A program made the translations under genes and the position numbers. Shown piece after piece: positions 1 to 64,000 of a DNA stretch of 64,000 nt. Source of the DNA: Escherichia coli (lineage in GTDB: Bacteria > Pseudomonadota > Gammaproteobacteria > Enterobacterales > Enterobacteriaceae). The stretch is from the NCBI RefSeq assembly GCF_003334785.1, contig NZ_QOWV01000012.1. The stretch is one strand, 5' to 3'. Below the pieces are notes generated by a model. It did not search any database. It was not told where the DNA came from and saw only the letters and a list, made by a program, of their open reading frames with translations. The stretch's first letter is position 1. The number at the start of each line of letters is the position of its first letter.

Positions 1-1
1 A

Positions 2-1303
2 GCGGCAGAGATCAAACGTAATTACGATATTTATCACAATGCGCTGGCGGAGCTGATCCAACTGTTAGGTGCAGGCAAAATCAACGAGTTCTTTGATCAG
101 CCGACTCAGGGATATCAGGACGGTTTCGAGAAGCAGTATGTGGCTTACATGGAACAAAACGATCGGCTCCATGATATCGCCGTCAGCGATAACAATGCCT
201 CCTACAGCCAGGCGATGTGGATTCTGGTGGGCGTGATGATCGTCGTACTGGCGGTCATCTTCGCCGTCTGGTTCGGTATTAAAGCCTCGCTGGTAGCGCC
301 AATGAATCGCCTGATTGACAGCATTCGTCATATTGCAGGCGGCGATCTGGTGAAACCGATTGAGGTGGATGGCTCTAATGAGATGGGGCAACTGGCAGAG
401 AGTTTGCGCCATATGCAGGGAGAGCTGATGCGTACCGTCGGTGATGTGCGCAACGGGGCCAATGCCATCTATAGCGGTGCCAGCGAAATCGCTACCGGCA
501 ATAACGATCTCTCTTCGCGCACCGAGCAACAGGCTGCTTCGCTGGAAGAGACGGCAGCCAGCATGGAGCAACTGACCGCAACGGTGAAACAGAACGCCGA
601 GAATGCGCGCCAGGCCAGCCACCTGGCGTTAAGTGCTTCTGAAACGGCGCAACGCGGCGGCAAAGTGGTAGATAACGTGGTGCAGACTATGCGTGATATC
701 TCCACCAGTTCGCAGAAAATCGCCGATATTATCAGCGTAATTGACGGCATTGCCTTCCAGACCAATATTCTGGCTTTGAACGCGGCGGTTGAAGCAGCGC
801 GTGCGGGTGAGCAAGGACGTGGTTTTGCGGTGGTTGCGGGAGAAGTGCGTAATCTGGCCCAGCGTAGCGCCCAGGCGGCTCGTGAAATTAAAAGCCTGAT
901 TGAAGACTCGGTGGGGAAAGTGGATGTTGGCTCTACGCTGGTCGAAAGCGCCGGGGAAACAATGGCGGAGATTGTCAGTGCTGTGACCCGCGTGACGGAC
1001 ATTATGGGCGAAATTGCTTCTGCTTCTGATGAGCAGAGCCGTGGTATCGATCAGGTTGGCTTAGCGGTTGCTGAGATGGACCGGGTAACTCAACAGAACG
1101 CCGCGCTGGTGGAAGAATCTGCCGCCGCCGCCGCCGCGCTGGAAGAGCAGGCCAGTCGCCTGACCGAAGCAGTGGCAGTGTTCCGGATTCAGCAACAGCA
1201 GCAACAGCAGCGTGAAACATCGGCTGTGGTAAAAAACGTGACGCCAGCTACGCCGCGTAAAATGGCAGTGGCAGATAGCGGGGAGAACTGGGAAACGTTT
1301 TAA
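2..1303 (+). CDS. tsr: Methyl-accepting chemotaxis protein I (serine chemoreceptor), 5' end cut by window edge; C-terminus ends NWETF
   Basis: In-frame translation from position 2 gives the MCP signalling domain and the C-terminal pentapeptide NWETF; listed ORF 140..1303 is the internal-Met part of the same frame. Confidence 0.9.
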
Positions 1304-1351
1304 TCGCCATAAAAATGCCCGATAAGCAAAATGTTATCGGGCATAGGGAGT

Positions 1352-2713
1352 TTAATCTTTACGCGGGTCGTTGATCGGCTGACGAACCAGGAAGATGTAC
1401 GCCAGTGCTCCCGCTGCGGTGACGCAACCGCAGATGATTAGTGCCAGACGGAATGAGTGGGTGGTATCAACAATAAAACCAGTAATGATCGGCGCAAAAG
1501 AGGCGCAGATGAAGCTGGCAAAGTTCTGGATACTGCCCACCGACGCCGTCATGCGAGAAGCAACTGCGACGTGGATCAAGCCCCAGCAGGATGTTCCGGC
1601 AAAGTGAATACAGAACAGTGCCATGCCAATCAGCAGAACCGCCGTCATGGATGTTGTCGCTTGCGGTACGACCAGCGTAAAGGCGGCAGAACAGAACATC
1701 CCGGCAATAATGCAGATCTTACGGCTTTTAATCGGAGCCATTCCCCCTTTGACCAGCCAGTCAGTAACGTAACCGTTGACCAGCATCCCGGCAGCCCCAA
1801 ACAGGAAAGGGATAGCCGCCATCAACCCTGTGCTTTTTAAATCCAGGTTATAGGCTGTTTGCAGGTAACCAGGAAGCCAGGCCAGATACAGCCACGCAGT
1901 GTAGTTGATGCCACTGAATCCGAGCATCATTCCCCACATTGTGCGGTTACGGAACAGGCTGCGCCATTCGGCAAAACTGAGCGGATCTCGGCGGGCATTG
2001 ACGCTACCTGCATTGAGATAAGCTTGTTCAACGGCAGTCAGTTCTACGTGCTCGCGGTTGCGATAGAGCATATACCAGCCAATGGCGAGAAAAATCCCCA
2101 GCACACCAATGGTAATAAACATCCCACGCCAGCCCATCACCAGCATCATCGCCGCCAGAATCGGTGGGCTTACGGCAACGCCAATGGTAGAAGCTGCGTT
2201 GAAGAAGCCCATCGGGCGTCCGCGCTCTTTGATGTTGAACCAGTCGTTAATGACTTTTACGCCACATGGGTTCATCGGCGCTTCACCAATCCCCATACCG
2301 ATACGCACCAACACGAACTGCGTAAAGCTGTGCACCATGCCAGACATGGCCTGGAACAGTGACCAGAAGAACATCCCCAGTCCCAGCATCAGGCGTGGGC
2401 CTTTACGATCCAATAGTGGGCCGCAAGGAAGTTGCGCAATCCCGTAAGCGAGTGAAAACACGGAGAGCAAAGCGCCGATTTCGGTGGCACTTAATCCCAA
2501 TTCTTCACGAATCGTTAAATTTGCTACCGACAGCGAACTGCGGTCGAGATAATTGATTACCGCCGCAAAAAATAATAACAACATGGCGGTGGTTTGAATG
2601 CGTTTAATTCGGGTACTGCGTTGAACTAATCCATCTGGTGGCACGGGAATATCTGCCGACGAAGATGGAGTAAATGAAGAACGCGGATCGAGGGTGATAT
2701 TTTCTTTTTCCAC
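1352..2713 (-). CDS. lgoT: MFS transporter, L-galactonate:H+ symporter
   Basis: 453-aa ORF with multi-TM MFS character, position next to tsr and the lgoR/lgoD pair as in E. coli. Confidence 0.85.
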   Translation of the reverse strand: MEKENITLDPRSSFTPSSSADIPVPPDGLVQRSTRIKRIQTTAMLLLFFAAVINYLDRSSLSVANLTIREELGLSATEIGALLSVFSLAYGIAQLPCGPLLDRKGPRLMLGLGMFFWSLFQAMSGMVHSFTQFVLVRIGMGIGEAPMNPCGVKVINDWFNIKERGRPMGFFNAASTIGVAVSPPILAAMMLVMGWRGMFITIGVLGIFLAIGWYMLYRNREHVELTAVEQAYLNAGSVNARRDPLSFAEWRSLFRNRTMWGMMLGFSGINYTAWLYLAWLPGYLQTAYNLDLKSTGLMAAIPFLFGAAGMLVNGYVTDWLVKGGMAPIKSRKICIIAGMFCSAAFTLVVPQATTSMTAVLLIGMALFCIHFAGTSCWGLIHVAVASRMTASVGSIQNFASFICASFAPIITGFIVDTTHSFRLALIICGCVTAAGALAYIFLVRQPINDPRKD

Positions 2714-2927
2714 GCCGGACTCCTGTATTTATAATTTTAATTGTTTACGTAATTGTGCATTACGCAAGGTTGACATTAACGGCAGGTTAAAGTTTTAGGA
2801 CTTTACTACCGCTCACAAAAACATTTTTAGTCGACTGATTGTGAGCATAGGTAAGCGGGAATTTCCCGGTATTTATCTTTTGATAAAACCGTGCACCCGC
2901 TAATAGTTTGCTGTTTTTAATCCGTAC

Positions 2928-3842
2928 TTAATGAGCATAACGCGTGTTCTCATTAATGGATCGAATCATTGATTGTTTAGCTGAATTCAAATGGTTACGG
3001 AGCGCAAGGGTGGCATCAAGGTCACTGCGGCAAATCAGAGCGCTGAGAATGGTCATATGCTCATCGACGGCAATGATATTGCGCTGTTTAAGATCGCTTT
3101 CGTCCCATTGATAGTGAAAATGAAAGATGACTGAGATGATCTCAAGAGATTGATCAAAAAAGATATTGTCGGCAGCTGAAAGCAGTAAGGAGTGAAAATC
3201 TCTGTCAAGTTGCGAGAACATGCGAAAGCTATTGCCGATGTTGTCACGCAGTAGCCGATGACGTTCGAGCATGGTTTTCGCCTGCAGCCAGCGGGGATCA
3301 TGATCAGGCAGGTTGAGAAAGTGCTGAAGTGAATGTGTTTCGAGCATTTCGCGTAGTTCAAACAGCTGCTCGGCGTAGGATTGATCGAATTGCTTCATGC
3401 TCCACTGGCCGCGCTTTTCGCTTTGAATAAGATTATAACGGCCGAATTTTAAAAGATATTCTCTTACTACAACCGGGCTGACACCCGCGGCCCGAGCCAG
3501 TTGCAGTTCAGAAAAAGTTTCCCCAGGGCGTAACTGGCGCTGGTTTATCATCGTGAAAAAAGCCTGCTCAAACACTTTGTTTTGTTCACTCATTGAAGCG
3601 GTAGTACAGGCGAAACCGTCATCATGGTCAGGTTTACGCGCAATCACATAGTCGTTTCCAACCTGCGTTAAGACGCCGCATTCGCGTAAGTGGCTGAGAA
3701 TATGACGCACTGTAGTGCGGCTGATGTTGTACATTTCCGCCAGCGCACTTTGCGATGGAAGTGGGGAAGGGATATGACCCCGCGCCATATCATCAATGAC
3801 CTGGTTAATCACATTGTGGCGTAAATTTTGTGAACGACTCAT
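2928..3842 (-). CDS. lgoR: GntR/FadR-family transcriptional regulator of L-galactonate catabolism
   Basis: 304-aa ORF with N-terminal GntR-type HTH (YNISRTTVRHIL), conserved synteny. Confidence 0.85.
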   Translation of the reverse strand: MSRSQNLRHNVINQVIDDMARGHIPSPLPSQSALAEMYNISRTTVRHILSHLRECGVLTQVGNDYVIARKPDHDDGFACTTASMSEQNKVFEQAFFTMINQRQLRPGETFSELQLARAAGVSPVVVREYLLKFGRYNLIQSEKRGQWSMKQFDQSYAEQLFELREMLETHSLQHFLNLPDHDPRWLQAKTMLERHRLLRDNIGNSFRMFSQLDRDFHSLLLSAADNIFFDQSLEIISVIFHFHYQWDESDLKQRNIIAVDEHMTILSALICRSDLDATLALRNHLNSAKQSMIRSINENTRYAH

Positions 3843-3980
3843 ATTTTCCTCCTTGTGAGTCCATTAAAACCCGATTTAAAACATTTTTATGCGTGTGTTT
3901 TCACAAAACAGATTTTCCGTTCCGCTGCCATTTTTCATTTTCATTGATATCTAAGGCAACAAAAAATGGAGAGCCGAATC

Positions 3981-5003
3981 ATGTCTACGATGAATGTTTT
4001 AATTTGCCAGCAGCCGAAAGAATTAGTCTGGAAACAACGCGAGATACCTATTCCGGGTGACAATGAAGCATTAATAAAAATTAAGTCTGTCGGGATTTGC
4101 GGTACCGATATTCATGCCTGGGGTGGAAATCAACCATTTTTTAGTTATCCACGTGTTTTAGGCCATGAAATATGTGGGGAGATTGTTGGGCTGGGTAAAA
4201 ATATTGCTGATCTTAAAAATGGTCAGCAAGTTGCTGTGATCCCTTATGTTGCCTGTCAGCAATGCCCGGCGTGTAAAAGCGGGCGTACCAATTGCTGTGA
4301 AAAAATTTCAGTCATTGGCGTGCATCAGGATGGCGGTTTTAGTGAGTATTTGAGCGTGCCGGTGGCGAACATTTTGCCCGCAGACGGTATTGACCCGCAG
4401 GCGGCCGCATTGATTGAACCTTTCGCTATTAGCGCTCATGCGGTGCGTCGCGCAGCCATTGCTCCCGGCGAGCAGGTGCTGGTGGTCGGGGCGGGGCCAA
4501 TCGGTCTGGGCGCGGCGGCAATCGCTAAAGCTGATGGCGCACAGGTGGTGGTGGCGGATACCAGTCCAGCGCGCCGTGAACATGTGGCAACGCGTCTGGA
4601 GTTGCCCGTGCTGGACCCGTCAGCCGAAGATTTTGACGCGCAGCTGCGGGCGCAGTTTGGTGGTTCGCTGGCGCAGAAAGTGATCGACGCGACAGGTAAT
4701 CAACATGCGATGAATAACACCGTGAATTTGATTCGTCACGGCGGCACGGTGGTATTTGTCGGCCTGTTTAAAGGTGAGTTGCAGTTCTCCGATCCGGAAT
4801 TCCATAAAAAAGAAACGACGATGATGGGTAGCCGCAACGCCACGCCGGAAGATTTTGCTAAAGTCGGTCGACTGATGGCGGAAGGAAAAATCACTGCTGA
4901 CATGATGTTAACCCATCGCTATCCGTTCGCCACGCTGGCAGAAACCTACGAGCGCGATGTGATTAACAATCGTGAGTTGATTAAGGGTGTAATTACTTTC
5001 TGA
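3981..5003 (+). CDS. lgoD: Zn-dependent medium-chain dehydrogenase, L-galactonate 5-dehydrogenase
   Basis: GHE..G zinc-ADH motif and GxGxxG NAD fold (VVGAGPIGLG); start chosen at MSTMNVL giving 340 aa. Confidence 0.85.
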   Translation: MSTMNVLICQQPKELVWKQREIPIPGDNEALIKIKSVGICGTDIHAWGGNQPFFSYPRVLGHEICGEIVGLGKNIADLKNGQQVAVIPYVACQQCPACKSGRTNCCEKISVIGVHQDGGFSEYLSVPVANILPADGIDPQAAALIEPFAISAHAVRRAAIAPGEQVLVVGAGPIGLGAAAIAKADGAQVVVADTSPARREHVATRLELPVLDPSAEDFDAQLRAQFGGSLAQKVIDATGNQHAMNNTVNLIRHGGTVVFVGLFKGELQFSDPEFHKKETTMMGSRNATPEDFAKVGRLMAEGKITADMMLTHRYPFATLAETYERDVINNRELIKGVITF

Positions 5004-5142
5004 TAAGGCGAGATTATTAAAGTTGCCATGCAGCGTCCGGGGAAGTGTTGGGCGCTGTTTTTTTTCTGTTTCTCAATGATGTTTTGTAGGCCGGAGAAGA
5101 TGTGTAGGTCGCACCTTATGCGACCTACACATCAGTCAGAAA

Positions 5143-7434
5143 TTACCCTTCACGTTCCACAACTTTAATTTCCACCATGCCGATCCCGAGCTTACGCGGC
5201 GAGTGTCCGAGGATATTCCCTTCGTTGGTTGAGACAGGTTCCGGCGGCACAATTACCAGTGTGTCGGCATCGGTTGGGTTATCGAAATGCAGTGTGGTGG
5301 TGGTCACTTCATTGCCCAGCACAAGAGTTTGTTCTTCATTGCCTACGCGTACCGGAATAGGACGGCTGGCGTTATTGCCGTATGCTTTGGCGGTAATCAC
5401 CAGGTCAAATTTCTTCGGCAGCGGATGCTTGTACTCGATTTTTACTTCATCGCCCAGCTGCGCGTTGGACCAGCGGCCCCACGACTCTGGACGGGAAATC
5501 CCACTAAACTGTTTCACCTCTTCTGGCGCACCGGCGACGTTGAAGATGAAACTGTCGGCTTTGTAGCGAATATCGTTATCAACAATTTTCAGCGTATCGA
5601 CATTGCCTTTATAACGCGCCATGTCGATGACCGTATCTTTAAATGCCGTTTTGCCCTGCCATGTTGTTTTGTCAACATGCTGAACAATTTGCTGACCGCC
5701 AAGCTGCCCTTGCGAGACACACCAGTCGGTGGAGAGTGCCAGTTCCGGAGCCCAGAGTTGTGCCATCTTATAGCAACGGTCAACCCAGACGAAATTGTCG
5801 CGTGGAGCGAAATCGGCCAGCTGGAAACGCAGCGGTGCTGAGTATTCGCTTTCCGGCAGCGGTTCCACGCGTTTGTCTGAAACCCGCAACAGCAGCGGCA
5901 AACGGAAATGGCTACCCGAGAAGGCAATTATGTTTTTCTGCTGGTCGATGGTGAACTCTTTCATCTCTTTAGGGAATTTCCACAGGCGGATGATATCCGG
6001 CTTCCACGCCAATGTTTTCTCTTTGATATTGAGGAAGATTTCCGACATTGACTGCCCGGATAAACTGCTACGACCAAGTCCGAGATAGTTATCGCCACCG
6101 AGAATGTCCAGCACCGTCGCGCCGTTATCCATCGTGTTACGCTTCACTGCCAGCGTCTCTTGCTGCGGCTTGTCGCCACGAATGACAAAAAACAGGTTAT
6201 TGCGATCCTGCTTATTGAGGTATTTCCACGCCGTGTTGTTCATCGCTAAATGGTCAGAAGAGACGACGATGACGGTATCTTTAAACCACGGTGACGCTTT
6301 GATTTTGTTGATAAACGCCGCGATATTCTCCTGGCTGCAACTTACCGCGCTGAATGACTGGTTCGGCTTACCGTCAAGATCATATTTTTTGCGGTTACAG
6401 GTACGCGAGATAAAACCATCCGGGTGATGGGTATCGACTGTCAGGGTAAACAGTGAGAATCGCTGACCTGAGCGGGAAAGCTCTTCAAACTTTTTCCACG
6501 CTTCATCGAGAACGGTATCGTCGTAGAATCCCCAGTCGTTGCGATAGTGCGGGTCGGCCACCACGCTTTTCAGCTCTTCTGAGCCGTATAAGTGGTCGAA
6601 GCCATGCGACTTCAGGAACACATCTTTACCGGCAAAACGCAGATTCGCGCCCTGCACGAAATAGTTCTGATAACCCGAGTTTTTCAGGATATCGCCCAGA
6701 CAGATGTTCTGCGGGAAGAAGCTGGAGACAGAGGCGGAGGCGTTGCCTTCAAAGGGGGCAAACAGCGGTATGCCGCACTGAGAAGCCACCATGCCCGCAA
6801 TCGTGTAATCCGTTCCTGGCAGCTGCTGCGTGTGGCTGAAATCCAGGCCTTCATTTTTCAACGCGCCCAGTTCAGGCGTGAGATCCGGGAAAGCTTCGTT
6901 ATCAAAATAGGTCCGCTCGAGACTTTCGCCGTAGATATAAACCAGGTTGAGTTTCGGGTCAGGGATAGTTTTCGACGGCTCTTTATAATAAGCCGCAAAG
7001 TCCGGGTCGCCATCGCGTGACTGGGATTTCACCAGTTCCGTTATCTGACGAAATGCCGGGCTGGCGTCCACCGAACCCAGCGCCAGTAAGAGCGCCAGCA
7101 GGCTGTAACCAAAATGGTGCGGATGATGGCGACGACGGCGCAGGATCCAGCCCAGCGCACCGAACACCGCTGTCAGCCCCAGCACAATGCCGATACCCGG
7201 CAGGATGTATTTGCTGACGCCAGCACCGGTCAGGCTGTTGGTTAAGGTATAGAGAACCGCGTCGTTAATACCAGCGCCAGTAAAATAGTCGCTGGCAAAC
7301 AGGGTGATATTTAAAACGACAAATAGCCCCAGCACCGTTAATGTGGCTGCAAACCACCAGGTGTTACGTCCCGCTTTCCATGCGTAAATCAGCACAGAGG
7401 CGAGAAAAAGGGCGAAAGAGAGTAGTTCTGACAA
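5143..7434 (-). CDS. opgB: Phosphoglycerol transferase I (osmoregulated periplasmic glucan biosynthesis)
   Basis: 763-aa ORF, N-terminal TM segments plus sulfatase-like domain, matches OpgB/MdoB. Confidence 0.9.
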
Positions 7435-7687
7435 CGGGCGATCCTCACTAAACCGGGCCGTTTAGCCAACGTTTAAGCTTTTTGAGAAGCACAATGTAAT
7501 GGCGTCGCCATATTGCTGCAATTCTAGTGTCAAAAAAATGCGATGTTGTTAGGAATTAGTTTATAAACAGACTTTTTTGATCGCGGTCGCTTCCCGTGTA
7601 ACAGGGGGAAAACCGTCCAGGAGCAGGGAAAAGGGCAGGAGAGAGCCGCGTCAGCCGGGTAACAGCTAAAACGCGGCGTTTCGCGGT

Positions 7688-8182
7688 TCAGGAAATGAAG
7701 TTCAGCCCCTGCTTTAACACCAGATCGCAGGCTTTGGTTTTCACCTTTTCTGCCAGCGGAGTCGTTCCGATGTTATCCAGATTGAGTTGCTGACCATCTT
7801 TGGTTTTCAGCAAACCCTGAATGCCATCCAGATAGTTGGTGTCTTCTTTTTGTTCTTCACTGTTCAGGCCCAGCTTTTCCAGCACCTGGTTCTTGATGTT
7901 TTCGGCATCGGTTACCGACGCCAGCTTTTGCTTCGCGCAGTATTGCAGAATGCCTGCGGCGTTGTTCATGTTATCTGCGCTTAAGGCCTGGTTCCCGCTG
8001 CTAAGCAAGTTAGTTAATGACGCGAGCGACCAACCGCCTTCCTGTGTCGTGCTGTTTTGGTTGCCAAGTTCGCTGGCGGCGCTGGAGAGCGCATCTTTCC
8101 AGGACGCAGCATGCACCCCAGTGGAAATTAATGCGCTGGCGGCAATGGCACAGCACAGAAGATGTTTAACAGTTTTCATCAT
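7688..8182 (-). CDS. yjjA: DUF2501 periplasmic protein with signal peptide
   Basis: 164-aa ORF with cleavable signal peptide, located upstream of dnaC-dnaT as in E. coli. Confidence 0.8.
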   Translation of the reverse strand: MMKTVKHLLCCAIAASALISTGVHAASWKDALSSAASELGNQNSTTQEGGWSLASLTNLLSSGNQALSADNMNNAAGILQYCAKQKLASVTDAENIKNQVLEKLGLNSEEQKEDTNYLDGIQGLLKTKDGQQLNLDNIGTTPLAEKVKTKACDLVLKQGLNFIS

Positions 8183-8230
8183 CATTACTCAAGGTGGAAT
8201 TGTGTCGCAGTATACCGCCAGAAACGGGGA

Positions 8231-8968
8231 TTAATACTCTTTACCTGTTACCCGGCTACGGTAGCTATCCCAGTTGAAGATCACCCACAAACTGTTACCC
8301 AGGCGCATACGGTCCATCACGCGTTCGCCCAGCAACTTGGTCATCTCTTCCATATTACTGTTGGTCAGCATCCCGGTTGGGCGTTTGGAAGAAGAGCGGC
8401 GATCGACGATCTGGTTGATGATCACTTTTTCGTATTTCGATTCGGTCTGCACGCCGATCTCATCGATCACCAGCAGATCAACGTTGCTCAGATCGTTAAG
8501 CAGTTGTTCTTCGCTGGTACCGCTATTCCTGAAGGTATCTTTCATCGCCGACATAATATCGGCCACGGTGATGATCAATACGGATTTACCGCGTAGCAGC
8601 AGCTCGTTGCAGATTGCCGCCGCCAGATGGTTTTTGCCGGTTCCTGGCTTACCAGAAAAGATGAAGCTGGCGATGTTGCCGTCAAACTCTTCGACATACT
8701 GGCGCGCTTTGCTTAACGCATTCATCTGCCCTTCACACTCAACGCGATAGTTCTCAAAGGAGCAGTTCTGATGCAGTGGACGAATACCGGAGCGGTTAAA
8801 GGTGCGCTGCATTTTCATCGCCCGATTTTCACGTTCGAGAGCGGCGGAGCGGATCGCCCCTTGTTCTTTCTGCCAGGCCAGTAGCTCTTCACCCGTTTTG
8901 AATGCAGGTTTGATATGGGCAGGCATCATTTTTTGCAGGCGTTGCATCAGGTCGCCAACGTTTTTCAT
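8231..8968 (-). CDS. dnaC: DNA replication helicase loader DnaC
   Basis: 245 aa, Walker A GKPGTGKNHL, sequence matches DnaC. Confidence 0.95.
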   Translation of the reverse strand: MKNVGDLMQRLQKMMPAHIKPAFKTGEELLAWQKEQGAIRSAALERENRAMKMQRTFNRSGIRPLHQNCSFENYRVECEGQMNALSKARQYVEEFDGNIASFIFSGKPGTGKNHLAAAICNELLLRGKSVLIITVADIMSAMKDTFRNSGTSEEQLLNDLSNVDLLVIDEIGVQTESKYEKVIINQIVDRRSSSKRPTGMLTNSNMEEMTKLLGERVMDRMRLGNSLWVIFNWDSYRSRVTGKEY

Positions 8969-8970
8969 CG

Positions 8971-9510
8971 TTACCCTCTGAATCCTGGTGGAATTTGGCT
9001 GTCAGGTTCGCTGACCGTATTCACATCTCGTTTCGGCAGTCCGCCGTTGCTGGCACGACCGATTTGCAGGCTGCGCGCCAGTTTTTGTTGCCACTGCACA
9101 TGGTGAAAGACTTTACCTTCCGCCTGCCAGTAGGCAATGAATGAGGCCAGTTCTTCGGTGGTCACCGGCTCTCTTAGCGCCACGCCCCATAGCGCCGCCA
9201 GGCGGATAAAGTCGGCATCGGGTTGCCAGTCCGGATACATGGCGAATTTCCCCATGGGGACAGCAACGGGAGCGGCTTGCGGTTCCTGATAGAGTTGATC
9301 GTCCAGAGCGACATCGCTTCCCGGACGCGCCAGCTTTTCTTCCAGCGCCAGCAGTTCAGCCAGGCGTGCAGGCGTGACGGCATAAAACGCCGGGGCATTG
9401 TTAGCAAATACGGCAACCACACCGCCTTCAGCTTTTGCCAGAACGGTTTGGTGATCGTGTACCAGGGCGTCAATACCAACGACGTCCGGGGTCAAAACTC
9501 TGGAAGACAT
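8971..9510 (-). CDS. dnaT: Primosomal protein DnaT
   Basis: 179 aa starting MSSRVLT, immediately upstream of dnaC with 2-bp gap (operon). Confidence 0.9.
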
Positions 9511-9616
9511 ACTGTTTCTCAAATATGGAACGATGAACGAGAAGGGAGATAACTTTTATAGTAACACACGGAGGAGAGGAGGCTGTCTCTCATCCGTGTG
9601 CTTAAGCGAGGCAATT

Positions 9617-10090
9617 TTATACGCGAGGGCGCTTGCGGTACAACCATAATCCAGGAATGGAAAGACCGATGGATAACGCACCAACAATCGATGAAGCTGT
9701 AAGAAAGTTGGTTAACAGGGTAATCATCAACGGTTCGCTGTAACCTAACTGGCTGATTTTTACCGCCGAAATCATTGCGGTATAAGCCGATATGCCCGGG
9801 AACATAGGGATAACGGCCGCCACGGTAAACACTTTCGGATGCGCCAGATACCAGCGCGACCATTGAATACCAATGGTGCCGACCAGCATAGAAGCCATAA
9901 AAGTTGACCACTCAATATTCAGCCCGCTGGTCATTAAGATCATTCGTGAACCATGGCCAATCGCGCCAAGCAGCGCACACCAGCGTAACGCCCGCACGGG
10001 AACGTTGAACACCATCGCAAAGCCGACCGCTGGAATGGCGGCGAGGATCATATCCTGCGCCAATGCAAACAGAAACTCGATCACACCCAT
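9617..10090 (-). CDS. yjjB: ThrE-family membrane protein, C-terminal-type half (YjjB)
   Basis: 157-aa hydrophobic ORF overlapping yjjP stop by 10 bp. Confidence 0.8.
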
Positions 10091-10851
10091 CCGCGTAGCC
10101 CCCAAATCGTCAGTGCCATCACTACGCCGACGCAGGTAGCCAGCGTCAGCAGACTGGCGATCGCCCAGCGTGCCAGTCCGGTATTGATGTGGCCTTTAAA
10201 CATATCGGCGACGGCATTAATCAACGGAAAGCCCGGCACCAGCAGCAGAACGCTGGCGGCCATCGCAATGGTGGGTGTATCGCTGAAAGTGGGGAGTTGC
10301 AAAAGCAATCCGGAAATGGTGGTGGCGGCGAAAGCGGTAAGGCAAAAGTTGATCTGTGGATGAAGATGACGTTGTGCCAGCAGCTGGCGGATATACATCG
10401 CGGTCGTACTGGCAAAGAAGGTGATGACGGCACCATCCCAGCCACCGTTATTGAGTTTACAGAAACAGGCGCAAGAAAGGCCAACCATTAAGGCTACCAG
10501 CCATCTTGGGTAACGTAATGGCTGAATTTGGCTAAATCGTTTCTCTACGCCTTTGTAATCCAGCAGATGATGCTCCGCAAGAATCACAATGTGCTGGACT
10601 TCAGTCACCACATGCATATTAATGCCGCGATCGTGATTTTTTCGTGTCGATGTCAGGCATTGCCCATCTTTAATAGTTGTCAGCACTATGGCGTTCGAAG
10701 AGATAGAACTTTCGACGCTGTCCATTCCCAACGCCCGACCCAGTCGTGAGGAAAGCTCATCAACCAACGCGCTTTCCGCACCATGTTGCAAAAGAAATAA
10801 TCCACACTGGATACAAAGCCGCGTTACGGCTCGCTGTTGCTCAGTTTGCAT
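10081..10851 (-). CDS. yjjP: ThrE-family inner membrane protein (YjjP)
   Basis: Start chosen at MQTEQQRAV giving 256 aa; multi-TM. Confidence 0.8.
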
Positions 10852-11471
10852 AACTCGCCCTTTGTCATAGACGTGCTGCGTATTGTTCAGATAATGAGAA
10901 TCCATTTGTATCATGAAGCACGGTTGTTTTGCGGTAGGTTAAGATCAAAATTGCGCTGATTAATCCTGGTTATCGGGACAAGCTCGGTGATAAAAAGCGA
11001 ATTATCTCTCGCCGCAAACAAACTATCACATGAATATTATCACTATAATGAATTTATTGTTTTAGCCTTTACGGGTCAGGATAATAGATAGCTGGGCGCG
11101 TTTTTTAGTGTTAACAAGTTAAAATCATCAGATTTTATTGAATAAATATTGATTGTGTGATTCCCGCATTCTGCGGGAAGGGATATCATTTAATTATAAA
11201 TTAAATGAATGTGATTTCTGTTTTTCATTAAGTATTCCTAACAACTTAATGTAGATATTTTAAATGTCTCCAGGCTATTTCACCAGGTTATCATTTGATG
11301 CTAACCTTCTGACACATGCAGTGGAGTTGTTGTGCAGCAGGAGTATGCTGATATGAAAGTGAATGCTAAGGATAATTTATTCGCTTAATCTATTAATTTG
11401 CTGGAAACATTTAAGGAATGAATATCCTGAATAAACCATCATAATTTTTAGACAGTGGATGTGGAGGAAAT

Positions 11472-12197
11472 ATGTTGCCAGGATGCTGCAAAAATGGAAT
11501 TGTTATCAGTAAAATACCTGTTATGCAAGCAGGGTTAAAAGAGGTCATGAGGACTCACTTCCCTGAATATGAAATAATATCCAGCGCCTCTGCGGAGGAC
11601 CTTACCTTATTACAATTACGTCGTTCCGGATTAGTCATTGCTGATTTAGCCGGTGAAAGTGAAGATCCACGTTCTGTTTGTGAACATTATTATTCTTTAA
11701 TCTCACAATATCGGGAAATTCACTGGGTTTTCATGGTGTCACGCTCCTGGTATTCCCAGGCAGTAGAACTGCTCATGTGCCCTACGGCGACGTTATTGTC
11801 TGATGTTGAACCCATTGAGAATCTGGTCAAGACCGTACGTTCCGGCAATACGCACGCAGAGCGTATCAGCGCCATGCTGACCTCTCCGGCAATGACTGAA
11901 ACTCATGATTTTAGCTATCGCTCCGTCATTCTCACTCTTTCAGAGCGCAAGGTACTGCGGCTATTAGGTAAAGGATGGGGCATCAACCAGATAGCTTCAT
12001 TGCTTAAGAAAAGTAATAAAACTATCAGCGCCCAAAAAAACAGTGCGATGCGTCGACTGGCAATTCACAGCAACGCTGAAATGTATGCATGGATAAATAG
12101 CGCGCAGGGTGCAAGAGAACTTAACTTGCCTTCTGTTTATGGAGATGCCGCAGAATGGAACACAGCCGAATTAAGAAGAGAAATGTCGCACTCATAG
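11472..12197 (+). CDS. yjjQ: LuxR/FixJ-family transcriptional regulator
   Basis: 241 aa with C-terminal LuxR-type HTH; preceded by a long AT-rich region. Confidence 0.85.
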
Positions 12198-12832
12198 AAA
12201 AATGCGTCATGAGTAGTATCGGTATTGAGAGTTTATTCAGAAAGTTTGCGGGCAACCCTTATAAGCTCCATACCTATACCAGTCAGGAGTCATTTCAGGA
12301 TGCCATGTCGCGGATCTCGTTTGCGGCGGTCATTTTTTCTTTTTCTGCCATGAGAAGTGAGCGCAGAGAGGGATTATCTTGCCTGACTGAACTGGCGATT
12401 AAGTTTCCGCGTACCCGGCGTTTAGTTATTGCGGATGATGATATTGAAGCTCGGCTGATTGGTTCATTGTCGCCATCACCGCTGGACGGTGTATTAAGTA
12501 AAGCGTCAACGCTGGAGATTTTTCATCAGGAACTCTTTTTGTCATTAAATGGTGTACGTCAGGCGACCGACCGACTGAACAATCAGTGGTACATTAACCA
12601 AAGCCGGACGCTAAGCCCGACGGAGAGAGAAATATTGCGCTTTATGTCGCGTGGCTACTCAATGACACAAATTGCCGAGCAGCTTAAACGCAATATCAAA
12701 ACGATCCGCGCGCATAAATTTAATGTGATGTCGAAACTGGGCGTCAGTTCTGATGCAGGATTGTTGGAGGCCGCAGATATTCTGTTATGTATGCGGCATT
12801 GCGAAGCAAGTAATGTGTTGCATCCCTATTAA
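12155..12832 (+). CDS. bglJ: LuxR-family transcriptional activator BglJ
   Basis: 225 aa, overlaps yjjQ 3' end, C-terminal LuxR HTH. Confidence 0.85.
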
Positions 12833-12869
12833 TCCGCATGATGCCGGGTTTACTTCCCCGGCAGTGCTT

Positions 12870-13658
12870 TCATTTCAGCGTACAATCGCCACATTGCTGC
12901 ACATCCGGTAAGCGATAACGCTGGCAGCAAGTGCGGCGCACCAGCAGGCCGTCGCGCAGTACCACGGTACGCCAGAGTGGATTATCTTCACCGTTCGTGA
13001 GCGTTTTCTCAAAAAAGATGGCATGGCGCAGCGATTCAACCGTCGCCTCGCCGAGCAGTTGCTTCATCTCAGTGAGATACCAGTTGATCAAATAACCGGT
13101 ATTACTCCAGATAAGTTTGCCGTTGATCTCTCCGGTCGCTTCTAGTGCCTGCACAACCGGAACCAGCGCCTGGCTGATTAACGTTTCCATTCGCTGCTGC
13201 GGCGAATGTGGTGTTGCGTTTTTATCGTCACACACATCGACCCAGAAACAGGCGGCACGGCCGGTTTCGTGAAACTCAGCATGGAAATGTTCCGGCGACA
13301 CATCTAATGCTTTTTCCTGCGTCAGTAGCGCCAGCATTAATGGTGGCACCATCAGGCCGATATACCATTGTGCCCATAGTGAGATCAGCGGTTTGTTCTC
13401 GCGGATCATCGTTGGTTGGTTGCGATAGATATGATCGGAATAGACCGCGAGTAGAGAACTTAGCGCATTCGGTGATGACCATTGCGCCAGCGTCATGGCG
13501 TTAAGCGGAGCGGGTTCATCCAGGCGGATAAACTCCAGCAAATGTTCACGATGTTCGGCGATCGTCGCACGTACGGCTTGTGCAAGCCCAGCATCCTGTG
13601 GCTGGAGATGCGTTCGCCAGATGATATCTTCATAGAGCGGTGCGGAACGATAGGCCAT
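12870..13658 (-). CDS. fhuF: Ferric-siderophore reductase FhuF (2Fe-2S)
   Basis: 262 aa, C-terminal C-C-x10-C-x2-C cluster motif (CCQRYRLPDVQQCGDC). Confidence 0.9.
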   Translation of the reverse strand: MAYRSAPLYEDIIWRTHLQPQDAGLAQAVRATIAEHREHLLEFIRLDEPAPLNAMTLAQWSSPNALSSLLAVYSDHIYRNQPTMIRENKPLISLWAQWYIGLMVPPLMLALLTQEKALDVSPEHFHAEFHETGRAACFWVDVCDDKNATPHSPQQRMETLISQALVPVVQALEATGEINGKLIWSNTGYLINWYLTEMKQLLGEATVESLRHAIFFEKTLTNGEDNPLWRTVVLRDGLLVRRTCCQRYRLPDVQQCGDCTLK

Positions 13659-13676
13659 AATCGTGATAGTAATCTA

Positions 13677-13695
13677 AATGATAATGATTGCTAAT
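13677..13695. promoter_or_regulatory. Fur box-like site in fhuF/yjjZ divergent promoter region
   Basis: aatgataatgattgctaat resembles the GATAATGATAATCATTATC Fur consensus. Confidence 0.5.
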
Positions 13696-13740
13696 CCTAG
13701 CGATAGGTTTACCCGATAGCAAGGGATTTCTCTGGCTTGC

Positions 13741-13785
13741 AAATGATAAAAATTATCATATGATATTGGTTATCATTATCAATGA
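13741..13785. promoter_or_regulatory. Cluster of Fur box-like sites upstream of yjjZ
   Basis: tgataaaaattatca palindrome and ttatcattatc (exact reverse complement of gataatgataa). Confidence 0.55.
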
Positions 13786-13798
13786 AAGAGATGAAACC

Positions 13799-14035
13799 AT
13801 GTTGCAACGTACGCTGGGCAGTGGCTGGGGAGTGTTGCTGCCGGGATTGCTGATTGCAGGGCTGATGTATGCGGATTTATCGCCGGATCAGTGGCGGATT
13901 GTCATTCTGATGGGATTAGTATTGACGCCGGTGATGCTGTATCACAAACAGTTACGGCATTACGTTTTGCTACCATCGTGCCTGGCGCTTATTGCTGCCA
14001 TCATGCTGATGATAATGAATTTGAATCAGGGATGA
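13799..14035 (+). CDS. yjjZ: Small inner membrane protein YjjZ (DUF1435)
   Basis: 78-aa ORF starting MLQRTLGSGWG, two predicted TM helices, divergent from fhuF. Confidence 0.75.
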   Translation: MLQRTLGSGWGVLLPGLLIAGLMYADLSPDQWRIVILMGLVLTPVMLYHKQLRHYVLLPSCLALIAAIMLMIMNLNQG

Positions 14036-14073
14036 AAAATCAAGGAAGAAACAAGAAAGGAAGTAAAGATAAT

Positions 14074-14160
14074 TGGTGCGAGGGGGGGGACTTGAACCCC
14101 CACGTCCGTAAGGACACTAACACCTGAAGCTAGCGCGTCTACCAATTCCGCCACCTTCGC
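14074..14160 (-). tRNA. leuV: tRNA-Leu (anticodon CAG)
   Basis: Reverse complement reads GCGAAGGTGGCGGAATTGGTAGACGCGCTAGCTTCAGGTGTTAGTGTCCTTACGGACGTGGGGGTTCAAGTCCCCCCCCTCGCACCA, the E. coli tRNA-Leu1 sequence with encoded CCA. Confidence 0.9.
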
Positions 14161-14201
14161 ATACCATCAATTCTTAAAAAGAATTGCTACCACGGAGGCG
14201 C

Positions 14202-14229
14202 ATTCTAGTGGTTTTCAGCTTTTCGTCAA
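14202..14229 (-). promoter_or_regulatory. Candidate stable-RNA promoter for the tRNA-Leu gene
   Basis: On minus strand TTGACG -35 and TAGAAT -10 separated by 16 bp, followed by GC-rich discriminator, about 40 bp upstream of tRNA 5' end. Confidence 0.5.
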
Positions 14230-14282
14230 TAGTTAATTATCGCCGGAGGTGTAATTGCTGAAAAAATGTCCATCAGGAAACT

Positions 14283-14466
<184 letters not shown>

Positions 14467-14468
14467 AA

Positions 14469-15500
14469 TTAACCTTTCTTCGCCTGGCGGGTCATAATGG
14501 CGCGATACACCTTGAAACGCCCGGTTTGCGCAATCACTTCATGGAAGCCAAATGTCTCATCCAGCACGTCCGGGTAAGGCAGGAAGGCGTTCGCTACAAT
14601 TCGCAGCTCGCCGCCGCTATTAAGATGACGCACCGCGCCGCGAATCAGCGTTTGCGCCGCATCCAGGCTGGTTTGCATCCCATCGTGGAACGGCGGGTTG
14701 GAGATGATCATATCAAAACGACCTTTCACCTCGGAAAAGACGTTGCTGGCAAAGACTTCACCTTCAACACCGTTGGCCGCAAGTGTTGCGCGGCTGGCTT
14801 CTACCGCTGGCGCAGAGACATCGCACAAGGTGAGACGAATTTTCGGCGAATGGCGCGCAAAGGCAACTGAAAGCACACCCGCGCCACAGCCGACATCCAG
14901 CACTTTACCTTTCGTGTGCGGGGTTAACGTCGAGAGCAGCAACTGGCTACCGACATCCAGACCGTCGCGGCTAAACACGCCAGGCAGCGTTTTGACCGTC
15001 AGGCCATCGACGCTGTATTCGCCCCAGAATTTATCGGCATCAAATACCGGCTGTTTTTCCAGACGACCAAAATAGAGGCCACAGCGACGAGCGCTGTCGA
15101 CTTTATTCAACGGCGCATAATCTGCCAGCATCTGCTCGGCGCTGCGCACGCCGCTGCGGTTCTCGCCAACGACAAAAATATCTGTCCCCACTGGCAGCAG
15201 AGAAAGTAAATTCATCAACTGGAACTGGGCTTCCGGTTTGTTCTTCGGCCAGTAGTAAATCAGCGTATCGCAATCTGCGACGTCATCCACCGTGGCGACC
15301 AGACTGAAACGGGCGTTATCCCCCATCTGGCGGCTTAATACCTGCCAGTGGTGGAATTGCTGGGTATGAGCACGGCTGGCCGCGGTATCTAAACGCGCGG
15401 GCAGGTCATCCTGTAAGTCTCCGGCAAACAGAATACGGCTTTGTTCGAAATCATCACTGTGACGCAGCAAGACTTCACTTGCCGGGGTAAATGCAGACAT
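14469..15500 (-). CDS. rsmC: 16S rRNA (guanine1207-N2)-methyltransferase
   Basis: 343 aa, SAM-binding motif [17 protein letters not shown] catalytic motif. Confidence 0.9.
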
Positions 15501-15602
15501 GGAATGCTCCTCAATTGATACTGGCGGCGATTATAGCCATATGTTGGCGCGGTATCGACGAATTTGCTATATTTGCGCCCCTGACAACAGGAGCGATTCG
15601 CT

Positions 15603-16016
15603 ATGACATCCCGACGAGACTGGCAGTTACAGCAACTGGGCATTACCCAGTGGTCGCTGCGTCGCCCTGGCGCGTTGCAGGGGGAGATTGCCATTGCGAT
15701 CCCGGCACACGTCCGTCTGGTGATGGTGGCAAACGATCTTCCCGCCCTGACCGATCCTTTAGTGAGCGATGTTCTGCGCGCATTAACCGTCAGCCCCGAT
15801 CAAGTGCTGCAACTGACGCCAGAAAAAATCGCGATGCTGCCGCAAGGCAGTCGCTGCAACAGCTGGCGGTTGGGTACTGACGAACCGCTATCACTGGAAG
15901 GCGCTCAGGTGGCATCACCGGCGCTCACCGAATTACGGGCAAACCCAACGGCACGCGCCGCGTTATGGCAACAAATTTGCACATATGAACACGATTTCTT
16001 CCCTCGAAACGACTGA
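15603..16016 (+). CDS. holD: DNA polymerase III psi subunit
   Basis: 137 aa starting MTSRRDWQLQQLGITQW. Confidence 0.9.
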   Translation: MTSRRDWQLQQLGITQWSLRRPGALQGEIAIAIPAHVRLVMVANDLPALTDPLVSDVLRALTVSPDQVLQLTPEKIAMLPQGSRCNSWRLGTDEPLSLEGAQVASPALTELRANPTARAALWQQICTYEHDFFPRND

Positions 16017-16431
16017 TTTACCGGCGGCTTACCACATTGAACAACGCGCCCACGCCTTTCCGTGGAGTGAAAAAACCTTTGCCAGCAACCAGGGCGAGCG
16101 TTATCTCAACTTTCAGTTAACGCAAAACGGCAAAATGGCGGCGTTTGCGATTACGCAAGTGGTGCTGGATGAAGCTACATTGTTCAATATTGCGGTCGAT
16201 CCTGACTATCAGCGTCAGGGATTGGGAAGGGTGCTGCTGGAACATCTGATCGACGAACTGGAAAAACGCGGCGTGGCGACACTATGGCTGGAAGTCCGTG
16301 CCTCAAATGCTGCCGCCATTGCCCTGTACGAAAGTTTAGGCTTTAACGAGGCGACGATTCGCCGCAATTACTACCCCACCACGGACGGTCGCGAAGACGC
16401 CATCATCATGGCGTTGCCAATCAGTATGTAA
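15985..16431 (+). CDS. rimI: Ribosomal protein S18 alanine N-acetyltransferase
   Basis: 148 aa GNAT fold ([10 protein letters not shown]), overlaps holD 3' end. Confidence 0.9.
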
Positions 16432-16445
16432 GACAAGGTGGAATA

Positions 16446-17123
16446 ATGAAGTGGGACTGGATTTTCTTTGATGCCGATGAAACGCTGTTTACCTTTGACT
16501 CATTCACCGGCCTGCAGCGGATGTTTCTTGATTACAGCGTCACCTTTACCGCTGAAGATTTTCAGGACTATCAGGCCGTTAACAAGCCACTGTGGGTGGA
16601 TTATCAAAACGGCGCGATCACTTCATTACAGCTTCAGCACGGGCGTTTTGAGAGCTGGGCCGAACGGCTGAAAGTTGAAGCAGGCTTGCTTAACGATGCC
16701 TTTATTAATGCGATGGCGGAAATCTGCACGCCGCTGCCGGGCGCGGTTTCTCTGCTTAACGCCATTCGTGGCAACGCCAAAATCGGCATCATCACCAACG
16801 GCTTTAGCGCCTTGCAGCAAGTGCGTCTGGAACGCACGGGCCTGCGTGATTACTTCGATTTGCTGGTGATTTCCGAAGAAGTTGGCGTTGCCAAACCGAA
16901 TAAGAAAATTTTCGATTATGCGCTGGAACAGGCGGGCAATCCTGACCGTTCACGCGTGCTGATGGTTGGCGACACTGCCGAGTCCGATATTCTCGGTGGC
17001 ATCAACGCCGGGCTTGCGACCTGCTGGCTGAATGCGCACCATCGCGAGCAACCAGAAGGCATCGCGCCCACCTGGACCGTTTCTTCGTTGCACGAACTGG
17101 AGCAGCTCCTGTGTAAACACTGA
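16446..17123 (+). CDS. yjjG: HAD-family pyrimidine 5'-nucleotidase
   Basis: 225 aa, N-terminal DxDET HAD motif (FFDADETLF). Confidence 0.85.
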
Positions 17124-17213
17124 TTGCCTCCCCCCCGTTGATGGGTAAAATAGCCGCAATTTTTCGTTTTCAACAAGCGCGGCGCGATGCCGCTTACTCA
17201 AGAAGAAAGAATT

Positions 17214-18803
17214 ATGACGTTGTCTCCTTATTTGCAAGAGGTGGCGAAGCGCCGCACTTTTGCCATTATTTCTCACCCGGATGCCGGTAAGACTACCATC
17301 ACCGAGAAGGTGCTGCTGTTCGGACAGGCCATTCAGACCGCCGGTACAGTAAAAGGCCGTGGTTCCAACCAGCACGCTAAGTCGGACTGGATGGAGATGG
17401 AAAAGCAGCGTGGGATCTCCATTACTACGTCTGTGATGCAGTTTCCGTATCACGATTGCCTGGTTAACCTGCTCGACACCCCGGGGCACGAAGACTTCTC
17501 GGAAGATACCTATCGTACCCTGACGGCGGTGGACTGCTGCCTGATGGTTATCGACGCTGCAAAAGGTGTTGAAGATCGTACCCGTAAGCTGATGGAAGTT
17601 ACCCGTCTGCGCGACACGCCGATCCTCACCTTTATGAACAAACTTGACCGTGATATCCGCGACCCGATGGAACTGCTCGATGAAGTTGAGAACGAGCTGA
17701 AAATCGGCTGCGCACCGATCACCTGGCCGATCGGCTGCGGCAAGCTGTTTAAAGGCGTTTACCACCTTTATAAAGACGAAACCTATCTCTATCAGAGCGG
17801 TAAAGGCCACACCATTCAGGAAGTCCGCATTGTTAAAGGGCTGAATAACCCGGATCTCGATGCAGCGGTCGGTGAAGATCTGGCACAGCAGCTGCGTGAC
17901 GAACTGGAACTGGTGAAAGGCGCGTCTAATGAGTTCGACAAAGAGCTGTTCCTTGCGGGCGAAATCACTCCGGTATTCTTCGGTACTGCGCTGGGTAACT
18001 TCGGTGTCGATCATATGCTGGATGGCCTGGTGGAGTGGGCTCCTGCGCCGATGCCGCGTCAGACTGATACCCGTACCGTAGAGGCGAGCGAAGACAAATT
18101 TACCGGCTTCGTATTTAAAATTCAGGCCAACATGGACCCGAAACACCGCGACCGCGTGGCGTTTATGCGCGTGGTATCCGGTAAATATGAAAAAGGCATG
18201 AAGCTGCGCCAGGTGCGCACTGCGAAAGATGTGGTGATCTCCGACGCGCTGACCTTTATGGCAGGTGACCGTTCGCACGTTGAAGAAGCATATCCGGGCG
18301 ATATCCTCGGCCTGCACAACCACGGCACCATTCAGATTGGCGACACCTTTACCCAGGGTGAGATGATGAAGTTCACCGGTATTCCGAACTTCGCGCCAGA
18401 ACTGTTCCGTCGCATCCGCCTGAAAGATCCGCTGAAGCAAAAACAGCTGCTCAAAGGGCTGGTACAGCTTTCCGAAGAGGGCGCGGTGCAGGTGTTCCGT
18501 CCAATCTCCAACAACGATCTGATCGTTGGTGCGGTTGGTGTGCTGCAGTTTGATGTGGTGGTATCGCGCCTGAAGAGCGAATACAACGTTGAAGCAGTAT
18601 ATGAATCAGTCAACGTTGCCACCGCCCGCTGGGTAGAATGTGCAGACGCGAAGAAATTCGAAGAGTTCAAGCGTAAGAACGAAAGCCAACTGGCGCTTGA
18701 TGGCGGCGATAACCTCGCTTACATCGCTACCAGCATGGTCAACCTGCGCCTGGCGCAGGAACGTTATCCGGACGTTCAGTTCCACCAGACCCGCGAGCAT
18801 TAA
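17214..18803 (+). CDS. prfC: Peptide chain release factor 3 (GTPase)
   Basis: Start at MTLSPYLQE; G1 motif [15 protein letters not shown]3 motif. Confidence 0.95.
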
Positions 18804-19195
18804 TTCTTGCCTCCAGGGCGCGGTAGCCGCTGCGCCCTGTCAATTTCCCTTCCTTATTAGCCGCTTACGGAATGTTCTTAAAACATTCACTTTTGCTTAT
18901 GTTTTCGATGATATCCCGAGCGGTTTCAAAATTGTGATCTATATTTAACAAAGTAATGACATTTCTGACGGCGTTAAATACCGTTCAATGCGTAGATATC
19001 AGTATCTAAAGCCGTAGATTGTCATTCTACCGATATTAATAACTGATTCAGAGGCTGTAATGGTCGTTATTCATCACCCATCGCTTTTGTGATGGCGACC
19101 ATTGACTTCTGTAGAGGGTGAAGTCTCTCCCTATTCAGCAATGCAACCTCGTGTTGCCAGGCTCAAATTACGAGCAAACTTACAGGAATAAATCG

Positions 19196-19801
19196 ATGAC
19201 TATGACAAGACTGAAGATTTCGAAAACTCTGCTGGCTGTAATGTTGACCTCTGCCGTCGCGACAGGCTCTGCCTACGCGGAAAACAACGCGCAGACTACC
19301 AATGAAAGCGCAGGGCAAAAAGTCGATAGCTCTATGAATAAAGTCGGTAATTTCATGGATGACAGCGCCATCACCGCGAAAGTGAAGGCGGCCCTGGTGG
19401 ATCATGACAACATCAAGAGCACCGATATCTCTGTCAAAACCGATCAAAAAGTCGTGACCCTGAGCGGTTTCGTTGAAAGCCAGGCTCAGGCCGAAGAGGC
19501 AGTGAAAGTGGCGAAAGGCGTTGAAGGGGTGACCTCTGTCAGCGACAAACTGCACGTTCGCGACGCTAAAGAAGGCTCGGTGAAGGGCTACGCGGGTGAC
19601 ACCGCCACCACCAGTGAAATCAAAGCCAAACTGCTGGCGGACGATATCGTCCCTTCCCGTCATGTGAAAGTTGAAACCACCGATGGCGTGGTTCAGCTCT
19701 CCGGTACCGTAGATTCTCAGGCACAAAGTGACCGTGCTGAAAGTATCGCCAAAGCGGTAGATGGTGTGAAAAGCGTTAAAAATGATCTGAAAACTAAGTA
19801 A
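19196..19801 (+). CDS. osmY: Osmotically inducible periplasmic protein OsmY (two BON domains)
   Basis: Start at MTMTRLKIS, signal peptide ending AYA, duplicated BON domains. Confidence 0.9.
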
Positions 19802-19927
19802 TTCGTCGTAATTCGTCCTCCCGAACTTTGTCGGGAGGCGCGATGTGCACCACACTAAAAATATCGCATTGAGTGATTTTCACGCTCATATCAAGCGGTG
19901 ACATTAACTATGGTAAAGGAGACGCTT

Positions 19928-20089
19928 ATGTTTCGTTGGGGCATCATATTTCTGGTTATCGCGTTAATCGCCGCCGCACTTGGGTTTGGTGGTCTGGCCG
20001 GTACCGCTGCAGGCGCAGCTAAAATTGTCTTTGTCGTCGGGATTATTCTGTTCCTGGTGAGTTTGTTCATGGGCCGAAAACGACCCTAG
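19928..20089 (+). CDS. ytjA: Small membrane protein, DUF1328/UPF0391
   Basis: 53-aa hydrophobic [25 protein letters not shown]. Confidence 0.7.
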
Positions 20090-20210
20090 ATTTCAGACCA
20101 TTAAGAAAATTTTATCCAAAGCCAGTCCAGCGGACTGGCTTTTGCGGTTTTAGCGAATAATAAATTGCGTTACTTTGTCATTCTTTCACAACAAAAACAG
20201 GAAGGCAGAG

Positions 20211-21284
20211 GTGGGGCAGCGAATACCTGTAACGCTTGGTAATATTGCGCCGTTGTCGCTAAGGCCGTTCCAGCCTGGACGAATAGCTCTGGTGTGCGAA
20301 GGCGGCGGACAGCGTGGAATTTTCACGGCTGGCGTGCTGGATGAGTTTATGCGCGCGCAGTTTAATCCTTTCGATCTTTATCTCGGCACATCTGCCGGGG
20401 CGCAGAACCTCTCGGCGTTTATCTGTAATCAGCCCGGTTACGCGCGCAAAGTCATCATGCGCTATACCACAAAACGCGAATTTTTCGATCCATTGCGCTT
20501 TGTCCGTGGAGGAAATCTTATCGATCTCGACTGGCTGGTGGAGGCCACCGCAAGCCAGATGCCGTTGCAAATGGATACCGCCGCGCGGTTGTTTGACAGC
20601 GGCAAATCGTTTTATATGTGCGCCTGTCGTCAGGATGACTACGCGCCTAATTACTTTTTACCAACCAAACAAAACTGGCTGGATGTGATTCGCGCCTCCA
20701 GTGCGATACCTGGCTTTTATCGTAGCGGAGTGTCGCTGGAAGGCATTAACTACCTGGATGGCGGGATCAGTGATGCGATTCCGGTTAAAGAGGCGGCAAG
20801 GCAGGGCGCTAAAACGTTGGTCGTCATCCGCACTGTGCCGTCACAAATGTACTACACGCCGCAGTGGTTCAAACGCATGGAACGCTGGCTGGGTGACAGT
20901 AGCCTGCAGCCGCTGGTCAATCTGGTGCAGCATCATGAAACCAGCTATCGTGACATTCAGCAATTTATTGAGAAACCACCGGGCAAGCTGCGGATATTCG
21001 AAATTTATCCACCGAAACCATTACATAGTATCGCGCTTGGCAGTCGGATTCCGGCGCTGCGTGAAGACTATAAACTTGGGCGTTTATGCGGTCGTTATTT
21101 CCTCGCCACGGTTGGCAAGCTATTAACTGAAAAAGCGCCGCTTACCCGCCATCTGGTGCCAGTGGTGACGCCGGAATCGATCGTTATTCCGCCTGCGCCA
21201 GTCGCCAACGATACGCTGGTTGCCGAAGTGAGCGATGCTCCGCAGGCGAACGACCCGACATTTAACAATGAGGATCTGGCTTGA
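20211..21284 (+). CDS. yjjU: Patatin-like phospholipase family protein
   Basis: GTG start preceded by AGGAAGG RBS; GTSAG serine hydrolase motif and DGG catalytic Asp motif. Confidence 0.8.
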   Translation: MGQRIPVTLGNIAPLSLRPFQPGRIALVCEGGGQRGIFTAGVLDEFMRAQFNPFDLYLGTSAGAQNLSAFICNQPGYARKVIMRYTTKREFFDPLRFVRGGNLIDLDWLVEATASQMPLQMDTAARLFDSGKSFYMCACRQDDYAPNYFLPTKQNWLDVIRASSAIPGFYRSGVSLEGINYLDGGISDAIPVKEAARQGAKTLVVIRTVPSQMYYTPQWFKRMERWLGDSSLQPLVNLVQHHETSYRDIQQFIEKPPGKLRIFEIYPPKPLHSIALGSRIPALREDYKLGRLCGRYFLATVGKLLTEKAPLTRHLVPVVTPESIVIPPAPVANDTLVAEVSDAPQANDPTFNNEDLA

Positions 21285-22063
21285 TTTGCCGTTTTATCGA
21301 TACCCACTGCCATTTTGATTTCCCGCCGTTTAGTGGCGATGAAGAGGCCAGCCTGCAACGCGCGGCACAAGCGGGCGTAGGCAAGATCATTGTTCCGGCG
21401 ACAGAGGCGGAAAATTTTGCCCGCGTGCAGGCGTTAGCGGAAAAATATCAACCGCTGTATGCCGCATTGGGGTTGCATCCGGGGATGTTGGAAAAACATA
21501 GCGATGTGTCTCTTGATCAGCTACAGCAGGCGCTGGAAAGGCGTCCGGCGAAGGTGGTGGCGGTGGGGGAGATCGGTCTGGATCTCTTCGGCGACGATCC
21601 GCAATTTGAGAGGCAGCAGTGGTTACTCGACGAACAACTGAAACTGGCGAAACTCTACGATCTGCCGGTGATCCTGCATTCACGGCGCACACACGACAAA
21701 CTGGCGATGCATCTTAAACGCCACGATTTGCCGCGTGCTGGTGTTGTCCACGGATTTTCTGGCAGCCAGCAACAGGCTGAACGGTTTGTACAGCTGGGCT
21801 ACAAAATCGGCGTAGGCGGTACTATCACCTATCCACGCGCCAGTAAAACCCGCGATGTCATCGCAAAATTACCGCTGGCATCGTTGTTGCTGGAAACCGA
21901 CGCGCCGGATATGCCGCTCAACGGCTTTCAGGGGCAGCCTAACCGACCGGAACAGGCTGTGCGGGTGTTTGACGTGCTTTGCGAGTTGCGCCCGGAACCA
22001 GAAGATGAGATTGCCGAAGTGTTGCTTAATAATACGTATGCGTTGTTTAGCGTTAGTGGGTAG
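21281..22063 (+). CDS. yjjV: TatD-family metal-dependent hydrolase/DNase
   Basis: N-terminal DTHCHFDF motif; 4-bp overlap with yjjU. Confidence 0.85.
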   Translation: MICRFIDTHCHFDFPPFSGDEEASLQRAAQAGVGKIIVPATEAENFARVQALAEKYQPLYAALGLHPGMLEKHSDVSLDQLQQALERRPAKVVAVGEIGLDLFGDDPQFERQQWLLDEQLKLAKLYDLPVILHSRRTHDKLAMHLKRHDLPRAGVVHGFSGSQQQAERFVQLGYKIGVGGTITYPRASKTRDVIAKLPLASLLLETDAPDMPLNGFQGQPNRPEQAVRVFDVLCELRPEPEDEIAEVLLNNTYALFSVSG

Positions 22064-22078
22064 TTTACCCTTCGTAGG

Positions 22079-22579
<501 letters not shown>

Positions 22580-22590
<11 letters not shown>

Positions 22591-23443
22591 GCGCCGGAAA
22601 TATCAACCGGCCCACCCCGCGCACCTTTAATGCATCAGCCAACGGCTCAACGTCTTCCGGCGTGGCGCTCGCCCAGCTTTGCGCCTCGCCATACACGCCG
22701 TGGGCATGAAACGCGTTCAGGCGTACCGGAACATCGCCAAGTCCCTTGATAAACGCCGCCAGTTCTTCGATGTGTTGCAAATAATCCACCTGGCCAGGGA
22801 TTACCAGCAAACGCAGTTCCGCCAGCTTGCCGCGCTCTGCCAGCAAACAGATGCTGCGCTTAATCTGCTGATTATCGCGTCCGGTTAATTGTTGATGACA
22901 TTCGCTACCCCATGCTTTGAGATCGAGCATTGCGCCGTCACACACCGGGAGTAATTTTTCCCAGCCGGTTTCGCTCAACATGCCGTTACTGTCCACCAGA
23001 CAGGTGAGATGGCGCAGTTGCGGATCGTTTTTGATAGCAGTAAACAGCGCCACTACAAACGGCAGTTGGGTCGTGGCTTCGCCGCCGCTTACCGTTATCC
23101 CTTCAATAAACAGCACCGCTTTGCGGACATGGCTAAGCACTTCGTCCACGCTCATGGATTGCGCCATCGGCGTGGCATGTTGCGGACACCTCTTCAGGCA
23201 GGTATCACACTGCTCGCAGACCGCAGCGTTCCACACCACTTTGCCGTCAACAATCTGCAACGCCTGATGCGGACACTGTGGCACGCACTCTCCGCAATGA
23301 TTACAGCGCCCCATCGTCCACGGATTGTGACAGTTTTTGCAGCGCAGATTGCAGCCCTGCAAAAACAGAGCCAGACGACTGCCTGGCCCGTCAACGCAGG
23401 AGAAGGGGATAATCTTACTGACTAAAGCGCATCTGCTGTTCAT
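22580..23443 (-). CDS. yjjW: Glycyl-radical enzyme activating protein (radical SAM, with two ferredoxin-type 4Fe-4S motifs)
   Basis: CNLRCKNC radical-SAM motif plus [12 protein letters not shown] and [12 protein letters not shown] cluster motifs. Confidence 0.85.
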
Positions 23444-24965
23444 GGCTTATCACGCGCGGCTGGCGTTCCAGAATACGAGTGTTGCGTGCGGCTTCTTCGC
23501 CCAGCCAGGTGGTGTTGGTGCGTGAACCTTCGGCGCGATATTTTTCTAAATCCGACAAACGCACCATATAACCGGTAACGCGAACCAGATCGTTACCGCT
23601 GACATTGGCGGTAAATTCACGCATTCCGGCTTTAAAGGCACCGAGGCAAAGCTGTACCAGCGCCTGCGGATTACGTTTGATGGTTTCGTCGAGCGTCAGA
23701 ATGTCGCTGATGCCGGAATAATAATAAGCATGATGCGGGGCGACAGTTTGCAGATGGGTGATCGGATCTGGCTCATCGCCATAGGGTAAACGCGCGCCCG
23801 GCGTGGTGCCGATATCGGAACTGATCCCCGACTGTGCGTGTAACATGGCGCGTTTTTGCCAGCCATATTTCACGGGGGTATTGGCGACAAACTCCGCCAG
23901 TTGCGCGCTGATGCGATAACCCACTTCATTTGCGGCGGCTTCTTTACCGTAGCGCGCGGCAATCCCTTCTTTCTCACACAGCAAGTTAACCGCTTCCGCC
24001 AGCCCATACATGCCAAACATTGGCACAAAACGTTCAGGGTTAATCAGCCCTTCTTTCACCAGGAAGCTATTCTCAAAGAAGTGTGATTGTTGATAGAGGA
24101 ATTCACACCGCGCATCGATGATGGCGATCTGCTGCTGGCAGTAGTGCGGTAGAGTGCGCGTAAAGAAGTCATCCAGCGATTCGCTGCGCTCGGCAATGGC
24201 TTTCAGGTTAAGGCGTACCAGCGTGCTGCCACCACCCGCCAGCGGCAGTGAGTTGTAACAGCTCACAATCCCGTAGCCCCCTTTTGTGAAAATTTTATCA
24301 TGCACCGGACCGTTGGCGATGTGCGGTTTGCTACATTCACAGATGTTCTTCGCCACTTCCAGCAGTAGGTCATCAGGGGTGATTTCAGGATCGTAGATAA
24401 AGGTCAGGTTCGGTGAAACCTGCTTCAACTCTGCGTCTGCACGTAAGATTGCACGGGTAATGGGCGAATCAGACGGGCCGATATTGGCGTGCATAAAGGC
24501 GTCTGGCAGGGTTCTGTCGAGGTAACGCCAGAAACGTTTTATTCGAATATCGATCTCGTCTTGTGTTAGAATTCTAACATACGGTTGCAACAACGCATCC
24601 AGTTGCCCCAGGTAGACCGGCATCGATGTGACCGACGGTACGTGGTGGTAAAGAATGGTCAGCAGAGAGAGTGCGTCATCAAGATCTTTCGCGCCTTCCA
24701 GCTCCAGCCATTCGGAACCGTTCGCCAGAAAACGGGCGTAATCGGGTAAGACATAGCGCGGTTTGTACGGCGCATGACCTTCAAACATATCGCAGATTAC
24801 ACCCTCATCCAGCGCACGGCGGGCTTCGGCAGGCAGCTGCGGATAAGGCAGATTGTTTTCTGCTTCAAGTGCCAGAAAATGGCGCTTCTGCTCCGGGCTA
24901 AGCACTGGGCTGGTGACAATTTGCTGGCAACGTTGTTGCAGTGCATTTTCATCAGAAGTGGGCAT
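23415..24965 (-). CDS. yjjI: Glycyl-radical-enzyme-like protein of unknown function (YjjI family)
   Basis: 516 aa; C-terminal RVTGY glycine-radical-like motif; 29-bp overlap with downstream yjjW. Confidence 0.85.
24285..24300. promoter_or_regulatory. Candidate DeoR operator OE (degenerate)
   Basis: tgtgaaaattttatca, imperfect palindrome 279 bp upstream of O1, matching the known OE-O1 spacing. Confidence 0.4.
24564..24579. promoter_or_regulatory. DeoR operator O1 (deo P1), located inside the yjjI coding region
   Basis: Perfect 16-bp palindrome tgttagaattctaaca, 599 bp upstream of O2. Confidence 0.75.
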
Positions 24966-25162
24966 CTTCTTTTCCTTTTATGCCGAAGGTGATGCGCCAT
25001 TGTAAGAAGTTTCGTGATGTTCACTTTGATCCTGATGCGTTTGCCACCACTGACGCATTCATTTGAAAGTGAATTATTTGAACCAGATCGCATTACAGTG
25101 ATGCAAACTTGTAAGTAGATTTCCTTAATTGTGATGTATATCGAAGTGTGTTGCGGAGTAGA

Positions 25163-25178
25163 TGTTAGAATACTAACA
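25163..25178. promoter_or_regulatory. DeoR operator O2 (deo P2)
   Basis: tgttagaatactaaca 45 bp upstream of deoC start. Confidence 0.75.
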
Positions 25179-25222
25179 AACTCGCAAGGTGAATTTTATT
25201 GGCGACAAGCCAGGAGAATGAA

Positions 25223-26002
25223 ATGACTGATCTGAAAGCAAGCAGCCTGCGTGCACTGAAATTGATGGACCTGACCACCCTGAATGACGACGACACCGAC
25301 GAGAAAGTAATTGCTCTGTGTCATCAGGCCAAAACTCCGGTCGGCAATACCGCCGCTATCTGTATCTATCCTCGCTTTATCCCGATTGCTCGCAAAACGC
25401 TGAAAGAGCAGGGCACCCCGGAAATCCGAATCGCTACGGTAACCAACTTCCCACACGGTAACGATGACATCGAAATCGCGCTGGCAGAAACCCGTGCGGC
25501 AATCGCCTACGGTGCAGATGAAGTTGACGTTGTGTTCCCGTACCGCGCGCTGATGGCGGGTAACGAGCAGGTTGGTTTTGACCTGGTGAAAGCCTGTAAA
25601 GAGGCTTGCGCGGCAGCGAATGTACTGCTGAAAGTGATCATCGAAACCGGCGAACTGAAAGACGAAGCGCTGATCCGTAAAGCGTCTGAAATCTCCATCA
25701 AAGCGGGTGCGGACTTCATCAAAACCTCTACCGGTAAAGTGGCTGTGAACGCGACGCCGGAAAGCGCGCGCATCATGATGGAAGTGATCCGTGATATGGG
25801 CGTAGAAAAAACCGTTGGTTTCAAACCGGCGGGCGGCGTGCGTACTGCGGAAGATGCGCAGAAATATCTCGCCATCGCAGATGAACTGTTCGGTGCTGAC
25901 TGGGCTGATGCGCGTCACTACCGCTTTGGTGCTTCCAGCCTGCTGGCAAGCCTGCTGAAAGCGCTGGGCCACGGCGACGGTAAGAGCGCCAGCAGCTACT
26001 AA
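25223..26002 (+). CDS. deoC: Deoxyribose-phosphate aldolase
   Basis: 259 aa starting [20 protein letters not shown]. Confidence 0.95.
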
Positions 26003-26009
26003 GTAAGAT

Positions 26010-26100
26010 GCTTTACGCCTGATGCGCTGCGCTTATCAGGCCTACGAGACGTATCTACCCGTAGGCCGGATAAGGCGTAGACGCATCCGGCAAAAGCCGC
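26010..26100. repeat. REP element between deoC and deoA
   Basis: gcctgatgcgctgcgcttatcaggcctac ... gtaggccggataaggcgtagacgcatccggc. Confidence 0.6.
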
Positions 26101-26128
26101 CTCATACTCTTTTCCTCGGGAGGTTACC

Positions 26129-27451
26129 TTGTTTCTCGCACAAGAAATTATTCGTAAAAAACGTGATGGTCATGCGCTAAGCGATGAAGAAATTCGTTTC
26201 TTTATCAACGGTATTCGCGACAACACTATCTCCGAAGGGCAGATTGCCGCCCTCGCGATGACCATTTTCTTCCACGATATGACAATGCCTGAGCGTGTCT
26301 CGCTGACCATGGCGATGCGAGATTCAGGAACCGTTCTCGACTGGAAAAGCCTGCATCTGAATGGCCCGATTGTTGATAAACATTCCACTGGTGGCGTCGG
26401 CGATGTGACTTCGCTGATGTTGGGGCCGATGGTCGCAGCCTGTGGCGGCTATATTCCGATGATCTCTGGTCGCGGCCTCGGTCATACTGGCGGTACGCTC
26501 GACAAACTGGAATCCATCCCTGGCTTCGACATTTTCCCGGATGACAACCGTTTCCGCGAAATTATTAAAGACGTCGGCGTGGCGATTATCGGTCAGACCA
26601 GCTCACTGGCTCCGGCGGATAAACGTTTCTACGCGACCCGTGATATTACCGCAACCGTGGACTCCATCCCGCTGATCACCGCCTCTATTCTGGCGAAGAA
26701 ACTGGCGGAAGGTCTGGACGCGCTGGTGATGGACGTGAAAGTGGGTAGCGGCGCGTTTATGCCGACCTACGAACTCTCTGAAGCCCTTGCCGAAGCGATT
26801 GTTGGCGTGGCTAACGGCGCTGGCGTGCGCACCACCGCGCTGCTCACCGACATGAATCAGGTACTGGCCTCCAGTGCAGGTAACGCGGTTGAAGTTCGTG
26901 AAGCGGTGCAGTTCCTGACGGGTGAGTATCGTAACCCGCGTCTGTTTGATGTCACGATGGCGCTGTGCGTGGAGATGCTTATCTCCGGCAAACTGGCGAA
27001 AGATGACGCCGAAGCGCGCGCGAAATTGCAAGCAGTGCTGGACAACGGTAAAGCGGCAGAAGTCTTTGGTCGTATGGTAGCGGCACAAAAAGGCCCAACC
27101 GACTTCGTTGAGAACTACGCGAAGTATCTGCCGACAGCGATGCTGACGAAAGCAGTCTATGCTGATACCGAAGGTTTTGTCAGTGAAATGGATACCCGCG
27201 CGCTGGGGATGGCAGTGGTTGCAATGGGCGGCGGTCGTCGTCAGGCATCTGACACCATTGATTACAGCGTCGGCTTTACTGATATGGCGCGTTTGGGCGA
27301 CCAGGTAGACGGTCAGCGTCCGCTGGCGGTTATCCACGCGAAAGACGAAAACAGCTGGCAGGAAGCGGCGAAAGCGGTGAAAGCGGCAATTAAACTTGCC
27401 GATAAAGCACCGGAAAGCACACCAACTGTCTATCGCCGTATCAGCGAATAA
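26129..27451 (+). CDS. deoA: Thymidine phosphorylase
   Basis: 440 aa, TTG start, sequence matches DeoA. Confidence 0.95.
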
Positions 27452-27481
27452 CGGTATACTGATCTGATCATTTAAATTTGA

Positions 27482-28726
<1,245 letters not shown>

Positions 28727-28805
28727 TAATGGGTGCGGCTTGATGCCCTCACCCCGGCCCTCTCCCACAGGGAGAGGGTGAAAACATGTTGATAAGGATA
28801 AAACA

Positions 28806-29525
28806 ATGGCTACCCCACACATTAATGCAGAAATGGGCGATTTCGCTGACGTAGTTTTGATGCCAGGCGACCCGCTGCGTGCGAAGTATATTGCTGAAAC
28901 TTTCCTTGAAGATGCCCGTGAAGTGAACAACGTTCGCGGTATGCTGGGCTTCACCGGTACTTACAAAGGCCGCAAAATTTCCGTAATGGGTCACGGTATG
29001 GGTATCCCGTCCTGCTCCATCTACACCAAAGAACTGATCACCGATTTCGGCGTGAAGAAAATTATCCGCGTGGGTTCCTGTGGCGCAGTTCTGCCGCACG
29101 TAAAACTGCGCGACGTCGTTATCGGTATGGGTGCCTGCACCGATTCCAAAGTTAACCGTATCCGTTTTAAAGACCATGACTTTGCCGCTATCGCTGACTT
29201 TGACATGGTGCGTAACGCGGTAGACGCGGCTAAAGCACTGGGTGTTGATGCTCGCGTTGGTAACCTGTTCTCCGCTGACCTGTTCTACTCTCCGGACGGC
29301 GAAATGTTCGACGTGATGGAAAAATACGGCATCCTCGGCGTGGAAATGGAAGCGGCTGGTATCTACGGCGTCGCTGCAGAATTTGGCGCGAAAGCCCTGA
29401 CCATCTGCACCGTGTCTGACCACATCCGCACTCACGAGCAGACCACTGCCGCTGAGCGTCAGACCACCTTCAACGACATGATCAAAATCGCACTGGAATC
29501 CGTTCTGCTGGGCGATAAAGAGTAA
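28806..29525 (+). CDS. deoD: Purine nucleoside phosphorylase
   Basis: 239 aa starting [30 protein letters not shown]. Confidence 0.95.
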
Positions 29526-29559
29526 TTGTGTTTCGCTGAAAGGCGATTGTCGTGTTAAG

Positions 29560-29587
29560 CCGGAGTGGGAGACTGCTCCGGCTTTTA
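29560..29587 (+). terminator. Rho-independent terminator of the deo operon
   Basis: gccggagtgggagactgctccggc hairpin followed by tttt. Confidence 0.6.
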
Positions 29588-29684
29588 GTATCTATTCATC
29601 AATAGCAACTGATTTATAGATTTACTATTATTTTTCATATAGATAAAAAATAAAATACATTCAAGTATCTATTCACGAATCTAT

Positions 29685-29948
29685 TCATTTATGTTCAGCC
29701 GTCATCCAGGAAGGGCATATCAGCAACTCTGGTGGACAACCATAAATTTCTGCCATTTTGCTTTTGATGTTTGAGCTAAGCCGTTCCGTCTTTTCGATCT
29801 GTTTTAGAGAATTAATCGAGATACCTAACATTTTACTTACTTCAGCAAGCGATAATTTATGCCTGATACGCACGGCGGCTAGCCAGGAAATACGCTGGCT
29901 GAACATTAAATTGATAATCTCCCGTTCCTGGTTTTCCAGATCGATCAT
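29685..29948 (-). CDS. Small XRE/Cro-type helix-turn-helix DNA-binding protein (87 aa), not part of the K-12 map as I recall it
   Basis: ATG with GGAAGGA Shine-Dalgarno 6 bp upstream; HTH segment LSLAEVSKMLGISINSLKQIEK; sits in an AT-rich segment where K-12 carries yjjJ. Confidence 0.5.
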   Translation of the reverse strand: MIDLENQEREIINLMFSQRISWLAAVRIRHKLSLAEVSKMLGISINSLKQIEKTERLSSNIKSKMAEIYGCPPELLICPSWMTAEHK

Positions 29949-29979
29949 ATTTCCTTCCCTGGATATTTTAATCAGCGAG

Positions 29980-30996
29980 TTACCTTACCGCCCCCGCTAT
30001 CCACGTCGACAACTTCCGTAGCTCTTTTTCCTGGTCCGGGAAGTCAACCAACAGCGCTTCGCACTCTTGTTGCAGCATATCCGCGCGGTACAGGCAGCCT
30101 TGCAGTCGCCCGGCGAGGGCTTCCAGCGGCGCGGGGTTGAGGCTGTCGGTAAACACCTGGGCGCGGGTGATATGGCCTTTTTCAACGTCGAAATGCAGTT
30201 CCACGCCGCCCCAGCTAAAGCGTTCATCCAGCAGATGCGAGAATGCCGGAGCCTGACCGAAGTTCCATTCCCAGCTACTCTGACGGGCAAAGGTTTCGGC
30301 GAAGTTTGGCAAGTCTGGCGTTTTGTCCGGGGAGATGATTTCCGCTTCTACACGCTCGCCATAATGGGCGAAAAAGGCCTTGGTTATGGCCTCGCAAACC
30401 TGCTCATGGGTGATCCCCGGCAGCAGCTCGGTGAGGTTGGTCACGCGGGAACGCACTGAGGTAATGCCTTTCGCCGCCAGTTTCTTTTTATCCGGATTGA
30501 GATAGTTTGCCAGGCGGCTAAGGTCGGCATTGAGCAGCAAGGTGCCGTGGTGGAAGCCACGATCTTTGGTTTCGCGATAGGCCGATCCTGAGACTTTGCG
30601 GTCGCCTTCGGCGGTTTTCACCACCAGATCGTTACGCCCGGACGCTTCGGCGCTGACGCCAAGCGCGTTCAGCGCATTGAGCACAATCGACGTGGAGATG
30701 GTTTTATCGTACTCCGGCTTGCCAGCCATAAAGGTAAAGCAGGTATTGCCGAGATCGTGGAACACCGCGCCGCCACCGCTACTGCGCCGTGCCAGGCGGA
30801 CGTTATCTTCTTCCATCCGCCGGGTATTACACTCTTTCCACGGGTTCTGCGCGCGACCAATCACTACCGTGTCGGCATTGCGCCAGAGAAACAGAACGCG
30901 CTGCGTGGCGGGCATCTGGCGAAAAATACACTCCTCCACCGCCAGGTTAAACCACGGGTCGTAAGAGTCAGAGATGAGCAGGCGTAATGTGGACAT
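29980..30996 (-). CDS. lplA: Lipoate-protein ligase A
   Basis: 338 aa starting [22 protein letters not shown]. Confidence 0.95.
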
Positions 30997-31023
30997 AACG
31001 ATTTCCTTTCTTGTAGTAATGGG

Positions 31024-31668
31024 TCACTCTTTTTTCTCGCTTTCTTCCTCTTCCGGCACCGGTTTGCTGGCGGTTAACAGGAAGGGCGATTGCTGCCAGC
31101 GGGTACGTTTACCCTGTAGCAGCGTGCGGGTCAGCACTACGCCGATTGCCAGTGAAAGCAGCAACATCAGGCGTAAAATGTTAGTGGTGTTATCCACCTG
31201 TTGGGCTTCGGTGGCGAGCGTATGGGTGTCGAGCGTCAGGCGCAGATAGCCGAGCGGTCCGTTTTTCCCGGCAATTGGTTCGACAATCTGCTGGTTAAAA
31301 TAGCCGCCCGCTTTTTTACCGTCGAGCGCCAGCCGGTCGCGCACTTCGACGCTTTCGCCAGAACGGGCGATAAGATCGCCTTGTTCGTCATACACGCCCG
31401 CGTCGAGGATACGGCTTTCATCCGTTAACTGATCGAGGATCGCCTGAATGCGTTTTTCATCCGGCGAGTCGGTACGCATCAGCGGTGCAACGTTCAGCGT
31501 TACCTGACGCGCCAGGGTGCGGGCCAGTTCTTCCAGCTGTGGATTACGTTGTCGCTGGTGGTTTTGACTAAACCATGACGCTCCCTGCATCAGCGCCACT
31601 AACAAGGCAAGACAGAACAGGACAATCACTGCCCGATGCAGCCGGAATTTCAGTTTTGTGCGAGCCAT
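31024..31668 (-). CDS. ytjB: Inner membrane protein YtjB (Smp)
   Basis: 214 aa, N-terminal TM anchor, divergent from serB. Confidence 0.85.
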   Translation of the reverse strand: MARTKLKFRLHRAVIVLFCLALLVALMQGASWFSQNHQRQRNPQLEELARTLARQVTLNVAPLMRTDSPDEKRIQAILDQLTDESRILDAGVYDEQGDLIARSGESVEVRDRLALDGKKAGGYFNQQIVEPIAGKNGPLGYLRLTLDTHTLATEAQQVDNTTNILRLMLLLSLAIGVVLTRTLLQGKRTRWQQSPFLLTASKPVPEEEESEKKE

Positions 31669-31773
31669 CTTCCACCCTTTGAAAATTTGAGACTTAATGT
31701 TGCCAGAAGCAATGGATACAAGGTAGCCTCATGCGTTATTTTCCCTGCTTCGAACGATTTTACAGGAGCCTTA

Positions 31774-32742
31774 ATGCCTAACATTACCTGGTGCGACCTG
31801 CCTGAAGATGTCTCTTTATGGCCGGGTCTGCCTCTTTCATTAAGTGGTGATGAAGTGATGCCACTGGATTACCACGCAGGTCGTAGCGGCTGGCTGCTGT
31901 ATGGTCGTGGGCTGGATAAACAGCGTCTGACCCAATACCAGAGCAAACTGGGTGCGGCGATGGTGATTGTTACCGCCTGGTGCGTGGAAGATTATCAGGT
32001 GATTCGTCTGGCAGGTTCACTCACCGCACGGGCTACGCGCCTGGCCCATGAAGCGCAACTGGATGTCGCCCCGCTGGGGAAAATCCCGCACCTGCGCACG
32101 CCGGGTTTGCTGGTGATGGACATGGATTCCACCGCCATCCAGATTGAATGTATTGATGAAATTGCCAAACTGGCCGGAACGGGCGAGATGGTGGCGGAAG
32201 TAACCGAACGGGCGATGCGCGGCGAACTCGATTTTACCGCCAGCCTGCGCAGCCGCGTGGCGACGCTGAAAGGCGCTGACGCCAATATTCTGCAACAGGT
32301 GCGTGAAAATCTGCCGCTGATGCCAGGCTTAACGCAACTGGTGCTCAAGCTGGAAACGCTGGGCTGGAAAGTGGCGATTGCCTCCGGCGGCTTTACTTTC
32401 TTTGCTGAATATCTGCGCGACAAGTTGCGCCTGACCGCCGTGGTAGCCAATGAACTGGAGATCATGGACGGTAAATTTACCGGCAATGTGATCGGCGACA
32501 TCGTAGACGCGCAGTACAAAGCGAAAACTCTGACTCGCCTCGCGCAGGAGTATGAAATCCCGCTGGCGCAGACCGTGGCGATTGGCGATGGAGCCAATGA
32601 CCTGCCGATGATCAAAGCGGCAGGGCTGGGGATTGCCTACCATGCCAAGCCAAAAGTGAATGAAAAGGCGGAAGTCACCATCCGTCACGCTGACCTGATG
32701 GGGGTATTCTGCATCCTCTCAGGCAGCCTGAATCAGAAGTAA
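31774..32742 (+). CDS. serB: Phosphoserine phosphatase
   Basis: 322 aa starting MPNITWCDLPEDV; HAD motif DMDST. Confidence 0.95.
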   Translation: MPNITWCDLPEDVSLWPGLPLSLSGDEVMPLDYHAGRSGWLLYGRGLDKQRLTQYQSKLGAAMVIVTAWCVEDYQVIRLAGSLTARATRLAHEAQLDVAPLGKIPHLRTPGLLVMDMDSTAIQIECIDEIAKLAGTGEMVAEVTERAMRGELDFTASLRSRVATLKGADANILQQVRENLPLMPGLTQLVLKLETLGWKVAIASGGFTFFAEYLRDKLRLTAVVANELEIMDGKFTGNVIGDIVDAQYKAKTLTRLAQEYEIPLAQTVAIGDGANDLPMIKAAGLGIAYHAKPKVNEKAEVTIRHADLMGVFCILSGSLNQK

Positions 32743-32790
32743 TTGCTCGCCCGCCATCCTGCGGGCGGCACAGCATTAACGAGGTACACC

Positions 32791-34173
32791 GTGGCAAAAG
32801 CTCCAAAACGCGCCTTTGTTTGTAATGAATGCGGGGCCGATTATCCGCGCTGGCAGGGGCAGTGCAGTGCCTGTCATGCCTGGAACACCATCACCGAGGT
32901 GCGTCTTGCTGCGTCGCCAACGGTGGCGCGTAACGAGCGTCTCAGCGGCTATGCCGGTAGCGCCGGGGTGGCAAAAGTCCAGAAACTCTCCGATATCAGC
33001 CTTGAAGAGCTGCCGCGTTTTTCCACCGGATTTAAAGAGTTCGACCGCGTACTAGGCGGCGGCGTGGTGCCAGGAAGTGCCATTCTGATTGGCGGTAACC
33101 CTGGTGCGGGGAAATCCACGCTGTTGCTGCAAACGCTGTGCAAACTGGCCCAGCAGATGAAAACGCTGTATGTCACCGGCGAAGAGTCGCTGCAACAGGT
33201 GGCAATGCGCGCTCATCGCCTTGGCCTGCCGACTGACAATCTCAATATGTTGTCGGAAACCAGCATCGAGCAGATCTGCCTGATTGCCGAAGAAGAGCAA
33301 CCGAAGCTGATGGTAATTGACTCGATCCAGGTGATGCATATGGCGGATGTACAGTCATCGCCTGGCAGCGTGGCGCAGGTGCGTGAAACGGCGGCTTATC
33401 TGACGCGCTTCGCCAAAACGCGCGGTGTGGCGATTGTCATGGTTGGGCACGTAACCAAAGATGGCTCGCTGGCTGGCCCTAAAGTGCTGGAACACTGTAT
33501 CGACTGTTCGGTGCTTCTGGATGGTGATGCCGACTCCCGTTTTCGCACCTTGCGCAGCCATAAAAACCGCTTCGGCGCGGTGAATGAGCTGGGCGTCTTC
33601 GCGATGACCGAACAGGGGCTGCGTGAAGTCAGCAACCCTTCGGCAATTTTCTTAAGTCGCGGAGATGAAGTGACCTCCGGCAGCTCCGTGATGGTGGTGT
33701 GGGAAGGAACGCGTCCGTTGCTGGTGGAGATTCAGGCGCTGGTCGATCACTCGATGATGGCGAATCCGCGCCGCGTGGCAGTGGGGCTGGAACAAAACCG
33801 TCTGGCAATCCTGCTGGCTGTCTTGCACCGTCACGGTGGTCTGCAAATGGCCGATCAGGATGTATTTGTGAACGTGGTCGGCGGCGTGAAGGTAACCGAA
33901 ACCAGTGCCGATTTAGCTTTACTGCTGGCGATGGTTTCCAGCCTGCGTGACAGACCGCTGCCACAGGATCTGGTGGTGTTTGGTGAAGTCGGGCTGGCAG
34001 GGGAGATCCGCCCGGTGCCCAGCGGTCAGGAACGAATTTCAGAAGCGGCGAAACACGGTTTTCGCCGGGCGATTGTTCCGGCGGCTAACGTACCGAAAAA
34101 AGCGCCGGAAGGGATGCAGATTTTTGGCGTTAAAAAACTCTCCGACGCGCTTAGCGTGTTCGACGACTTATAA
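32791..34173 (+). CDS. radA: DNA repair protein RadA (Sms)
   Basis: GTG start; zinc finger CNECGADYPRWQGQCSAC, Walker A GNPGAGKST, Lon-like C-terminal domain. Confidence 0.95.
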   Translation: MAKAPKRAFVCNECGADYPRWQGQCSACHAWNTITEVRLAASPTVARNERLSGYAGSAGVAKVQKLSDISLEELPRFSTGFKEFDRVLGGGVVPGSAILIGGNPGAGKSTLLLQTLCKLAQQMKTLYVTGEESLQQVAMRAHRLGLPTDNLNMLSETSIEQICLIAEEEQPKLMVIDSIQVMHMADVQSSPGSVAQVRETAAYLTRFAKTRGVAIVMVGHVTKDGSLAGPKVLEHCIDCSVLLDGDADSRFRTLRSHKNRFGAVNELGVFAMTEQGLREVSNPSAIFLSRGDEVTSGSSVMVVWEGTRPLLVEIQALVDHSMMANPRRVAVGLEQNRLAILLAVLHRHGGLQMADQDVFVNVVGGVKVTETSADLALLLAMVSSLRDRPLPQDLVVFGEVGLAGEIRPVPSGQERISEAAKHGFRRAIVPAANVPKKAPEGMQIFGVKKLSDALSVFDDL

Positions 34174-34193
34174 TGAGAGATACGGAGGGAGAT

Positions 34194-35426
34194 ATGTCGT
34201 CATTTGATTACCTGAAAACTGCCATCAAGCAACAGGGCTGCACGCTACAGCAGGTAGCTGATGCCAGCGGTATGACCAAAGGGTATTTAAGCCAGTTACT
34301 GAATGCCAAAATTAAAAGCCCCAGCGCGCAAAAGCTGGAGGCGTTGCACCGTTTTTTGGGGCTTGAATTTCCCCGACAGAAGAAAACCATTGGTGTCGTA
34401 TTCGGTAAGTTCTACCCGCTGCATACCGGACATATCTACCTTATCCAGCGCGCCTGTAGCCAGGTTGACGAGCTGCATATCATTATGGGTTTTGACGATA
34501 CCCGCGACCGCGCGTTGTTTGAAGACAGCGCCATGTCGCAGCAGCCCACGGTGCCGGATCGTCTGCGCTGGTTATTACAAACTTTTAAATATCAGAAAAA
34601 TATTCGCATTCATGCTTTCAACGAAGAGGGCATGGAGCCGTATCCGCACGGCTGGGATGTGTGGAGCAACGGCATCAAAAAGTTTATGGCTGAAAAGGGG
34701 ATTCAGCCGGACCTGATCTACACCTCGGAAGAAGCCGATGCGCCACAGTATATGGAACATCTGGGGATCGATACGGTGCTGGTCGATCCGAAACGTACCT
34801 TTATGAGTATCAGCGGTGCGCAGATCCGCGAAAACCCGTTCCGCTACTGGGAATATATTCCTACGGAAGTGAAGCCGTTCTTTGTGCGTACCGTGGCGAT
34901 CCTTGGCGGCGAGTCGAGCGGTAAATCCACCCTGGTAAACAAACTTGCCAATATCTTCAATACCACCAGTGCGTGGGAATATGGTCGCGATTATGTCTTT
35001 TCACACCTCGGCGGTGATGAGATCGCATTGCAGTATTCCGACTACGATAAAATCGCGCTGGGCCACGCACAATACATTGATTTTGCAGTGAAATACGCCA
35101 ATAAAGTGGCGTTTATTGACACTGATTTTGTCACTACCCAGGCGTTCTGCAAAAAGTACGAAGGGCGTGAGCATCCGTTCGTGCAGGCGTTGATTGATGA
35201 ATACCGTTTCGATCTGGTGATCCTGCTGGAGAACAACACGCCGTGGGTGGCGGATGGTTTACGCAGCCTCGGCAGTTCGGTGGATCGCAAAGAGTTCCAG
35301 AACTTGCTGGTGGAGATGCTGGAAGAGAACAATATCGAATTCGTGCGGGTTGAAGAGGACGATTATGACAGCCGTTTCCTGCGCTGCGTGGAGCTGGTGC
35401 GGGAGATGATGGGGGAGCAGAGATAA
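34194..35426 (+). CDS. nadR: Trifunctional NAD biosynthesis/regulator protein NadR
   Basis: 410 aa starting MSSFDYLKTAIKQQG; N-terminal HTH, NMN adenylyltransferase motif GKFYPLHTGH, Walker A GGESSGKST. Confidence 0.95.
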   Translation: MSSFDYLKTAIKQQGCTLQQVADASGMTKGYLSQLLNAKIKSPSAQKLEALHRFLGLEFPRQKKTIGVVFGKFYPLHTGHIYLIQRACSQVDELHIIMGFDDTRDRALFEDSAMSQQPTVPDRLRWLLQTFKYQKNIRIHAFNEEGMEPYPHGWDVWSNGIKKFMAEKGIQPDLIYTSEEADAPQYMEHLGIDTVLVDPKRTFMSISGAQIRENPFRYWEYIPTEVKPFFVRTVAILGGESSGKSTLVNKLANIFNTTSAWEYGRDYVFSHLGGDEIALQYSDYDKIALGHAQYIDFAVKYANKVAFIDTDFVTTQAFCKKYEGREHPFVQALIDEYRFDLVILLENNTPWVADGLRSLGSSVDRKEFQNLLVEMLEENNIEFVRVEEDDYDSRFLRCVELVREMMGEQR

Positions 35427-35569
35427 CCGCGATGAAACGGCTCAAAGGCGAGGTATAAAATAAGTTTTTTGATGAGTTGAAAACCTTTCTGGAAGAGGCT
35501 GTCGAGATTAAACAAGGTTTGAAAAAACCTGCACGGGTGACCCGCTACGAAATTGCGGATACTAAGGCT

Positions 35570-35730
35570 GTTGTAGGCCGGAAAAGGCGTTCACGCCGTA
35601 TCCGGCATTCGGTGCTCAATGCCTGATGCGACGCTTACCGCGTCTTATCAGGCCTGGAGATTCACAACGTATTGAAATTTCTTGGTTTGTAGGCCGGATA
35701 AGGCGTTCACGCCGCATCCGGCATTTTACG
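35570..35730. repeat. REP/BIME element between nadR and ettA
   Basis: Repeated gtaggccggataaggcgttcacgccgcatccggca and gcctgatgcgacgcttaccgcgtcttatcaggcc motifs. Confidence 0.6.
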
Positions 35731-35732
35731 CA

Positions 35733-37400
35733 TTACTTCGCAATACGCTTGTACTTGATACGCTTCGGCTCCAGTGCGTCTGCGCCCAGCGTGCGTTTCT
35801 TGTACTCTTCGTACTCAGTAAAGTTACCTTCGAAGAACTCAACTTTACCTTCATCCTGGTAGTCCAGGATGTGCGTGGCGATACGGTCGAGGAACCAACG
35901 GTCGTGCGAGATAACCATCGCACAGCCCGGGAACTCCAGCAGGGCGTTTTCCAGCGCGCGCAGGGTTTCGATATCCAGGTCGTTGGTTGGTTCGTCGAGC
36001 AGCAGCATGTTGCCGCCAACCTGCAGCAGCTTCGCCAGATGCAGACGACCGCGCTCACCACCGGAAAGTTCACCAACGCGTTTACCCTGATCAACCCCTT
36101 TAAAGTTAAAGCGGCCAACGTAGGCGCGGCTTGGCATCTCGGTGTTGCCGATCTTCATAATATCCAGCCCGCCGGAAACTTCTTCCCAAACGGTTTTGCT
36201 GTTATCCATTGAGTCACGGAACTGATCAACCGATGCCAGTTTCACCGTTTCACCTAAAGTGATGGTGCCGCTGTCCGGCTGTTCCTGACCAGAGATCATA
36301 CGGAACAGGGTCGATTTACCCGCGCCGTTCGGACCGATGATCCCGACGATTGCCCCTTTTGGGATCGAGAAGCTCAGGTCATCAATCAGCAGGCGATCAC
36401 CGTAGGATTTACGCAGGTTGCTGACTTCCAGCACTTTATCGCCCAGACGCGGTCCAGGTGGAATAAACAGTTCGTTGGTTTCGTTACGTTTCTGATATTC
36501 GGTGCTGTTCAGCTCTTCAAAGCGTGCCAGACGTGCTTTACCTTTCGACTGGCGGCCTTTAGTTCCCTGACGTACCCACTCCAGCTCTTTCTCGATCGAC
36601 TTACGACGCGCCGCTTCTTGTGAAGCTTCCTGCGCCAGGCGCTGATCTTTCTGCTCCAGCCAGGAGGAGTAGTTGCCTTCCCACGGAATACCTTCACCGC
36701 GGTCAAGTTCGAGGATCCAGCCTGCAACGTTATCGAGGAAGTAACGGTCGTGGGTAATCGCCACCACGGTGCCCTCGAAGTCGTGCAGGAAGCGTTCCAG
36801 CCAGGCCACGGATTCGGCATCCAGGTGGTTGGTCGGTTCGTCGAGCAGCAGCATGTCTGGTTTTTCCAGCAGCAGGCGGCACAACGCTACGCGACGACGC
36901 TCACCACCGGAGAGGTTAGCGATTTTCGCGTCCCAGTCCGGCAGACGTAGCGCATCCGCCGCACGCTCCAGCTGTACGTTCAGGTTATGACCGTCGTGAG
37001 CCTGAATGATCTCTTCCAGACGGCCTTGTTCAGCGGCCAGCTTGTCAAAATCGGCATCCGGATCGGCGTACAGCGCATACACTTCATCCAGGCGTTTCAG
37101 GGCGTTAACCACTTCAGAAACCGCTTCTTCAATGGACTCACGCACGGTGTGTTCCGGGTTCAGCTGCGGTTCCTGCGGCAGGTAACCAATCTTGATGTCT
37201 GGCTGCGGACGCGCTTCACCTTCGATGTCTTTATCAATGCCCGCCATAATGCGCAGCAGGGTAGACTTACCCGCGCCGTTCAGACCCAGGACACCAATTT
37301 TTGCCCCAGGGAAGAAACTCAGAGAGATGTTTTTCAAAATATGACGTTTCGGCGGAACAACTTTGCCGACACGATGCATGGTATAAACGAATTGAGCCAC
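35733..37400 (-). CDS. ettA: Energy-dependent translational throttle protein EttA (ABC-F ATPase)
   Basis: 555 aa with two ABC cassettes (two Walker A and two LSGGE signature motifs). Confidence 0.95.
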   Translation of the reverse strand: MAQFVYTMHRVGKVVPPKRHILKNISLSFFPGAKIGVLGLNGAGKSTLLRIMAGIDKDIEGEARPQPDIKIGYLPQEPQLNPEHTVRESIEEAVSEVVNALKRLDEVYALYADPDADFDKLAAEQGRLEEIIQAHDGHNLNVQLERAADALRLPDWDAKIANLSGGERRRVALCRLLLEKPDMLLLDEPTNHLDAESVAWLERFLHDFEGTVVAITHDRYFLDNVAGWILELDRGEGIPWEGNYSSWLEQKDQRLAQEASQEAARRKSIEKELEWVRQGTKGRQSKGKARLARFEELNSTEYQKRNETNELFIPPGPRLGDKVLEVSNLRKSYGDRLLIDDLSFSIPKGAIVGIIGPNGAGKSTLFRMISGQEQPDSGTITLGETVKLASVDQFRDSMDNSKTVWEEVSGGLDIMKIGNTEMPSRAYVGRFNFKGVDQGKRVGELSGGERGRLHLAKLLQVGGNMLLLDEPTNDLDIETLRALENALLEFPGCAMVISHDRWFLDRIATHILDYQDEGKVEFFEGNFTEYEEYKKRTLGADALEPKRIKYKRIAK

Positions 37401-37610
37401 GTTGGACTTCGCCTCTATGTTTATCGTGATGATGAGTTTTCAAAGGCGAAGTGTAGCCTTTTTCCCCGCCTAATCCCAGTTGGTCGATCACCTTCGCAGT
37501 AAAAGTAAAAAAGTGTCCGTAACGTGGCGTAAACGGCAATGACTGGTTAGCATAAATCTATTACGCGGCATGACGCTGCATTGATGTATTTACACTTAGA
37601 GGATGCGCTT

Positions 37611-39548
37611 GTGGAAAAAGCCAAACAAGTTACCTGGCGGCTGTTGGCTGCCGGTGTCTGTCTGCTGACGGTCAGCAGCGTGGCGCGAGCCGACTCACTG
37701 GATGAGCAGCGTAGCCGTTACGCGCAAATCAAGCAGGCCTGGGATAATCGACAAATGGATGTGGTCGAACAAATGATGCCTGGACTGAAGGATTATCCGC
37801 TTTATCCCTACCTGGAATACCGCCAGATCACCGATGATCTGATGAATCAACCGGCGGTGACGGTCACTAACTTTGTTCGCGCTAACCCCACGCTTCCTCC
37901 CGCTCGCACGCTGCAATCTCGTTTCGTCAATGAACTGGCGCGGCGTGAAGACTGGCGTGGCTTGTTAGCCTTTAGCCCGGAAAAGCCCGGAACTACCGAA
38001 GCGCAATGTAATTACTACTATGCGAAATGGAACACCGGGCAGAGTGAAGAAGCCTGGCAAGGGGCGAAAGAGCTGTGGCTAACCGGCAAGAGCCAGCCTA
38101 ACGCCTGTGACAAGTTATTTAGCGTCTGGCGTGCGTCAGGTAAACAAGATCCGCTGGCTTATTTAGAGCGTATCCGTCTGGCGATGAAAGCGGGTAACAC
38201 TGGCCTGGTAACAGTGCTGGCAGGGCAGATGCCTGCCGATTACCAGACTATCGCCTCGGCAATCATTTCACTGGCGAACAACCCTAATACGGTACTGACC
38301 TTCGCGCGTACAACCGGAGCGACCGATTTTACCCGTCAAATGGCGGCGGTGGCGTTTGCCAGTGTGGCGCGGCAGGATGCTGAAAATGCACGGCTGATGA
38401 TCCCGTCGCTTGCCCAGGCGCAGCAGCTTAATGAAGATCAGATTCAGGAGCTGCGCGATATCGTCGCCTGGCGTTTGATGGGCAACGATGTCACCGACGA
38501 GCAGGCGAAATGGCGCGATGACGCCATTATGCGCTCGCAATCCACGTCGTTGATTGAACGCCGTGTGCGAATGGCACTTGGCACCGGCGATCGTCGCGGC
38601 CTGAATACCTGGCTGGCGCGTCTGCCGATGGAAGCAAAAGAGAAAGATGAATGGCGTTACTGGCAGGCGGATTTATTGCTGGAACGCGGACGTGAAGCTG
38701 AAGCGAAAGAGATTTTGCATCAACTCATGCAACAGCGTGGTTTCTACCCGATGGTTGCAGCACAACGCATCGGAGAAGAGTATGAGCTGAAGATTGATAA
38801 AGCGCCGCAGAATGTTGACAGCGCCCTGACTCAGGGGCCGGAGATGGCGCGCGTGCGCGAGTTGATGTACTGGAATCTCGATAACACCGCGCGTAGCGAG
38901 TGGGCCAATCTGGTGAAGAGCAAGTCAAAAACAGAGCAGGCTCAACTGGCTCGGTATGCTTTCAATAACCAATGGTGGGATCTTAGCGTTCAGGCAACGA
39001 TCGCCGGGAAGCTTTGGGATCATCTGGAAGAGCGATTCCCGCTGGCTTACAACGATCTTTTCAAACGTTACACCAGTGGGAAAGAGATCCCGCAAAGCTA
39101 TGCGATGGCGATTGCCCGTCAGGAGAGCGCCTGGAATCCGAAAGTGAAATCACCGGTAGGGGCCAGCGGCCTGATGCAGATTATGCCTGGTACAGCGACC
39201 CATACGGTGAAGATGTTCTCTATTCCTGGTTATAGCAGCCCTGGGCAATTGCTGGATCCGGAAACGAATATCAACATTGGCACCAGTTACCTGCAATATG
39301 TTTATCAGCAGTTTGGCAATAACCGTATTTTCTCCTCAGCAGCTTATAACGCCGGACCTGGACGGGTGCGAACCTGGCTTGGCAACAGCGCCGGGCGTAT
39401 CGACGCTGTGGCATTTGTCGAGAGTATTCCGTTCTCCGAGACGCGCGGTTATGTGAAGAACGTGCTGGCTTATGACGCTTACTACCGCTATTTCATGGGG
39501 GATAAACCGACGTTGATGAGCGCCACGGAATGGGGACGTCGTTACTGA
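37611..39548 (+). CDS. slt: Soluble lytic murein transglycosylase Slt70
   Basis: GTG start at VEKAKQVTW, signal peptide ending ARA, C-terminal lysozyme-like domain (ESAWNP, GLMQIMP). Confidence 0.9.
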   Translation: MEKAKQVTWRLLAAGVCLLTVSSVARADSLDEQRSRYAQIKQAWDNRQMDVVEQMMPGLKDYPLYPYLEYRQITDDLMNQPAVTVTNFVRANPTLPPARTLQSRFVNELARREDWRGLLAFSPEKPGTTEAQCNYYYAKWNTGQSEEAWQGAKELWLTGKSQPNACDKLFSVWRASGKQDPLAYLERIRLAMKAGNTGLVTVLAGQMPADYQTIASAIISLANNPNTVLTFARTTGATDFTRQMAAVAFASVARQDAENARLMIPSLAQAQQLNEDQIQELRDIVAWRLMGNDVTDEQAKWRDDAIMRSQSTSLIERRVRMALGTGDRRGLNTWLARLPMEAKEKDEWRYWQADLLLERGREAEAKEILHQLMQQRGFYPMVAAQRIGEEYELKIDKAPQNVDSALTQGPEMARVRELMYWNLDNTARSEWANLVKSKSKTEQAQLARYAFNNQWWDLSVQATIAGKLWDHLEERFPLAYNDLFKRYTSGKEIPQSYAMAIARQESAWNPKVKSPVGASGLMQIMPGTATHTVKMFSIPGYSSPGQLLDPETNINIGTSYLQYVYQQFGNNRIFSSAAYNAGPGRVRTWLGNSAGRIDAVAFVESIPFSETRGYVKNVLAYDAYYRYFMGDKPTLMSATEWGRRY

Positions 39549-39572
39549 TCCGCACGTTTATGATATGCTATC

Positions 39573-39590
39573 GTACTCTTTAGCGAGTAC
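39573..39590. promoter_or_regulatory. TrpR operator in the trpR promoter (autoregulation)
   Basis: Palindrome gtactctttagcgagtac matching the Trp repressor operator half-site GTACT. Confidence 0.7.
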
Positions 39591-39622
39591 AACCGGGGGA
39601 GGCATTTTGCTTCCCCCGCTAA

Positions 39623-39964
<342 letters not shown>

Positions 39965-39965
39965 T

Positions 39966-40115
39966 TTTGTAGGCCTGATAAGACGCGGCAGCGTCGCATC
40001 AGGCATCGTGCACCGAATGCCGGATGCGGCGTGAACGCCTTATCCGTCCTACAAATACCCGTAATTTCAATATGTTTGGTAGGCATGATAAGACGCGGCA
40101 GCGTCGCATCAGGCG
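39966..40115. repeat. REP/BIME element between trpR and yjjX
   Basis: Two copies of gtaggc(c/a)tgataagacgcggcagcgtcgcatcaggc. Confidence 0.6.
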
Positions 40116-40116
40116 C

Positions 40117-40641
<525 letters not shown>

Positions 40642-40680
40642 TCAGAAAATTAACGTTACAGCAGTATACGGAAAAAAAGC

Positions 40681-41328
40681 ATGTTACAGGTATACCTAGT
40701 CCGCCACGGTGAAACGCAGTGGAACGCCGAGCGACGTATTCAGGGCCAGTCTGACAGCCCGCTGACCGCCAAAGGTGAGCAACAGGCGATGCAGGTGGCG
40801 ACGCGTGCCAAAGAGCTTGGCATTACGCATATCATCAGCAGCGATTTAGGGCGCACCCGGCGTACGGCGGAAATCATCGCCCAGGCCTGCGGCTGTGACA
40901 TCATCTTTGATTCTCGCCTGCGTGAATTAAACATGGGTGTGCTGGAAAAAAGACATATCGATTCTCTGACCGAAGAAGAAGAGAACTGGCGTCGGCAGCT
41001 GGTCAATGGCACCGTTGACGGGCGTATTCCTGAAGGCGAGTCAATGCAGGAGCTCAGCGATCGCGTCAATGCGGCACTGGAATCTTGCCGGGACTTACCG
41101 CAGGGAAGCCGACCGCTGCTGGTGAGTCATGGTATTGCACTGGGATGCCTGGTGAGTACGATTCTCGGATTACCAGCATGGGCAGAGCGCCGCTTACGTC
41201 TGCGTAACTGTTCTATTTCGCGCGTGGATTATCAGGAAAGCCTGTGGCTGGCGTCTGGCTGGGTCGTTGAAACCGCAGGGGACATCTCGCATCTGGACGC
41301 CCCTGCATTAGATGAGCTGCAGCGTTAA
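40681..41328 (+). CDS. gpmB: Probable phosphoglycerate mutase GpmB (histidine phosphatase family)
   Basis: RHGETQWN catalytic-His motif at N-terminus, 215 aa. Confidence 0.9.
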   Translation: MLQVYLVRHGETQWNAERRIQGQSDSPLTAKGEQQAMQVATRAKELGITHIISSDLGRTRRTAEIIAQACGCDIIFDSRLRELNMGVLEKRHIDSLTEEEENWRRQLVNGTVDGRIPEGESMQELSDRVNAALESCRDLPQGSRPLLVSHGIALGCLVSTILGLPAWAERRLRLRNCSISRVDYQESLWLASGWVVETAGDISHLDAPALDELQR

Positions 41329-42194
41329 CGGCGGATAGGAATCAGCAGTTCACAGCGCAGATTAATTGGGCGATCTCCCGCTTTGGCGTCTTCTGCCGGG
41401 TAGTATCGCTCAATATCCTGACCTTTACGGCGCGTCAGGTTGAGCATTGGCATGCACGTTCCGTATACCGTCAGGATAAACTCCTGCACGCCGGTTCCCA
41501 GACCTTCATAGGTAAACATCACATATTCGCCGCCCTGCAGCATCACCGGATGCCCCGTCAGTACATAGCCATCTGCCTGATCCTGGGCTAACGCGGTGGT
41601 ATAGAATACCTCTTGTTCGTCGTCTTTATCCTGACTCGGACGCGTTTCATTCAGGCCGTAGAGCACTGGCGGAATGGTCGGCGCGTTGCCGAGAAAATCG
41701 TGCCAGAACTGATAACGCATTTCATGGCGGAAATCAGAGATTTGCTCCAGCGAACAGGAGTAGCTCTGGGTAACACCAATCAGCGGCGTATCTTCCAGGG
41801 TGACAAATTTATGCTCTGGCATAGTGAATTCACCCAGACGCAGCGGCGGGCGAATACCAAAGGCGCTCCATTCAGGAGAACGGCGGTAAAGTGCAGGAGT
41901 CTGGGCAAACTGCTTCTTGAATGCGCGGGTAAATGTCTGTTGAGAGTCGAAGCGGTATTGCAGCGCGATGTCCAGAATCGGACGCGCAGTCAGGCGTAGT
42001 GCGACCGCCGATTTCGACAAACGACGAGCACGAATATACGCGCCAATAGCATGGCCAGTGACATCTTTAAACATTCTCTGTAAGTGCCACTTGGAATAAC
42101 CTGCTTTCGCCGCTACATTGTCGAGCGACAGGGGCTGATCCAGATGACCTTCCAGCCAGATTAAAAGGTCGCGAATAATGCCGGCCTGATCCAT
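41325..42194 (-). CDS. rob: AraC/XylS-family transcriptional regulator Rob (right origin-binding protein)
   Basis: 289 aa starting MDQAGIIRDLLIWLEGHLDQPLSLDNVAAKAGYSKWHLQRMFK. Confidence 0.95.
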   Translation of the reverse strand: MDQAGIIRDLLIWLEGHLDQPLSLDNVAAKAGYSKWHLQRMFKDVTGHAIGAYIRARRLSKSAVALRLTARPILDIALQYRFDSQQTFTRAFKKQFAQTPALYRRSPEWSAFGIRPPLRLGEFTMPEHKFVTLEDTPLIGVTQSYSCSLEQISDFRHEMRYQFWHDFLGNAPTIPPVLYGLNETRPSQDKDDEQEVFYTTALAQDQADGYVLTGHPVMLQGGEYVMFTYEGLGTGVQEFILTVYGTCMPMLNLTRRKGQDIERYYPAEDAKAGDRPINLRCELLIPIRR

Positions 42195-42404
42195 AAAATA
42201 TCCTCATCCTTTCAACAACGAGCACCTGACATCAGGTAATTGGATAATAGCATTTTTTGCTGTTTTAGCATTCAGTGTTTTTTTCTTAGTAGAGTATGTT
42301 TTAGGTCTTGACGGAAATAAAAGTATTGAGATTTTGTTCTTAATCAATATGTTATTTACCGTGACGAACTAATTGCTCGTGTAATAGATAAAAATGGTAA
42401 CAAT

Positions 42405-42878
42405 ATGAAATACAAGCATTTGATCCTGTCTTTAAGCCTGATAATGCTGGGGCCATTGGCTCATGCAGAAGAGATTGGTTCGGTCGACACCGTATTTAAA
42501 ATGATCGGCCCGGATCACAAAATTGTTGTGGAAGCCTTTGACGATCCCGATGTGAAAAATGTCACCTGTTATGTGAGCCGGGCGAAAACAGGTGGTATTA
42601 AAGGGGGATTGGGTCTGGCGGAAGATACCTCCGATGCGGCTATTTCTTGTCAGCAAGTCGGGCCGATTGAACTGTCGGATCGTATTAAAAACGGCAAAGC
42701 TCAGGGCGAGGTAGTATTCAAAAAACGCACGTCCCTGGTCTTTAAGTCGTTACAGGTCGTGCGCTTTTATGACGCCAAACGCAACGCGCTCGCTTATCTG
42801 GCTTACTCCGACAAAGTTGTAGAAGGTTCGCCGAAAAACGCGATTAGCGCGGTTCCTGTCATGCCGTGGCGGCAATAA
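42405..42878 (+). CDS. creA: Periplasmic protein CreA
   Basis: 157 aa with signal peptide, immediately upstream of creBC. Confidence 0.85.
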
Positions 42879-42890
42879 CAGAGGCGATTT

Positions 42891-43580
42891 ATGCAACGGG
42901 AAACGGTCTGGTTAGTGGAAGATGAGCAAGGGATAGCCGACACGCTGGTCTACATGTTGCAGCAGGAAGGTTTTGCCGTCGAGGTCTTTGAGCGAGGCTT
43001 GCCGGTGCTGGATAAAGCTCGCCAGCAGGTTCCCGACGTCATGATTCTCGATGTTGGTTTGCCTGATATCAGCGGCTTTGAATTGTGCCGCCAGTTACTG
43101 GCGCTCCATCCGGCGTTACCTGTACTGTTCCTGACGGCCCGAAGTGAAGAGGTCGATCGCCTGCTTGGGCTGGAAATTGGCGCTGACGACTATGTGGCTA
43201 AACCGTTTTCACCCCGCGAAGTGTGCGCCAGGGTGCGCACCTTACTGCGTCGGGTGAAGAAGTTCTCGTCGCCGTCTCCCGTCATCCGTATTGGTCATTT
43301 TGAATTGAATGAACCCGCGGCGCAGATCAGCTGGTTTGACACGCCATTAACGCTGACGCGGTATGAGTTTTTATTGCTGAAGACGTTACTCAAGTCGCCA
43401 GGCCGCGTCTGGTCCCGCCAGCAACTAATGGATAGCGTGTGGGAAGATGCGCAGGACACCTACGATCGCACCGTCGATACCCACATTAAAACGTTGCGTG
43501 CCAAGCTGCGCGCCATCAACCCCGATCTTTCTCCGATTAATACTCATCGCGGCATGGGATATAGCCTGAGGGGCCTGTAA
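42891..43580 (+). CDS. creB: Two-component response regulator CreB (OmpR family)
   Basis: Receiver domain plus winged-helix output domain, 229 aa. Confidence 0.95.
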   Translation: MQRETVWLVEDEQGIADTLVYMLQQEGFAVEVFERGLPVLDKARQQVPDVMILDVGLPDISGFELCRQLLALHPALPVLFLTARSEEVDRLLGLEIGADDYVAKPFSPREVCARVRTLLRRVKKFSSPSPVIRIGHFELNEPAAQISWFDTPLTLTRYEFLLLKTLLKSPGRVWSRQQLMDSVWEDAQDTYDRTVDTHIKTLRAKLRAINPDLSPINTHRGMGYSLRGL

Positions 43581-45004
43581 TGCGTATCGGCATGCGGTTG
43601 CTGCTGGGCTATTTTTTACTGGTGGCGGTGGCGGCCTGGTTCGTACTGGCTATTTTTGTCAAAGAAGTTAAACCGGGCGTGCGAAGAGCAACGGAGGGGA
43701 CGTTAATCGATACCGCAACGTTGCTGGCGGAGCTGGCGCGTCCCGATTTGCTCTCTGGGGACCCAACGCATGGGCAACTGGCGCAGGCGTTTAATCAGCT
43801 ACAACATCGCCCGTTTCGCGCCAATATCGGTGGCATTAACAAAGTGCGCAATGAATATCATGTCTATATAACCGATTCGCAGGGTAAAGTATTGTTCGAT
43901 TCGGCAAATAAAGCCGTTGGGCAGGATTATTCGCGCTGGAATGACGTCTGGCTAACGTTGCGTGGTCAGTATGGTGCGCGCAGCACGTTGCAAAATCCTG
44001 CCGATCCCGAAAGTTCGGTGATGTATGTTGCCGCGCCGATTATGGACGGCTCGCGGCTTATTGGCGTTTTGAGCGTAGGCAAACCGAACGCGGCGATGGC
44101 TCCGGTCATTAAGCGTAGCGAGCGGCGAATTTTATGGGCCAGCGCCATTTTGCTGGGGATTGCACTGGTGATTGGCGCAGGCATGGTTTGGTGGATCAAC
44201 CGCTCCATTGCCCGGCTCACTCGCTATGCCGATTCCGTCACTGACAATAAGCCCGTTCCTCTTCCTGAACTCGGCAGTAGCGAGTTGCGTAAGCTTGCGC
44301 AGGCGCTGGAAAGTATGCGCGTGAAGCTGGAAGGGAAAAACTATATTGAGCAGTATGTTTATGCGTTAACCCATGAGCTAAAAAGCCCACTGGCGGCGAT
44401 TCGTGGCGCGGCGGAAATTTTACGCGAAGGTCCGCCACCGGAAGTGGTGGCTCGTTTTACCGACAACATTCTGACGCAAAATGCGCGTATGCAGGCATTG
44501 GTAGAAACGTTACTACGCCAGGCAAGACTGGAGAATCGTCAGGAAGTCGTTCTGACTGTTGTTGATGTGGCGGCATTATTTCGCCGCGTCAGCGAAGCGC
44601 GCACCGTGCAGTTGGCAGAAAAAAACATCACTCTACATGTTATGCCCACTGAGGTTAATGTTGCTGCTGAACCGGCGTTACTGGAGCAGGCGCTGGGGAA
44701 TTTACTGGATAACGCCATCGATTTTACCCCCGAGAGCGGTCGCATAACGCTAAGCGCCGAAGTGGATCAGGAACACGTCGCCCTTAAGGTGCTGGATACC
44801 GGTAGTGGTATTCCTGACTACGCGCTGTCACGTATTTTTGAACGCTTTTACTCTTTGCCGCGTGCAAATGGGCAAAAAAGCAGCGGTCTGGGGTTGGCGT
44901 TCGTCAGTGAGGTCGCCCGTTTGTTTAACGGCGAAGTCACGCTGCGCAACGTGCAGGAAGGTGGCGTGCTGGCCTCGCTTCGACTTCACCGTCACTTCAC
45001 ATAG
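43580..45004 (+). CDS. creC: Sensor histidine kinase CreC
   Basis: 474 aa, H-box ALTHELKSPLAAIRG, overlapping start with creB stop. Confidence 0.95.
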   Translation: MRIGMRLLLGYFLLVAVAAWFVLAIFVKEVKPGVRRATEGTLIDTATLLAELARPDLLSGDPTHGQLAQAFNQLQHRPFRANIGGINKVRNEYHVYITDSQGKVLFDSANKAVGQDYSRWNDVWLTLRGQYGARSTLQNPADPESSVMYVAAPIMDGSRLIGVLSVGKPNAAMAPVIKRSERRILWASAILLGIALVIGAGMVWWINRSIARLTRYADSVTDNKPVPLPELGSSELRKLAQALESMRVKLEGKNYIEQYVYALTHELKSPLAAIRGAAEILREGPPPEVVARFTDNILTQNARMQALVETLLRQARLENRQEVVLTVVDVAALFRRVSEARTVQLAEKNITLHVMPTEVNVAAEPALLEQALGNLLDNAIDFTPESGRITLSAEVDQEHVALKVLDTGSGIPDYALSRIFERFYSLPRANGQKSSGLGLAFVSEVARLFNGEVTLRNVQEGGVLASLRLHRHFT

Positions 45005-45061
45005 CTTCAAATTCTTCCCACATAGCCTTCGTATCCTGCTGCCATTGCAAAGGAGAAGACT

Positions 45062-46414
45062 ATGTTGAAATCCCCCCTGTTCTGGAAAATGACCACCCTG
45101 TTTGGTGCCGTATTGCTGTTGTTGATTCCGATAATGCTGATTCGGCAGGTGATTGTCGAACGTGCCGATTACCGTAGCGATGTGGAAGATGCGATTCGCC
45201 AAAGTACCAGCGGGCCGCAAAAACTCGTTGGGCCGCTTATCGCTATTCCTGTGACCGAGCTTTATACGGTACAGGAAGAGGATAAAACCGTGGAGCGGAA
45301 ACGAAGTTTTATCCATTTTTGGTTACCTGAGTCATTGATGGTTGATGGCAATCAGAACGTGGAAGAACGCAAGATAGGGATTTATACCGGTCAGGTCTGG
45401 CACAGTGATTTAACGCTAAAAGCCGATTTCGATGTTTCGCGTCTTAGCGAACTCGACGCGCCAAATATCACCTTTGGCAAGCCATTTATTGTGATTAGCG
45501 TCGGGGATGCGCGTGGTATTGGTGTGGTGAAAGCGCCTGAAGTTAACGGAACGGCGCTGACCATTGAACCCGGCACCGGGTTAGAGCAAGGCGGGCAGGG
45601 CGTGCATATCCCTTTACCCGAAGGGGACTGGCGGAAGCAGAACCTGAAGCTGAATATGGCCCTGAATTTAAGCGGTACCGGCGATCTTTCTGTGGTGCCT
45701 GCCGGGCGTAATAGCGAAATGACCTTAACCAGCAACTGGCCGCATCCCAGTTTTTTAGGTGATTTTTTGCCAGCCAAACGGGAAGTTAGCGAGTCAGGTT
45801 TTCAGGCGCAATGGCAAAGCAGCTGGTTTGCTAATAATCTCGGTGAGCGTTTTGCTTCAGGCAATGATACCGGCTGGGAAAACTTCCCCGCGTTTAGCGT
45901 CGCAGTGACGACGCCAGCCGATCAATACCAATTAACGGACCGGGCGACTAAGTACGCCATTCTGCTGATTGCACTGACTTTTATGGCGTTCTTTGTTTTT
46001 GAAACGCTCACCGCGCAACGTTTACACCCAATGCAATATTTGCTGGTGGGGCTTTCATTGGTGATGTTTTATTTGCTCTTGCTGGCGCTTTCTGAACATA
46101 TCGGTTTTACCGTGGCATGGATAATCGCCAGTCTGATTGGGGCGTTAATGAACGGTATTTATTTGCAGGCGGTATTGAAAGGCTGGCGCAACAGCATGTT
46201 GTTTACCCTCGCGCTGTTGTTGCTGGATGGTGTGATGTGGGGACTGCTCAACTCTGCCGATAGCGCGCTGTTGTTGGGAACCAGTGTGCTGGTGGTGGCG
46301 CTGGCCGGCATGATGTTTGTGACTCGTAATATCGACTGGTATGCGTTTTCACTGCCGAAAATGAAAGCCAGTAAAGAAGTTACAATGGACGATCAATTAC
46401 GTATCTGGAAATAA
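45062..46414 (+). CDS. creD: Inner membrane protein CreD
   Basis: 450 aa, multi-TM, downstream of creBC. Confidence 0.9.
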   Translation: MLKSPLFWKMTTLFGAVLLLLIPIMLIRQVIVERADYRSDVEDAIRQSTSGPQKLVGPLIAIPVTELYTVQEEDKTVERKRSFIHFWLPESLMVDGNQNVEERKIGIYTGQVWHSDLTLKADFDVSRLSELDAPNITFGKPFIVISVGDARGIGVVKAPEVNGTALTIEPGTGLEQGGQGVHIPLPEGDWRKQNLKLNMALNLSGTGDLSVVPAGRNSEMTLTSNWPHPSFLGDFLPAKREVSESGFQAQWQSSWFANNLGERFASGNDTGWENFPAFSVAVTTPADQYQLTDRATKYAILLIALTFMAFFVFETLTAQRLHPMQYLLVGLSLVMFYLLLLALSEHIGFTVAWIIASLIGALMNGIYLQAVLKGWRNSMLFTLALLLLDGVMWGLLNSADSALLLGTSVLVVALAGMMFVTRNIDWYAFSLPKMKASKEVTMDDQLRIWK

Positions 46415-46431
46415 GGTTGAAAAATAAAAAC

Positions 46432-46456
46432 GGCGCTAAAAAGCGCCATTTTTTTT
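46432..46456. terminator. Bidirectional Rho-independent terminator between convergent creD and arcA
   Basis: ggcgctaaaaagcgcc hairpin flanked by A-run upstream and T-run downstream. Confidence 0.5.
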
Positions 46457-46473
46457 GACGGTGGTAACGCCGA

Positions 46474-47190
46474 TTAATCTTCCAGATCACCGCAGAAGCG
46501 ATAACCTTCACCGTGGATGGTGGCGATGATTTCCGGCGTATCCGGCGTAGATTCGAAATGTTTACGAATACGGCGGATCGTCACGTCTACAGTACGGTCG
46601 TGTGGTTTCAGCTCACGGCCGGTCATTTTCTTCAGCAGTTCAGCACGGGACTGAATTTTGCCTGGGTTTTCACAGAAGTGAAGCATGGCGCGGAACTCGC
46701 TGCGCGGCAGCTTGTACTGCTCGCCATCAGGGCCGATCAACGAACGGCTGTTGATGTCCAGTTCCCAACCATTGAACTTGTAGCTTTCAACGCTACGACG
46801 TTCTTCGCTGACAGTACCCAGATTCATGGTACGGGACAGCAGGTTGCGTGCACGAATCGTCAGTTCACGCGGGTTGAACGGTTTGGTGATGTAGTCATCT
46901 GCACCGATTTCGAGGCCGAGAATTTTATCGACTTCGTTGTCACGGCCAGTCAGGAACATCAACGCAACATTCGCCTGCTCGCGCAGTTCACGCGCTAACA
47001 GAAGACCGTTCTTACCCGGCAGATTGATATCCATGATCACCAGGTTGATGTCATATTCAGAGAGGATCTGATGCATTTCCGCGCCATCTGTCGCTTCGAA
47101 AACATCATAGCCTTCCGCTTCGAAAATACTTTTCAACGTGTTGCGTGTTACCAACTCGTCTTCAACGATAAGAATGTGCGGGGTCTGCAT
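46474..47190 (-). CDS. arcA: Aerobic respiration control response regulator ArcA
   Basis: 238 aa starting [30 protein letters not shown]. Confidence 0.95.
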
Positions 47191-47285
47191 GTTTGCTACC
47201 TAAATTGCCAACTAAATCGAAACAGGAAGTACAAAAGTCCCTGACCTGCCTGATGCATGCTGCAAATTAACATGATCGGCGTAAC

Positions 47286-47426
47286 ATGACTAAAGTACGT
47301 AATTGCGTTCTTGATGCACTTTCCATCAACGTCAACAACATCATTAGCTTGGTCGTGGGTACTTTCCCTCAGGACCCGACAGTGTCAAAAACGGCTGTCA
47401 TCCTAACCATTTTAACAGCAACATAA
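47286..47426 (+). CDS. yjjY: Small ORF YjjY (46 aa) in the arcA upstream region
   Basis: ATG..TAA ORF translating MTKVRNCVLDALSINVNNIISLVVGTFPQDPTVSKTAVILTILTAT; below the ORF-track threshold, found by manual translation. Confidence 0.55.
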   Translation: MTKVRNCVLDALSINVNNIISLVVGTFPQDPTVSKTAVILTILTAT

Positions 47427-47825
47427 CAGGCTAAGAGGGGCCGGACACCCAATAAAACTACGCTTCGTTGACATATATCAAGTTCAATTGTAGCACGTTA
47501 ACAGTTTGATGAAATCATCGTATCTAAATGCTAGCTTTCGTCACATTATTTTAATAATCCAACTAGTTGCATCATACAACTAATAAACGTGGTGAATCCA
47601 ATTGTCGAGATTTATTTTTTATAAAATTATCCTAAGTAAACAGAAGGATATGTAGCATTTTTTAACAATTCAACCGTTAGTACAGTCAGGAAATAGTTTA
47701 GCCTTTTTTAAGCTAAGTAAAGGGCTTTTTCTGCGACTTACGTTAAGGATTTGTAAATTCGCACCGCGTAATAAGTTGACAGTGATCACCCTGTTCGCGG
47801 TCATTTGGTCAAGAAGAGTGGCAAT

Positions 47826-48512
47826 ATGCGTATAACGATTATTCTGGTCGCACCCGCCAGAGCAGAAAATATTGGGGCAGCGGCGCGGGCAATGAAAACG
47901 ATGGGGTTTAGCGAACTGCGGATTGTCGATAGTCAGGCACATCTGGAGCCAGTCACTCGCTGGGTCGCACATGGATCTGGTGATATTATTGATAATATTA
48001 AAGTTTTCCCGACACTGGTTGAATCGTTACACGATGTCGATTTCACTGTCGCCACCACTGCGCGCAGTCGGGCGAAATATCATTACTACGCCACGCCAGT
48101 TGAACTGGTGCCGCTGTTAGAGGAAAAATCTTCATGGATGAGCCATGCCGCGCTGGTGTTTGGTCGCGAAGATTCCGGGTTGACTAACGAAGAGTTAGCG
48201 TTGGCTGACGTTCTTACTGGTGTGCCGATGGTGGCGGATTATCCTTCGCTCAATCTGGGGCAGGCAGTGATGGTCTATTGCTATCAATTAGCAACATTAA
48301 TACAACAACCGACGAAAAGTGACACAACGGCAGACCAACATCAACTGCAAGCTTTACGCGAACGAGTCATGGCATTGCTGACGACTCTGGCAGTGGCAGA
48401 TGACATAAAACTGGTCGACTGGTTACAGCAACGCCTGGGGCTTTTAGAGCAACGAGACACGGCAATGTTGCACCGTTTGCTGCATGATATTGAAAAAAAT
48501 ATCACCAAATAA
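47826..48512 (+). CDS. lasT: SpoU/TrmH-family RNA methyltransferase (LasT/YjtD)
   Basis: 228 aa starting MRITIILVAPARAENIGAAARAMKTMGF. Confidence 0.85.
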   Translation: MRITIILVAPARAENIGAAARAMKTMGFSELRIVDSQAHLEPVTRWVAHGSGDIIDNIKVFPTLVESLHDVDFTVATTARSRAKYHYYATPVELVPLLEEKSSWMSHAALVFGREDSGLTNEELALADVLTGVPMVADYPSLNLGQAVMVYCYQLATLIQQPTKSDTTADQHQLQALRERVMALLTTLAVADDIKLVDWLQQRLGLLEQRDTAMLHRLLHDIEKNITK

Positions 48513-48639
48513 AAAACGCCTTAGTAAGTATTTTTCAGCTTTTCATTCTGACTGCAATGGGCAATATGTCTCTGTGTGGATTAAAAAAAGAGTCTCTGAC
48601 AGCAGCTTCTGAACTGGTTACCTGCCGTGAGTAAATTAA

Positions 48640-48690
48640 AATTTTATTGACTTAGGTCACTAAATACTTTAACCAATATAGGCATAGCGC
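48640..48690 (+). promoter_or_regulatory. thr operon promoter region
   Basis: TTGACT -35 hexamer at 48647 followed by an AT-rich -10 region, about 60 bp upstream of thrL. Confidence 0.5.
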
Positions 48691-48722
48691 ACAGACAGAT
48701 AAAAATTACAGAGTACACAACA

Positions 48723-48791
<69 letters not shown>

Positions 48792-48810
48792 CGCGTACAG
48801 GAAACACAGA

Positions 48811-48846
48811 AAAAAGCCCGCACCTGACAGTGCGGGCTTTTTTTTT
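48811..48846 (+). terminator. thr attenuator (Rho-independent terminator)
   Basis: aaagcccgcacctgacagtgcgggc hairpin followed by nine T. Confidence 0.85.
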
Positions 48847-48872
48847 CGACCAAAGGTAACGAGGTAACAACC

Positions 48873-51335
48873 ATGCGAGTGTTGAAGTTCGGCGGTACAT
48901 CAGTGGCAAATGCAGAACGTTTTCTGCGGGTTGCCGATATTCTGGAAAGCAATGCCAGGCAGGGGCAGGTGGCCACCGTCCTCTCTGCCCCCGCCAAAAT
49001 CACCAACCACCTGGTGGCGATGATTGAAAAAACCATTAGCGGCCAGGATGCTTTACCCAATATCAGCGATGCCGAACGTATTTTTGCCGAACTTTTGACG
49101 GGACTCGCCGCCGCCCAGCCGGGATTCCCGCTGGCGCAATTGAAAACTTTCGTCGACCAGGAATTTGCCCAAATAAAACATGTCCTGCATGGCATTAGTT
49201 TGTTAGGGCAGTGCCCGGATAGCATTAACGCTGCGCTGATTTGCCGTGGCGAGAAAATGTCGATCGCCATTATGGCCGGCGTGTTAGAAGCGCGTGGTCA
49301 CAACGTTACCGTTATCGATCCGGTCGAAAAACTACTGGCAGTGGGGCATTACCTCGAATCTACCGTCGATATTGCTGAGTCCACCCGCCGTATTGCGGCA
49401 AGTCGTATTCCGGCTGATCACATGGTGCTGATGGCAGGCTTCACCGCCGGTAATGAAAAAGGCGAACTGGTGGTACTTGGACGCAACGGTTCCGACTACT
49501 CCGCGGCGGTGCTGGCTGCCTGTTTACGCGCCGATTGTTGCGAGATTTGGACGGACGTTGACGGGGTCTATACCTGCGACCCGCGTCAGGTGCCCGATGC
49601 GAGGTTGTTGAAGTCGATGTCCTACCAGGAAGCGATGGAGCTTTCCTACTTCGGCGCTAAAGTTCTTCACCCCCGCACCATTACCCCCATCGCCCAGTTC
49701 CAGATCCCTTGCCTGATTAAAAATACCGGAAATCCTCAAGCACCAGGTACGCTCATTGGTGCCAGTCGTGATGAAGACGAATTACCGGTCAAGGGCATTT
49801 CCAATCTGAATAACATGGCAATGTTCAGCGTTTCCGGCCCGGGGATGAAAGGAATGGTCGGCATGGCGGCGCGCGTCTTTGCCGCGATGTCACGCGCCCG
49901 TATTTCCGTGGTGCTGATTACGCAATCATCTTCCGAATACAGTATCAGTTTCTGCGTTCCGCAAAGCGACTGTGTGCGGGCTGAACGGGCAATGCAGGAA
50001 GAGTTCTACCTGGAACTGAAAGAAGGCTTACTGGAGCCGCTGGCGGTGACGGAACGGCTGGCCATTATCTCGGTGGTAGGTGATGGTATGCGTACCTTGC
50101 GTGGGATCTCGGCGAAATTCTTTGCCGCGCTGGCCCGCGCCAATATCAACATTGTCGCTATTGCTCAGGGATCTTCTGAACGCTCAATCTCTGTCGTGGT
50201 AAATAACGATGATGCGACCACTGGCGTGCGCGTTACTCATCAGATGCTGTTCAATACCGATCAGGTTATCGAAGTGTTTGTGATTGGCGTCGGTGGCGTT
50301 GGCGGTGCGCTGCTGGAGCAACTGAAGCGTCAACAAAGCTGGCTGAAGAATAAACATATCGACTTACGTGTCTGCGGTGTTGCCAACTCGAAGGCACTGC
50401 TCACCAATGTGCATGGCCTAAATCTGGAAAACTGGCAGGAAGAACTGGCGCAAGCCAAAGAGCCGTTTAATCTCGGGCGCTTAATTCGCCTCGTGAAAGA
50501 ATATCATCTGCTGAACCCGGTCATTGTTGACTGCACCTCCAGCCAGGCAGTGGCGGATCAATATGCCGACTTCCTGCGCGAAGGTTTCCACGTTGTCACG
50601 CCGAACAAAAAGGCCAACACCTCGTCGATGGATTACTACCATCTGTTGCGTCATGCGGCGGAAAAATCGCGGCGGAAATTCCTCTATGACACCAACGTTG
50701 GGGCTGGATTACCGGTTATTGAAAACCTGCAAAATCTGCTCAATGCTGGTGATGAATTGATGAAGTTCTCCGGCATTCTTTCAGGATCGCTTTCTTATAT
50801 CTTCGGCAAGTTAGACGAAGGCATGAGTTTCTCCGAGGCGACCACGCTGGCACGGGAAATGGGTTATACCGAACCGGATCCGCGAGATGATCTTTCTGGT
50901 ATGGATGTGGCGCGTAAACTATTGATTCTCGCCCGTGAAACGGGACGTGAACTGGAGCTGGCGGATATTGAAATTGAACCTGTGCTGCCCGCAGAGTTTA
51001 ACGCCGAGGGTGATGTTGCCGCTTTTATGGCGAATCTGTCACAGCTCGACGATCGCTTTGCCGCGCGCGTGGCGAAGGCCCGTGATGAAGGAAAAGTTTT
51101 GCGCTATGTTGGCAATATTGATGAAGATGGCGTCTGTCGCGTGAAGATTGCCGAAGTGGATGGTAATGATCCGCTGTTCAAAGTGAAAAATGGCGAAAAC
51201 GCCCTGGCCTTCTATAGCCACTATTATCAGCCGCTGCCGTTGGTGCTGCGCGGATATGGTGCGGGCAATGACGTTACCGCTGCTGGTGTCTTTGCCGATC
51301 TGCTGCGTACCCTCTCATGGAAGTTAGGAGTCTGA
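48873..51335 (+). CDS. thrA: Bifunctional aspartokinase I / homoserine dehydrogenase I
   Basis: 820 aa starting [32 protein letters not shown]. Confidence 0.97.
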
Positions 51336-51336
51336 C

Positions 51337-52269
51337 ATGGTTAAAGTTTATGCCCCGGCTTCCAGTGCCAATATGAGCGTCGGGTTTGATGTGCTCGGGG
51401 CGGCGGTGACACCCGTTGATGGTGCATTGCTCGGAGATGTAGTTACGGTTGAGGCGGCAGAGATATTCAGTCTCAACAACCTCGGGCGCTTTGCCGATAA
51501 GCTGCCGTCAGAACCACGGGAAAATATCGTTTATCAGTGCTGGGAGCGTTTTTGCCAGGAGCTTGGCAAGCAAATTCCAGTGGCGATGACTCTGGAAAAG
51601 AATATGCCGATCGGTTCGGGCTTAGGCTCCAGCGCCTGTTCGGTGGTCGCGGCGCTGATGGCGATGAATGAACACTGCGGCAAGCCGCTTAATGACACTC
51701 GTTTGCTGGCTTTGATGGGCGAGCTGGAAGGACGTATCTCCGGCAGCATTCATTACGACAACGTGGCACCGTGTTTTCTAGGTGGTATGCAGTTGATGAT
51801 CGAAGAAAACGACATCATCAGCCAGCAAGTGCCTGGGTTTGATGAGTGGCTGTGGGTGCTGGCGTATCCGGGGATTAAAGTCTCGACGGCAGAAGCCCGG
51901 GCTATTTTACCGGCGCAGTATCGCCGCCAGGATTGCATTGCGCACGGGCGACATCTGGCAGGCTTCATTCACGCCTGCTATTCCCGTCAGCCTGAGCTTG
52001 CCGCGAAGCTGATGAAAGATGTTATCGCTGAACCCTACCGTGAACGATTACTGCCAGGCTTCCGGCAGGCGCGGCAGGCGGTCGCGGAAATCGGCGCGGT
52101 AGCGAGCGGTATCTCCGGCTCCGGCCCGACCTTGTTCGCTCTGTGTGACAAGCCGGATACCGCCCAGCGCGTTGCCGACTGGTTGGGTAAGAACTACCTG
52201 CAAAATCAGGAAGGTTTTGTTCATATTTGCCGGCTGGATACGGCGGGCGCACGAGTACTGGAAAACTAA
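51337..52269 (+). CDS. thrB: Homoserine kinase
   Basis: 310 aa starting [21 protein letters not shown]; GHMP kinase motif. Confidence 0.97.
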
Positions 52270-53556
52270 ATGAAACTCTACAATCTGAAAGATCACAACG
52301 AGCAGGTCAGCTTTGCGCAAGCCGTAACCCAGGGGTTGGGCAAAAATCAGGGGCTGTTTTTTCCGCATGACCTGCCGGAATTCAGCCTGACTGAAATTGA
52401 TGAGATGCTGAAGCTGGATTTTGTCACCCGCAGTGCGAAGATCCTCTCGGCGTTTATTGGTGATGAAATCCCGCAGGAAATCCTGGAAGAGCGCGTGCGC
52501 GCGGCGTTTGCCTTCCCGGCTCCGGTCGCCAATGTTGAAAGCGATGTCGGTTGTCTGGAATTGTTCCACGGGCCAACGCTGGCATTTAAAGATTTCGGCG
52601 GTCGCTTTATGGCACAAATGCTGACCCATATTGCGGGTGATAAGCCAGTGACCATTCTGACCGCGACCTCCGGTGATACCGGAGCGGCAGTGGCTCATGC
52701 TTTCTACGGTTTGCCGAATGTGAAAGTGGTTATCCTCTATCCACGAGGCAAAATCAGTCCACTGCAAGAAAAACTGTTCTGTACATTGGGCGGCAATATC
52801 GAAACTGTTGCCATCGACGGCGATTTCGATGCCTGTCAGGCGCTGGTGAAGCAGGCGTTTGATGATGAAGAACTGAAAGTGGCGCTGGGGTTAAACTCAG
52901 CTAACTCGATTAACATCAGCCGTTTGCTGGCGCAGATTTGCTACTACTTTGAAGCTGTTGCGCAGCTGCCGCAGGAGGCGCGCAACCAGCTGGTTGTTTC
53001 GGTACCAAGCGGAAACTTCGGCGATTTGACGGCGGGTCTGCTGGCGAAGTCACTCGGTCTGCCGGTGAAACGTTTTATTGCTGCGACCAACGTGAACGAT
53101 ACCGTGCCACGTTTCCTGCACGACGGTCAGTGGTCCCCCAAAGCGACTCAGGCGACGTTATCCAACGCGATGGACGTGAGTCAGCCGAACAACTGGCCGC
53201 GTGTGGAAGAGTTGTTCCGCCGCAAAATCTGGCAACTGAAAGAGCTGGGTTATGCAGCCGTGGATGATGAAACCACGCAACAGACAATGCGTGAGTTAAA
53301 AGAACTGGGCTACACCTCGGAGCCGCACGCTGCCGTAGCGTATCGTGCGCTGCGTGACCAGTTGAATCCAGGCGAATATGGCTTGTTCCTCGGCACCGCG
53401 CATCCGGCGAAATTTAAAGAGAGCGTGGAAGCGATTCTCGGTGAAACGTTGGATCTGCCAAAAGAGCTGGCAGAACGTGCTGATTTACCCTTGCTTTCAC
53501 ATAATCTGCCCGCCGATTTTGCTGCGTTGCGTAAATTGATGATGAATCATCAGTAA
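52270..53556 (+). CDS. thrC: Threonine synthase
   Basis: 428 aa starting MKLYNLKDHNEQVSFAQAVTQG. Confidence 0.97.
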   Translation: MKLYNLKDHNEQVSFAQAVTQGLGKNQGLFFPHDLPEFSLTEIDEMLKLDFVTRSAKILSAFIGDEIPQEILEERVRAAFAFPAPVANVESDVGCLELFHGPTLAFKDFGGRFMAQMLTHIAGDKPVTILTATSGDTGAAVAHAFYGLPNVKVVILYPRGKISPLQEKLFCTLGGNIETVAIDGDFDACQALVKQAFDDEELKVALGLNSANSINISRLLAQICYYFEAVAQLPQEARNQLVVSVPSGNFGDLTAGLLAKSLGLPVKRFIAATNVNDTVPRFLHDGQWSPKATQATLSNAMDVSQPNNWPRVEELFRRKIWQLKELGYAAVDDETTQQTMRELKELGYTSEPHAAVAYRALRDQLNPGEYGLFLGTAHPAKFKESVEAILGETLDLPKELAERADLPLLSHNLPADFAALRKLMMNHQ

Positions 53557-53769
53557 CATCTATTCATTATCTCAATCAGGCCGGGTTTGCTTTTATGCAG
53601 CCCGGCTTTTTTGTGAAGAAAATATGGAGAGAAACGACAGGGAAAAAGGAGAAATTCTCAATAAATGCGGTAACTTAGAGATTAGGATTGCGGAGAATAA
53701 CAACCGCCGTTCTCATCGCGTAATCTCCGGATATCGACCCATAACGGGCAATGATAAAAGGAGTAACCT

Positions 53770-54066
53770 GTGAAAAAGATGCAATCTATCGTACTCGCAC
53801 TTTCCCTGGTTCTGGTCGCTCCCATGGCAGCGCAGGCTGCGGAAATTACGTTAGTCCCGTCAGTAAAATTACAGATAGGCGATCGTGATAATCGCGGTTA
53901 TTACTGGGATGGCGGTCACTGGCGCGACCACGGCTGGTGGAAACAACATTATGAATGGCGAGGCAATCGCTGGCACCCACACGGACCGCCGCCACCGCCG
54001 CGTCACCATAAGAAAGCTCATCATGATCATCACGGCGGTCATGGTCCAGGCAAACATCACCGCTAA
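53770..54066 (+). CDS. yaaX: DUF2502 secreted protein with His/Pro-rich C-terminus
   Basis: GTG start, signal peptide ending AQA, C-terminal [30 protein letters not shown]. Confidence 0.8.
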
Positions 54067-54074
54067 ATGACAAA

Positions 54075-54215
54075 TGCCGGGTAACAATCCGGCATTCAGC
54101 GCCTGATGCGACGCTGGCGCGTCTTATCAGGCCTACGTGAATTCTGCAATATATTGAATCTGCATGCTTTTGTAGGCCGGATAAGGCGTTCACGCCGCAT
54201 CCGGCATTGACTGCA
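54075..54215. repeat. REP/BIME element between yaaX and yaaA
   Basis: gcctgatgcgacgctggcgcgtcttatcaggcctac and gtaggccggataaggcgttcacgccgcatccggca. Confidence 0.6.
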
Positions 54216-54218
54216 AAC

Positions 54219-54995
54219 TTAACGCTGCTCGTAGCGTTTAAACACCAGTTCGCCATTGCTGGAGGAAGCTTCATCAAAGAAGTAACCTTCGCTATTAAAA
54301 CCAGTCAGTTGCTCTGGTTTGGTCAGCCGATTTTCAATAATAAAACGACTCATCAGACCGCGTGCTTTCTTAGCGTAGAAGCTGATTATCTTAAATTTGC
54401 CGTTCTTCTCATCGAGGAACACCGGCTTGATAATCTCGGCATTCAATTTCTTCGGCTTCACCGATTTAAAATACTCATCTGACGCCAGATTAATCACCAC
54501 ATTATCGCCTTGTGCTGCGAGCGCCTCGTTCAGCTTGTTGGTGATGATATCTCCCCAGAATTGATACAGATCTTTCCCTCGGGCATTCTCAAGACGGATC
54601 CCCATTTCCAGACGATAAGGCTGCATTAAATCGAGCGGGCGCAGTACGCCATACAAGCCGGAAAGCATTCGCAAATGCTGTTGGGCAAAATCGAAATCGT
54701 CTTCGCTGAAGGTTTCGGCCTGCAAGCCGGTGTAGACATCACCTTTAAACGCCAGAATCGCCTGGCGGGCATTCTCCGGCGTGAAATCTGGCTGCCAGTC
54801 ATGAAAGCGAGCGGCGTTGATACCCGCCAGTTTGTCGCTGATGCGCATCAGCGTGCTAATCTGCGGAGGCGTCAGTTTCCGCGCTTCATGGATCAACTGC
54901 TGGGAATTGTCTAACAGCTCCGGCAGCGTATAGCGCGTGGTGGTCAACGGGCTTTGGTAATCAAGCGTTTTCGCAGGTGAAATAAGAATCAGCAT
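54219..54995 (-). CDS. yaaA: Peroxide stress resistance protein YaaA (UPF0246)
   Basis: 258 aa starting [17 protein letters not shown]. Confidence 0.9.
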
Positions 54996-55064
54996 ATCCA
55001 GTCCTTGCAGGAAATTTATGCCGACTTTAGCAAAAAAAGAGAATGAGTTGATCGATAGTTGTGA

Positions 55065-56495
55065 TTACTCCTGCGAAACATCATCCCACGCGTCCGGAGA
55101 AAGCTGGCGGCCGATATCCGGATAACGCAACGGATCAAACACCGGGCGCACGCCGAGTTTACGCTGGCGTAGATAATCACTGGCAATGGTATGAACCACA
55201 GGCGAGAGCAGTAAAATGGCGGTCAAATTGGTAATAGCCATGCAGGCCATTATGATATCTGCCAGTTGCCACATCAGCGGAAGACTTAGCAAGGTGCCGC
55301 CGATGACCGTTGCGAAGGTGCAGATCCGCAAACACCAGATCGCTTTAGGGTTGTTCAGGCGTAAAAAGAAGAGATTGTTTTCGGCGTAAATGTAGTTGGC
55401 AACGATGGAGCTGAAGGCAAACAGAATAACCACGAGGGTAACAAACTCAGCACCCCAGGAACCCATTAGCACCCGCATCGCCTTCTGGATAAGCTGAATA
55501 CCTTCCAGCGGCATGTAGGTTGTGCCGTTACCCGCCAGTAATATCAGCATGGCGCTTGCCGTACAGATGACCAGGGTGTCGATAAAAATGCCAATCATCT
55601 GGACAATCCCTTGCGCTGCCGGATGCGGAGGCCAGGACGCCGCTGCCGCTGCCGCGTTTGGCGTCGACCCCATTCCCGCCTCATTGGAAAACATACTGCG
55701 CTGAAAACCGTTAGTAATCGCCTGGCTTAAGGTATATCCCGCCGCGCCGCCTGCCGCTTCCTGCCAGCCAAAAGCACTCTCAAAAATAGACCAAATGACG
55801 TGGGGAAGTTGCCCGATATTCATTACGCAAATCACCAGGCTGGTCAGTACCCAGATTATCGCCATCAACGGGACAAACCCCTGCATGAGCCGGGCGACGC
55901 CATGAAGACCGCGAGTGATCGCCAGCAGAGCAAAGACAGCGAGAATAATACCTGTCACCAGCGGGGGAAAATCAAAAGAAAAACTCAGGGCTCGCGCAAC
56001 GGCGTTCGCCTGAATTCCGCTGAAAATTATGCCGTAGGCGATGAGCAAAAAGACGGCGAACAGAACGCCCATCCAGCGCATCCCCAGCCCGCGCGCCATA
56101 TACCATGCCGGTCCGCCACGAAACTGCCCATTGGCATCACGTTCTTTATAAAGCTGTGCGAGGGAACATTCGGCAAACGAGGTCGCCATGCCGATAAACG
56201 CGGCAACCCACATCCAGAAGACGGCTCCAGGTCCACCGGCGGTAATTGCCAGCGCAACGCCGGCCAGGTTGCCGCTACCCACGCGCGCCGCAAGACTGGT
56301 ACACAATGACTGAAATGAGGTTAAACCGCCTGGCTGTGGATGAATGCTATTTTTAAGACTTTTGCCAAACTGGCGGATGTAGCGAAACTGCACAAATCCG
56401 GTGCGAAAAGTGAACCAACAACCTGCGCCGAAGAGCAGGTAAATCATTACCGATCCCCAAAGGACGCTGTTAATAAAGGAGAAAAAATCTGGCAT
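55065..56495 (-). CDS. yaaJ: Alanine/glycine:cation symporter family transporter
   Basis: 476 aa, multi-TM AGCS-family sequence. Confidence 0.9.
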   Translation of the reverse strand: MPDFFSFINSVLWGSVMIYLLFGAGCWFTFRTGFVQFRYIRQFGKSLKNSIHPQPGGLTSFQSLCTSLAARVGSGNLAGVALAITAGGPGAVFWMWVAAFIGMATSFAECSLAQLYKERDANGQFRGGPAWYMARGLGMRWMGVLFAVFLLIAYGIIFSGIQANAVARALSFSFDFPPLVTGIILAVFALLAITRGLHGVARLMQGFVPLMAIIWVLTSLVICVMNIGQLPHVIWSIFESAFGWQEAAGGAAGYTLSQAITNGFQRSMFSNEAGMGSTPNAAAAAASWPPHPAAQGIVQMIGIFIDTLVICTASAMLILLAGNGTTYMPLEGIQLIQKAMRVLMGSWGAEFVTLVVILFAFSSIVANYIYAENNLFFLRLNNPKAIWCLRICTFATVIGGTLLSLPLMWQLADIIMACMAITNLTAILLLSPVVHTIASDYLRQRKLGVRPVFDPLRYPDIGRQLSPDAWDDVSQE

Positions 56496-56773
56496 GCATA
56501 TCCCTCTTATTGCCGGTCGCGATGACTTTCCTGTGTAAACGTTACCAATTGTTTAAGAAGTATATACGCTACGAGGTACTTGATAACTTCTGCGTAGCAT
56601 ACATGAGGTTTTGTATAAAAATGGCGGGCGATATCAACGCAGTGTCAGAAATCCGAAACAGTCTCGCCTGGCGATAACCGTCTTGTCGGCGGTTGCGCTG
56701 ACGTTGCGTCGTGATATCATCAGGGCAGACCGGTTACATCCCCCTAACAAGCTGTTTAAAGAGAAATACTATC

Positions 56774-57727
56774 ATGACGGACAAATTGACCTCCCTTCGT
56801 CAGTACACCACCGTAGTGGCCGACACTGGGGACATCGCGGCAATGAAGCTGTATCAACCGCAGGATGCCACAACCAACCCTTCTCTCATTCTTAACGCAG
56901 CGCAGATTCCGGAATACCGTAAGTTGATTGATGATGCTGTCGCCTGGGCGAAACAGCAGAGCAACGATCGCGCGCAGCAGATCGTGGACGCGACCGACAA
57001 ACTGGCAGTAAATATTGGTCTGGAAATCCTGAAACTGGTTCCGGGCCGTATCTCAACTGAAGTTGATGCGCGTCTTTCCTATGACACCGAAGCGTCAATT
57101 GCGAAAGCAAAACGCCTGATCAAACTCTACAACGATGCTGGTATTAGCAACGATCGTATTCTGATCAAACTGGCTTCTACCTGGCAGGGTATCCGTGCTG
57201 CAGAACAGCTGGAAAAAGAAGGCATCAACTGTAACCTGACCCTGCTGTTCTCCTTCGCTCAGGCTCGTGCTTGTGCGGAAGCGGGCGTGTTCCTGATCTC
57301 GCCGTTTGTTGGCCGTATTCTTGACTGGTACAAAGCGAATACCGATAAGAAAGAGTACGCTCCGGCAGAAGATCCGGGCGTGGTTTCTGTATCTGAAATC
57401 TACCAGTACTACAAAGAGCACGGTTATGAAACCGTGGTTATGGGCGCAAGCTTCCGTAACATCGGCGAAATTCTGGAACTGGCAGGCTGCGACCGTCTTA
57501 CCATCGCACCTACACTGCTGAAAGAGCTGGCTGAGAGCGAAGGGGCTATCGAACGTAAACTGTCTTACACCGGCGAAGTGAAAGCGCGTCCGGCGCGTAT
57601 CACTGAGTCCGAGTTCCTGTGGCAGCACAACCAGGATCCAATGGCAGTAGATAAACTGGCGGAAGGTATCCGTAAGTTTGCTATTGACCAGGAAAAACTG
57701 GAAAAAATGATCGGCGATCTGCTGTAA
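56774..57727 (+). CDS. talB: Transaldolase B
   Basis: 317 aa starting [21 protein letters not shown]. Confidence 0.95.
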
Positions 57728-57841
57728 TCATTCTTAGCGTGACCGGGAAGTCGGTCACGCTACCTCTTCTGAAGCCTGTCTGTCACTCCCTTCGCAGTGT
57801 ATCATTCTGTTTAACGAGACTGTTTAAACGGAAAAATCTTG

Positions 57842-58429
57842 ATGAATACTTTACGTATTGGCTTAGTTTCCATCTCTGATCGCGCATCCAGCGGCGTTTA
57901 TCAGGATAAAGGCATCCCTGCGCTGGAAGAATGGCTGACATCGGCGCTAACCACGCCGTTTGAACTGGAAACCCGCTTAATCCCCGATGAGCAGGCGATC
58001 ATCGAGCAAACGTTGTGTGAGCTAGTGGATGAAATGAGTTGCCATCTGGTGCTCACCACGGGCGGAACTGGCCCGGCGCGTCGTGACGTAACGCCCGATG
58101 CGACGCTGGCAGTAGCGGACCGCGAGATGCCTGGCTTTGGTGAACAGATGCGCCAGATAAGCCTGCATTTTGTACCAACTGCGATCCTTTCGCGTCAGGT
58201 TGGTGTGATTCGCAAACAGGCGCTGATCCTTAACTTACCCGGTCAGCCGAAGTCTATTAAAGAGACGCTGGAAGGTGTGAAGGACGCTGCGGGTAACGTT
58301 GTGGTACACGGTATTTTTGCCAGCGTACCGTACTGCATTCAGTTGCTGGAAGGGCCATACGTTGAAACGGCACCAGAAGTGGTTGCTGCATTCAGACCGA
58401 AGAGTGCAAGACGCGACGTTAGCGAATAA
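57842..58429 (+). CDS. mog: Molybdopterin adenylyltransferase Mog
   Basis: 195 aa starting MNTLRIGLVSISDRAS; GGTG motif. Confidence 0.9.
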   Translation: MNTLRIGLVSISDRASSGVYQDKGIPALEEWLTSALTTPFELETRLIPDEQAIIEQTLCELVDEMSCHLVLTTGGTGPARRDVTPDATLAVADREMPGFGEQMRQISLHFVPTAILSRQVGVIRKQALILNLPGQPKSIKETLEGVKDAAGNVVVHGIFASVPYCIQLLEGPYVETAPEVVAAFRPKSARRDVSE

Positions 58430-58463
58430 AAAAATCCCCCCGAGCGGGGGGATCTCAAAACAA

Positions 58464-59030
58464 TTAGTGGGATTCACCAATCGGCAGAACGGTGCGACCA
58501 AACTGCTCGTTCAGTACTTCACCCATCGCCAGATAGATTGCACTGGCACCACAGATCAGACCAATCCAGCCGGCAAAGTGGATGATTGCGGCGTTACCGG
58601 CAATGTTACCGATCGCCAGCAGGGCAAACAGCACAGTCAGGCTAAAGAAAACGAATTGCAGAACGCGTGCGCCTTTCAGCGTGCCGAAGAACATAAACAG
58701 CGTAAATACGCCCCACAGACCCAGGTAGACACCAAGGAACTGTGCATTTGGCGCATCGGTCAGACCCAGTTTCGGCATCAGCAGAATCGCAACCAACGTC
58801 AGCCAGAAAGAACCGTAAGAGGTGAATGCGGTTAAACCGAAAGTGTTGCCTTTTTTGTACTCCAGCAGACCGGCAAAAATTTGCGCGATGCCGCCGTAGA
58901 AAATGCCCATGGCAAGAATAATACCGTCCAGAGCGAAATAACCCACGTTGTGCAGGTTAAGCAGAATGGTGGTCATGCCGAAGCCCATCAGGCCCAGCGG
59001 TGCCGGATTAGCCAACTTAGTGTTGCCCAT
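58464..59030 (-). CDS. satP: Succinate-acetate/proton symporter SatP (YaaH)
   Basis: 188 aa, six TM segments, starts MGNTKLANPAPLGLMGFGMTT. Confidence 0.9.
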   Translation of the reverse strand: MGNTKLANPAPLGLMGFGMTTILLNLHNVGYFALDGIILAMGIFYGGIAQIFAGLLEYKKGNTFGLTAFTSYGSFWLTLVAILLMPKLGLTDAPNAQFLGVYLGLWGVFTLFMFFGTLKGARVLQFVFFSLTVLFALLAIGNIAGNAAIIHFAGWIGLICGASAIYLAMGEVLNEQFGRTVLPIGESH

Positions 59031-59178
59031 AATTCCTCAAAAATCATCATCGAATGAATGGTGAAATAATTTCCCTGAATAACAGTAGTGTTTTCAGGGC
59101 GCGGCATAATAATCAGCCAGTGGGGCAGTGTCTACGATCTTTTGAGGGGAAAATGAAAATTTTCCCCGGTTTACGGTG

Positions 59179-59892
59179 TCAGACCTGAGTGGCGCTAACC
59201 ATCCGGCGCAGGCAGGCGATTTGCAGTACGGCTGGAATTGTCACGCGATAGGCACTGCCGCTGACCGCTTTAACCCCATTTAATGCTGCGCCCACAGGGC
59301 CTCCCAGACCCGCGCCGCGCAGCAAACCATGCCCAAGCACGCTCATTGCTGCGTGGGTGCGTAAAATGCGGGTCAATTGGCTGGAAAGCAAATGCGACAC
59401 GCCTTTTGCCAATAATTTGTCTTTCATCAGCAGCGGCAGCAGCTCTTCCAGCTCATTCACCCTGGCATCGACCGCGTGCAGAAACTCCTGCTTATGTTCC
59501 TCGTCCATATTCTTCCAGGTGTTACGCAGAAATTGTTCCAGTAACTGTTGCTCAATCTCAAACGTAGACATCTCTTTGTCGGCTTTCAGCTTCAATCGTT
59601 TTGAAACATCGAGCAAAATGGCCCGATACAATTTACCGTGTCCGCGCAGTTTGTTGGCGATACTATCGCCACCAAAATGCTGTAATTCTCCAGCAATCAG
59701 CTGCCAGTTGCGGCGATGTTGCTCGGGATGCCCTTCCATCGATTTAAACAGTTCGTTGCGCATCAGTACGCTGGAGAGGCGAGTTTTGCCTTTTTCATTA
59801 TGGGTGAGCAATCGGGCGAAATTTGCCAACTGTTCCTCACTACAATGCTGAAGAAAATCCAGATCTGAATCATTCAGGTAATTAACATTCAT
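59179..59892 (-). CDS. yaaW: UPF0174 protein YaaW
   Basis: 237 aa starting MNVNYLNDSDLDFLQHCSEEQL. Confidence 0.8.
   Translation of the reverse strand: MNVNYLNDSDLDFLQHCSEEQLANFARLLTHNEKGKTRLSSVLMRNELFKSMEGHPEQHRRNWQLIAGELQHFGGDSIANKLRGHGKLYRAILLDVSKRLKLKADKEMSTFEIEQQLLEQFLRNTWKNMDEEHKQEFLHAVDARVNELEELLPLLMKDKLLAKGVSHLLSSQLTRILRTHAAMSVLGHGLLRGAGLGGPVGAALNGVKAVSGSAYRVTIPAVLQIACLRRMVSATQV
59366..59851 (+). CDS. htgA: Antisense-overlapping ORF inside yaaW, at the position annotated in K-12 as htgA/mbiA; coding status doubtful
   Basis: Open frame of 161 codons from an internal ATG, entirely embedded antisense in yaaW; low-complexity Ser/Cys-rich translation. Confidence 0.3.
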   Translation: MRVNWLESKCDTPFANNLSFISSGSSSSSSFTLASTACRNSCLCSSSIFFQVLRRNCSSNCCSISNVDISLSAFSFNRFETSSKMARYNLPCPRSLLAILSPPKCCNSPAISCQLRRCCSGCPSIDLNSSLRISTLERRVLPFSLWVSNRAKFANCSSLQC

Positions 59893-59917
59893 TTTTTGTG
59901 GTTTCTATATTCTGGCG

Positions 59918-60322
59918 TTAGTCGTCGCCGATAATTTTCAGCGTGGCCATATCCGATGAGTTCACCGTATGACCGGAAAAGGTGATTTTTGAGACGCAGC
60001 GTTTATTGTCGTTATCACTGTTAATGTTGATCCAGTCAGTGGTTTGCCCTTCTTTTATTACTGAAGGAATATTCAGACTCTGACTGGCGCTACGGGCGGC
60101 TTTGAAATAAACCGATGCACCGCTTAACTGTAAATCGCCATGGTCGGCAGAGAGTTGTATGCGTTTCACAATGCGACAAACAGGAAGTTTCAGCGCCAGA
60201 TCGTTGGTTTCGTTACGCGGCATTGCAATGACGCCGAGGAGTTTATGGTCGTTTGCCTGCGCCGTGCAGCACAGCATCAGGCTAATCGCCAGGCTGGCGG
60301 AAATCGTAAAAACGGATTTCAT
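59918..60322 (-). CDS. yaaI: DUF2541 periplasmic protein YaaI
   Basis: 134 aa with signal peptide. Confidence 0.8.
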
Positions 60323-60548
60323 AAGGATTCTCTTAGTGGGAAGAGGTAGAGGGATGAATACCCACTAGTTTACTGCTGATAAAGAGAAGGTTCAGGTACG
60401 TAATCTTTTCTTTTTATTACAATTTTTTGATGAATGCCTTGGCTGCGATTCATTCTTTATCTGAATAAAATTGCTGTCAATTTTACGTCTTGTCCTGCCA
60501 TATCGCGAAATTTCTGCGCAAAAGCACAAAAAATTTTTGCATCTCCCC

Positions 60549-60578
60549 CTTGATGACGTGGGTTACGACCCCATTTAG
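60549..60578 (+). promoter_or_regulatory. dnaK heat-shock promoter P1 (sigma-32)
   Basis: CTTGAT -35 and CCCCATTTA -10 with the extended C-run typical of sigma-32 promoters. Confidence 0.7.
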
Positions 60579-60624
60579 TAGTCAACCGCAGTGAGTGAGT
60601 CTGCAAAAAAATGAAATTGGGCAG

Positions 60625-60651
60625 TTGAAACCAGACGTTTCGCCCCTATTA
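60625..60651 (+). promoter_or_regulatory. dnaK heat-shock promoter P2 (sigma-32)
   Basis: TTGAAA -35 and CCCCTATTA -10. Confidence 0.7.
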
Positions 60652-60698
60652 CAGACTCACAACCACATGATGACCGAATATATAGTGGAGACGTTTAG

Positions 60699-62615
60699 AT
60701 GGGTAAAATAATTGGTATCGACCTGGGTACTACCAACTCTTGTGTAGCGATTATGGATGGCACCACTCCTCGTGTGCTGGAGAACGCCGAAGGCGATCGC
60801 ACCACGCCTTCTATCATTGCCTATACCCAGGATGGTGAAACTCTGGTTGGTCAGCCGGCTAAACGTCAGGCAGTGACGAACCCGCAAAACACCCTGTTTG
60901 CGATTAAACGCCTGATTGGCCGCCGCTTCCAGGACGAAGAAGTACAGCGTGATGTTTCCATCATGCCGTTCAAAATTATTGCTGCTGATAACGGCGACGC
61001 ATGGGTCGAAGTTAAAGGCCAGAAAATGGCACCGCCGCAGATCTCTGCTGAAGTGCTGAAAAAAATGAAGAAAACCGCTGAAGATTACCTGGGTGAACCG
61101 GTAACTGAAGCTGTTATCACCGTACCGGCATACTTTAACGATGCTCAGCGTCAGGCAACCAAAGACGCAGGCCGTATCGCTGGTCTGGAAGTAAAACGTA
61201 TCATCAACGAACCGACCGCAGCTGCGCTGGCTTACGGTCTGGACAAAGGTACTGGCAACCGTACTATCGCGGTTTATGACCTGGGTGGTGGTACTTTCGA
61301 TATTTCTATTATCGAAATCGACGAAGTTGACGGCGAAAAAACCTTCGAAGTTCTGGCAACCAACGGTGATACCCACCTGGGTGGTGAAGACTTCGACAGC
61401 CGTCTGATCAACTACCTGGTTGAAGAATTCAAGAAAGATCAGGGCATTGACCTGCGCAACGATCCGCTGGCAATGCAGCGCCTGAAAGAAGCGGCAGAAA
61501 AAGCGAAAATCGAACTGTCTTCCGCTCAGCAGACCGACGTTAACCTGCCGTACATCACTGCAGATGCGACCGGTCCGAAACACATGAACATCAAAGTGAC
61601 TCGTGCGAAACTGGAAAGCCTGGTTGAAGATCTGGTAAACCGTTCCATTGAGCCGCTGAAAGTTGCACTGCAGGACGCTGGCCTGTCCGTATCTGATATC
61701 GACGACGTTATCCTCGTTGGTGGTCAGACTCGTATGCCAATGGTTCAGAAGAAAGTTGCTGAGTTCTTTGGTAAAGAGCCGCGTAAAGACGTTAACCCGG
61801 ACGAAGCTGTAGCAATCGGTGCTGCTGTTCAGGGTGGTGTTCTGACTGGTGACGTGAAAGACGTACTGCTGCTGGACGTTACCCCGCTGTCTCTGGGTAT
61901 CGAAACCATGGGCGGTGTGATGACGACGCTGATCGCGAAAAACACCACTATCCCGACCAAGCACAGCCAGGTGTTCTCTACCGCTGAAGACAACCAGTCT
62001 GCGGTAACCATCCATGTGCTGCAGGGTGAACGTAAACGTGCGGCTGATAACAAATCTCTGGGTCAGTTCAACCTGGATGGTATCAACCCGGCACCGCGCG
62101 GCATGCCGCAGATCGAAGTTACCTTCGATATCGATGCTGACGGTATCCTGCACGTTTCCGCGAAAGATAAAAACAGCGGTAAAGAGCAGAAGATCACCAT
62201 CAAGGCTTCTTCTGGTCTGAACGAAGATGAAATCCAGAAAATGGTACGCGACGCAGAAGCTAACGCCGAAGCTGACCGTAAGTTTGAAGAGCTGGTACAG
62301 ACTCGCAACCAGGGCGACCATCTGCTGCACAGCACCCGTAAGCAGGTTGAAGAAGCAGGCGACAAACTGCCGGCTGACGACAAAACTGCTATCGAGTCTG
62401 CACTGACTGCACTGGAAACTGCTCTGAAAGGTGAAGACAAAGCCGCTATCGAAGCGAAAATGCAGGAACTGGCACAGGTTTCCCAGAAACTGATGGAAAT
62501 CGCCCAGCAGCAACATGCCCAGCAGCAGACTGCCGGTGCTGATGCTTCTGCAAACAACGCGAAAGATGACGATGTTGTCGACGCTGAATTTGAAGAAGTC
62601 AAAGACAAAAAATAA
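60699..62615 (+). CDS. dnaK: Chaperone DnaK (Hsp70)
   Basis: 638 aa starting [21 protein letters not shown]. Confidence 0.98.
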
Positions 62616-62703
62616 TCGCCCTATAAACGGGTAATTATACTGACACGGGCGAAGGGGAATTTCCTCTCCGCCCGTGCATTCATCTAGGGGCAATTTAAAA
62701 AAG

Positions 62704-63834
62704 ATGGCTAAGCAAGATTATTACGAGATTTTAGGCGTTTCCAAAACAGCGGAAGAGCGTGAAATCAAAAAGGCCTACAAACGCCTGGCCATGAAATACC
62801 ACCCGGACCGTAACCAGGGTGACAAAGAGGCCGAGGCGAAATTTAAAGAGATCAAGGAAGCTTATGAAGTTCTGACCGACTCGCAAAAACGTGCGGCATA
62901 CGATCAGTATGGTCATGCTGCGTTTGAGCAAGGTGGTATGGGCGGCGGCGGTTTTGGCGGCGGCGCAGACTTCAGCGATATTTTTGGTGACGTTTTCGGC
63001 GATATTTTTGGCGGCGGACGTGGTCGTCAACGTGCGGCGCGCGGTGCTGATTTACGCTATAACATGGAGCTCACCCTCGAAGAAGCTGTACGTGGCGTGA
63101 CCAAAGAGATCCGCATTCCGACTCTGGAAGAGTGTGACGTTTGCCACGGTAGCGGTGCAAAACCAGGTACACAGCCGCAGACCTGTCCGACCTGTCATGG
63201 TTCTGGTCAGGTGCAGATGCGTCAGGGATTCTTCGCTGTACAGCAGACCTGTCCACACTGTCAGGGCCGCGGTACGCTGATCAAAGATCCGTGCAACAAA
63301 TGTCATGGTCATGGTCGTGTTGAGCGCAGCAAAACGCTGTCCGTTAAAATCCCGGCAGGAGTGGACACTGGAGACCGCATCCGTCTTGCGGGCGAAGGTG
63401 AAGCGGGCGAGCATGGCGCACCGGCAGGCGATCTGTACGTTCAGGTTCAGGTTAAACAGCACCCGATTTTCGAGCGTGAAGGCAACAACCTGTATTGCGA
63501 AGTCCCGATCAACTTCGCTATGGCGGCGCTGGGTGGCGAAATCGAAGTACCGACCCTTGATGGTCGCGTCAAACTGAAAGTGCCTGGCGAAACCCAGACC
63601 GGTAAGCTTTTCCGTATGCGCGGTAAAGGCGTCAAGTCTGTCCGCGGTGGCGCACAGGGTGATTTGCTGTGCCGCGTTGTCGTCGAAACACCGGTAGGCC
63701 TGAACGAGAAGCAGAAACAGCTGCTGCAAGAGCTGCAAGAAAGCTTCGGTGGCCCAACCGGCGAGCACAACAGCCCGCGCTCAAAGAGCTTCTTTGATGG
63801 TGTGAAGAAGTTTTTTGACGACCTGACCCGCTAA
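62704..63834 (+). CDS. dnaJ: Co-chaperone DnaJ (Hsp40)
   Basis: J domain with HPD motif (KYHPDRN), Gly/Phe-rich region, four CxxCxGxG zinc-finger repeats. Confidence 0.98.
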
Positions 63835-64000
63835 CCTCCCCAAAAGCCTGCCCGTGGGCAGGCCTGGGTAAAACCAGGGTGCGTTGAAGATATGCGAGCA
63901 CCTGAAAAGTGGCGGGGATCACTCCCATAAGCGCTAACTTAAGGGTTGAACCATCTGAAGAATGCGACGCCTCGGTGCCTCGTTAAGACGATGCCTCGCG

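Follow-up and report, generated by a model that had tools for sequence, protein, structure and literature searches.

The AT-rich spacer between yjjP and yjjQ-bglJ of Escherichia coli, a probable shared control region under H-NS silencing

Genes at the locus and extent of the spacer

The window, i.e., the whole 64-kb stretch of DNA that was analysed, is E. coli chromosome. In RefSeq, near-identical genomes and K-12 MG1655 have opgB, yjjA, dnaC, dnaT, yjjB and yjjP in leftward orientation, followed by the rightward pair yjjQ and bglJ and, beyond it, by fhuF, yjjZ, three tRNA-Leu genes and rsmC. The YjjP protein is annotated in K-12 as a putative succinate exporter. Downstream of the spacer is an operon of two LuxR-type regulators, whose reading frames overlap (Table 1). 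YjjQ displays a Pfam GerE match at residues 153-206, which represents the GerE/LuxR-type helix-turn-helix domain, and BglJ scores 383 bits against the NCBIfam BglJ model (cut-off 176). Thus the initial annotation, made from the sequence alone, was correct in placing overlapping LuxR-type genes directly after the spacer. The gap between bglJ and fhuF is 37 bp in Escherichia (12833-12869 of the window), and outside Escherichia ~2.2 kb separates the two genes. In Klebsiella pneumoniae (locus L071), translations of positions 7364-9503, read by eye, show a 152-aa YbaK/EbsC-type deacylase-like and a 447-aa PTS EIIC-like protein.

The spacer is taken to be 10852-11471 because the RefSeq YjjP has 256 aa, with its start at 10851. 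The 557-bp block proposed initially, 10915-11471, is the same spacer, with a left edge that had been taken from the longest yjjP open reading frame (277 aa) and that is here moved outward. The 277-aa start at 10914 was set aside, as 10852-10914 has indels of lengths not divisible by three and RefSeq gives the 256-aa start. It should be noted that ATG or GTG is often found at the position of the 277-aa start in other species.

The K-12 counterpart of the spacer is at 4,602,859-4,603,476. Counted from the 256-aa and the 277-aa yjjP start, respectively, the spacer measures 620 and 557 bp here, versus 618 and 555 bp in K-12. In K-12 the region has reportedly been described as 555 bp of AT-rich intergenic DNA, to which H-NS binds in the centre, with LeuO sites both there and across the yjjP promoter; the length of 555 bp agrees with that computed for K-12 from the old yjjP start. 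The two spacers are 97% identical, with 17 differences in 620 columns, two of which are single-base indels. All 17 differences fall in 10979-11165, and the 300 bp adjoining yjjQ and the 125 bp adjoining yjjP are identical to K-12. Beyond these 190 bp, identity to K-12 is 99-100% in the remaining spacer and over most of yjjP, yjjQ and bglJ. Such clustering suggests either a locally hypervariable segment or a small patch of recombination.

The K-12 yjjP/yjjQ-bglJ region (Stratmann, Madhusudan & Schnetz 2008, J Bacteriol 190:926) is the same locus with the same flanking genes. The present spacer differs from it as an allele only, and one central difference gives a strain-specific 8-bp hairpin here. 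The feature is already known and is an ordinary part of a well-studied genome. It carries little weight as a discovery: the locus, its AT-richness, its repression by H-NS and its activation by LeuO have been in print since 2008 and can be found in standard E. coli databases.

Table 1. Features of the yjjP/yjjQ-bglJ region, in positions of the window
Feature	Position	Strand	Description and basis
yjjP	10081-10851	-	256 aa, ThrE-family membrane protein; transcription directed away from the spacer
yjjP/yjjQ-bglJ divergent intergenic spacer	10852-11471		620 bp, 34.8% GC; RefSeq annotation of near-identical genomes
Conserved block, yjjP side	10905-10959		TTTGTATCATGAAG ... GGTTAAGATCAA..TTG.G.TGA; Escherichia, Citrobacter, Salmonella; alignment and identity profile
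Fast-changing AT-rich centre	~10975-11225		holds all differences from K-12; barely alignable in other Escherichia species
IS1A insertion site, swine E. coli isolate	11010-11019		isolate flanks 100% identical to the window
Predicted sigma-70 promoter, yjjP	11200-11228	-	ATGAAA-17-TTTAAT; sequence prediction listed by Shimada 2014 (PMC3946193), located in the window
Conserved block TTAAGTATTCCTAACAACTTAATGTAGATATTTTAAATGT	11228-11267		205-245 bp upstream of yjjQ; aligned as TAACAA.TTAAT.TAGATATTTTAA.TGT
Promoter-like site, yjjQ-bglJ	11348-11376	+	CTGATA-17-GATAAT; consensus scan, same hexamers in PMC3946193
Conserved block AAGGATAA...ATTC	11368-11382		includes the -10 hexamer of the predicted yjjQ promoter
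Shine-Dalgarno GGAGG	11463-11467	+	4 nt before the yjjQ ATG
yjjQ	11472-12197	+	LuxR/GerE-type transcription factor; first gene of the yjjQ-bglJ operon
bglJ	12155-12832	+	LuxR-type regulator; 43 nt overlap with yjjQ

Base composition and internal organisation of the spacer

The 557-bp block has 34.1% G+C, versus 52.0% for the whole window, 52.5% for the 2 kb to its left and 47.8% for the 2 kb to its right. Windows of 557 bp that are as low or lower in GC make up 0.25% of all those in the 64 kb, and the minimum among them, 32.7% at 11024-11580, overlaps the block. Thus the claim that the spacer is more AT-rich than its surroundings was borne out by the GC profile. The low-GC stretch extends ~110 bp inside yjjQ. 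TpA steps occur at twice the window frequency. The second most AT-rich block of the window is at 47203-47759 (37.2% GC) and has the longest A/T-only run of the window, 21 bp at position 47610. By colinearity with L084 it is the upstream region of yjtD/yjjY/arcA, a region that is also a target of adaptive mutation in the mouse-gut papers cited below.

Alignment of 12 spacers from Escherichia, Citrobacter and Salmonella reveals four conserved blocks around a fast-changing centre. On the yjjP side, the block at 10905-10959 is a candidate promoter or 5′-leader region of yjjP. The centre shows 46-64% identity between E. coli and other Escherichia species, with 80-95% in the flanking genes, and in the identity profile it is the most divergent part of the entire yjjP-bglJ region. 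The GC content of the spacer in other Escherichia species is 32.5-34.3%, and the centre stays at ~33% GC.

On the yjjQ side, the TAG.TA.TTTAA.TGT core of the block at 11228-11267 is found at a near-fixed distance, -216 to -238 from yjjQ, in the 12 species of Escherichia, Citrobacter and Salmonella. Within this block, TATTCCTA (11233-11240) fits the wwTTCykA core of the BglJ-RcsB box as quoted in PMC3950696. It is the sole wwTTCykA match in the spacer and is not significant alone; possibly it is an RcsB-type half-site, through which BglJ-RcsB or RcsB could feed back on the yjjQ-bglJ operon. The AAGGATAA block lies 98-119 bp upstream of yjjQ in 19 species, with one exception at -70, and a GGAGG is present 3-9 nt ahead of the yjjQ start in 62 of 77 species. 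Thus the blocks at 11228-11267 and 11368-11382 keep a near-fixed spacing to the yjjQ start in Escherichia, Citrobacter and Salmonella. In Klebsiella and Enterobacter neither can be recognised, and what persists there is the AT-richness and the Shine-Dalgarno sequence alone. The exact positions given for the yjjP and yjjQ-bglJ promoters are putative.

Conservation in the Enterobacteriaceae and insertions in the spacer

A 1-kb query centred on the feature was matched in 5425 of 5426 complete E. coli genomes, with an identity of 95-100% in almost every case, and in 5400 of these genomes a single match covered at least 80% of the query. A scan with YjjQ, with one genome per species, returned 80 loci, from Escherichia, Citrobacter, Salmonella, Klebsiella, Enterobacter, Kluyvera, Raoultella, Lelliottia, Leclercia, Trabulsiella, Phytobacter, Kosakonia, Pseudocitrobacter and others. 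YjjQ identity ranges from 98% down to 55% and broadly tracks relatedness. Nearly all of the ~80 species, in more than 20 genera, have the same arrangement, with a divergent yjjP upstream, yjjQ followed by bglJ, and fhuF beyond. Outside Escherichia, identities are 39-68% for BglJ, 55-74% for YjjQ and 83-91% for YjjP.

The low GC content is shared as well. The 400 bp upstream of yjjQ average 35.7% GC in 77 species, versus 51.7% for the ~12.7-kb locus, and in 66 of the 77 species the lowest-GC 400-bp window of the locus is at the yjjQ upstream region. The mean GC contents of yjjQ (46.8%) and bglJ (48.2%) over the 77 species are below the locus mean, and this is so everywhere.

Local variants occur at several of the loci. 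The distance between yjjP and yjjQ is ~2.6 kb in Klebsiella, Raoultella, Kluyvera, some Citrobacter and a few other genera (loci L071, L009-L012, L026, L027, L030, L035, L041, L044, L047, L061, L066, L067, L075-L077, L082 and L083). In the K. pneumoniae locus L071, the extra DNA (3653-5735) encodes a 394-aa flavin monooxygenase-like protein and a 302-aa AraC-type regulator; read by eye, these appear to be pobA-pobR. The ~265 bp that remain upstream of yjjQ are still AT-rich. In Escherichia albertii NBRC 107761 (L008), yjjP has lost ~0.6 kb of its 5′ part, and YjjP residues 204-256 alone are encoded (~5183-5380); the AT-rich spacer, yjjQ and bglJ are retained. In Citrobacter koseri NCTC10786 (L014, 4195-5430), the YjjP and YjjB tblastn matches are each in two pieces in different frames, which represent either frameshifts (pseudogenes) or assembly errors.

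Insertion sequences are also found in the spacer. Among the matches listed, at least one natural isolate, the swine isolate of Table 1, carries an IS insertion: an IS1A of 767 bp with a target duplication of ~9 bp lies in its yjjP/yjjQ spacer (NZ_CM135183.1, 1821-2587). The window itself is without an insertion at this site. For 25 records of the 1-kb search no single match spans at least 80% of the query, and match places outnumber records by 25; further E. coli genomes with split matches may represent insertions in the spacer. IS insertions in this spacer recur when E. coli K-12 adapts to the mouse gut, where they were found in 57% of wild-type mice; competition showed them to be beneficial or neutral, and yjjP expression was raised ~2-fold in aerobic culture (PMC4674774, PMC5094792, PMC7064181). 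The IS1A of the swine isolate is the same kind of mutation as in these evolution experiments. The spacer has also been used as a host-informative marker in source tracking. Its practical relevance thus lies in its being a recurrent adaptive IS target in the mouse gut and a source-tracking marker.

Probable silencing by H-NS, alternative explanations and origin

According to the papers that cite Stratmann et al. 2008 (Breddermann 2016, PMC5025477; Sankar 2009, PMC2646131; Guadarrama 2014, PMC4264507), H-NS represses both yjjQ-bglJ and yjjP, and LeuO activates both. The yjjQ-bglJ operon is derepressed in hns stpA strains (PMC3950696). In the genomic SELEX work of Shimada 2014 (PMC3946193), the yjjP/yjjQ spacer is marked 'HNS' in the table and is among the RpoD-holoenzyme sites. 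Under laboratory conditions repression by H-NS prevails, and the activation of the native operon by LeuO is too weak to matter (Breddermann 2016, PMC5025477). Thus H-NS silencing of the spacer is supported, from the literature. The initial annotation had taken the block for H-NS-silenced, horizontally acquired regulatory DNA; as far as the citing papers convey it, the published K-12 description of an AT-rich, H-NS-repressed and LeuO-activated spacer matches the first half of that proposal, and the second half, in the sense of a recent acquisition, did not stand, as set out below.

A scan for the H-NS consensus motif TCGATAAATT with up to two mismatches yields 6.5 matches per kb in the spacer versus 1.1 per kb elsewhere. 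The matches in the spacer are four, each with two mismatches, and none has zero or one; 4.6% of composition-matched shuffles reach that count. The enrichment is thus a weak one.

The reading preferred here, to which we give a probability of about 0.9, is that the spacer is a shared control region of yjjP and yjjQ-bglJ, with an AT-rich body that is silenced by H-NS and with LeuO opposing the silencing. The block would serve as the joint control region of two divergent units, yjjP on the left and the yjjQ-bglJ operon on the right, and its long AT-rich body would be a landing pad for the nucleoid protein H-NS. H-NS would nucleate in the AT-rich centre and spread or bridge over the spacer and the yjjQ start, and with this coverage both promoters would be off under ordinary conditions. 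Silencing would probably reach the 5′ end of yjjQ. The LysR-type regulator LeuO would bind in the spacer and counter the silencing, and an IS insertion in the spacer would be a mutational route to altered expression. A centre whose composition is conserved and whose sequence is not would be expected of a binding platform for H-NS, which reads AT-rich DNA and not a strict motif. In the centre, selection would then maintain composition and not sequence.

The regulatory region of the E. coli bgl operon is similar in that it has an AT-rich silenced promoter at which LeuO acts against H-NS and expression is altered by IS elements (PMC2646131, PMC9678765). Unlike in bgl, two divergent promoters share the silenced yjjP/yjjQ region. 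The bgl regulatory region, which is activated by BglJ-RcsB as well, has a downstream H-NS site, and the low-GC stretch that enters yjjQ recalls that site and might be its analogue. Several E. coli lineages have lost bgl or are losing it (PMC2646131), whereas the yjjP/yjjQ spacer belongs to the core, with family-wide synteny.

A narrower form of the preferred reading is that the spacer is a vertically inherited H-NS landing pad under selection for composition, which predates the split of Escherichia, Klebsiella and Enterobacter, and in which only the promoter-proximal blocks are constrained in sequence, and these in Escherichia, Citrobacter and Salmonella only. The central ~250 bp would be free in sequence and length so long as they remain AT-rich. 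Taken as a whole, this is a tentative proposal, to which we give slightly less than even chances.

A single acquisition before the examined Enterobacteriaceae diverged is compatible with the shared control region; the DNA would have stayed AT-rich since then through shelter by H-NS or through selection. In its favour are the low GC contents of yjjQ and bglJ relative to their neighbours in every genus, and the faster evolution of BglJ and YjjQ compared with YjjP outside Escherichia. However, a native gene that is silenced and weakly expressed would be expected just as much to evolve fast and to be low in GC, and in a sampling that covers the Enterobacteriaceae neither a donor nor an insertion scar is directly in evidence. 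An ancient acquisition is considered unlikely, although it deserves some weight.

Much smaller is the chance that the spacer is an ordinary long divergent promoter region of usual intergenic AT-richness, without a special silencing role. Intergenic DNA of E. coli is usually AT-richer than genes. Among the 26 spacers in the surrounding 50 kb (mean GC 43.6%, sd 7.5%), the yjjP/yjjQ spacer is third lowest in GC, at 1.2 sd under the mean, and it is the longest, at four times the median of 156 bp. Length, more than GC, sets it apart from nearby spacers. The block has A/T-only runs of up to 19 bp (11188-11206, the second longest in the window), and 6 of the 81 A/T runs of at least 9 bp in the window fall inside it, in 1% of the sequence. 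In comparison with shuffled sequences, no excess of A/T runs over composition was detected in the block (27.5% of shuffles have as many), nor was AA/TT phasing at 10-11.5 bp beyond composition (6% of shuffles). Thus the long A/T tracts that had been pointed out initially are real, and their number is what composition predicts. While composition accounts for the runs and the phasing, this explanation does not agree with the published repression by H-NS and activation by LeuO, with the length of the spacer, or with the retention of AT-richness across genera despite the turnover of the central sequence, and it is regarded as very improbable.

That the AT-rich block and yjjQ-bglJ are recently acquired foreign DNA, with a composition left over from the donor, is largely refuted, and we give it hardly any credence. 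The genes are indeed unlike their host in composition, with yjjQ at 44.9% and bglJ at 45.4% GC, well under the pooled genes at 53.2%, and the three tRNA-Leu genes are ~1.2 kb past fhuF. However the same GC offset is present in all genera, including all 77 species examined, and no integrase or transposase is annotated between opgB and rsmC. Presence within E. coli is near universal and not patchy, and in related genera the locus is neither absent nor differently placed, the order yjjP/yjjQ-bglJ...fhuF being common to the ~80 species. Because of its presence in 5425 of 5426 genomes, the synteny in more than 20 genera, the low GC in 77 species and the lack of mobility genes, the locus is judged to be core and old; its AT-richness is long-maintained, with no mark of recent import. 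Horizontal acquisition as a recent event is thus not supported.

Equally negligible is the idea that an unannotated small RNA, small protein gene or structured RNA leader is concealed in the spacer and accounts for its length, which is long for a spacer: an Rfam scan of 10000-12500 gave no family at E ≤ 1, no open reading frame of more than 37 aa and no conserved small ORF lies within the spacer, whose centre has frame-breaking indels between species, the putative yjjQ leader (11383-11480) folds no better than shuffles (z = +1.19), and the terminator scan gave 1 hit versus 0.9 expected. An 8-bp GC-rich hairpin, TTCCCGCA-ttc-TGCGGGAA (~11162-11180), is present in the AT-rich centre; it was dropped as a conserved element, as its left arm is absent in K-12 and other Escherichia and it is thus specific to the strain lineage. 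Promoter-like sites number 7 versus 3.4 +/- 1.8 expected, which is not decisive, and direct and inverted repeats in the spacer are merely the short, imperfect pairs typical of AT-rich DNA.

The yjjP/yjjQ locus resembles acquired islands under xenogeneic silencing by H-NS in its AT-rich, H-NS-repressed DNA and in genes with a GC content below that of the chromosome. Unlike such islands, it is universal in E. coli, keeps its synteny across more than 20 genera and lacks mobility genes. The label 'horizontally acquired' is thereby corrected: this is core, syntenic DNA, and DNA that is AT-rich and bound by H-NS need not have been imported. The conservation of AT-richness across the family, without that of the central sequence, fits recognition by H-NS of composition or shape over motif. 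If the reading as a vertically inherited landing pad is true, nature would provide here a clear case in which H-NS silencing serves native genes as a lasting means of regulation and not as a defence against imported DNA, and IS elements captured by the spacer would be a natural way, taken repeatedly, of altering expression.

Follow-up and report, generated by a model that had tools for sequence, protein, structure and literature searches.

The fhuF promoter region of Escherichia coli K-12 is the closest described system. Chen et al. (2007) obtained DNase I footprints of Fur on both halves of the spacer that separates fhuF from yjjZ, one of high affinity and one of low affinity, and the protection by Fur was reported to extend at higher concentrations (PMC2189734). 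Deletion of fur turns on the yjjZ start site, which is silent in the wild type and strong in vitro (PMC10301672). ChIP-exo and expression data from nine E. coli strains assign yjjZ to the Fur core regulon, with expression going up on fur deletion (PMC10164565), and the gene is a core member of the Fur regulon in uropathogenic E. coli too (PMC7157518). In the iron-poor cytosol of the host, expression of a Salmonella PyjjZ-gfp reporter rises 23-fold; ferric ammonium citrate represses it 15-fold, and iron add-back restores repression just partly (PMC8432900). A Salmonella yjjZ-lacZ fusion is Fur-repressed as well, with sigma-S counteracting Fur and relieving the repression (PMC8970401). The partial repression of PyjjZ on iron add-back suggests that other metals or sigma-S also contribute (PMC8432900; PMC8970401).

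Fur repression of fhuF and yjjZ is, thus, already known from published experiments. An earlier inspection of the locus from its letters only (the sequence-only reading) had proposed that yjjZ is iron-repressed by Fur alongside fhuF, to be abandoned if expression data showed no Fur-dependent regulation of yjjZ. The footprints, the derepression on fur deletion, the core-regulon membership and the Salmonella reporter bear the proposal out, and it survives because the published expression data do show Fur dependence. Here, the locus is compared with its counterparts in other Enterobacterales.

Organization of the Locus

The window is the whole stretch of E. coli DNA that was analysed, 64 kb in length, and the features of the fhuF–yjjZ region are collected in Table 1. 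A 1401-bp query spanning the locus finds a match in 5426 of 5426 complete E. coli genomes, in which bglJ, fhuF, yjjZ and tRNA-Leu are annotated. With respect to K-12 MG1655, the window differs at four of the 140 spacer positions (13664, 13697, 13730 and 13797), and none of them falls inside a Fur box. The fhuF product matches the NCBIfam equivalog NF007932 with 478 bits (cut-off 300), and its translation carries the C-terminal CC-x10-C-x2-C motif as CCQRYRLPDVQQCGDC, which identifies it as FhuF. This motif is linked to a 2Fe-2S cluster.

Table 1. Positions of the genes, promoters, operators and rearrangement junction of the fhuF–yjjZ region in the window.
Feature	Position	Strand	Description	Basis
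fhuF CDS	12870-13658	-	262 aa	ORF, RefSeq annotation, NCBIfam NF007932
fhuF-proximal Fur operator (low-affinity footprint fhuF2)	13652-13705		best box 13679-13693, TGATAATGATTGCTA	published 4603680-4603733 (PMC2189734)
fhuF–yjjZ spacer	13659-13798		140 bp; GC 32% vs 52% in the whole window	
fhuF sigma-70 promoter	13688-13722	-	-35 TTGCTA 13722-13717, 17-nt spacer, -10 TAGGAT 13699-13694, starts 13689/13688	
yjjZ-proximal Fur operator (high-affinity footprint fhuF1)	13735-13787			published 4603763-4603815 (PMC2189734)
yjjZ sigma-70 promoter	13737-13772	+	-35 TTGCAA 13737-13742, 16-nt spacer, -10 TATGAT 13759-13764, start 13772	
Junction	13739/13740		1282 bp present in Citrobacter (GGDEF gene and its upstream region), absent in Escherichia	
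Shine-Dalgarno-like AGAGA	13787-13791	+	7 nt upstream of the yjjZ ATG	read off the sequence; AGAG kept in the alignment
yjjZ CDS	13799-14035	+	78 codons and stop	ORF, RefSeq annotation, Pfam PF07256

The surroundings of the two genes display several further features. The yjjQ and bglJ ORFs (11472-12832) overlap by 43 nt (12155-12197), an ordinary arrangement that matches the annotation and is the same in K-12. The tRNA-Leu(CAG) gene at 14074-14160 (minus strand) is present as a single copy in the window, as the array leuV-leuP-leuQ in K-12 and as two copies in other E. coli genomes; its copy number is, therefore, strain-variable. REP-type palindromic repeats occupy 14290-14460, between the tRNA gene and rsmC, and a match to the Rfam family naRNA4 (RF02564) is found at 14308-14390 (70.3 bits; gathering score 59.5).

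Fur Boxes in the Spacer

Fur sites were scored as mismatches to the 19-bp box GATAATGATAATCATTATC and to the 7-1-7 motif TGATAATNATTATCA at every position of the 64 kb. The two best matches of the window to the 19-bp box both fall in the spacer, at 13762-13780 (2 mismatches) and 13739-13757 (4 mismatches). At a limit of 3 mismatches, the 7-1-7 motif has seven matches in the window, and four of these are in the spacer: 13744-13758 (1 mismatch), 13761-13775 and 13767-13781 (2 each), and 13679-13693 (3). The sequence-only reading had counted at least three Fur-box-like sites in the 140-bp spacer, one of them with an exact copy of the core TTATCATTATC. Both statements agree with these results, since four 7-1-7 sites lie in the spacer and the exact core is located at 13770-13780, its single occurrence in the 64 kb.

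The region 13651-13805 was shuffled 5000 times with its dinucleotides preserved; three or more 7-1-7 sites at 2 mismatches or fewer never occurred (mean 0.013), nor did a 19-mer within 2 mismatches of the box. The 72 other AT-rich 155-bp stretches of the window all lacked a 7-1-7 site within 3 mismatches of the motif. Shuffles of the whole window contained on average 1.98 7-1-7 matches compared to the 7 observed, a number that none of 100 shuffles reached. The spacer thus resembles Fur-box DNA well above chance. It is hardly conceivable that the boxes are a by-product of an AT-rich spacer, owing their look to a chance likeness to promoter hexamers or H-NS-bound DNA. Such an origin would suit the GC content of 32% and the resemblance of Fur boxes to -10 hexamers, and the promoter scan also gave a minus-strand match within the cluster; but neither the 5000 composition-matched shuffles nor the 72 AT-rich stretches reproduce the sites, the operator block is nearly invariant between genera while its flanks diverge, and direct binding of Fur is documented by ChIP-exo and by the published footprints, which already refute a chance origin.

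Fur-like matches elsewhere in the window, at 10890, 23717, 47025 and 54018, are weak and were judged to be due to chance; the two that were compared with the ORFs (47025 and 54018) fall inside them. The sequence TGATAATGAATTTGA at 14010-14024 resembles a Fur half-site, with 3 mismatches to the 7-1-7 motif, and falls within the 3' end of yjjZ; it codes there for ...MIMNL..., and the likeness may be no more than a coincidence of coding.

Promoters and Operators

The coordinates of PMC2189734 were transferred to the window with an offset of 4590028, which is the same from both start codons. The yjjZ promoter was located by a promoter scan and by the published start 4,605,777 of MG1655 (PMC10301672; offset 4592005), and is conserved between genera. 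Its hexamers are separated by 16 nt as counted here, versus the 18 nt quoted in the ROSE paper (PMC10301672). The hexamers of the fhuF promoter were read off the sequence and are kept between genera, and its start sites correspond to 4603717/4603716 of PMC2189734.

Both operators lie over their promoters. The high-affinity footprint spans roughly -37 to +16 of the yjjZ promoter and holds the boxes 13744-13758, 13761-13775 and 13767-13781, the two 19-mers and the exact core, so that the boxes in 13744-13781 cover the yjjZ -10 and start site. On the fhuF side, the box 13693-13679 starts right after the -10 hexamer and covers both start sites. The layout is common to the two promoters: the -10 hexamer is followed within 1-3 nt by a box ending in ATCATTATCA. 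The yjjZ promoter has two further boxes upstream, which fits the published difference in affinity between the two sites.

Two other details of the fhuF promoter were observed. Position 13697 makes its -10 hexamer TAGGAT in the window strain and in most genera, and TATGAT in K-12, a single-base difference; the laboratory reference strain may, therefore, have a stronger fhuF promoter. Direct GATAG repeats at 13702-13706 and 13715-13719, between the -35 and -10 hexamers, are conserved between genera. Oxidised OxyR represses fhuF, according to a review, and the repeats (13702-13719) may be the site of this repression.

Gene Order in Enterobacterales

A search for relatives of YjjZ in one genome per species yielded 80 loci from Enterobacteriaceae and Erwiniaceae. 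The search was carried out with a closer set of YjjZ sequences; the 24-sequence YjjZ alignment was too diverse. Genes fhuF and yjjZ directly adjoin each other only in Escherichia (five species, 140 bp apart), strain LSJC7 (166 bp), Tenebrionibacter (186 bp) and Shimwellia (181 bp). The distance between them is about 1400-1870 bp in the remaining loci with fhuF found. The intervening gene, present in 71 of the 80 loci, Erwinia included, encodes a membrane GGDEF diguanylate cyclase of 354-365 aa, and is oriented on the fhuF strand, divergently from yjjZ. The spacer between the cyclase gene and yjjZ measures 244-377 bp (244-308 bp in all but one locus).

The intervening protein matches the diguanylate cyclase model TIGR00254 with an E-value of 4e-47, and its GGEEF motif contains E267 in a 354-aa protein. 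Salmonella STM4551 has been described with the motif 'GGE267EF' (PMC3229569). From this positional match to the published description, we infer that the intervening cyclase is the orthologue of STM4551.

A gapped alignment with the Citrobacter sedlakii locus (L007) defines the point at which the two arrangements part. Window positions 13621-13739 align to 1041-1159 of L007 with 82% identity, and positions 13740-13838 to 2442-2540 with 89% identity. The segment with the cyclase gene occupies 1160-2441 of L007; the corresponding segment of another locus, L058, occupies 1186-2250. Because the cyclase gene is found in both families and is absent only from scattered lineages, its loss in Escherichia is the simplest reading. 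The 1282-bp difference would thus reflect a loss in Escherichia and not a gain elsewhere, and the adjacency of fhuF and yjjZ appears to be a derived state.

Conservation of the Two Operators

The alignment of the yjjZ-side regions reveals a block, TTATCATATGATATTGGTTATCATTATCA, that is nearly invariant in 22 genera and is bordered by flanks that cannot be aligned. The core is exact in 55 of the 80 loci and has at most one mismatch in 77, and is located mostly at -29 from the ATG. In Erwiniaceae it mostly lies 76-83 nt upstream of the Met equivalent to that of the E. coli start, and in Erwinia aphidicola 44 nt upstream of it. On the other side, the block TAGGATT(G/A)GCAATCATTATCATTTAGATTA is kept beside fhuF in 15 genera and in most of the 80 loci, and the fhuF upstream block CTTGCTATCG...TAGGATTGGCAATCATTATCATTTAGATTA is maintained in 15 genera irrespective of the sequence beyond it. 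When 2 mismatches are allowed, 7-1-7 matches are confined to these two operators in nearly all of the 80 loci. The Fur sites are, therefore, conserved in the orthologous promoters. Since yjjZ shows saturation of its synonymous sites in comparisons between genera (dS about 1) and its operator is near-invariant, the operator is under direct selection.

Each operator is conserved on its own, and in 71 of the 80 species more than 1.2 kb lies between the two. The yjjZ-side operator remains beside yjjZ even at loci where 1.4 kb separates this gene from fhuF, which indicates that the 'high-affinity fhuF site' is the operator of yjjZ. Compared across genera in this manner, the E. coli spacer reads as a fusion of two self-sufficient Fur-repressed promoters. 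A divergent promoter, as the sequence-only reading had described it, exists in the sense that two promoters stand back to back; it does not hold as a single unit, given the distance that separates the two promoter-operator modules in those 71 species.

It is unlikely that the region 13735-13787 is instead one shared operator, a master site for both genes from which Fur spreads or loops to the weak fhuF site, so that repression of fhuF in E. coli would hinge on the boxes beside yjjZ. The two footprints are just 29 bp apart (13706-13734), and the extension of Fur protection at higher concentrations (PMC2189734) is compatible with spreading. In addition, the fhuF box carries 3 mismatches in E. 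coli and 2 in most other genera, which could mean a relaxed need beside a strong cluster. Nonetheless, a shared operator does not account for the maintenance of both sites in species where the cyclase gene separates them, each over its own -10 hexamer and start, and the fhuF box by itself covers the fhuF start site. Two separate operators are thus preferred. In E. coli, where the strong cluster is positioned 50-97 nt upstream of the fhuF start, some cross-talk from the yjjZ-side cluster to fhuF may occur.

The YjjZ Protein

YjjZ matches the Pfam family PF07256 (DUF1435) over its full length (E-value of 2e-35, residues 1-75 on positions 1-75 of the 75-position model). Among 1.84 billion proteins, this small family has 54 representatives at 50% identity. 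It displays the conserved motifs SGWG, QWR and ML(Y/F)HxxLRH(Y/F)xLLPSC, and the conserved residues of YjjZ include H49, R53, H54 and C61. NCBIfam has no family for YjjZ, and no chain in the PDB matches the DUF1435 profile at E-values up to 1. YjjZ had been taken in the sequence-only reading for a two-helix membrane protein. The hydropathy profile shows three peaks, the AlphaFold (AF2) model (pLDDT 71.5) has helices at residues 10-24, 29-48 and 57-77, and the Salmonella protein is listed as '3TM' (PMC5437024); three helices are, therefore, predicted, in a topology that would place the N-terminus inside and the C-terminus outside.

Erwiniaceae homologues (Erwinia, Pantoea and Winslowiella; L074-L081, at about 2415-2500) carry an extra hydrophobic N-terminal stretch of 17-25 aa that is possibly a fourth helix. 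Many public gene calls for YjjZ, of 91, 98 or 133 aa, are probably too long: they start within the Fur operator, upstream of the mapped start site, and their reading frame is not conserved over the extension. The start of the 91-aa call, at 13760 (extension 13760-13798), was rejected because it precedes the mapped start at 13772. In Buttiauxella, Dryocola, Cedecea and LSJC7, length differences of 1 nt disrupt its frame, and none of the three codon positions of the extension varies, as is typical of an operator and unlike coding sequence.

Pairwise comparisons between genera give dN/dS values of 0.06-0.28 for yjjZ at a dS of about 1. Within genera, five of six pairs have values of 0.09-0.35, and one pair, with few substitutions, has 1.14. 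These ratios show, at the level of codon substitutions, a protein-coding gene under purifying selection. That yjjZ is a Fur-regulated small RNA and not a protein gene is, consequently, very improbable. The gene has been termed a potential small RNA (PMC5311112; PMC6131188), and the Salmonella protein escaped detection both by LC-MS and with a 3xFLAG tag, although a translational lacZ fusion was expressed in the same study (PMC5437024). The fusion speaks against a noncoding transcript, as do the full-length DUF1435 match, the conserved Shine-Dalgarno-like sequence and ATG, and the low dN/dS in the face of synonymous divergence near 1. An Rfam search of the spacer and yjjZ matched no family and, together with dN/dS, led us to reject the small-RNA interpretation in favour of a protein gene.

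Possible Functions of YjjZ

No iron phenotype for yjjZ is on record in the literature. A Salmonella yjjZ deletion behaves as the wild type in a cytosolic proliferation assay, the one infection assay tried, and knock-down or knockout in E. coli has inconsistent effects on solvent and antibiotic tolerance (PMC6131188; PMC5311112). The sequence-only reading had suggested a role in iron uptake, an argument that rested on the adjacency to fhuF. As this adjacency appears to be derived, it lends little support to such a role, and the Salmonella deletion has no defect in that one assay. The conserved Fur control nevertheless points to some function of YjjZ during iron starvation.

Our best guess is that YjjZ could be a membrane-embedded accessory protein or a small carrier that works with a partner. 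The neighbouring diguanylate cyclase was considered as a target, with YjjZ as its modulator. Escherichia lacks the cyclase gene and yet keeps yjjZ mostly under purifying selection, so that modulation of the cyclase would at most not be the only role of YjjZ. In structure searches, SemiSWEET and MPC carriers rank at the top, with non-significant scores and a moderate-confidence model as the query. Pfam yields DUF1435 only, and neither sequence nor profile relates YjjZ to the MtN3, PQ-loop or MPC families. It is a long shot that YjjZ is a SemiSWEET/MPC-like triple-helix-bundle protomer that would pair into a small transporter made only in iron starvation. If this were true, YjjZ would represent an unrecognised iron-regulated transporter family, found in Enterobacterales only and ancestrally encoded back to back with a membrane diguanylate cyclase.

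Discussion

The arrangement that very probably applies to this locus consists of two back-to-back sigma-70 promoters, each under its own Fur operator placed over the -10 hexamer and the start site. When iron is plentiful, Fe2+-Fur would occupy both operators and keep RNA polymerase off, presumably by promoter occlusion. Under these conditions yjjZ would be tightly shut by its high-affinity three-box cluster (13739-13781), and fhuF less tightly, as the low-affinity site would comprise one weaker box (13679-13693) and degenerate flanking repeats. When iron is scarce, both promoters would fire, giving rise to the ferric-siderophore reductase FhuF and to YjjZ, a 78-aa inner-membrane protein with three predicted helices that presumably acts in the membrane during iron starvation. 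In evolutionary terms, the modules would be independent units; they are parted by the membrane diguanylate cyclase gene in most Enterobacterales, and its loss in Escherichia would have joined them.

The regulatory claim in itself is of little weight, as it is already contained in the literature and databases. The fusion of two modules through loss of the diguanylate cyclase gene is a small addition, which was not found stated in the literature surveyed. Identification of the 'high-affinity fhuF site' as the yjjZ operator cautions against inferring function from the adjacency of fhuF and yjjZ, and may help explain the weak repression of fhuF. The operator of yjjZ is among the most conserved non-coding blocks of the locus from Erwinia to Escherichia, and this conservation suggests that the three-helix YjjZ is a real and ancient member of the response to iron starvation.

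MntS and MgtS are small membrane proteins of metal-stress regulons. YjjZ is similar to them in having fewer than 100 aa and in being made only when a specific metal is limiting, under a dedicated metalloregulator. Unlike them, it has three predicted helices and a Pfam family of its own, DUF1435.

The gene pairs fepA-fes, fepB-entC and fepD-entS of the enterobactin cluster are functionally linked genes of one pathway. Their spacers are, like that of fhuF and yjjZ, short and AT-rich, with back-to-back promoters under footprinted clusters of Fur boxes (PMC2189734). By contrast, the fhuF–yjjZ pairing occurs in Escherichia and in a few further lineages, apparently as a result of gene loss. The locus is the same as the fhuF promoter region described in E. 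coli K-12 (PMC2189734; EcoCyc/RegulonDB via PMC10301672), whose footprints and start sites map directly onto the window. Both footprints were assigned there to the 'fhuF promoter' (PMC2189734); by comparison between genera, the high-affinity footprint corresponds here to the operator of yjjZ.

What the first reader, a model, noticed from the sequence alone, without database searches (positions are those of the whole stretch)
20211..22063. Translationally coupled patatin-like phospholipase and TatD-family hydrolase of unknown role
yjjU has intact GTSAG and DGG patatin motifs and overlaps yjjV (TatD-like, HCH motif) by 4 bp. A lipase-plus-nuclease pairing is reminiscent of effector modules in defence systems, yet this sits in conserved core context, so a housekeeping role is more likely. 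Function is unassigned to my knowledge.
Basis: inference. Interest (0 to 1): 0.25.

Follow-up and report, generated by a model that had tools for sequence, protein, structure and literature searches.

The report
E. coli yjjUV lipase–nuclease operon
This is the already annotated yjjU–yjjV operon of E. coli, a core-genome pair of a lipid-cleaving and a DNA-trimming enzyme that became neighbours only in the enterobacterial lineage; nothing found here points to anti-phage defence.

Summary
The window is E. coli chromosome. yjjU (20211-21284) has intact patatin motifs. yjjV (21281-22063) is a TatD-family hydrolase with the HxH motif. The two genes overlap by 4 bp (TTGA).

Both are annotated core genes, present in 5420 of 5426 complete E. 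coli genomes. RegulonDB lists them as the yjjUV transcription unit, and published work shows induction through YdeO>GadE. YjjV has a crystal structure (1ZZM) and weak 3'-exonuclease and AP-endonuclease activity in vitro.

The pair is adjacent in all 83 Enterobacterales species sampled, and the NTGA overlap is kept in 77 of 80 Enterobacteriaceae and in Proteus. Outside that order the pairing is absent. None of 14 YjjU-family genes has a TatD neighbour, and none of 6 YjjV-clade genes has a patatin neighbour. In Aliivibrio the order is prfC-yjjV-nupC-deoCABD, so yjjU was inserted upstream of an older yjjV.

YjjU relatives are tied to lipid metabolism. One is fused to a lysophospholipase-L2-like domain, and others sit among acyltransferase or beta-oxidation genes.

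Defence-family models (CBASS lipase, QatD) score far below their cut-offs, and no defence genes lie within 20 kb.

Verdict: a known, ordinary, stress-induced housekeeping operon. Low interest.

The parts
20120..20153 (+). ytjA terminator hairpin (AGCCAGTCC-AGC-GGACTGGCT followed by a T-rich run). It separates ytjA from the yjjU promoter region.
   Evidence: Read directly from the sequence. The hairpin is conserved in 16 of 18 Enterobacteriaceae aligned. The simple terminator scan missed it because the T run is interrupted.
20162..20177 (+). Conserved upstream motif AAATTGCGTTACTTTG, about 35-50 nt before the yjjU start. It is a candidate promoter or regulator site for the yjjUV unit.
   Evidence: This is the best-conserved block of the ytjA-yjjU spacer in 18 species. 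No experimental mapping was done here, and the sigma-70 consensus scan found nothing upstream of yjjU.
20199..20205 (+). Shine-Dalgarno sequence AGGAAGG of yjjU.
   Evidence: It is conserved as AGGAA(G/A)G in most species aligned.
20211..21284 (+). yjjU, a cytoplasmic patatin-like (Ser61-Asp183 dyad) acyl hydrolase with a DUF6363 C-terminal domain and a disordered acidic tail (residues 332-357). It has a GTG start.
   Evidence: Sequence and annotation. Pfam domains. Ser61, Asp183, Gly41, Gly63, Gly184 and Pro191 are invariant in 106 family members. The AF2 model has pLDDT 90 and a patatin fold by Foldseek. There is no hydrophobic segment (maximum KD19 of 1.1).
21270..21274 (+). Shine-Dalgarno sequence GAGGA of yjjV, embedded in the last codons of yjjU (N-E-D).
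   Evidence: It is kept as GAGGA in most of 80 species, with a few variants (AAGGA, GAGGG, GAGAG, GAGAA), and is AAGGAG in Proteus.
21281..21284 (+). TTGA overlap of the yjjV start codon and the yjjU stop codon.
   Evidence: An NTGA overlap is present in 77 of 80 Enterobacteriaceae species: GTGA in 67, TTGA in 5 and ATGA in 5. Proteus has ATGA. Yersinia has TAATG or a 20-nt gap, and Xenorhabdus has a 238-bp spacer.
21281..22063 (+). yjjV, a group II (HxH) TatD-family two-metal hydrolase with a TTG start.
   Evidence: Sequence and Pfam. NF008522 equivalog at 568 bits against a 481 cut-off. About 95% identical to PDB 1ZZM. The metal ligands His9, His11, Glu97, His133, His158, Glu205 and Asp207 are present (with PMC4176340).
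22081..22568 (.). REP/BIME array (4.8 copies of a 101-bp unit) filling the yjjV-yjjW convergent spacer. It marks the 3' boundary of the operon.

Best explanation
The locus is the known yjjUV operon, a bicistronic unit specific to Enterobacterales.

**Origin (shown by comparative genomics).** A patatin/DUF6363 acyl-hydrolase gene (yjjU) occupies the prfC-yjjV interval only in Enterobacterales, together with osmY and, in the Enterobacteriaceae and Yersinia loci, ytjA. The TatD-family gene (yjjV) is older. Elsewhere in Gammaproteobacteria it sits directly after prfC and upstream of nupC-deoCABD.

**The two products (fold and catalytic residues shown; substrates inferred).** Both are separate cytoplasmic hydrolases.
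- YjjU most likely deacylates (lyso)phospholipids.
- YjjV is a two-metal 3'-exonuclease and AP endonuclease acting on nucleic acid.

**Expression (literature plus inference).** The genes are co-transcribed from a promoter downstream of the ytjA terminator that responds to the YdeO>GadE acid-stress cascade. yjjV is probably translated by ribosomes that terminate on yjjU and restart at the overlapping weak NTG codon, helped by the embedded GAGGA.

**Nature of the link (inferred).** The connection between the two enzymes is co-expression during acid or stationary-phase stress, which damages both membrane lipids and DNA (acid-driven depurination creates AP sites). It is not a shared substrate or a defence mechanism.
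For: **Identity and core status.**
- The region is 100% identical to E. coli chromosomes, and the pair is present in 5420 of 5426 complete genomes.
- All neighbours within 20 kb are housekeeping genes.

**Operon and regulation (literature).**
- RegulonDB lists the unit yjjUV. Both genes are induced equally by YdeO, and the induction is lost without gadE (PMC4222967).
- GadE/GadX regulate yjjU, and the yjjU knockout was implicated in general acid resistance (PMC4918353).

**Coupling.**
- The NTGA overlap is kept in 77 of 80 species, and 72 of those 77 use a non-ATG start.
- A purine-rich Shine-Dalgarno (mostly GAGGA) is kept in the last yjjU codons.
- Proteus keeps an ATGA overlap.

**Origin of the pairing.**
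- The genes are adjacent in 83 of 83 Enterobacterales species.
- Aliivibrio wodanis has holD-rimI-prfC-yjjV-nupC-deoCABD with no yjjU.
- Halomonas has prfC-yjjV.
- Aeromonas has yjjV-nupC-deoC.
- All of these TatD genes score best against the YjjV model NF008522.
- None of 14 YjjU-family genes elsewhere has a TatD neighbour.

**YjjU chemistry.**
- Ser61, Asp183 and the glycine loop are invariant or nearly so across 106 homologues.
- The model has a confident patatin fold.
- The Aliivibrio fischeri homologue is fused to a domain matching lysophospholipase L2 over its full length (251 bits).
- The E. eligens homologue sits among lysophospholipid acyltransferase, ACP, acyl-adenylate ligase and GDSL hydrolase genes.
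- The A. baumannii homologue lies next to fadA/fadB-like genes.

**YjjV chemistry.**
- Crystal structure 1ZZM exists and all metal ligands are present.
- It shows weak 3'-exonuclease and AP-endonuclease activity (PMC10085689).
- A Mitsuaria relative overlaps a deoxyinosine glycosylase gene.
- A Ralstonia relative lies between lolD and comEC, with recJ nearby.

**Selection.** dN/dS is 0.08 for yjjU and 0.13 for yjjV.
Against: - No lipase assay of YjjU was found in the searchable literature, so its substrate is inferred.
[quoted passage not shown] NCBI names it only 'metal-dependent hydrolase'.
- The triple tatD yjjV ycfH mutant behaves like the single tatD mutant (same paper), so no phenotype specific to YjjV is known.
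- Conservation of a stop-start overlap is weak evidence for selected coupling. Changing it requires coordinated mutations, so it tends to persist by default.
- The junction RNA has no significant secondary structure (z=0.38).
- The acid-damage rationale for co-expression is my inference and has not been tested.
- The consensus scan found no sigma-70-like promoter upstream of yjjU.
Confidence: 0.6

Rival explanations
1. The adjacency is a historical accident with no functional meaning. On this view yjjV belongs functionally with the nucleoside and deoxyribose catabolism genes downstream (nupC, deoCABD), perhaps releasing nucleotides from DNA or RNA for salvage. yjjU simply landed upstream and captured yjjV into its transcript.
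For: - prfC-yjjV-nupC-deoCABD is the gene order in Aliivibrio.
- yjjV-nupC-deoC is the order in Aeromonas, Yersinia and Xenorhabdus.
- In E. coli the dNMP 5'-nucleotidase gene yjjG lies 3 kb upstream.
- Outside Enterobacterales the two families never co-localise (0 of 14 and 0 of 6 contexts).
- In Xenorhabdus a 238-bp palindrome-rich insert separates the genes without loss of either.
Against: - The overlap and the embedded Shine-Dalgarno sequence have been kept across Enterobacteriaceae and in Proteus.
- Both genes respond equally to YdeO/GadE, so co-expression is real, whatever its origin.
- The link between yjjV and the deo genes rests on gene order only, and the deo genes are not co-induced in the cited data.
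- This reading overlaps with the best explanation and differs only on whether the co-expression is adaptive.
Confidence: 0.25
2. The two enzymes act in one pathway on a common, non-DNA substrate. For example, YjjU removes acyl chains from a phospholipid or lipid-linked nucleotide, and YjjV, as a metal-dependent phosphoesterase, cleaves the remaining phosphodiester.
For: - YjjV is a poor nuclease in vitro.
- TatD enzymes belong to the broad TIM-barrel metal-dependent hydrolase group (PMC4176340).
- The tight coupling implies co-production of the two proteins.
Against: - YjjV-clade genes exist without any patatin partner in Vibrionaceae, Aeromonas, Halomonas, Pseudomonas, Ralstonia and Mitsuaria.
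- Some of those relatives sit next to DNA-repair or DNA-uptake genes.
- YjjU-family genes exist without a TatD gene nearby in all 14 other contexts examined.
- 3'-exonuclease and AP-endonuclease activities of YjjV are detectable.
- YjjV was captured as an RNA-binding protein (bioRxiv 10.1101/2023.07.03.547468).
Confidence: 0.07
3. The pair is a domesticated anti-phage or abortive-infection effector module. A membrane-degrading lipase and a DNA-degrading nuclease would be released together upon infection.
For: - Patatin lipases and TatD nucleases are effectors in CBASS and Qat systems.
- The best structural matches of the YjjU model include the CBASS effectors CapV and CapE.
- There are weak hits to the CBASS_lipase and QatD models.
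Against: - CBASS_lipase scores 25 bits against a cut-off of 200, and the match covers only the glycine loop. QatD scores 103 bits against 230.
- The structural matches have TM scores of only 0.52-0.59 at 15-20% identity, no better than the match to PlpD.
- There is no cyclase, sensor or qatABC gene within 20 kb.
- The pair is present in essentially every E. coli at one fixed locus and is inherited vertically across the order.
- dN/dS is low.
- A 2026 E. coli defence screen treats such ubiquitous CBASS-like and Qat-like operons as housekeeping false positives (PMC13069673).
- Hits in the phage collection are short chromosomal fragments or mislabelled bacterial records.
Confidence: 0.03

Closest known systems
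E. coli K-12 yjjU-yjjV (b4377-b4378; RegulonDB unit yjjUV; YjjV = PDB 1ZZM)
   Same: This is the same locus. The flanking genes are identical. YjjV is about 95% identical to the 1ZZM sequence. RefSeq gives the same gene names for a 100%-identical strain.
   Different: There are only allelic differences from K-12, about a dozen substitutions in YjjV. The REP array downstream is longer or shorter in other strains.
CBASS effector phospholipases CapV / CapE
   Same: They share the patatin fold with a Ser-Asp dyad. They are among the top Foldseek matches of the YjjU model.
   Different: - Identity is 15-17% and TM score 0.52-0.59.
- The NCBIfam CBASS_lipase model gives 25 bits against a cut-off of 200.
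- There is no CD-NTase neighbour.
- The gene is core and vertically inherited rather than mobile.
- YjjU carries DUF6363, a marker of a separate, widespread subfamily.
E. coli TatD and YcfH (paralogous TatD-family 3'-exonucleases / AP endonucleases)
   Same: They share the TIM-barrel two-metal hydrolase fold. YjjV shares the HxH group II motif with YcfH. All three show 3'-exonuclease and AP-endonuclease activity in vitro (PMC10085689).
   Different: - YjjV scores 568 bits on its own equivalog model, against 100 bits on the YcfH model and 110 bits on the TatD model.
- Its activity in vitro is much weaker.
- Its conserved neighbours are prfC and the deo cluster (plus yjjU in Enterobacterales), not the tat operon or the holB/tmk region.
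QatD nuclease of the Qat (Gao_Qat) anti-phage system
   Same: It is a member of the TatD family.
   Different: YjjV scores 103 bits against a cut-off of 230. No qatA, qatB or qatC genes are nearby. Genuine qatD genes on Rhizobium plasmids are only 30% identical and sit next to qatC.
Lysophospholipase L2 (PldB) pathway of phospholipid deacylation
   Same: An Aliivibrio fischeri YjjU homologue is fused to a PldB-like domain. This suggests sequential removal of the two acyl chains of a phospholipid.
   Different: In E. coli pldB is a separate gene elsewhere in the genome. No biochemical link between YjjU and PldB has been shown.

Membership tests
Patatin-like phospholipase (PF01734) | Glycine-rich oxyanion loop G-G-x-R/K-G | tested here: met
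   GGGQRG at residues 31-36. Gly31 and Gly32 are conserved in at least 90% of 106 homologues.
Patatin-like phospholipase (PF01734) | Nucleophile elbow G-x-S-x-G and catalytic Asp in D-G-A/G | tested here: met
   GTSAG at 59-63 and DGG at 183-185. Ser61, Gly63, Asp183 and Gly184 are invariant in alignment A1.
Patatin-like phospholipase (PF01734) | Patatin alpha/beta fold | tested here: met
   The AF2 model has pLDDT 90 and pTM 0.86. The Foldseek matches at E<=0.001 are all patatin/cPLA2-type lipases: CapV, CapE, PlpD, patatin, iPLA2-beta and VipD, with probability 1.0.
Patatin-like phospholipase (PF01734) | Lipid acyl-hydrolase activity | not testable with these tools
   No assay of YjjU was found in the searchable literature.
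YjjU subfamily (Patatin + DUF6363) | Both Pfam domains present in this order | tested here: met
   Patatin at residues 27-195 and DUF6363 at 234-305. The same architecture is found in homologues from Bacillota and Acinetobacter and in all close hits.
CBASS phospholipase effector (CapV; NF041079) | Score above the curated model cut-off | tested here: not met
   25.1 bits against a cut-off of 200. Only residues 27-64 align. The PADLOC phospholipase effector models score at most 33 bits over the same stretch.
CBASS phospholipase effector (CapV; NF041079) | Operon with a CD-NTase cyclase; patchy, mobile distribution | tested here: not met
   No cyclase within 20 kb. The gene is present in 5420 of 5426 E. 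coli genomes at one locus.
TatD family (PF01026), YjjV equivalog NF008522 | Full-length match above the curated cut-off | tested here: met
   PF01026 matches model positions 1-253 of 253 with E=4e-74. NF008522 scores 568 bits against a cut-off of 481.
TatD family (PF01026), YjjV equivalog NF008522 | Group II HxH motif and conserved metal ligands | tested here: met
   His9 and His11 (DTHCH), Glu97, His133, His158, Glu205 and Asp207 are all aligned to structures of group II enzymes. Residue roles are taken from PMC4176340.
TatD family (PF01026), YjjV equivalog NF008522 | Mg2+-dependent 3'-exonuclease / AP endonuclease activity | not testable with these tools
   From the literature only: the activity is weak but detectable (PMC10085689).
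QatD (Qat anti-phage system; NF041926) | Score above the cut-off and qatABC neighbours | tested here: not met
   103 bits against a cut-off of 230. PADLOC QatD scores 93 bits. There are no qat genes in the neighbourhood.
Translationally coupled gene pair | Stop-start overlap with a Shine-Dalgarno sequence inside the upstream gene, conserved across species | tested here: met
   TTGA at 21281-21284 and GAGGA at 21270-21274. An NTGA overlap is present in 77 of 80 species, and the Shine-Dalgarno is kept in most of them. Proteus has ATGA with AAGGAG.
Translationally coupled gene pair | Downstream translation depends on upstream translation | not testable with these tools
   This needs a reporter experiment. 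No occluding RNA structure is predicted (z=0.38), so any coupling would work by termination and reinitiation.

The most novel reading that the evidence does not exclude
YjjU and YjjV could form a physical, stoichiometric two-enzyme assembly that the Enterobacterales ancestor built from two unrelated housekeeping genes. This would be a latent membrane-plus-nucleic-acid degradation module, switched on only under extreme stress (acid shock, or possibly phage infection). It would be analogous to defence effectors but fixed in the core genome. My evidence does not exclude a protein-protein interaction or a conditional toxic activity, because neither could be tested here.
Probability: 0.04. Interest if true: 0.6.

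Novelty: already known. Interest (0 to 1): 0.12.

Why it matters
As it stands, this locus matters little. The genes, the operon, its regulators and the YjjV structure are all in the databases and the literature.

The modest value added here is for two 'y-genes' that are still poorly understood:
- **A dated origin for the operon.** yjjU was inserted upstream of an older prfC-yjjV-deo arrangement at the base of Enterobacterales. This argues against reading lipase-plus-nuclease adjacency as a functional module or as a defence signature.
- **A testable hypothesis for YjjU.** It may be a cytoplasmic phospholipase A acting upstream of a lysophospholipase, as suggested by the PldB-like fusion and the lipid-gene neighbourhoods.
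- **A testable hypothesis for YjjV.** It may process AP sites after acid-driven depurination, or feed nucleoside salvage through the deo genes.

The locus is also a useful negative control for defence-discovery pipelines that are seeded on patatin or TatD domains.

Tried and rejected
- **Genome-collection scan with the single YjjU protein.** It was good for conservation of the junction but useless for distant synteny. Distant contexts had to come from representative proteins with the look-up of encoding contigs and from the plasmid collection, which contains chromids and mislabelled chromosomes.
- **Two distant homologues (P0199, P0255).** Both sat on contigs of about 1 kb with no neighbours.
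- **A YjjU-TatD fusion protein.** None was found among 269 family members. The only fusion found was to an alpha/beta hydrolase.
- **RNA secondary structure at the yjjU/yjjV junction.** It is not different from shuffled sequence, so structure-mediated coupling is rejected.
- **Consensus promoter and terminator scan.** It found no promoter upstream of yjjU and missed the obvious ytjA terminator.
- **Phage collection.** The hits are 3-4 kb unannotated fragments 86% identical to YjjU, the same identity as the Salmonella chromosomal records in that list. The rest are Salmonella genomic records filed as phage, or 254-kb 'Acinetobacter phage' records carrying the chromosomal Acinetobacter homologue. 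There is no evidence that the pair is phage-borne.
- **Supplementary tables of the 2026 defence-operon screen.** They are not held as text.
- **Literature searches by b-number and STM number.** They gave only a sigma-54 ChIP table.
- **Searching 'DUF6363'.** No paper was found.
- **A linked-chain AlphaFold run to test for a YjjU-YjjV complex.** I considered this and dropped it, because the tool returns no inter-chain confidence.
Full report

Yes. ORF listing and direct reading show yjjU from GTG 20211 to TGA 21282-21284 (357 aa). Its patatin motifs are GGGQRG (31-36), GTSAG (59-63) and DGG (183-185).

yjjV runs from TTG 21281 to TAG 22061-22063 (260 aa) and begins MICRFIDTHCHFD. The start and stop codons share TTGA (21281-21284). 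A GAGGA Shine-Dalgarno sequence lies 6 nt upstream, inside the last yjjU codons.

Megablast shows that the window is E. coli chromosome, 100% identical to several strains. RefSeq annotates exactly these CDSs as yjjU (patatin-like phospholipase family protein) and yjjV (metal-dependent hydrolase). The region is present in 5420 of 5426 complete E. coli genomes.

The domain assignments are strong:
- Patatin (E=3.8e-23) plus DUF6363 (E=3.6e-22) for YjjU.
- Full-length TatD_DNase (E=4e-74) for YjjV.
- The YjjV equivalog model NF008522 scores 568 bits against a cut-off of 481.

**2. What is already known?**

- RegulonDB lists the transcription unit yjjUV. Both genes are induced to the same extent by YdeO overproduction, and this induction is lost without gadE (PMC4222967).
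- GadE and GadX regulate yjjU, and a yjjU knockout was implicated in general, not glutamate-dependent, acid resistance (PMC4918353).
- A yjjU point mutation arose in an evolved PTS-minus strain, and deleting the gene changed growth rate by about 23% in either direction depending on background (PMC3469383).
- YjjV is PDB 1ZZM. It is a group II (HxH) TatD paralogue with weak 3'-exonuclease and AP-endonuclease activity. The tatD yjjV ycfH triple mutant is viable and sensitive to H2O2, like the tatD single mutant (PMC10085689; PMC4176340).
- YjjV was also recovered as an RNA-binding protein (bioRxiv 10.1101/2023.07.03.547468).
- No biochemical study of YjjU was found.

**3. Anatomy and conservation inside Enterobacterales**

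I obtained loci from 80 Enterobacteriaceae species. All keep prfC-osmY-yjjU-yjjV-(yjjW-yjjI)-deoC, with yjjV immediately after yjjU.

The junction is an NTGA overlap in 77 of 80 species: GTGA in 67, TTGA in 5 (all Escherichia) and ATGA in 5. The other three start 1 to 7 nt further on. The embedded purine-rich Shine-Dalgarno (mostly GAGGA) is kept in most species.

More distant families behave as follows:
- Proteus mirabilis keeps an ATGA overlap with AAGGAG.
- Yersinia enterocolitica has TAATG or a 20-nt gap.
- Xenorhabdus has a 238-bp palindrome-rich insert between the genes.

The yjjV start is non-ATG in 72 of the 77 overlapping junctions, and yjjU itself starts with GTG. This fits low-level expression and reinitiation-type coupling. 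The junction RNA is not structured (z=0.38).

Upstream, the ytjA terminator hairpin and a block AAATTGCGTTACTTTG are conserved.

Both genes are under purifying selection, with dN/dS of 0.08 and 0.13. They accumulate amino-acid changes 4 to 7 times faster than the flanking prfC and deoC genes. This is typical of dispensable core genes.

Stop-start overlaps are common. Five same-strand pairs overlap within this 43-kb stretch.

**4. Does the pairing extend further?**

No.

*From the YjjU side.* An exhaustive HMMER search found 3245 relatives. Identity drops from 64% or more in Enterobacterales to 46% or less elsewhere. I examined fourteen independent contexts of Patatin+DUF6363 genes outside the chromosomal Enterobacterales locus. 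They were:
- an unidentified GC-rich bacterium;
- Endozoicomonas-like and Shewanella-like contigs;
- Aliivibrio fischeri;
- two Pseudoalteromonas;
- an unidentified marine contig;
- Vibrio campbellii;
- Photobacterium;
- Acinetobacter baumannii;
- a conjugative Proteus plasmid;
- Ligilactobacillus salivarius pMP118;
- Bacteroides finegoldii;
- [Eubacterium] eligens.

None has a TatD gene within the flanks.

*From the YjjV side.* I examined six TatD genes whose best NCBIfam model is the YjjV model. None has a patatin neighbour.
- Aliivibrio wodanis has holD-rimI-prfC-yjjV-nupC-deoCABD.
- Halomonas organivorans has prfC-yjjV.
- Aeromonas caviae has yjjV-nupC-deoC.
- The Pseudomonas veronii gene follows cra.
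- The Ralstonia gene sits between lolD and comEC, with recJ nearby.
- The Mitsuaria gene overlaps a deoxyinosine glycosylase gene by 8 bp.

The simplest history is that prfC-yjjV-(nupC)-deo is ancestral. On this reading, osmY and yjjU, with ytjA in most of the lineages sampled, came to occupy the prfC-yjjV interval at the base of Enterobacterales, and yjjV was captured into the yjjU transcript.

**5. What do the proteins do?**

*YjjU.*
- Ser61, Asp183 and neighbouring glycines are invariant in 106 diverse homologues.
- The AF2 model is confident (pLDDT 90) apart from the acidic tail at residues 332-357. It has a patatin fold.
- The closest solved structures are CapV, CapE and PlpD, at TM scores of only 0.52-0.59 and 15-20% identity.
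- There is no hydrophobic segment, so the protein is predicted to be cytoplasmic.

Three independent associations point to lipid acyl metabolism:
- The A. fischeri homologue is fused to a domain that matches lysophospholipase L2 over nearly its whole length (NF008019, 251 bits).
- The E. eligens homologue lies among two lysophospholipid acyltransferase genes, an ACP gene, an acyl-adenylate ligase gene and a GDSL hydrolase gene.
- The A. baumannii homologue follows fadA/fadB-like genes.

*YjjV.* It retains all metal ligands of group II TatD enzymes, and its nuclease activities are published. Its relatives' neighbours are a DNA glycosylase, ComEC, RecJ and the deo genes, which fits a nucleic-acid substrate.

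**6. Defence hypothesis**

- The CBASS lipase model scores 25 bits against a cut-off of 200, over the glycine loop only. QatD scores 103 bits against 230. PADLOC hits are equally weak.
- No cyclase, sensor, qat gene or other defence gene lies within 20 kb.
- The locus is core and vertically inherited.
- A 2026 screen of E. coli operons carrying defence domains noted that CBASS-like and Qat-like operon families present in almost every strain are housekeeping false positives (PMC13069673).
- Genuine qatD genes found in the plasmid search are only 30% identical and sit beside qatC.

**7. Conclusion**

The finding is a correct description of a known, ordinary operon. The most likely mechanism is co-expression of two independent hydrolases under acid or stationary-phase stress control, with reinitiation coupling of yjjV to yjjU.

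The idea that acid damage to lipids and DNA (depurination creating AP sites) explains the co-expression is my inference. Gene-order history shows that the lipase-nuclease pairing is an Enterobacterales-specific acquisition, not a conserved functional module.

Interest is low. The residual novel possibility is a physical complex or a conditional self-destruct module, which I put at about 4%.

Noticed in passing
window 22081-22568: There are 4.8 tandem copies of a 101-bp REP/BIME unit between the convergent yjjV and yjjW genes. Four copies match Rfam RF02564 (naRNA4, nucleoid-associated ncRNA) above the gathering score (74-84 bits against 59.5). The mechanical ORFs with repeated 'MPDATL...' peptides in this stretch are artefacts of the repeat. 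The spacer length varies from about 110 to about 1120 bp among Escherichia loci.
   Followed up: partly
window 21875-21891 (+) and 23358-23374 (-): Sigma-54-type -24/-12 motifs lie inside coding sequence. CTGGCATCGTTGTTGCT is in yjjV on the sense strand, and CTGGCTCTGTTTTTGCA is in yjjW. They correspond to intragenic sigma-54 ChIP-seq sites IS56 and IS57 reported for K-12 (PMC4591121). Their function is unknown.
   Followed up: partly
L110/L111 (Aliivibrio wodanis) 4201-12777; L103 (Aeromonas caviae) 6995-10726; L112 (Halomonas) 4129-6813: The YjjV-clade TatD gene is linked to prfC and/or to nupC-deoCABD (nucleoside and deoxyribose catabolism) in several gammaproteobacterial orders that lack yjjU at this locus. 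In E. coli the dNMP 5'-nucleotidase gene yjjG also lies nearby (window 16446-17123). This hints at a role for YjjV in nucleic-acid salvage.
   Followed up: partly
L087/L088 6001-7917 (Aliivibrio fischeri): A 638-aa natural fusion joins a YjjU-type Patatin+DUF6363 module to a lysophospholipase-L2 (PldB)-like alpha/beta hydrolase domain. This is a Rosetta-stone hint that the family acts in phospholipid deacylation.
   Followed up: yes
L106 6007-7399 (Mitsuaria sp. 7): A YjjV-clade TatD gene overlaps by 8 bp a gene annotated as DNA-deoxyinosine glycosylase. A glycosylase that creates AP sites is therefore paired with a TatD enzyme reported to cut them.
   Followed up: no
L102 5986-10080 (Ligilactobacillus salivarius pMP118): A YjjU-family gene is convergent with pflA-pflB (a glycyl-radical enzyme and its activase). 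This echoes E. coli, where yjjUV is convergent with yjjW-yjjI (a glycyl-radical activase and enzyme). It is probably coincidence, since many Enterobacteriaceae lack yjjWI at this site.
   Followed up: no
L081 7153-7390 (Xenorhabdus sp. KK7.4): A 238-bp palindrome-rich insert, which looks like a small repetitive extragenic element, has separated yjjU from yjjV. Both genes remain intact.
   Followed up: no
phage collection records OR845353.1, OR850981.1, CAKLQH020000002.1: Records filed as phages carry yjjU-like sequence. Two are unannotated fragments of 3-4 kb about 86% identical to YjjU, the same identity as the Salmonella chromosomal records in that hit list. Others are 254-kb 'Acinetobacter phage MD-2021a' records encoding the same patatin homologue as A. 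baumannii chromosomes. These are probably host DNA or mis-binned contigs.
   Followed up: no
window 7654-8148 equivalent (L094 7654-8148): In the 100%-identical reference strain, yjjA is annotated as a pseudogene with an internal stop.
   Followed up: no

Follow-up and report, generated by a model that had tools for sequence, protein, structure and literature searches.

On the minus strand of the window, a 64,000-nucleotide stretch of Escherichia coli DNA, two genes, yjjI and yjjW, overlap at their ends:

22580-23443, minus strand: yjjW coding sequence, an open reading frame of 287 aa for a predicted radical-SAM activase (TIGR04041; Radical_SAM and Fer4 domains).
23415-24965, minus strand: yjjI coding sequence, an open reading frame of 516 aa for a predicted minimal glycyl radical enzyme.
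23415-23443, minus strand: overlap between the 3' end of yjjI and the 5' end of yjjW, 29 bp.

The reading frame coordinates, the overlap and the motifs quoted in a first-pass annotation of this DNA were all exact in the sequence. The ATG of yjjW sits within the final codons of yjjI and, since Proteus and Providencia keep the YjjW N-terminus (MNSRC...), the overlapping start is real. The tight coupling inferred earlier from this arrangement also recurs elsewhere: in 31 of 41 lineages the yjjI stop overlaps the start of the activase gene or lies right against it, with overlaps of 4-29 bp being the rule at this junction, and the activase is the next gene after yjjI at 69 of 74 loci. The locus had been described as core, in agreement with the presence of the pair in 5423 of 5426 complete E. 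coli genomes at 95-100% locus identity. YjjI scored 788 bits against NCBIfam TIGR04040 (cut-off 498) and matched Pfam PF11230 at E 2e-220, while YjjW scored 398 bits against TIGR04041 (cut-off 250). We are highly confident that yjjI and yjjW encode a genuine glycyl radical enzyme together with its activase. Its existence is already catalogued, as public databases name the pair; both families are still marked 'hypoth_equivalog' in NCBIfam (June 2026). The annotation had stated that the reaction is not established, and we likewise found no biochemical assignment for YjjI or YjjW in 8 million papers, the 2026 PDB or the June 2026 NCBIfam. Few glycyl radical enzyme systems of E. coli K-12 still have no assigned reaction, and this pair is among them; recent work on the glycyl radical enzymes of the species leaves YjjI out. 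A universal third subunit or partner, sought in the neighbourhoods across lineages, was not found, and an Rfam scan of both genes and their flanks returned no RNA element except a downstream repeat array.

The activase carries two groups of cysteine motifs:

23330-23353, minus strand: C31-x3-C35-x2-C38, the radical-SAM cluster motif (GCNLRCKNC), read in the sequence.
23183-23305, minus strand: residues 47-87, a ferredoxin-like insert with two CxxCxxCxxxC(P) motifs (Fer4_9 and Fer4_7 matches at residues 46-90).

The CX3CX2C motif, V17-D-G-P-G21 and G120-G-E122 (the SGGE motif) are invariant in six diverse activases. A Radical_SAM domain was detected at E 3e-13, together with 4Fe-4S dicluster domains, and the two CxxCxxCxxxCP motifs span C47-P58 and C76-P87. 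The closest PDB relative is PflA, which shares the VDGPG, CX3CX2C and GGE motifs; YjjW is PflA/CutD-like and unlike NrdG. Its next-best NCBIfam matches are the HypD, sulfopropanediol dehydratase, indoleacetate decarboxylase, CutC, HPAD and BssD activases and the general TIGR02494, the last at 136 bits and under the 174-bit cut-off. Activases of the TIGR02494 type (PflC, YbiY, CutD, HpdA, BssD) have the same domain order as YjjW, namely VDGPG, CX3CX2C, two CX2CX2CX3C motifs, GGE and a TIM-like core, and those of the 1,2-eliminases bear the same two-cluster insert; YjjW stands apart in having its own family, part of which is missing the insert. Four aligned distant members (actinobacterial, archaeal and two others) are without it, and 19 of 69 activases fall in the same short size class. 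Most glycyl-radical activases are normally built with a two-cluster insert right behind CX3CX2C, and within the YjjW family the insert is dispensable, so the earlier description of the activase as unusual did not hold up.

Four features of YjjI bear on its chemistry:

23568-23582, minus strand: R462-V-T-G465-Y466, predicted glycyl radical loop, aligned to PFL IRVSGY (G734).
24252-24263, minus strand: S235-C236-Y237-N238, Cys finger loop with the predicted thiyl-radical cysteine; C236 aligns with PFL C419 and S235 with C418.
24738-24761, minus strand: P69-R-Y-V-L-P-D-Y76, the most conserved motif of YjjI among 101 homologues, on the first barrel strand.
24213-24215, minus strand: R251, equivalent of the PFL substrate-binding Arg435 in hhalign and hmmsearch alignments.

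Searched as a single sequence, YjjI matched PDB sequences at chance level only, and it took a family profile together with a fold search to place it. The AlphaFold2 model (pLDDT 92.4, pTM 0.91) predicts the canonical ten-stranded alpha/beta barrel, as in ribonucleotide reductases, and the fold search returned class III reductases as best structural matches. In hhalign, the family profile matched PflB with 94.4% probability over 387 columns and NrdD with 68% over 407 columns; the PflB alignment paired C236 with C419, G465 with G734, R251 with R435, F157 with W333 and R392 with the arginine of TPDGR. The earlier remark that YjjI does not look like PflB is therefore right for single-sequence searches, which fail, but not for the profile or the predicted barrel. 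Structure prediction, proposed earlier as a check, located both radical loops: RVTGY forms the tip of a hairpin of beta strands (strands 460-462 and 467-469) and the Cys loop between strands 231-234 and 238-241. Conservation was assessed in 101 non-redundant, diverse homologues of 31-74% identity. C236 is found in all 101, S235 in 99, Y237 in 96 and N238 in 98; G465 and R462 are each present in 99, R251 in 100, and R70, Y71 and Y76 in 100 each. The Gly465/Cys236 pair, conserved in at least 99 of the 101, agrees with the original assignment of a glycyl radical enzyme with a radical-SAM activase, and YjjI appears to be a genuine but minimal member of this group. The 57 positions conserved at 95% or more suggest one function for the whole family. 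PRYVLPDY aligns to the NrdD loop that bears the second catalytic cysteine, Cys175. R70 may correspond to PFL R176 (PRY-x-LPDY versus G-R176-IIGDY), the N-terminal alignment being suggestive but insignificant (E 0.47).

YjjI lacks the residues that define three known reaction classes: formate-lyase, NrdD and 1,2-eliminase. PflB/TdcE with PflA is its best sequence-profile match, and the two share an RVxGY loop, a TPxxR motif, the R435-equivalent arginine, an aromatic residue at the W333 position and activation by FNR. YjjI, however, has a serine at the Cys418 position (S235-C236 instead of the Cys-Cys pair), making an acyl-enzyme mechanism impossible, and is about 245 residues shorter than PflB, without its N-terminal region. 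PFL models gave no match to YjjI; NCBIfam reports TIGR04040 only, and the E. coli protein has no PFL-like Pfam match. The 1,2-eliminases (PflD, YbiW, CutC, glycerol/propanediol dehydratase, HypD) resemble YjjI in having a single catalytic cysteine, but the glutamate two residues past it (GCxE, the general base) is Asn238 in 98 of 101 YjjI members, and the eliminases are 764-825 aa long versus 516 aa. Class III NrdD likewise has a glycyl radical near the C-terminus, a thiyl cysteine on a finger loop and a similar motif behind that loop (NLGVISLNL versus STLVRLNL); further likenesses are anaerobic expression and the nucleoside-linked gene context of YjjI. Identity between the two is 13-17%, and YjjI has neither the second catalytic cysteine of all studied class III reductases (PRYVLPDY stands at the place of E. 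coli NrdD C175) nor a Met before the cysteine. It is also without the NrdD zinc-binding Cys cluster and the ATP-cone, and 120-170 residues shorter than the solved NrdD chains matched in the fold search. Without a second cysteine, a reductive reaction would need a mechanism not yet seen.

Expression of the pair under anaerobiosis is indicated by its upstream region and by published data:

24999-25039, minus strand: predicted yjjI promoter, comprising an FNR half-site (CGCAT-CAGG-ATCAA, 25026-25039), 21 nt and a -10 element TACAAT (24999-25004), with a putative start.

As no full FNR palindrome was found at the yjjI promoter, we propose the conserved half-site and -10 element instead; GGATCAAA and TACAAT are conserved at fixed spacing from E. 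coli to Hafnia. A published FNR ChIP peak lies at about window position 25059, with yjjI among the directly FNR-activated genes, an HU regulon study also describes yjjI as FNR-activated, and the gene is anaerobically induced in Yersinia. In four other lineages, a CRP/FNR-family regulator lies directly upstream of the pair. The sole site found in the intergenic region, at 25131-25144, was discarded as the FNR site of yjjI because it has been published as the site where CRP acts on deoP2. A CRP site lies near 25077-25092, and transcription from deoP1 runs antisense through yjjI. Generic promoter and terminator scans gave results at chance level.

Besides the activase, the recurrent neighbours of yjjI are nucleoside and pentose genes, a link, including that to the neighbouring deo operon, that the first-pass annotation had overlooked. 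In Enterobacteriaceae and Hafniaceae, yjjI-yjjW is divergent from deoCABD, while Proteus and Providencia have no deo adjacency; nine distant genomic loci had no shared neighbour. We first took the deo adjacency for mere clade-limited synteny and dropped this view after 80 metagenome loci gave recurrent nucleoside genes. Neighbours were counted over 51 dereplicated lineages, which are not fully independent of one another. A BMP-family (nucleoside) ABC transporter lies near the pair in 8 of these lineages, a ribokinase/PfkB gene in 6 and a Rih nucleoside hydrolase in 4; in 3, an inserted Nudix gene separates yjjI from the activase. Directly behind the activase, one lineage (L147) encodes DeoD (353 bits) and DeoC (241 bits), and another (L143) a nucleoside 2-deoxyribosyltransferase (PF05014, E 3e-23); in a third (L162), yjjI is flanked by a PfkB kinase nearest to pseudouridine kinase and by a TrpF-like isomerase. 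Among the 39 lineages with enough context, 15 have a nucleoside or pentose marker within seven genes, 11 have one in the same-strand run of yjjI, and 24 have no nucleoside gene nearby; the background rate of such markers, about 5-10%, is a reasoned estimate, not a measured control. In Haemophilus influenzae, the pair lies together with the NupC nucleoside transporter within 3.1 kb, and an earlier network study placed YjjI in a deoxyribonucleoside-degradation module. Unrelated neighbours were seen in Proteus, Providencia, Ferrimonas, an actinobacterium and an archaeon. DNA glycosylases occur near the pair in three lineages. A cluster of TypA, a CDF transporter, YaiI, RuvA and RuvB in four lineages is ordinary synteny, of which only the Nudix insertion is of interest.

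The search for a substrate is thereby narrowed: the active site excludes the three known mechanisms, the fold points to ribonucleotide reductase (RNR), and the neighbourhoods, in at least 15 lineages as well as in E. coli and Haemophilus, point to nucleoside and pentose breakdown. The best explanation overall, to which we assign a rough probability of 0.4, would have YjjI act on a ribosyl compound in the manner of RNR and so supply DeoC; that the substrate is a nucleoside-derived or ribosyl compound is given about the same chance, somewhat under even. Under anaerobiosis, yjjI-yjjW would be produced as a self-contained two-gene module. By analogy with its family, the CX3CX2C [4Fe-4S] cluster of YjjW would cleave S-adenosylmethionine, and the 5'-deoxyadenosyl radical would take a hydrogen from YjjI Gly465. 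The glycyl radical would probably move on to Cys236 on the adjacent finger loop. Gene context and fold suggest that the thiyl radical could attack the ribosyl part of a nucleoside-derived metabolite, with ribose 5-phosphate as first and a ribonucleoside or ribose 1-phosphate as second candidate, through RNR-like 3-H abstraction and expulsion of the 2-OH. This would give a 2-deoxypentose compound; as YjjI has no second cysteine, the reductant would likely be formate. DeoC (deoxyribose-phosphate aldolase) would split the product into glyceraldehyde 3-phosphate and acetaldehyde. Deoxyribose 5-phosphate acts as the inducer of DeoR.

Narrower versions of this proposal deserve less credence. It is conceivable, if on balance unlikely, that YjjI founds a new glycyl radical reaction class, as a stripped-down RNR relative whose target for deoxygenation is a free ribosyl metabolite (ribose 5-phosphate or a ribonucleoside) and not a DNA-destined nucleotide. 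We consider the specific conversion of ribose 5-phosphate to 2-deoxyribose 5-phosphate improbable. The pentose phosphate pathway already handles ribose 5-phosphate as a standard route, which leaves a YjjI route without an evident physiological need. The nearby Nudix, deoxyribosyltransferase and DNA glycosylase genes are unaccounted for by the ribose-5-phosphate version. Counter to the ribosyl reading, the active-site arginines shared with PFL hold a carboxylate in that enzyme, and a small acid fits as well as a phosphate.

The first alternative, which we judge unlikely, is that YjjI resembles PFL in its activity and takes as substrate a small carboxylic acid from central anaerobic metabolism (a 2-oxo or 2-hydroxy acid, or formate itself), with the nucleoside neighbours reflecting coincidence or shared regulation. 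The family profile lies nearer PflB than NrdD, R251 matches PFL R435, the PRY-x-LPDY motif resembles the R176 region, and in many genomes the module has no companions; in Paraclostridium sordellii, a DcuC-family carboxylate carrier lies directly upstream, beside an oxaloacetate-decarboxylase operon. However, serine replaces Cys418 in 99 of 101 homologues, which excludes PFL chemistry, the R176 alignment is insignificant, and carboxylate-metabolism genes do not recur across lineages, whereas nucleoside genes do.

A slimmer chance falls to a role in nucleoside metabolism at another bond, be it radical cleavage of a glycosidic bond that resists hydrolases, as in a modified or C-nucleoside such as pseudouridine, removal of a 2'-substituent (such as 2'-O-methyl), or reduction of free ribonucleosides to deoxyribonucleosides for salvage. 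The same gene context speaks for it as for the RNR-like reaction feeding DeoC, as do the L162 kinase and isomerase flanking yjjI, the L143 deoxyribosyltransferase behind the activase, the Nudix insertions and the DNA glycosylases, the latter two in three lineages each, but none of these partners is widespread. Moreover, the pseudouridine kinase match is far under its cut-off (208 versus 540 bits), a deoxynucleoside kinase was not seen near the pair, and the conserved Arg and Lys residues hint at a negatively charged group on the substrate, which free nucleosides do not have.

That YjjI is a divergent anaerobic ribonucleotide reductase supplying deoxynucleotides seems very improbable. Its best structural matches are class III reductases, Pfam NRDD matches, some weak or faint, are on record for many Firmicutes members, and the gene context is nucleoside-related. 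Yet the second cysteine is missing from the first-strand loop, residues 380-516 hold a single Cys, so the Cys-rich zinc site ahead of the Gly loop is missing, there is no ATP-cone or specificity-site region, the protein falls about 130-200 residues short of NrdD structures, and the Pfam NRDD match of E. coli YjjI (residues 248-360) has an E of 0.61; E. coli, in addition, already has nrdDG. Least credible is the role in nitrate/nitrite (nitrogen) metabolism proposed from narG co-expression, as the multi-species bicluster with narGHJI and an FNR motif and the single-cell co-expression with nrfA, frd, ynfEF and dmsA are explained by shared FNR control, nitrogen-oxide genes do not recur beside yjjI in the 51 lineages, and NO itself, according to one paper, inactivates glycyl radical enzymes.

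If the deoxygenation of a free ribosyl metabolite is correct, it would provide an anaerobic, formate-driven shortcut from ribonucleosides to DeoC, yielding glyceraldehyde 3-phosphate and acetaldehyde, and E. coli K-12 would gain a previously unknown pentose fermentation route together with a reductase-independent source of deoxyribose. Ribosyl deoxygenation would be a new reaction type for glycyl radical enzymes and, in gut bacteria, would add a new branch to the anaerobic metabolism of nucleosides and pentoses. The pair is kept even in the small genome of H. influenzae and is also found in gut Firmicutes, Actinomycetota, Chloroflexota and an archaeon.

The window is E. coli chromosome, and the 2.8 kb around yjjI and yjjW are 100% identical to several strains, ATCC 8739 among them; the region was found in 5423 of 5426 complete E. 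coli genomes. Both ORFs lie exactly where the first-pass annotation had placed them, overlap included, and all the motifs it quoted (RVTGY in YjjI; CNLRCKNC and two CxxCxxCxxxCP clusters in YjjW) could be read in the sequence:

22580-23443, minus strand: yjjW, ORF sharing 29 bp with yjjI
23415-24965, minus strand: yjjI, ORF sharing 29 bp with yjjW

RefSeq lists yjjI as 'YjjI family glycine radical enzyme' and yjjW as 'YjjW family glycine radical enzyme activase'; in K-12, yjjI is labelled 'DUF3029 domain-containing protein YjjI' and yjjW 'putative glycyl-radical enzyme activating enzyme YjjW'. As TIGRFAMs/NCBIfam, Pfam and the K-12 annotation already contain the pair, it is catalogued and not new as an object; our contribution is a list of mechanisms excluded for YjjI and a specific, testable tie of the pair to anaerobic nucleoside and pentose catabolism. 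As previously proposed, this is an orphan radical enzyme pair with no established reaction: no assignment was found in the literature, the 2026 PDB or the June 2026 NCBIfam.

Modelling and sequence comparison indicate that YjjI is a genuine yet minimal glycyl radical enzyme. A search of 1.84 billion representatives gave no more than 542 relatives, many being fragments, and an AlphaFold2 model built on their alignment reached a mean pLDDT of 92.4 and a pTM of 0.91. The initial impression that YjjI does not look like PflB (pyruvate formate-lyase, PFL) arises because single-sequence comparison with solved structures gives no match; it holds for that comparison, but not for the family profile, which matched PflB at 94.4% probability over 387 columns and NrdD, the class III ribonucleotide reductase, at 68% over 407 columns. 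Profile alignment equated the following residues:

G465 of YjjI: G734 of PFL
C236 of YjjI: C419 of PFL
S235 of YjjI: C418 of PFL
R251 of YjjI: R435 of PFL
F157 of YjjI: W333 of PFL
R392 of YjjI: in PFL, Arg of the family-wide TPDGR motif

Among 101 non-redundant full-length homologues (31-74% identity to E. coli YjjI), C236, E305 and D123 were each kept in all 101, R70, Y71, H159 and R251 in 100, G465 and S235 in 99, and N238 in 98, so the conserved Cys/Gly pair, whose absence the first-pass annotation would have taken as refutation, is present.

Judged by its residues, the YjjI active site (S-C-Y-N plus R70, H159, K213, R251, E305, H376, Q378 and D384) fits no characterised glycyl radical enzyme class. 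PFL chemistry is rejected since it requires Cys418, where YjjI has Ser. In class III reductases the first-strand loop supplies a second cysteine, whereas the aligned, invariant PRYVLPDY motif of YjjI has none; neither a Cys-rich zinc site nor an ATP-cone was found in the YjjI sequence, and this identity was also discarded. The dehydratase/lyase group, which has Glu two residues past the Cys, is ruled out by the Asn of YjjI.

Three motifs of glycyl-radical activases, VDGPG, CX3CX2C and GGE, occur in YjjW. Its closest solved relative is PflA, the PFL activase, and its next-best NCBIfam matches are the HypD, sulfopropanediol dehydratase, indoleacetate decarboxylase, CutC, HPAD and BssD activases. 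Its description as unusual proved unjustified, because the insert directly after CX3CX2C, which holds the two ferredoxin-like clusters, is the standard arrangement in most such activases. If anything, the insert seems dispensable among YjjI partners: it is missing from YjjI-adjoining activases of an actinobacterium, an archaeon, Proteinivorax and one further contig, and the same short size class takes in 19 of the 69 partner activases.

In E. coli and relatives, yjjI lies beside the divergently transcribed upstream deoCABD operon. Because this adjacency is missing in Proteus and Providencia, and the activase was the only apparent common neighbour in nine distant genomic loci, we at first took it for mere synteny, a view overturned by scanning metagenome contigs with a Firmicutes-centred YjjI alignment. 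ORFs were called in 92 loci, their products clustered, and the loci merged into 51 lineages at 85% YjjI identity. After the universal activase, the commonest neighbours were BMP-family ABC transporters (binding protein, double ATPase and two permeases; 8 lineages), ribokinase-type kinases (6), Rih-type nucleoside hydrolases (4), CRP/FNR-type regulators directly upstream (4) and LacI repressors closest to RbsR/PurR/CytR (3). The BMP family has a role in nucleoside uptake. One locus (L147) reads transporter, YjjI, activase, DeoD (353 bits) and DeoC (241 bits); another (L143) reads regulator, YjjI, activase, nucleoside 2-deoxyribosyltransferase (PF05014, E 3e-23), hydrolase, ribokinase (338 bits), hydrolase and binding protein. 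A Nudix hydrolase separates yjjI from the activase in three lineages. Nucleoside-type markers lay at most seven genes from yjjI in 15 of the 39 lineages whose loci showed five or more neighbours, and in a same-strand, short-gap run with it in 11, against a random-gene background of perhaps 5-10%, estimated by reasoning rather than from a measured control. In H. influenzae, a single 3.1-kb segment holds the pair and a NupC-family nucleoside transporter, a different family from BMP with the same job. A 2009 network study had likewise grouped YjjI with deoxyribonucleoside degradation.

DNA glycosylase genes (AlkD-like, endonuclease III and Ogg-type N-glycosylase) occur near yjjI in three unrelated lineages, by chance or perhaps hinting at a link to damaged (deoxy)ribose; the endonuclease III gene is the immediate upstream neighbour:

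L136, 9725-10390: DNA glycosylase gene
L177, 6355-7005: DNA glycosylase gene
L165, 2557-3210: DNA glycosylase gene

Control of yjjI is anaerobic. A published list includes it among the directly FNR-activated genes; its ChIP peak, at 4,615,181 (old K-12 numbering), converts to about window 25059, using a sigma-54 site as ruler plus current K-12 coordinates. No full FNR palindrome occurs at the promoter; the series GGATCAAA, 21 nt and TACAAT, however, has been conserved all the way from Escherichia to Hafnia, consistent with a start near position 24992 preceded by a predicted FNR half-site at about -40.5. Expression is higher anaerobically in Yersinia, yjjI is co-expressed with anaerobic respiration genes, and the protein has been detected in proteomes. 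A 'nitrogen metabolism' proposal was set aside, its basis being shared FNR control only. The ruler motif, CTGGCTCTGTTTTTGCA (23358-23374, minus strand), lies 69-85 nt inside yjjW and was a strong intragenic site in a published ChIP study.

The yjjI-deoC gap is 257 bp with the K-12 deoC start, an ATG (MTDLKA...) at 25223, 24 nt after the TTG at 25199 in a mechanical ORF list. The yjjI coding sequence contains a perfect DeoR operator palindrome, TGTTAGAATTCTAACA (24564-24579); a second copy with one mismatch precedes deoC (25163-25178), 599 bp away, a distance that matches the classical deoP1/deoP2 spacing. It follows that deoP1 transcripts must cross the first ~390 nt of yjjI, together with its promoter, in the antisense direction, and deo and yjjI expression could interfere with each other. 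Published CRP ChIP-seq sites lie inside yjjI (24627-24642) and in the gap (25131-25146). A further CRP-like site, TGCGATCTGGTTCAAA (about 25077-25092), conserved across Enterobacteriaceae, sits ~92 bp upstream of the start predicted for yjjI. The two divergent promoters may therefore be under joint CRP/CytR control.

YjjW probably places a radical on G465 that is relayed to C236; we propose that C236 would then take a hydrogen off the ribosyl ring of a metabolite derived from nucleosides, and that the 2-OH would be lost as in ribonucleotide reductase. In the simplest version, ribose 5-phosphate would become 2-deoxyribose 5-phosphate, a single step joining ribokinase to DeoC, which cleaves the product to glyceraldehyde 3-phosphate and acetaldehyde. 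Because YjjI lacks a second cysteine, formate, plentiful under FNR control via PFL, would have to be the direct hydrogen donor, a role for which no enzyme precedent is established. The conserved Arg and Lys residues would be candidates for binding the phosphate. Among the papers searched, none tied a glycyl radical enzyme to nucleoside or deoxyribose metabolism. The reaction might instead occur at the nucleoside level, or be a redox-neutral dehydration. The substrate might also be a carboxylate, to which a sole context points: Paraclostridium sordellii (L094), where yjjI is preceded by a DcuC-family carrier and the activase is followed by a sodium pump operon of the oxaloacetate-decarboxylase type (features at 4441-5832 and 9355-12627).

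Downstream of the pair, a repeat array precedes the convergent yjjV and yjjU. The yjjV-yjjW gap (22075-22579) is entirely a tandem array of 101-bp units that stops one base short of the yjjW stop codon; it gave four full and one partial match (74-84 bits) to Rfam naRNA4/CssrE, a REP/BIME type of repeat. Being ~97 bp longer than in K-12, the gap holds one extra unit in this strain. Among database entries, an 875-aa AlphaFold DB protein attributed to the whipworm Trichuris trichiura ('Fer4_12 and DUF3029 and Radical SAM') shares 100% identity with E. coli YjjI; its gene model almost certainly fuses yjjI and yjjW from contaminating bacterial DNA. A 2.9-kb contig encodes a 574-aa NCBI protein that joins YjjI to an aldolase domain of the DeoC type; this protein is probably an artefact of assembly.

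What the first reader, a model, noticed from the sequence alone, without database searches (positions are those of the whole stretch)
24285..25178. DeoR operator triad with deo P1 embedded in the yjjI coding sequence
A perfect 16-bp palindrome tgttagaattctaaca lies at 24564..24579, about 400 bp inside the 5' coding region of divergent yjjI. A near-identical tgttagaatactaaca lies at 25163..25178 just upstream of deoC, exactly 599 bp away. A degenerate copy sits 279 bp further upstream at 24285. This reproduces the classical O1-O2-OE DNA-looping geometry of the deo operon and implies the deo P1 promoter and its operator are constrained simultaneously by yjjI coding requirements.
Basis: partly seen in the sequence, partly recalled or inferred. 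Interest (0 to 1): 0.3.

Follow-up and report, generated by a model that had tools for sequence, protein, structure and literature searches.

The report
Classic DeoR operator triad, rediscovered
These are the three textbook DNA sites through which the DeoR repressor loops DNA to shut off the E. coli deoCABD nucleoside-breakdown operon; two of them lie inside the neighbouring gene yjjI, whose codons are frozen there across enterobacteria, but the system itself has been known since the 1980s.

Summary
TGTTAGAATTCTAACA (24564-24579) and TGTTAGAATACTAACA (25163-25178) are the only perfect matches in the 64 kb, and their starts are 599 bp apart. A 4-mismatch copy, TGTGAAAATTTTATCA, lies 279 bp upstream at 24285-24300. 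The window is E. coli chromosome (yjjW-yjjI <> deoCABD). The two palindromes are the published DeoR operators O1 and O2 at the tandem promoters deoP1 and deoP2, and the third site matches the published OE about 300 bp further upstream.

O1 is yjjI nt 387-402 and OE is nt 666-681. I compared 77 loci from about 25 enterobacterial genera in which deoC is the divergent neighbour of yjjI. O1 and OE sit at exactly the same codons in all of them. They are the two lowest synonymous-variation windows in the whole gene. Four Proteus loci, where yjjI has no deoC neighbour, lack both sites and vary freely at those codons. OE alone is not statistically significant, but this conservation shows it is real, and it confirms the proposed dual coding/regulatory constraint.

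This is a correct rediscovery of a classical DNA-looping system. The codon-freezing evidence is a small addition. A possible effect of DeoR on yjjI itself is untested.

The parts
24285..24300 (.). DeoR auxiliary operator OE (TGTGAAAATTTTATCA). It lies inside yjjI at nt 666-681, codons CAT GAT AAA ATT TTC ACA.
   Evidence: Position 279 bp upstream of O1. Identical in 65/77 orthologous loci and absent in Proteus. Second-lowest synonymous variation window of yjjI. Literature places OE about 300 bp upstream of O1 (PMC8053113).
24564..24579 (.). DeoR operator O1 (perfect palindrome TGTTAGAATTCTAACA). It lies inside yjjI at nt 387-402, codons TAT GTT AGA ATT CTA ACA.
   Evidence: Published DeoR palindrome (PMC5326754). 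Present at the same codons in 77/77 deoC-adjacent loci, perfect in 55. Lowest synonymous variation in yjjI.
24564..24572 (+). deoP1 extended -10 element TGtTAGAAT, embedded in the left half of O1. The inferred transcription start is about 24579.
   Evidence: Read from the sequence. This half (ATT CTA ACA in yjjI sense) is the invariant half of O1 across genera. The start is inferred by analogy with P2, where the same element sits at the same offset from the CRP site. The start site was not measured here.
24527..24545 (+). Conserved block GCCAGAAACGTTTTATTCG upstream of the P1 -10. It covers the -35/UP-element region of deoP1 and corresponds roughly to yjjI codons 141-146, including rare CGA141 and ATA142.
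   Evidence: Low synonymous variation: codons 141-146 are the 4th-lowest raw window, and the overlapping codons 139-144 are 3rd after amino-acid normalisation. Nucleotide conservation. Rare codons. The function as the upstream part of the promoter is inferred.
25163..25178 (.). DeoR operator O2 (TGTTAGAATACTAACA). It overlaps the deoP2 extended -10 (TGtTAGAAT, 25163-25171). The inferred P2 start is about 25178, 44 bp before the deoC ATG.
   Evidence: Published sequence. An O2-like site is present in all 75 intergenic regions (74 orthologous loci plus the window): 0-2 mismatches in 60, 3-4 in the other 15.
25077..25145 (+). deoP2 CRP/CytR control region. CRP-2 is TTTGAACCAGATCGCA (25077-25092). 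CRP-1 is TGTGATGTATATCGAA (25130-25145). The CytR target (ATGCAAA) lies between them.
   Evidence: Conserved blocks in the intergenic alignment. CRP ChIP-seq motif TGTGATGTATATCGAA assigned to yjjI/deoC (PMC4287617). CytR/CRP at deoP2 (PMC3454398). The site positions of -40.5 and -93.5 are recalled from the literature.
23415..24965 (-). yjjI (YjjI-family glycine radical enzyme, 516 aa). This is the coding sequence that hosts OE, O1 and deoP1.
   Evidence: ORF, RefSeq annotation, TIGR04040 at 788 bits.
25223..26002 (+). deoC, first gene of the regulated operon deoCABD.
   Evidence: RefSeq annotation of 100%-identical genomes; translation [10 protein letters not shown]....
24999..25039 (-). Probable FNR-dependent yjjI promoter. 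The -10 is TACAAT (reverse complement of 24999-25004). The FNR half-site is TTGAT within box 25026-25039. It lies inside the O1-O2 loop and is crossed antisense by deoP1 transcripts.
   Evidence: TTGATCC and part of the -10 (TGTA) are invariant, and the rest of ATTGTA is near-invariant, in a 19-locus intergenic alignment. An FNR ChIP peak with FNR-activated yjjI is reported with 'TSS not known' (PMC3688515). The promoter assignment is inferred.

Best explanation
The three sites are the operators OE, O1 and O2 of the E. coli deoCABD operon.

O1 and O2 each overlap the extended -10 element (TGtTAGAAT) of one of two tandem promoters, deoP1 and deoP2, so bound DeoR occludes RNA polymerase. One multimeric DeoR molecule binds two or three operators at once. 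This loops out the 599-bp O1-O2 segment, the 279-bp OE-O1 segment and the 878-bp OE-O2 segment, which raises local repressor occupancy at both promoters. The inducer deoxyribose-5-phosphate releases DeoR. deoP2 is additionally controlled by CRP and CytR.

deoP1, O1 and OE lie inside the 5' half of the divergently transcribed gene yjjI, so the same nucleotides serve as codons and as regulatory DNA. Selection on the regulatory function has frozen those codons, including rare AGA, CTA, CGA and ATA codons, throughout the Enterobacteriaceae and Hafniaceae that keep deoC next to yjjI.

Shown here: identity, spacing, location in yjjI, and cross-species constraint beyond coding. Taken from the literature: DeoR binding, looping and the inducer. 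Inferred: the exact transcription start sites.
For: Sequence and statistics: there are two perfect matches, 599 bp apart, and no other match with fewer than 3 mismatches in 64 kb.

Context: yjjW-yjjI <> deoCABD in E. coli. The region is present in 5424 of 5426 complete genomes. The same sites and spacing occur in MG1655.

Literature:
- The exact palindromes are named as DeoR sites (PMC5326754).
- The two promoters are 599 bp apart and locked by a loop (PMC3334521).
- O1/O2 are about 600 bp apart, OE is about 300 bp upstream, EM shows loops, and about 72% looping is predicted in vivo at the natural spacing (PMC8053113).
- Natural looping reaches up to about 900 bp (PMC4217526).

Comparative evidence:
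- O1 is at yjjI nt 387-402 in 77/77 deoC-adjacent loci, and OE is at nt 666-681 in 77/77. Both are absent in 4 Proteus loci, where yjjI is flanked by ytjB-serB instead of deoC.
- Third-position entropy is 0.049 bit (O1) and 0.109 bit (OE), against a gene mean of 1.146. These are ranks 1 and 2 of 511 windows.
- After amino-acid normalisation the deviations are -6.45 and -4.64, against a window SD of 1.25.
- The underlying YjjI residues are variable across the wider family.
- Rare codons cluster at these sites.
Against: Nothing contradicts it.

Limits of the evidence:
- DeoR binding and promoter start sites were not and cannot be tested with these tools.
- A simple -35/-10 consensus scan does not call P1 or P2. 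This is expected for an extended -10 promoter and a CRP-dependent promoter, but it means the promoter assignment rests on the literature.
- The exact figure of 279 bp for OE is from my memory of Valentin-Hansen et al. 1986 and Dandanell et al. 1987. The held paper only says 'about 300 bp'.
- O1-O2 spacing is not fixed across genera (567-675 bp, mode 599-603), so '599' itself is not a conserved constant.
- The O2 candidates in Hafnia and Edwardsiella have 3-4 mismatches and could be chance.
Confidence: 0.95

Rival explanations
1. The palindromes are chance occurrences or by-products of the YjjI protein sequence, with no regulatory role.
For: OE alone is no better than 22 other 4-mismatch sites in the window. 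The simple promoter scan finds no P1 or P2.
Against: Two perfect 14-specified-base matches occur in 64 kb, where even the matches with up to 3 mismatches are near chance level. All three codon positions are frozen at O1 and OE in 77 loci, while flanking codons vary synonymously. Proteus encodes similar residues (Y-V-G-x-L-T) with freely varying codons and has no palindrome. The residues are not conserved in the wider family. The published experimental identification also stands against it.
Confidence: 0.01
2. The third site (24285-24300) is not a DeoR operator. It would be a CRP-type site (TGTGA-N6-TATCA) or another factor's target that happens to lie 279 bp from O1.
For: Its left half, TGTGA, equals the CRP half-site, and it has 4 mismatches to the O1/O2 consensus. 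CRP ChIP-seq does report a peak inside yjjI (PMC4287617).
Against: The CRP peak motif maps to about 24622-24637, next to O1 and not at OE. That motif shows ordinary codon-type variation. Three of OE's four 'mismatches' are substitutions also seen in natural O1/O2 orthologues, such as TGTTAGAATACTCACA, TGTTAAAAT... and ...TTTTAACA. The literature reports a genetically defined OE about 300 bp upstream of O1 that forms DeoR loops in EM.
Confidence: 0.04
3. The intragenic sites matter at least as much for yjjI-yjjW as for deo. DeoR bound at O1 (about +415) and OE (about +695) would act as a roadblock. The O1-O2 loop encloses the FNR-dependent yjjI promoter. Derepressed deoP1 fires head-on into that promoter. 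Together these would make yjjI expression depend on deoxyribose-5-phosphate. This adds to the classical role and does not replace it.
For: The geometry supports it. The probable yjjI promoter (24999-25039) lies between O1 and O2, and FNR activation of yjjI is reported with an unknown start site. The yjjI-deoC adjacency and both intragenic operators are maintained across about 25 genera. No paper in the searched library mentions yjjI together with DeoR, so this has not been examined.
Against: There are no expression data. Distant YjjI homologues keep the yjjI-yjjW pair but have no deo neighbours, so there is no wider genomic link between YjjI and nucleoside catabolism. Conservation of the operators is fully explained by their role at deoP1 and deoP2.
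Confidence: 0.2

Closest known systems
E. coli K-12 deoCABD regulatory region: DeoR operators OE, O1, O2 with promoters deoP1/deoP2 (Dandanell & Hammer 1985; Valentin-Hansen et al. 1986; Dandanell et al. 1987; Amouyal et al. 1989)
   Same: It is the same locus. The operator sequences are identical, the 279/599 bp spacing is identical, and the flanking genes are the same. MG1655 carries the three sites at 4616385, 4616664 and 4617263.
   Different: There are only strain-level substitutions outside the operators: 31 differences in 2588 bp versus MG1655. One is in the P1 spacer (24548) and one is in the CRP-1 site (25138).
lac operon O1/O2/O3, with auxiliary operator O2 at +401 inside lacZ
   Same: A main operator sits at the promoter and auxiliary operators lie hundreds of bp away. 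A multimeric repressor loops them together. One operator lies inside a coding sequence (PMC4217526).
   Different: In deo, two operators plus a complete promoter lie inside a gene. That gene is a neighbouring, oppositely transcribed one, not the regulated gene. Both main operators sit on tandem promoters. DeoR is a larger oligomer able to form double loops.
gal operon OE/OI (OI inside galE) and ara O2-I1 looping
   Same: Repression works by looping between an upstream operator and an intragenic or distant one.
   Different: Those loops are short (about 114 and about 210 bp) and sensitive to helical phase. The deo loops are 279-878 bp, and the O1-O2 spacing drifts by several bp between genera.

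Membership tests
DeoR operator triad of the deoCABD operon | 16-bp palindromic operators TGTTAGAA-TT/TA-CTAACA | tested here: met
   Exact matches at 24564 and 25163. The sequences are identical to those quoted as DeoR palindromes in PMC5326754.
DeoR operator triad of the deoCABD operon | O1 and O2 599 bp apart, each on one of two tandem promoters upstream of deoC | tested here: met
   The spacing of 599 bp was measured and equals the published promoter spacing. Both operators contain the extended -10 TGtTAGAAT. deoC starts 44 bp after O2. Start sites were not measured.
DeoR operator triad of the deoCABD operon | Third, weaker operator OE about 300 bp (279 bp) upstream of O1 | tested here: met
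   TGTGAAAATTTTATCA lies 279 bp upstream. It is conserved at all codon positions in 77 loci. PMC8053113 gives about 300 bp. The exact figure of 279 is from memory of the primary papers.
DeoR operator triad of the deoCABD operon | Located at the deoCABD operon of an enterobacterium | tested here: met
   100% identity to E. coli chromosomes annotated yjjI | deoC deoA deoB deoD.
DeoR operator triad of the deoCABD operon | Physical binding of DeoR and loop formation, relieved by deoxyribose-5-phosphate | not testable with these tools
   Taken from the literature only.
Regulatory element under selection beyond coding constraint (dual-use codons) | Suppressed synonymous variation restricted to the sites, and lost where the regulated gene is not adjacent | tested here: met
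   O1 and OE rank 1 and 2 of 511 windows. After amino-acid normalisation they lie 5.2 and 3.7 SD below the mean. Proteus loci without deoC lack the sites and vary at those codons.

The most novel reading that the evidence does not exclude
The DeoR operators inside yjjI and the O1-O2 loop around the FNR-dependent yjjI promoter, together with head-on transcription from deoP1, may place the orphan glycyl-radical enzyme pair YjjI/YjjW under DeoR and deoxyribose-5-phosphate control. That would tie this enzyme of unknown substrate to anaerobic (deoxy)nucleoside or deoxyribose metabolism in Enterobacteriaceae.
Probability: 0.15. Interest if true: 0.45.

Novelty: already known. Interest (0 to 1): 0.12.

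Why it matters
The deo triad is one of the founding examples of long-range repression by DNA looping in bacteria, so finding it again adds nothing new about mechanism.

The comparative result is a clean, quantitative illustration that transcription-factor sites and a whole promoter can live inside a neighbouring gene. They override its codon choice, forcing rare AGA, CTA, CGA and ATA codons, for as long as the two genes stay adjacent. This is useful as a positive control for methods that look for regulatory elements through synonymous-site conservation.

The only open biological question it raises is whether yjjI-yjjW, an orphan glycyl radical enzyme system, is itself affected by DeoR or by deoP1 antisense transcription.

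Tried and rejected
1. I could not read the primary papers (PMC554662, PMC1167072); they are not held. A full-text search for the operator strings returned only unrelated primer hits. Searches for '279 bp'/'878 bp' with DeoR found nothing new. The exact OE distance therefore rests on my memory plus 'about 300 bp' in PMC8053113.

2. The simple sigma-70 scan did not call deoP1 or deoP2. The only hit, on the minus strand at 24319-24292, is at chance level, and I dropped it.

3. My first DeoC query was out of frame by one base. I corrected it, and the synteny conclusion did not change.

4. I considered strict conservation of the 599-bp spacing. This is rejected: spacing ranges over 567-675 bp.

5. 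I considered the CRP ChIP motif inside yjjI (24622-24637) as an extra constrained element. This is rejected: it shows ordinary codon-pattern variation.

6. I looked for a wider YjjI-deo genomic association in distant homologues and found none.

7. A further low-variation block at yjjI codons 296-301 was inspected. It is weaker, not invariant, does not look like a DeoR site, and is left unexplained.

Full report
**Observation**

Reading the window and searching TGTTAGAANNCTAACA with up to 3 mismatches gives exactly two perfect matches.
- TGTTAGAATTCTAACA lies at 24564-24579 and is a perfect palindrome.
- TGTTAGAATACTAACA lies at 25163-25178.
- Their starts are 599 bp apart.

All other matches in the 64 kb have 3 mismatches (three sites). 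The 8 strand-wise matches at up to 3 mismatches compare with 3.49 expected from shuffles.

The third site, TGTGAAAATTTTATCA at 24285-24300, is 279 bp upstream of the first and has 4 mismatches. There are 22 sites of that quality in the window, so it is not significant on its own.

**Context**

The segment is 100% identical to many E. coli chromosomes and is present in 5424 of 5426 complete genomes. RefSeq annotation gives these genes:
- yjjW, 22580-23443 (-)
- yjjI, 23415-24965 (-)
- deoC, 25223-26002 (+), followed by deoA, deoB and deoD

YjjI and YjjW match TIGR04040 and TIGR04041, a glycine radical enzyme and its activase. In K-12 MG1655 the same three sites lie at 4616385, 4616664 and 4617263 with identical spacing.

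Within yjjI the sites fall as follows:
- The first palindrome is yjjI nt 387-402, codons TAT GTT AGA ATT CTA ACA (Y V R I L T).
- The degenerate copy is nt 666-681, codons CAT GAT AAA ATT TTC ACA.
- Both are in the same codon phase, since 279 bp equals 93 codons.
- The second palindrome ends 44 bp before the deoC ATG.

**What it is**

The two palindromes are quoted verbatim as the DeoR-binding sequences in PMC5326754 (citing Valentin-Hansen 1986, Dandanell 1987 and Amouyal 1989). Other held papers describe the system:
- PMC3334521 states that deoP1 and deoP2 are repressed by DeoR, lie 599 bp apart and are locked by one loop.
[quoted passage not shown] Each site improves repression at the others, loops between all sites are seen by EM, and about 72% looping is predicted at the native spacing.
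- PMC4217526 gives natural looping up to about 900 bp. This fits OE-O2 at 878 bp.

Both operators contain TGtTAGAAT, an extended -10 element, in their left half. In P2 the CRP-1 site TGTGATGTATATCGAA (25130-25145; CRP ChIP motif) is centred 40.5 bp before 25178. From memory, the published CRP positions are -40.5 and -93.5. P2 therefore starts at about 25178, and by analogy P1 starts at about 24579, so each operator covers about -15 to +1.

**Comparative test of the dual-constraint idea**

A scan of 100,044 species genomes with YjjI returned 80 loci, from Escherichia to Proteus. deoC is the divergent neighbour of yjjI in every complete locus except the four Proteus loci. In Proteus, yjjI is preceded by serB and ytjB.

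Operator conservation in the 77 non-Proteus loci (two of them, L011 and L062, are cut short upstream so deoC itself cannot be seen there):
- O1 sits at exactly nt 387-402 in all 77. It is perfect in 55 and has 1-2 changes in the rest. The changes fall almost only in the half distal to the -10 element.
- OE is identical in 65 of 77 and has at most 2 changes in the others.
- The Proteus sequences at both places are unrelated to the operators.

Codon alignments show flanking codons changing synonymously, for example CTG/CTC/CTT and CCG/CCA/CCC/CCT. GTT AGA ATT CTA ACA and GAT AAA ATT TTC ACA stay fixed. Proteus encodes Y-V-G-x-L-T with GTG/GTC/GTT, GGT/GGG/GGC, CTC/TTG/CTT and ACC/ACG.

Quantitatively, over 71 loci below 95% nucleotide identity:
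- Third-position entropy in 6-codon windows is lowest at codons 129-134 (0.049 bit) and second lowest at 222-227 (0.109 bit). The gene mean is 1.146 bit.
- After normalising each codon by the mean codon entropy of its amino acid, the two windows score -6.45 and -4.64. The window SD is 1.25, and these are again ranks 1 and 2.
- Low-variation windows also cover GCCAGAAACGTTTTATTCG (24527-24545), just upstream of the P1 -10. Codons 141-146 rank 4th in the raw analysis and the overlapping codons 139-144 rank 3rd after normalisation. This is presumably the -35/UP part of deoP1.
- The last codons of yjjI, which overlap the yjjW start, also rank low.

The frozen codons include the rare AGA131, CTA133, CGA141 and ATA142. 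In an alignment with 19 diverse family representatives of 35-57% identity, the residues under O1 and OE lie in variable, indel-prone segments. The operators therefore occupy tolerant parts of the protein and dictate its local sequence, not the reverse. One example is Gly131 (GGA) in Hafnia, Edwardsiella and Proteus versus Arg (AGA) or Lys (AAA) in Enterobacteriaceae.

**Spacing**

OE-O1 is fixed at 279 bp because the coding sequence has no indels there. O1-O2 varies from 567 to 675 bp, with the mode at 599-603. The number 599 is therefore not itself conserved. O2-like sites have 0-2 mismatches in most genera. In Kluyvera, Yokenella, Pseudocitrobacter, Pluralibacter, Hafnia and Edwardsiella they have 3-4 mismatches, and the assignment there is less certain.

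**Surroundings**

The intergenic alignment shows the known P2 elements: CRP-2, the CytR target, CRP-1 and O2. It also shows an invariant TTGATCC (25026-25032) about 22 bp from a near-invariant ATTGTA, whose TGTA core is invariant (reverse complement TACAAT, 24999-25004). This is the geometry of a class II FNR promoter for yjjI. It agrees with the FNR ChIP peak and FNR activation reported for yjjI with 'TSS not known' (PMC3688515).

That promoter lies inside the O1-O2 loop. yjjI transcripts must cross O1 and OE, and deoP1 transcripts cross the yjjI promoter head-on. Whether DeoR or P1 activity affects yjjI is untested, and no paper in the searched library mentions yjjI together with DeoR. Distant YjjI homologues keep the yjjW partner but have no deo neighbours. 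A functional link is therefore speculative.

**Verdict**

The system is already known and is a textbook DNA-looping paradigm. The added value here is the cross-species demonstration that the intragenic operators and promoter override synonymous codon choice in yjjI, together with the untested idea of cross-talk with yjjI expression. Interest is low.

Noticed in passing
window 24999-25039 (- strand): Probable yjjI promoter. The -10 TACAAT has an invariant TGTA core, and the invariant TTGATCC is an FNR half-site centred about -41. This fits the published FNR ChIP peak, for which the start site was unknown. The promoter lies inside the DeoR O1-O2 loop and is crossed antisense by deoP1 transcription.
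   Followed up: partly
window 24527-24545: GCCAGAAACGTTTTATTCG is conserved at synonymous sites (rare codons CGA141, ATA142). It contains the small palindrome AAACGTTT, which resembles the core of LacI-family (PurR/Cra-type) boxes. I read it as the upstream part of deoP1, but a separate factor site is not excluded.
   Followed up: partly
window 24063-24080 (yjjI codons 296-301): TTCTTTGAGAATAGCTTC is another window of low synonymous variation, 4th after amino-acid normalisation. It is not invariant, does not look like a DeoR site, and is unexplained.
   Followed up: partly
loci L002-L077, intergenic yjjI-deoC: O1-O2 spacing falls into classes near 568, 590, 600, 612, 626 and 675 bp. Four of the five departures from 600 are close to whole helical turns, but scatter of +/-4 bp within classes makes this weak evidence for phasing.
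   Followed up: partly
window 24622-24637: The CRP ChIP-seq motif reported inside yjjI in ETEC (CGTACCGTCGGTCACA, minus strand) lies about 50 bp downstream of the P1 start. It shows only ordinary codon-pattern conservation across genera.
   Followed up: yes
L078-L081 (Proteus): Here yjjI follows serB and ytjB directly. The deoCABD-lplA block that separates ytjB from yjjI in E. coli is missing, and both intragenic operators are absent. This serves as a natural control and hints at when the deo operon came to lie beside yjjI.
   Followed up: partly
window 23415-23443: The yjjI stop region overlaps the yjjW start by 29 bp and is another synonymous-conservation minimum. This is consistent with translational coupling of the enzyme and its activase.
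   Followed up: no
window 29685-29948 (- strand): An 87-aa helix-turn-helix gene lies between deoD and lplA in this strain type (annotated in ATCC 8739). From memory, K-12 carries yjjJ at this place. This is a strain-variable spot.
   Followed up: no
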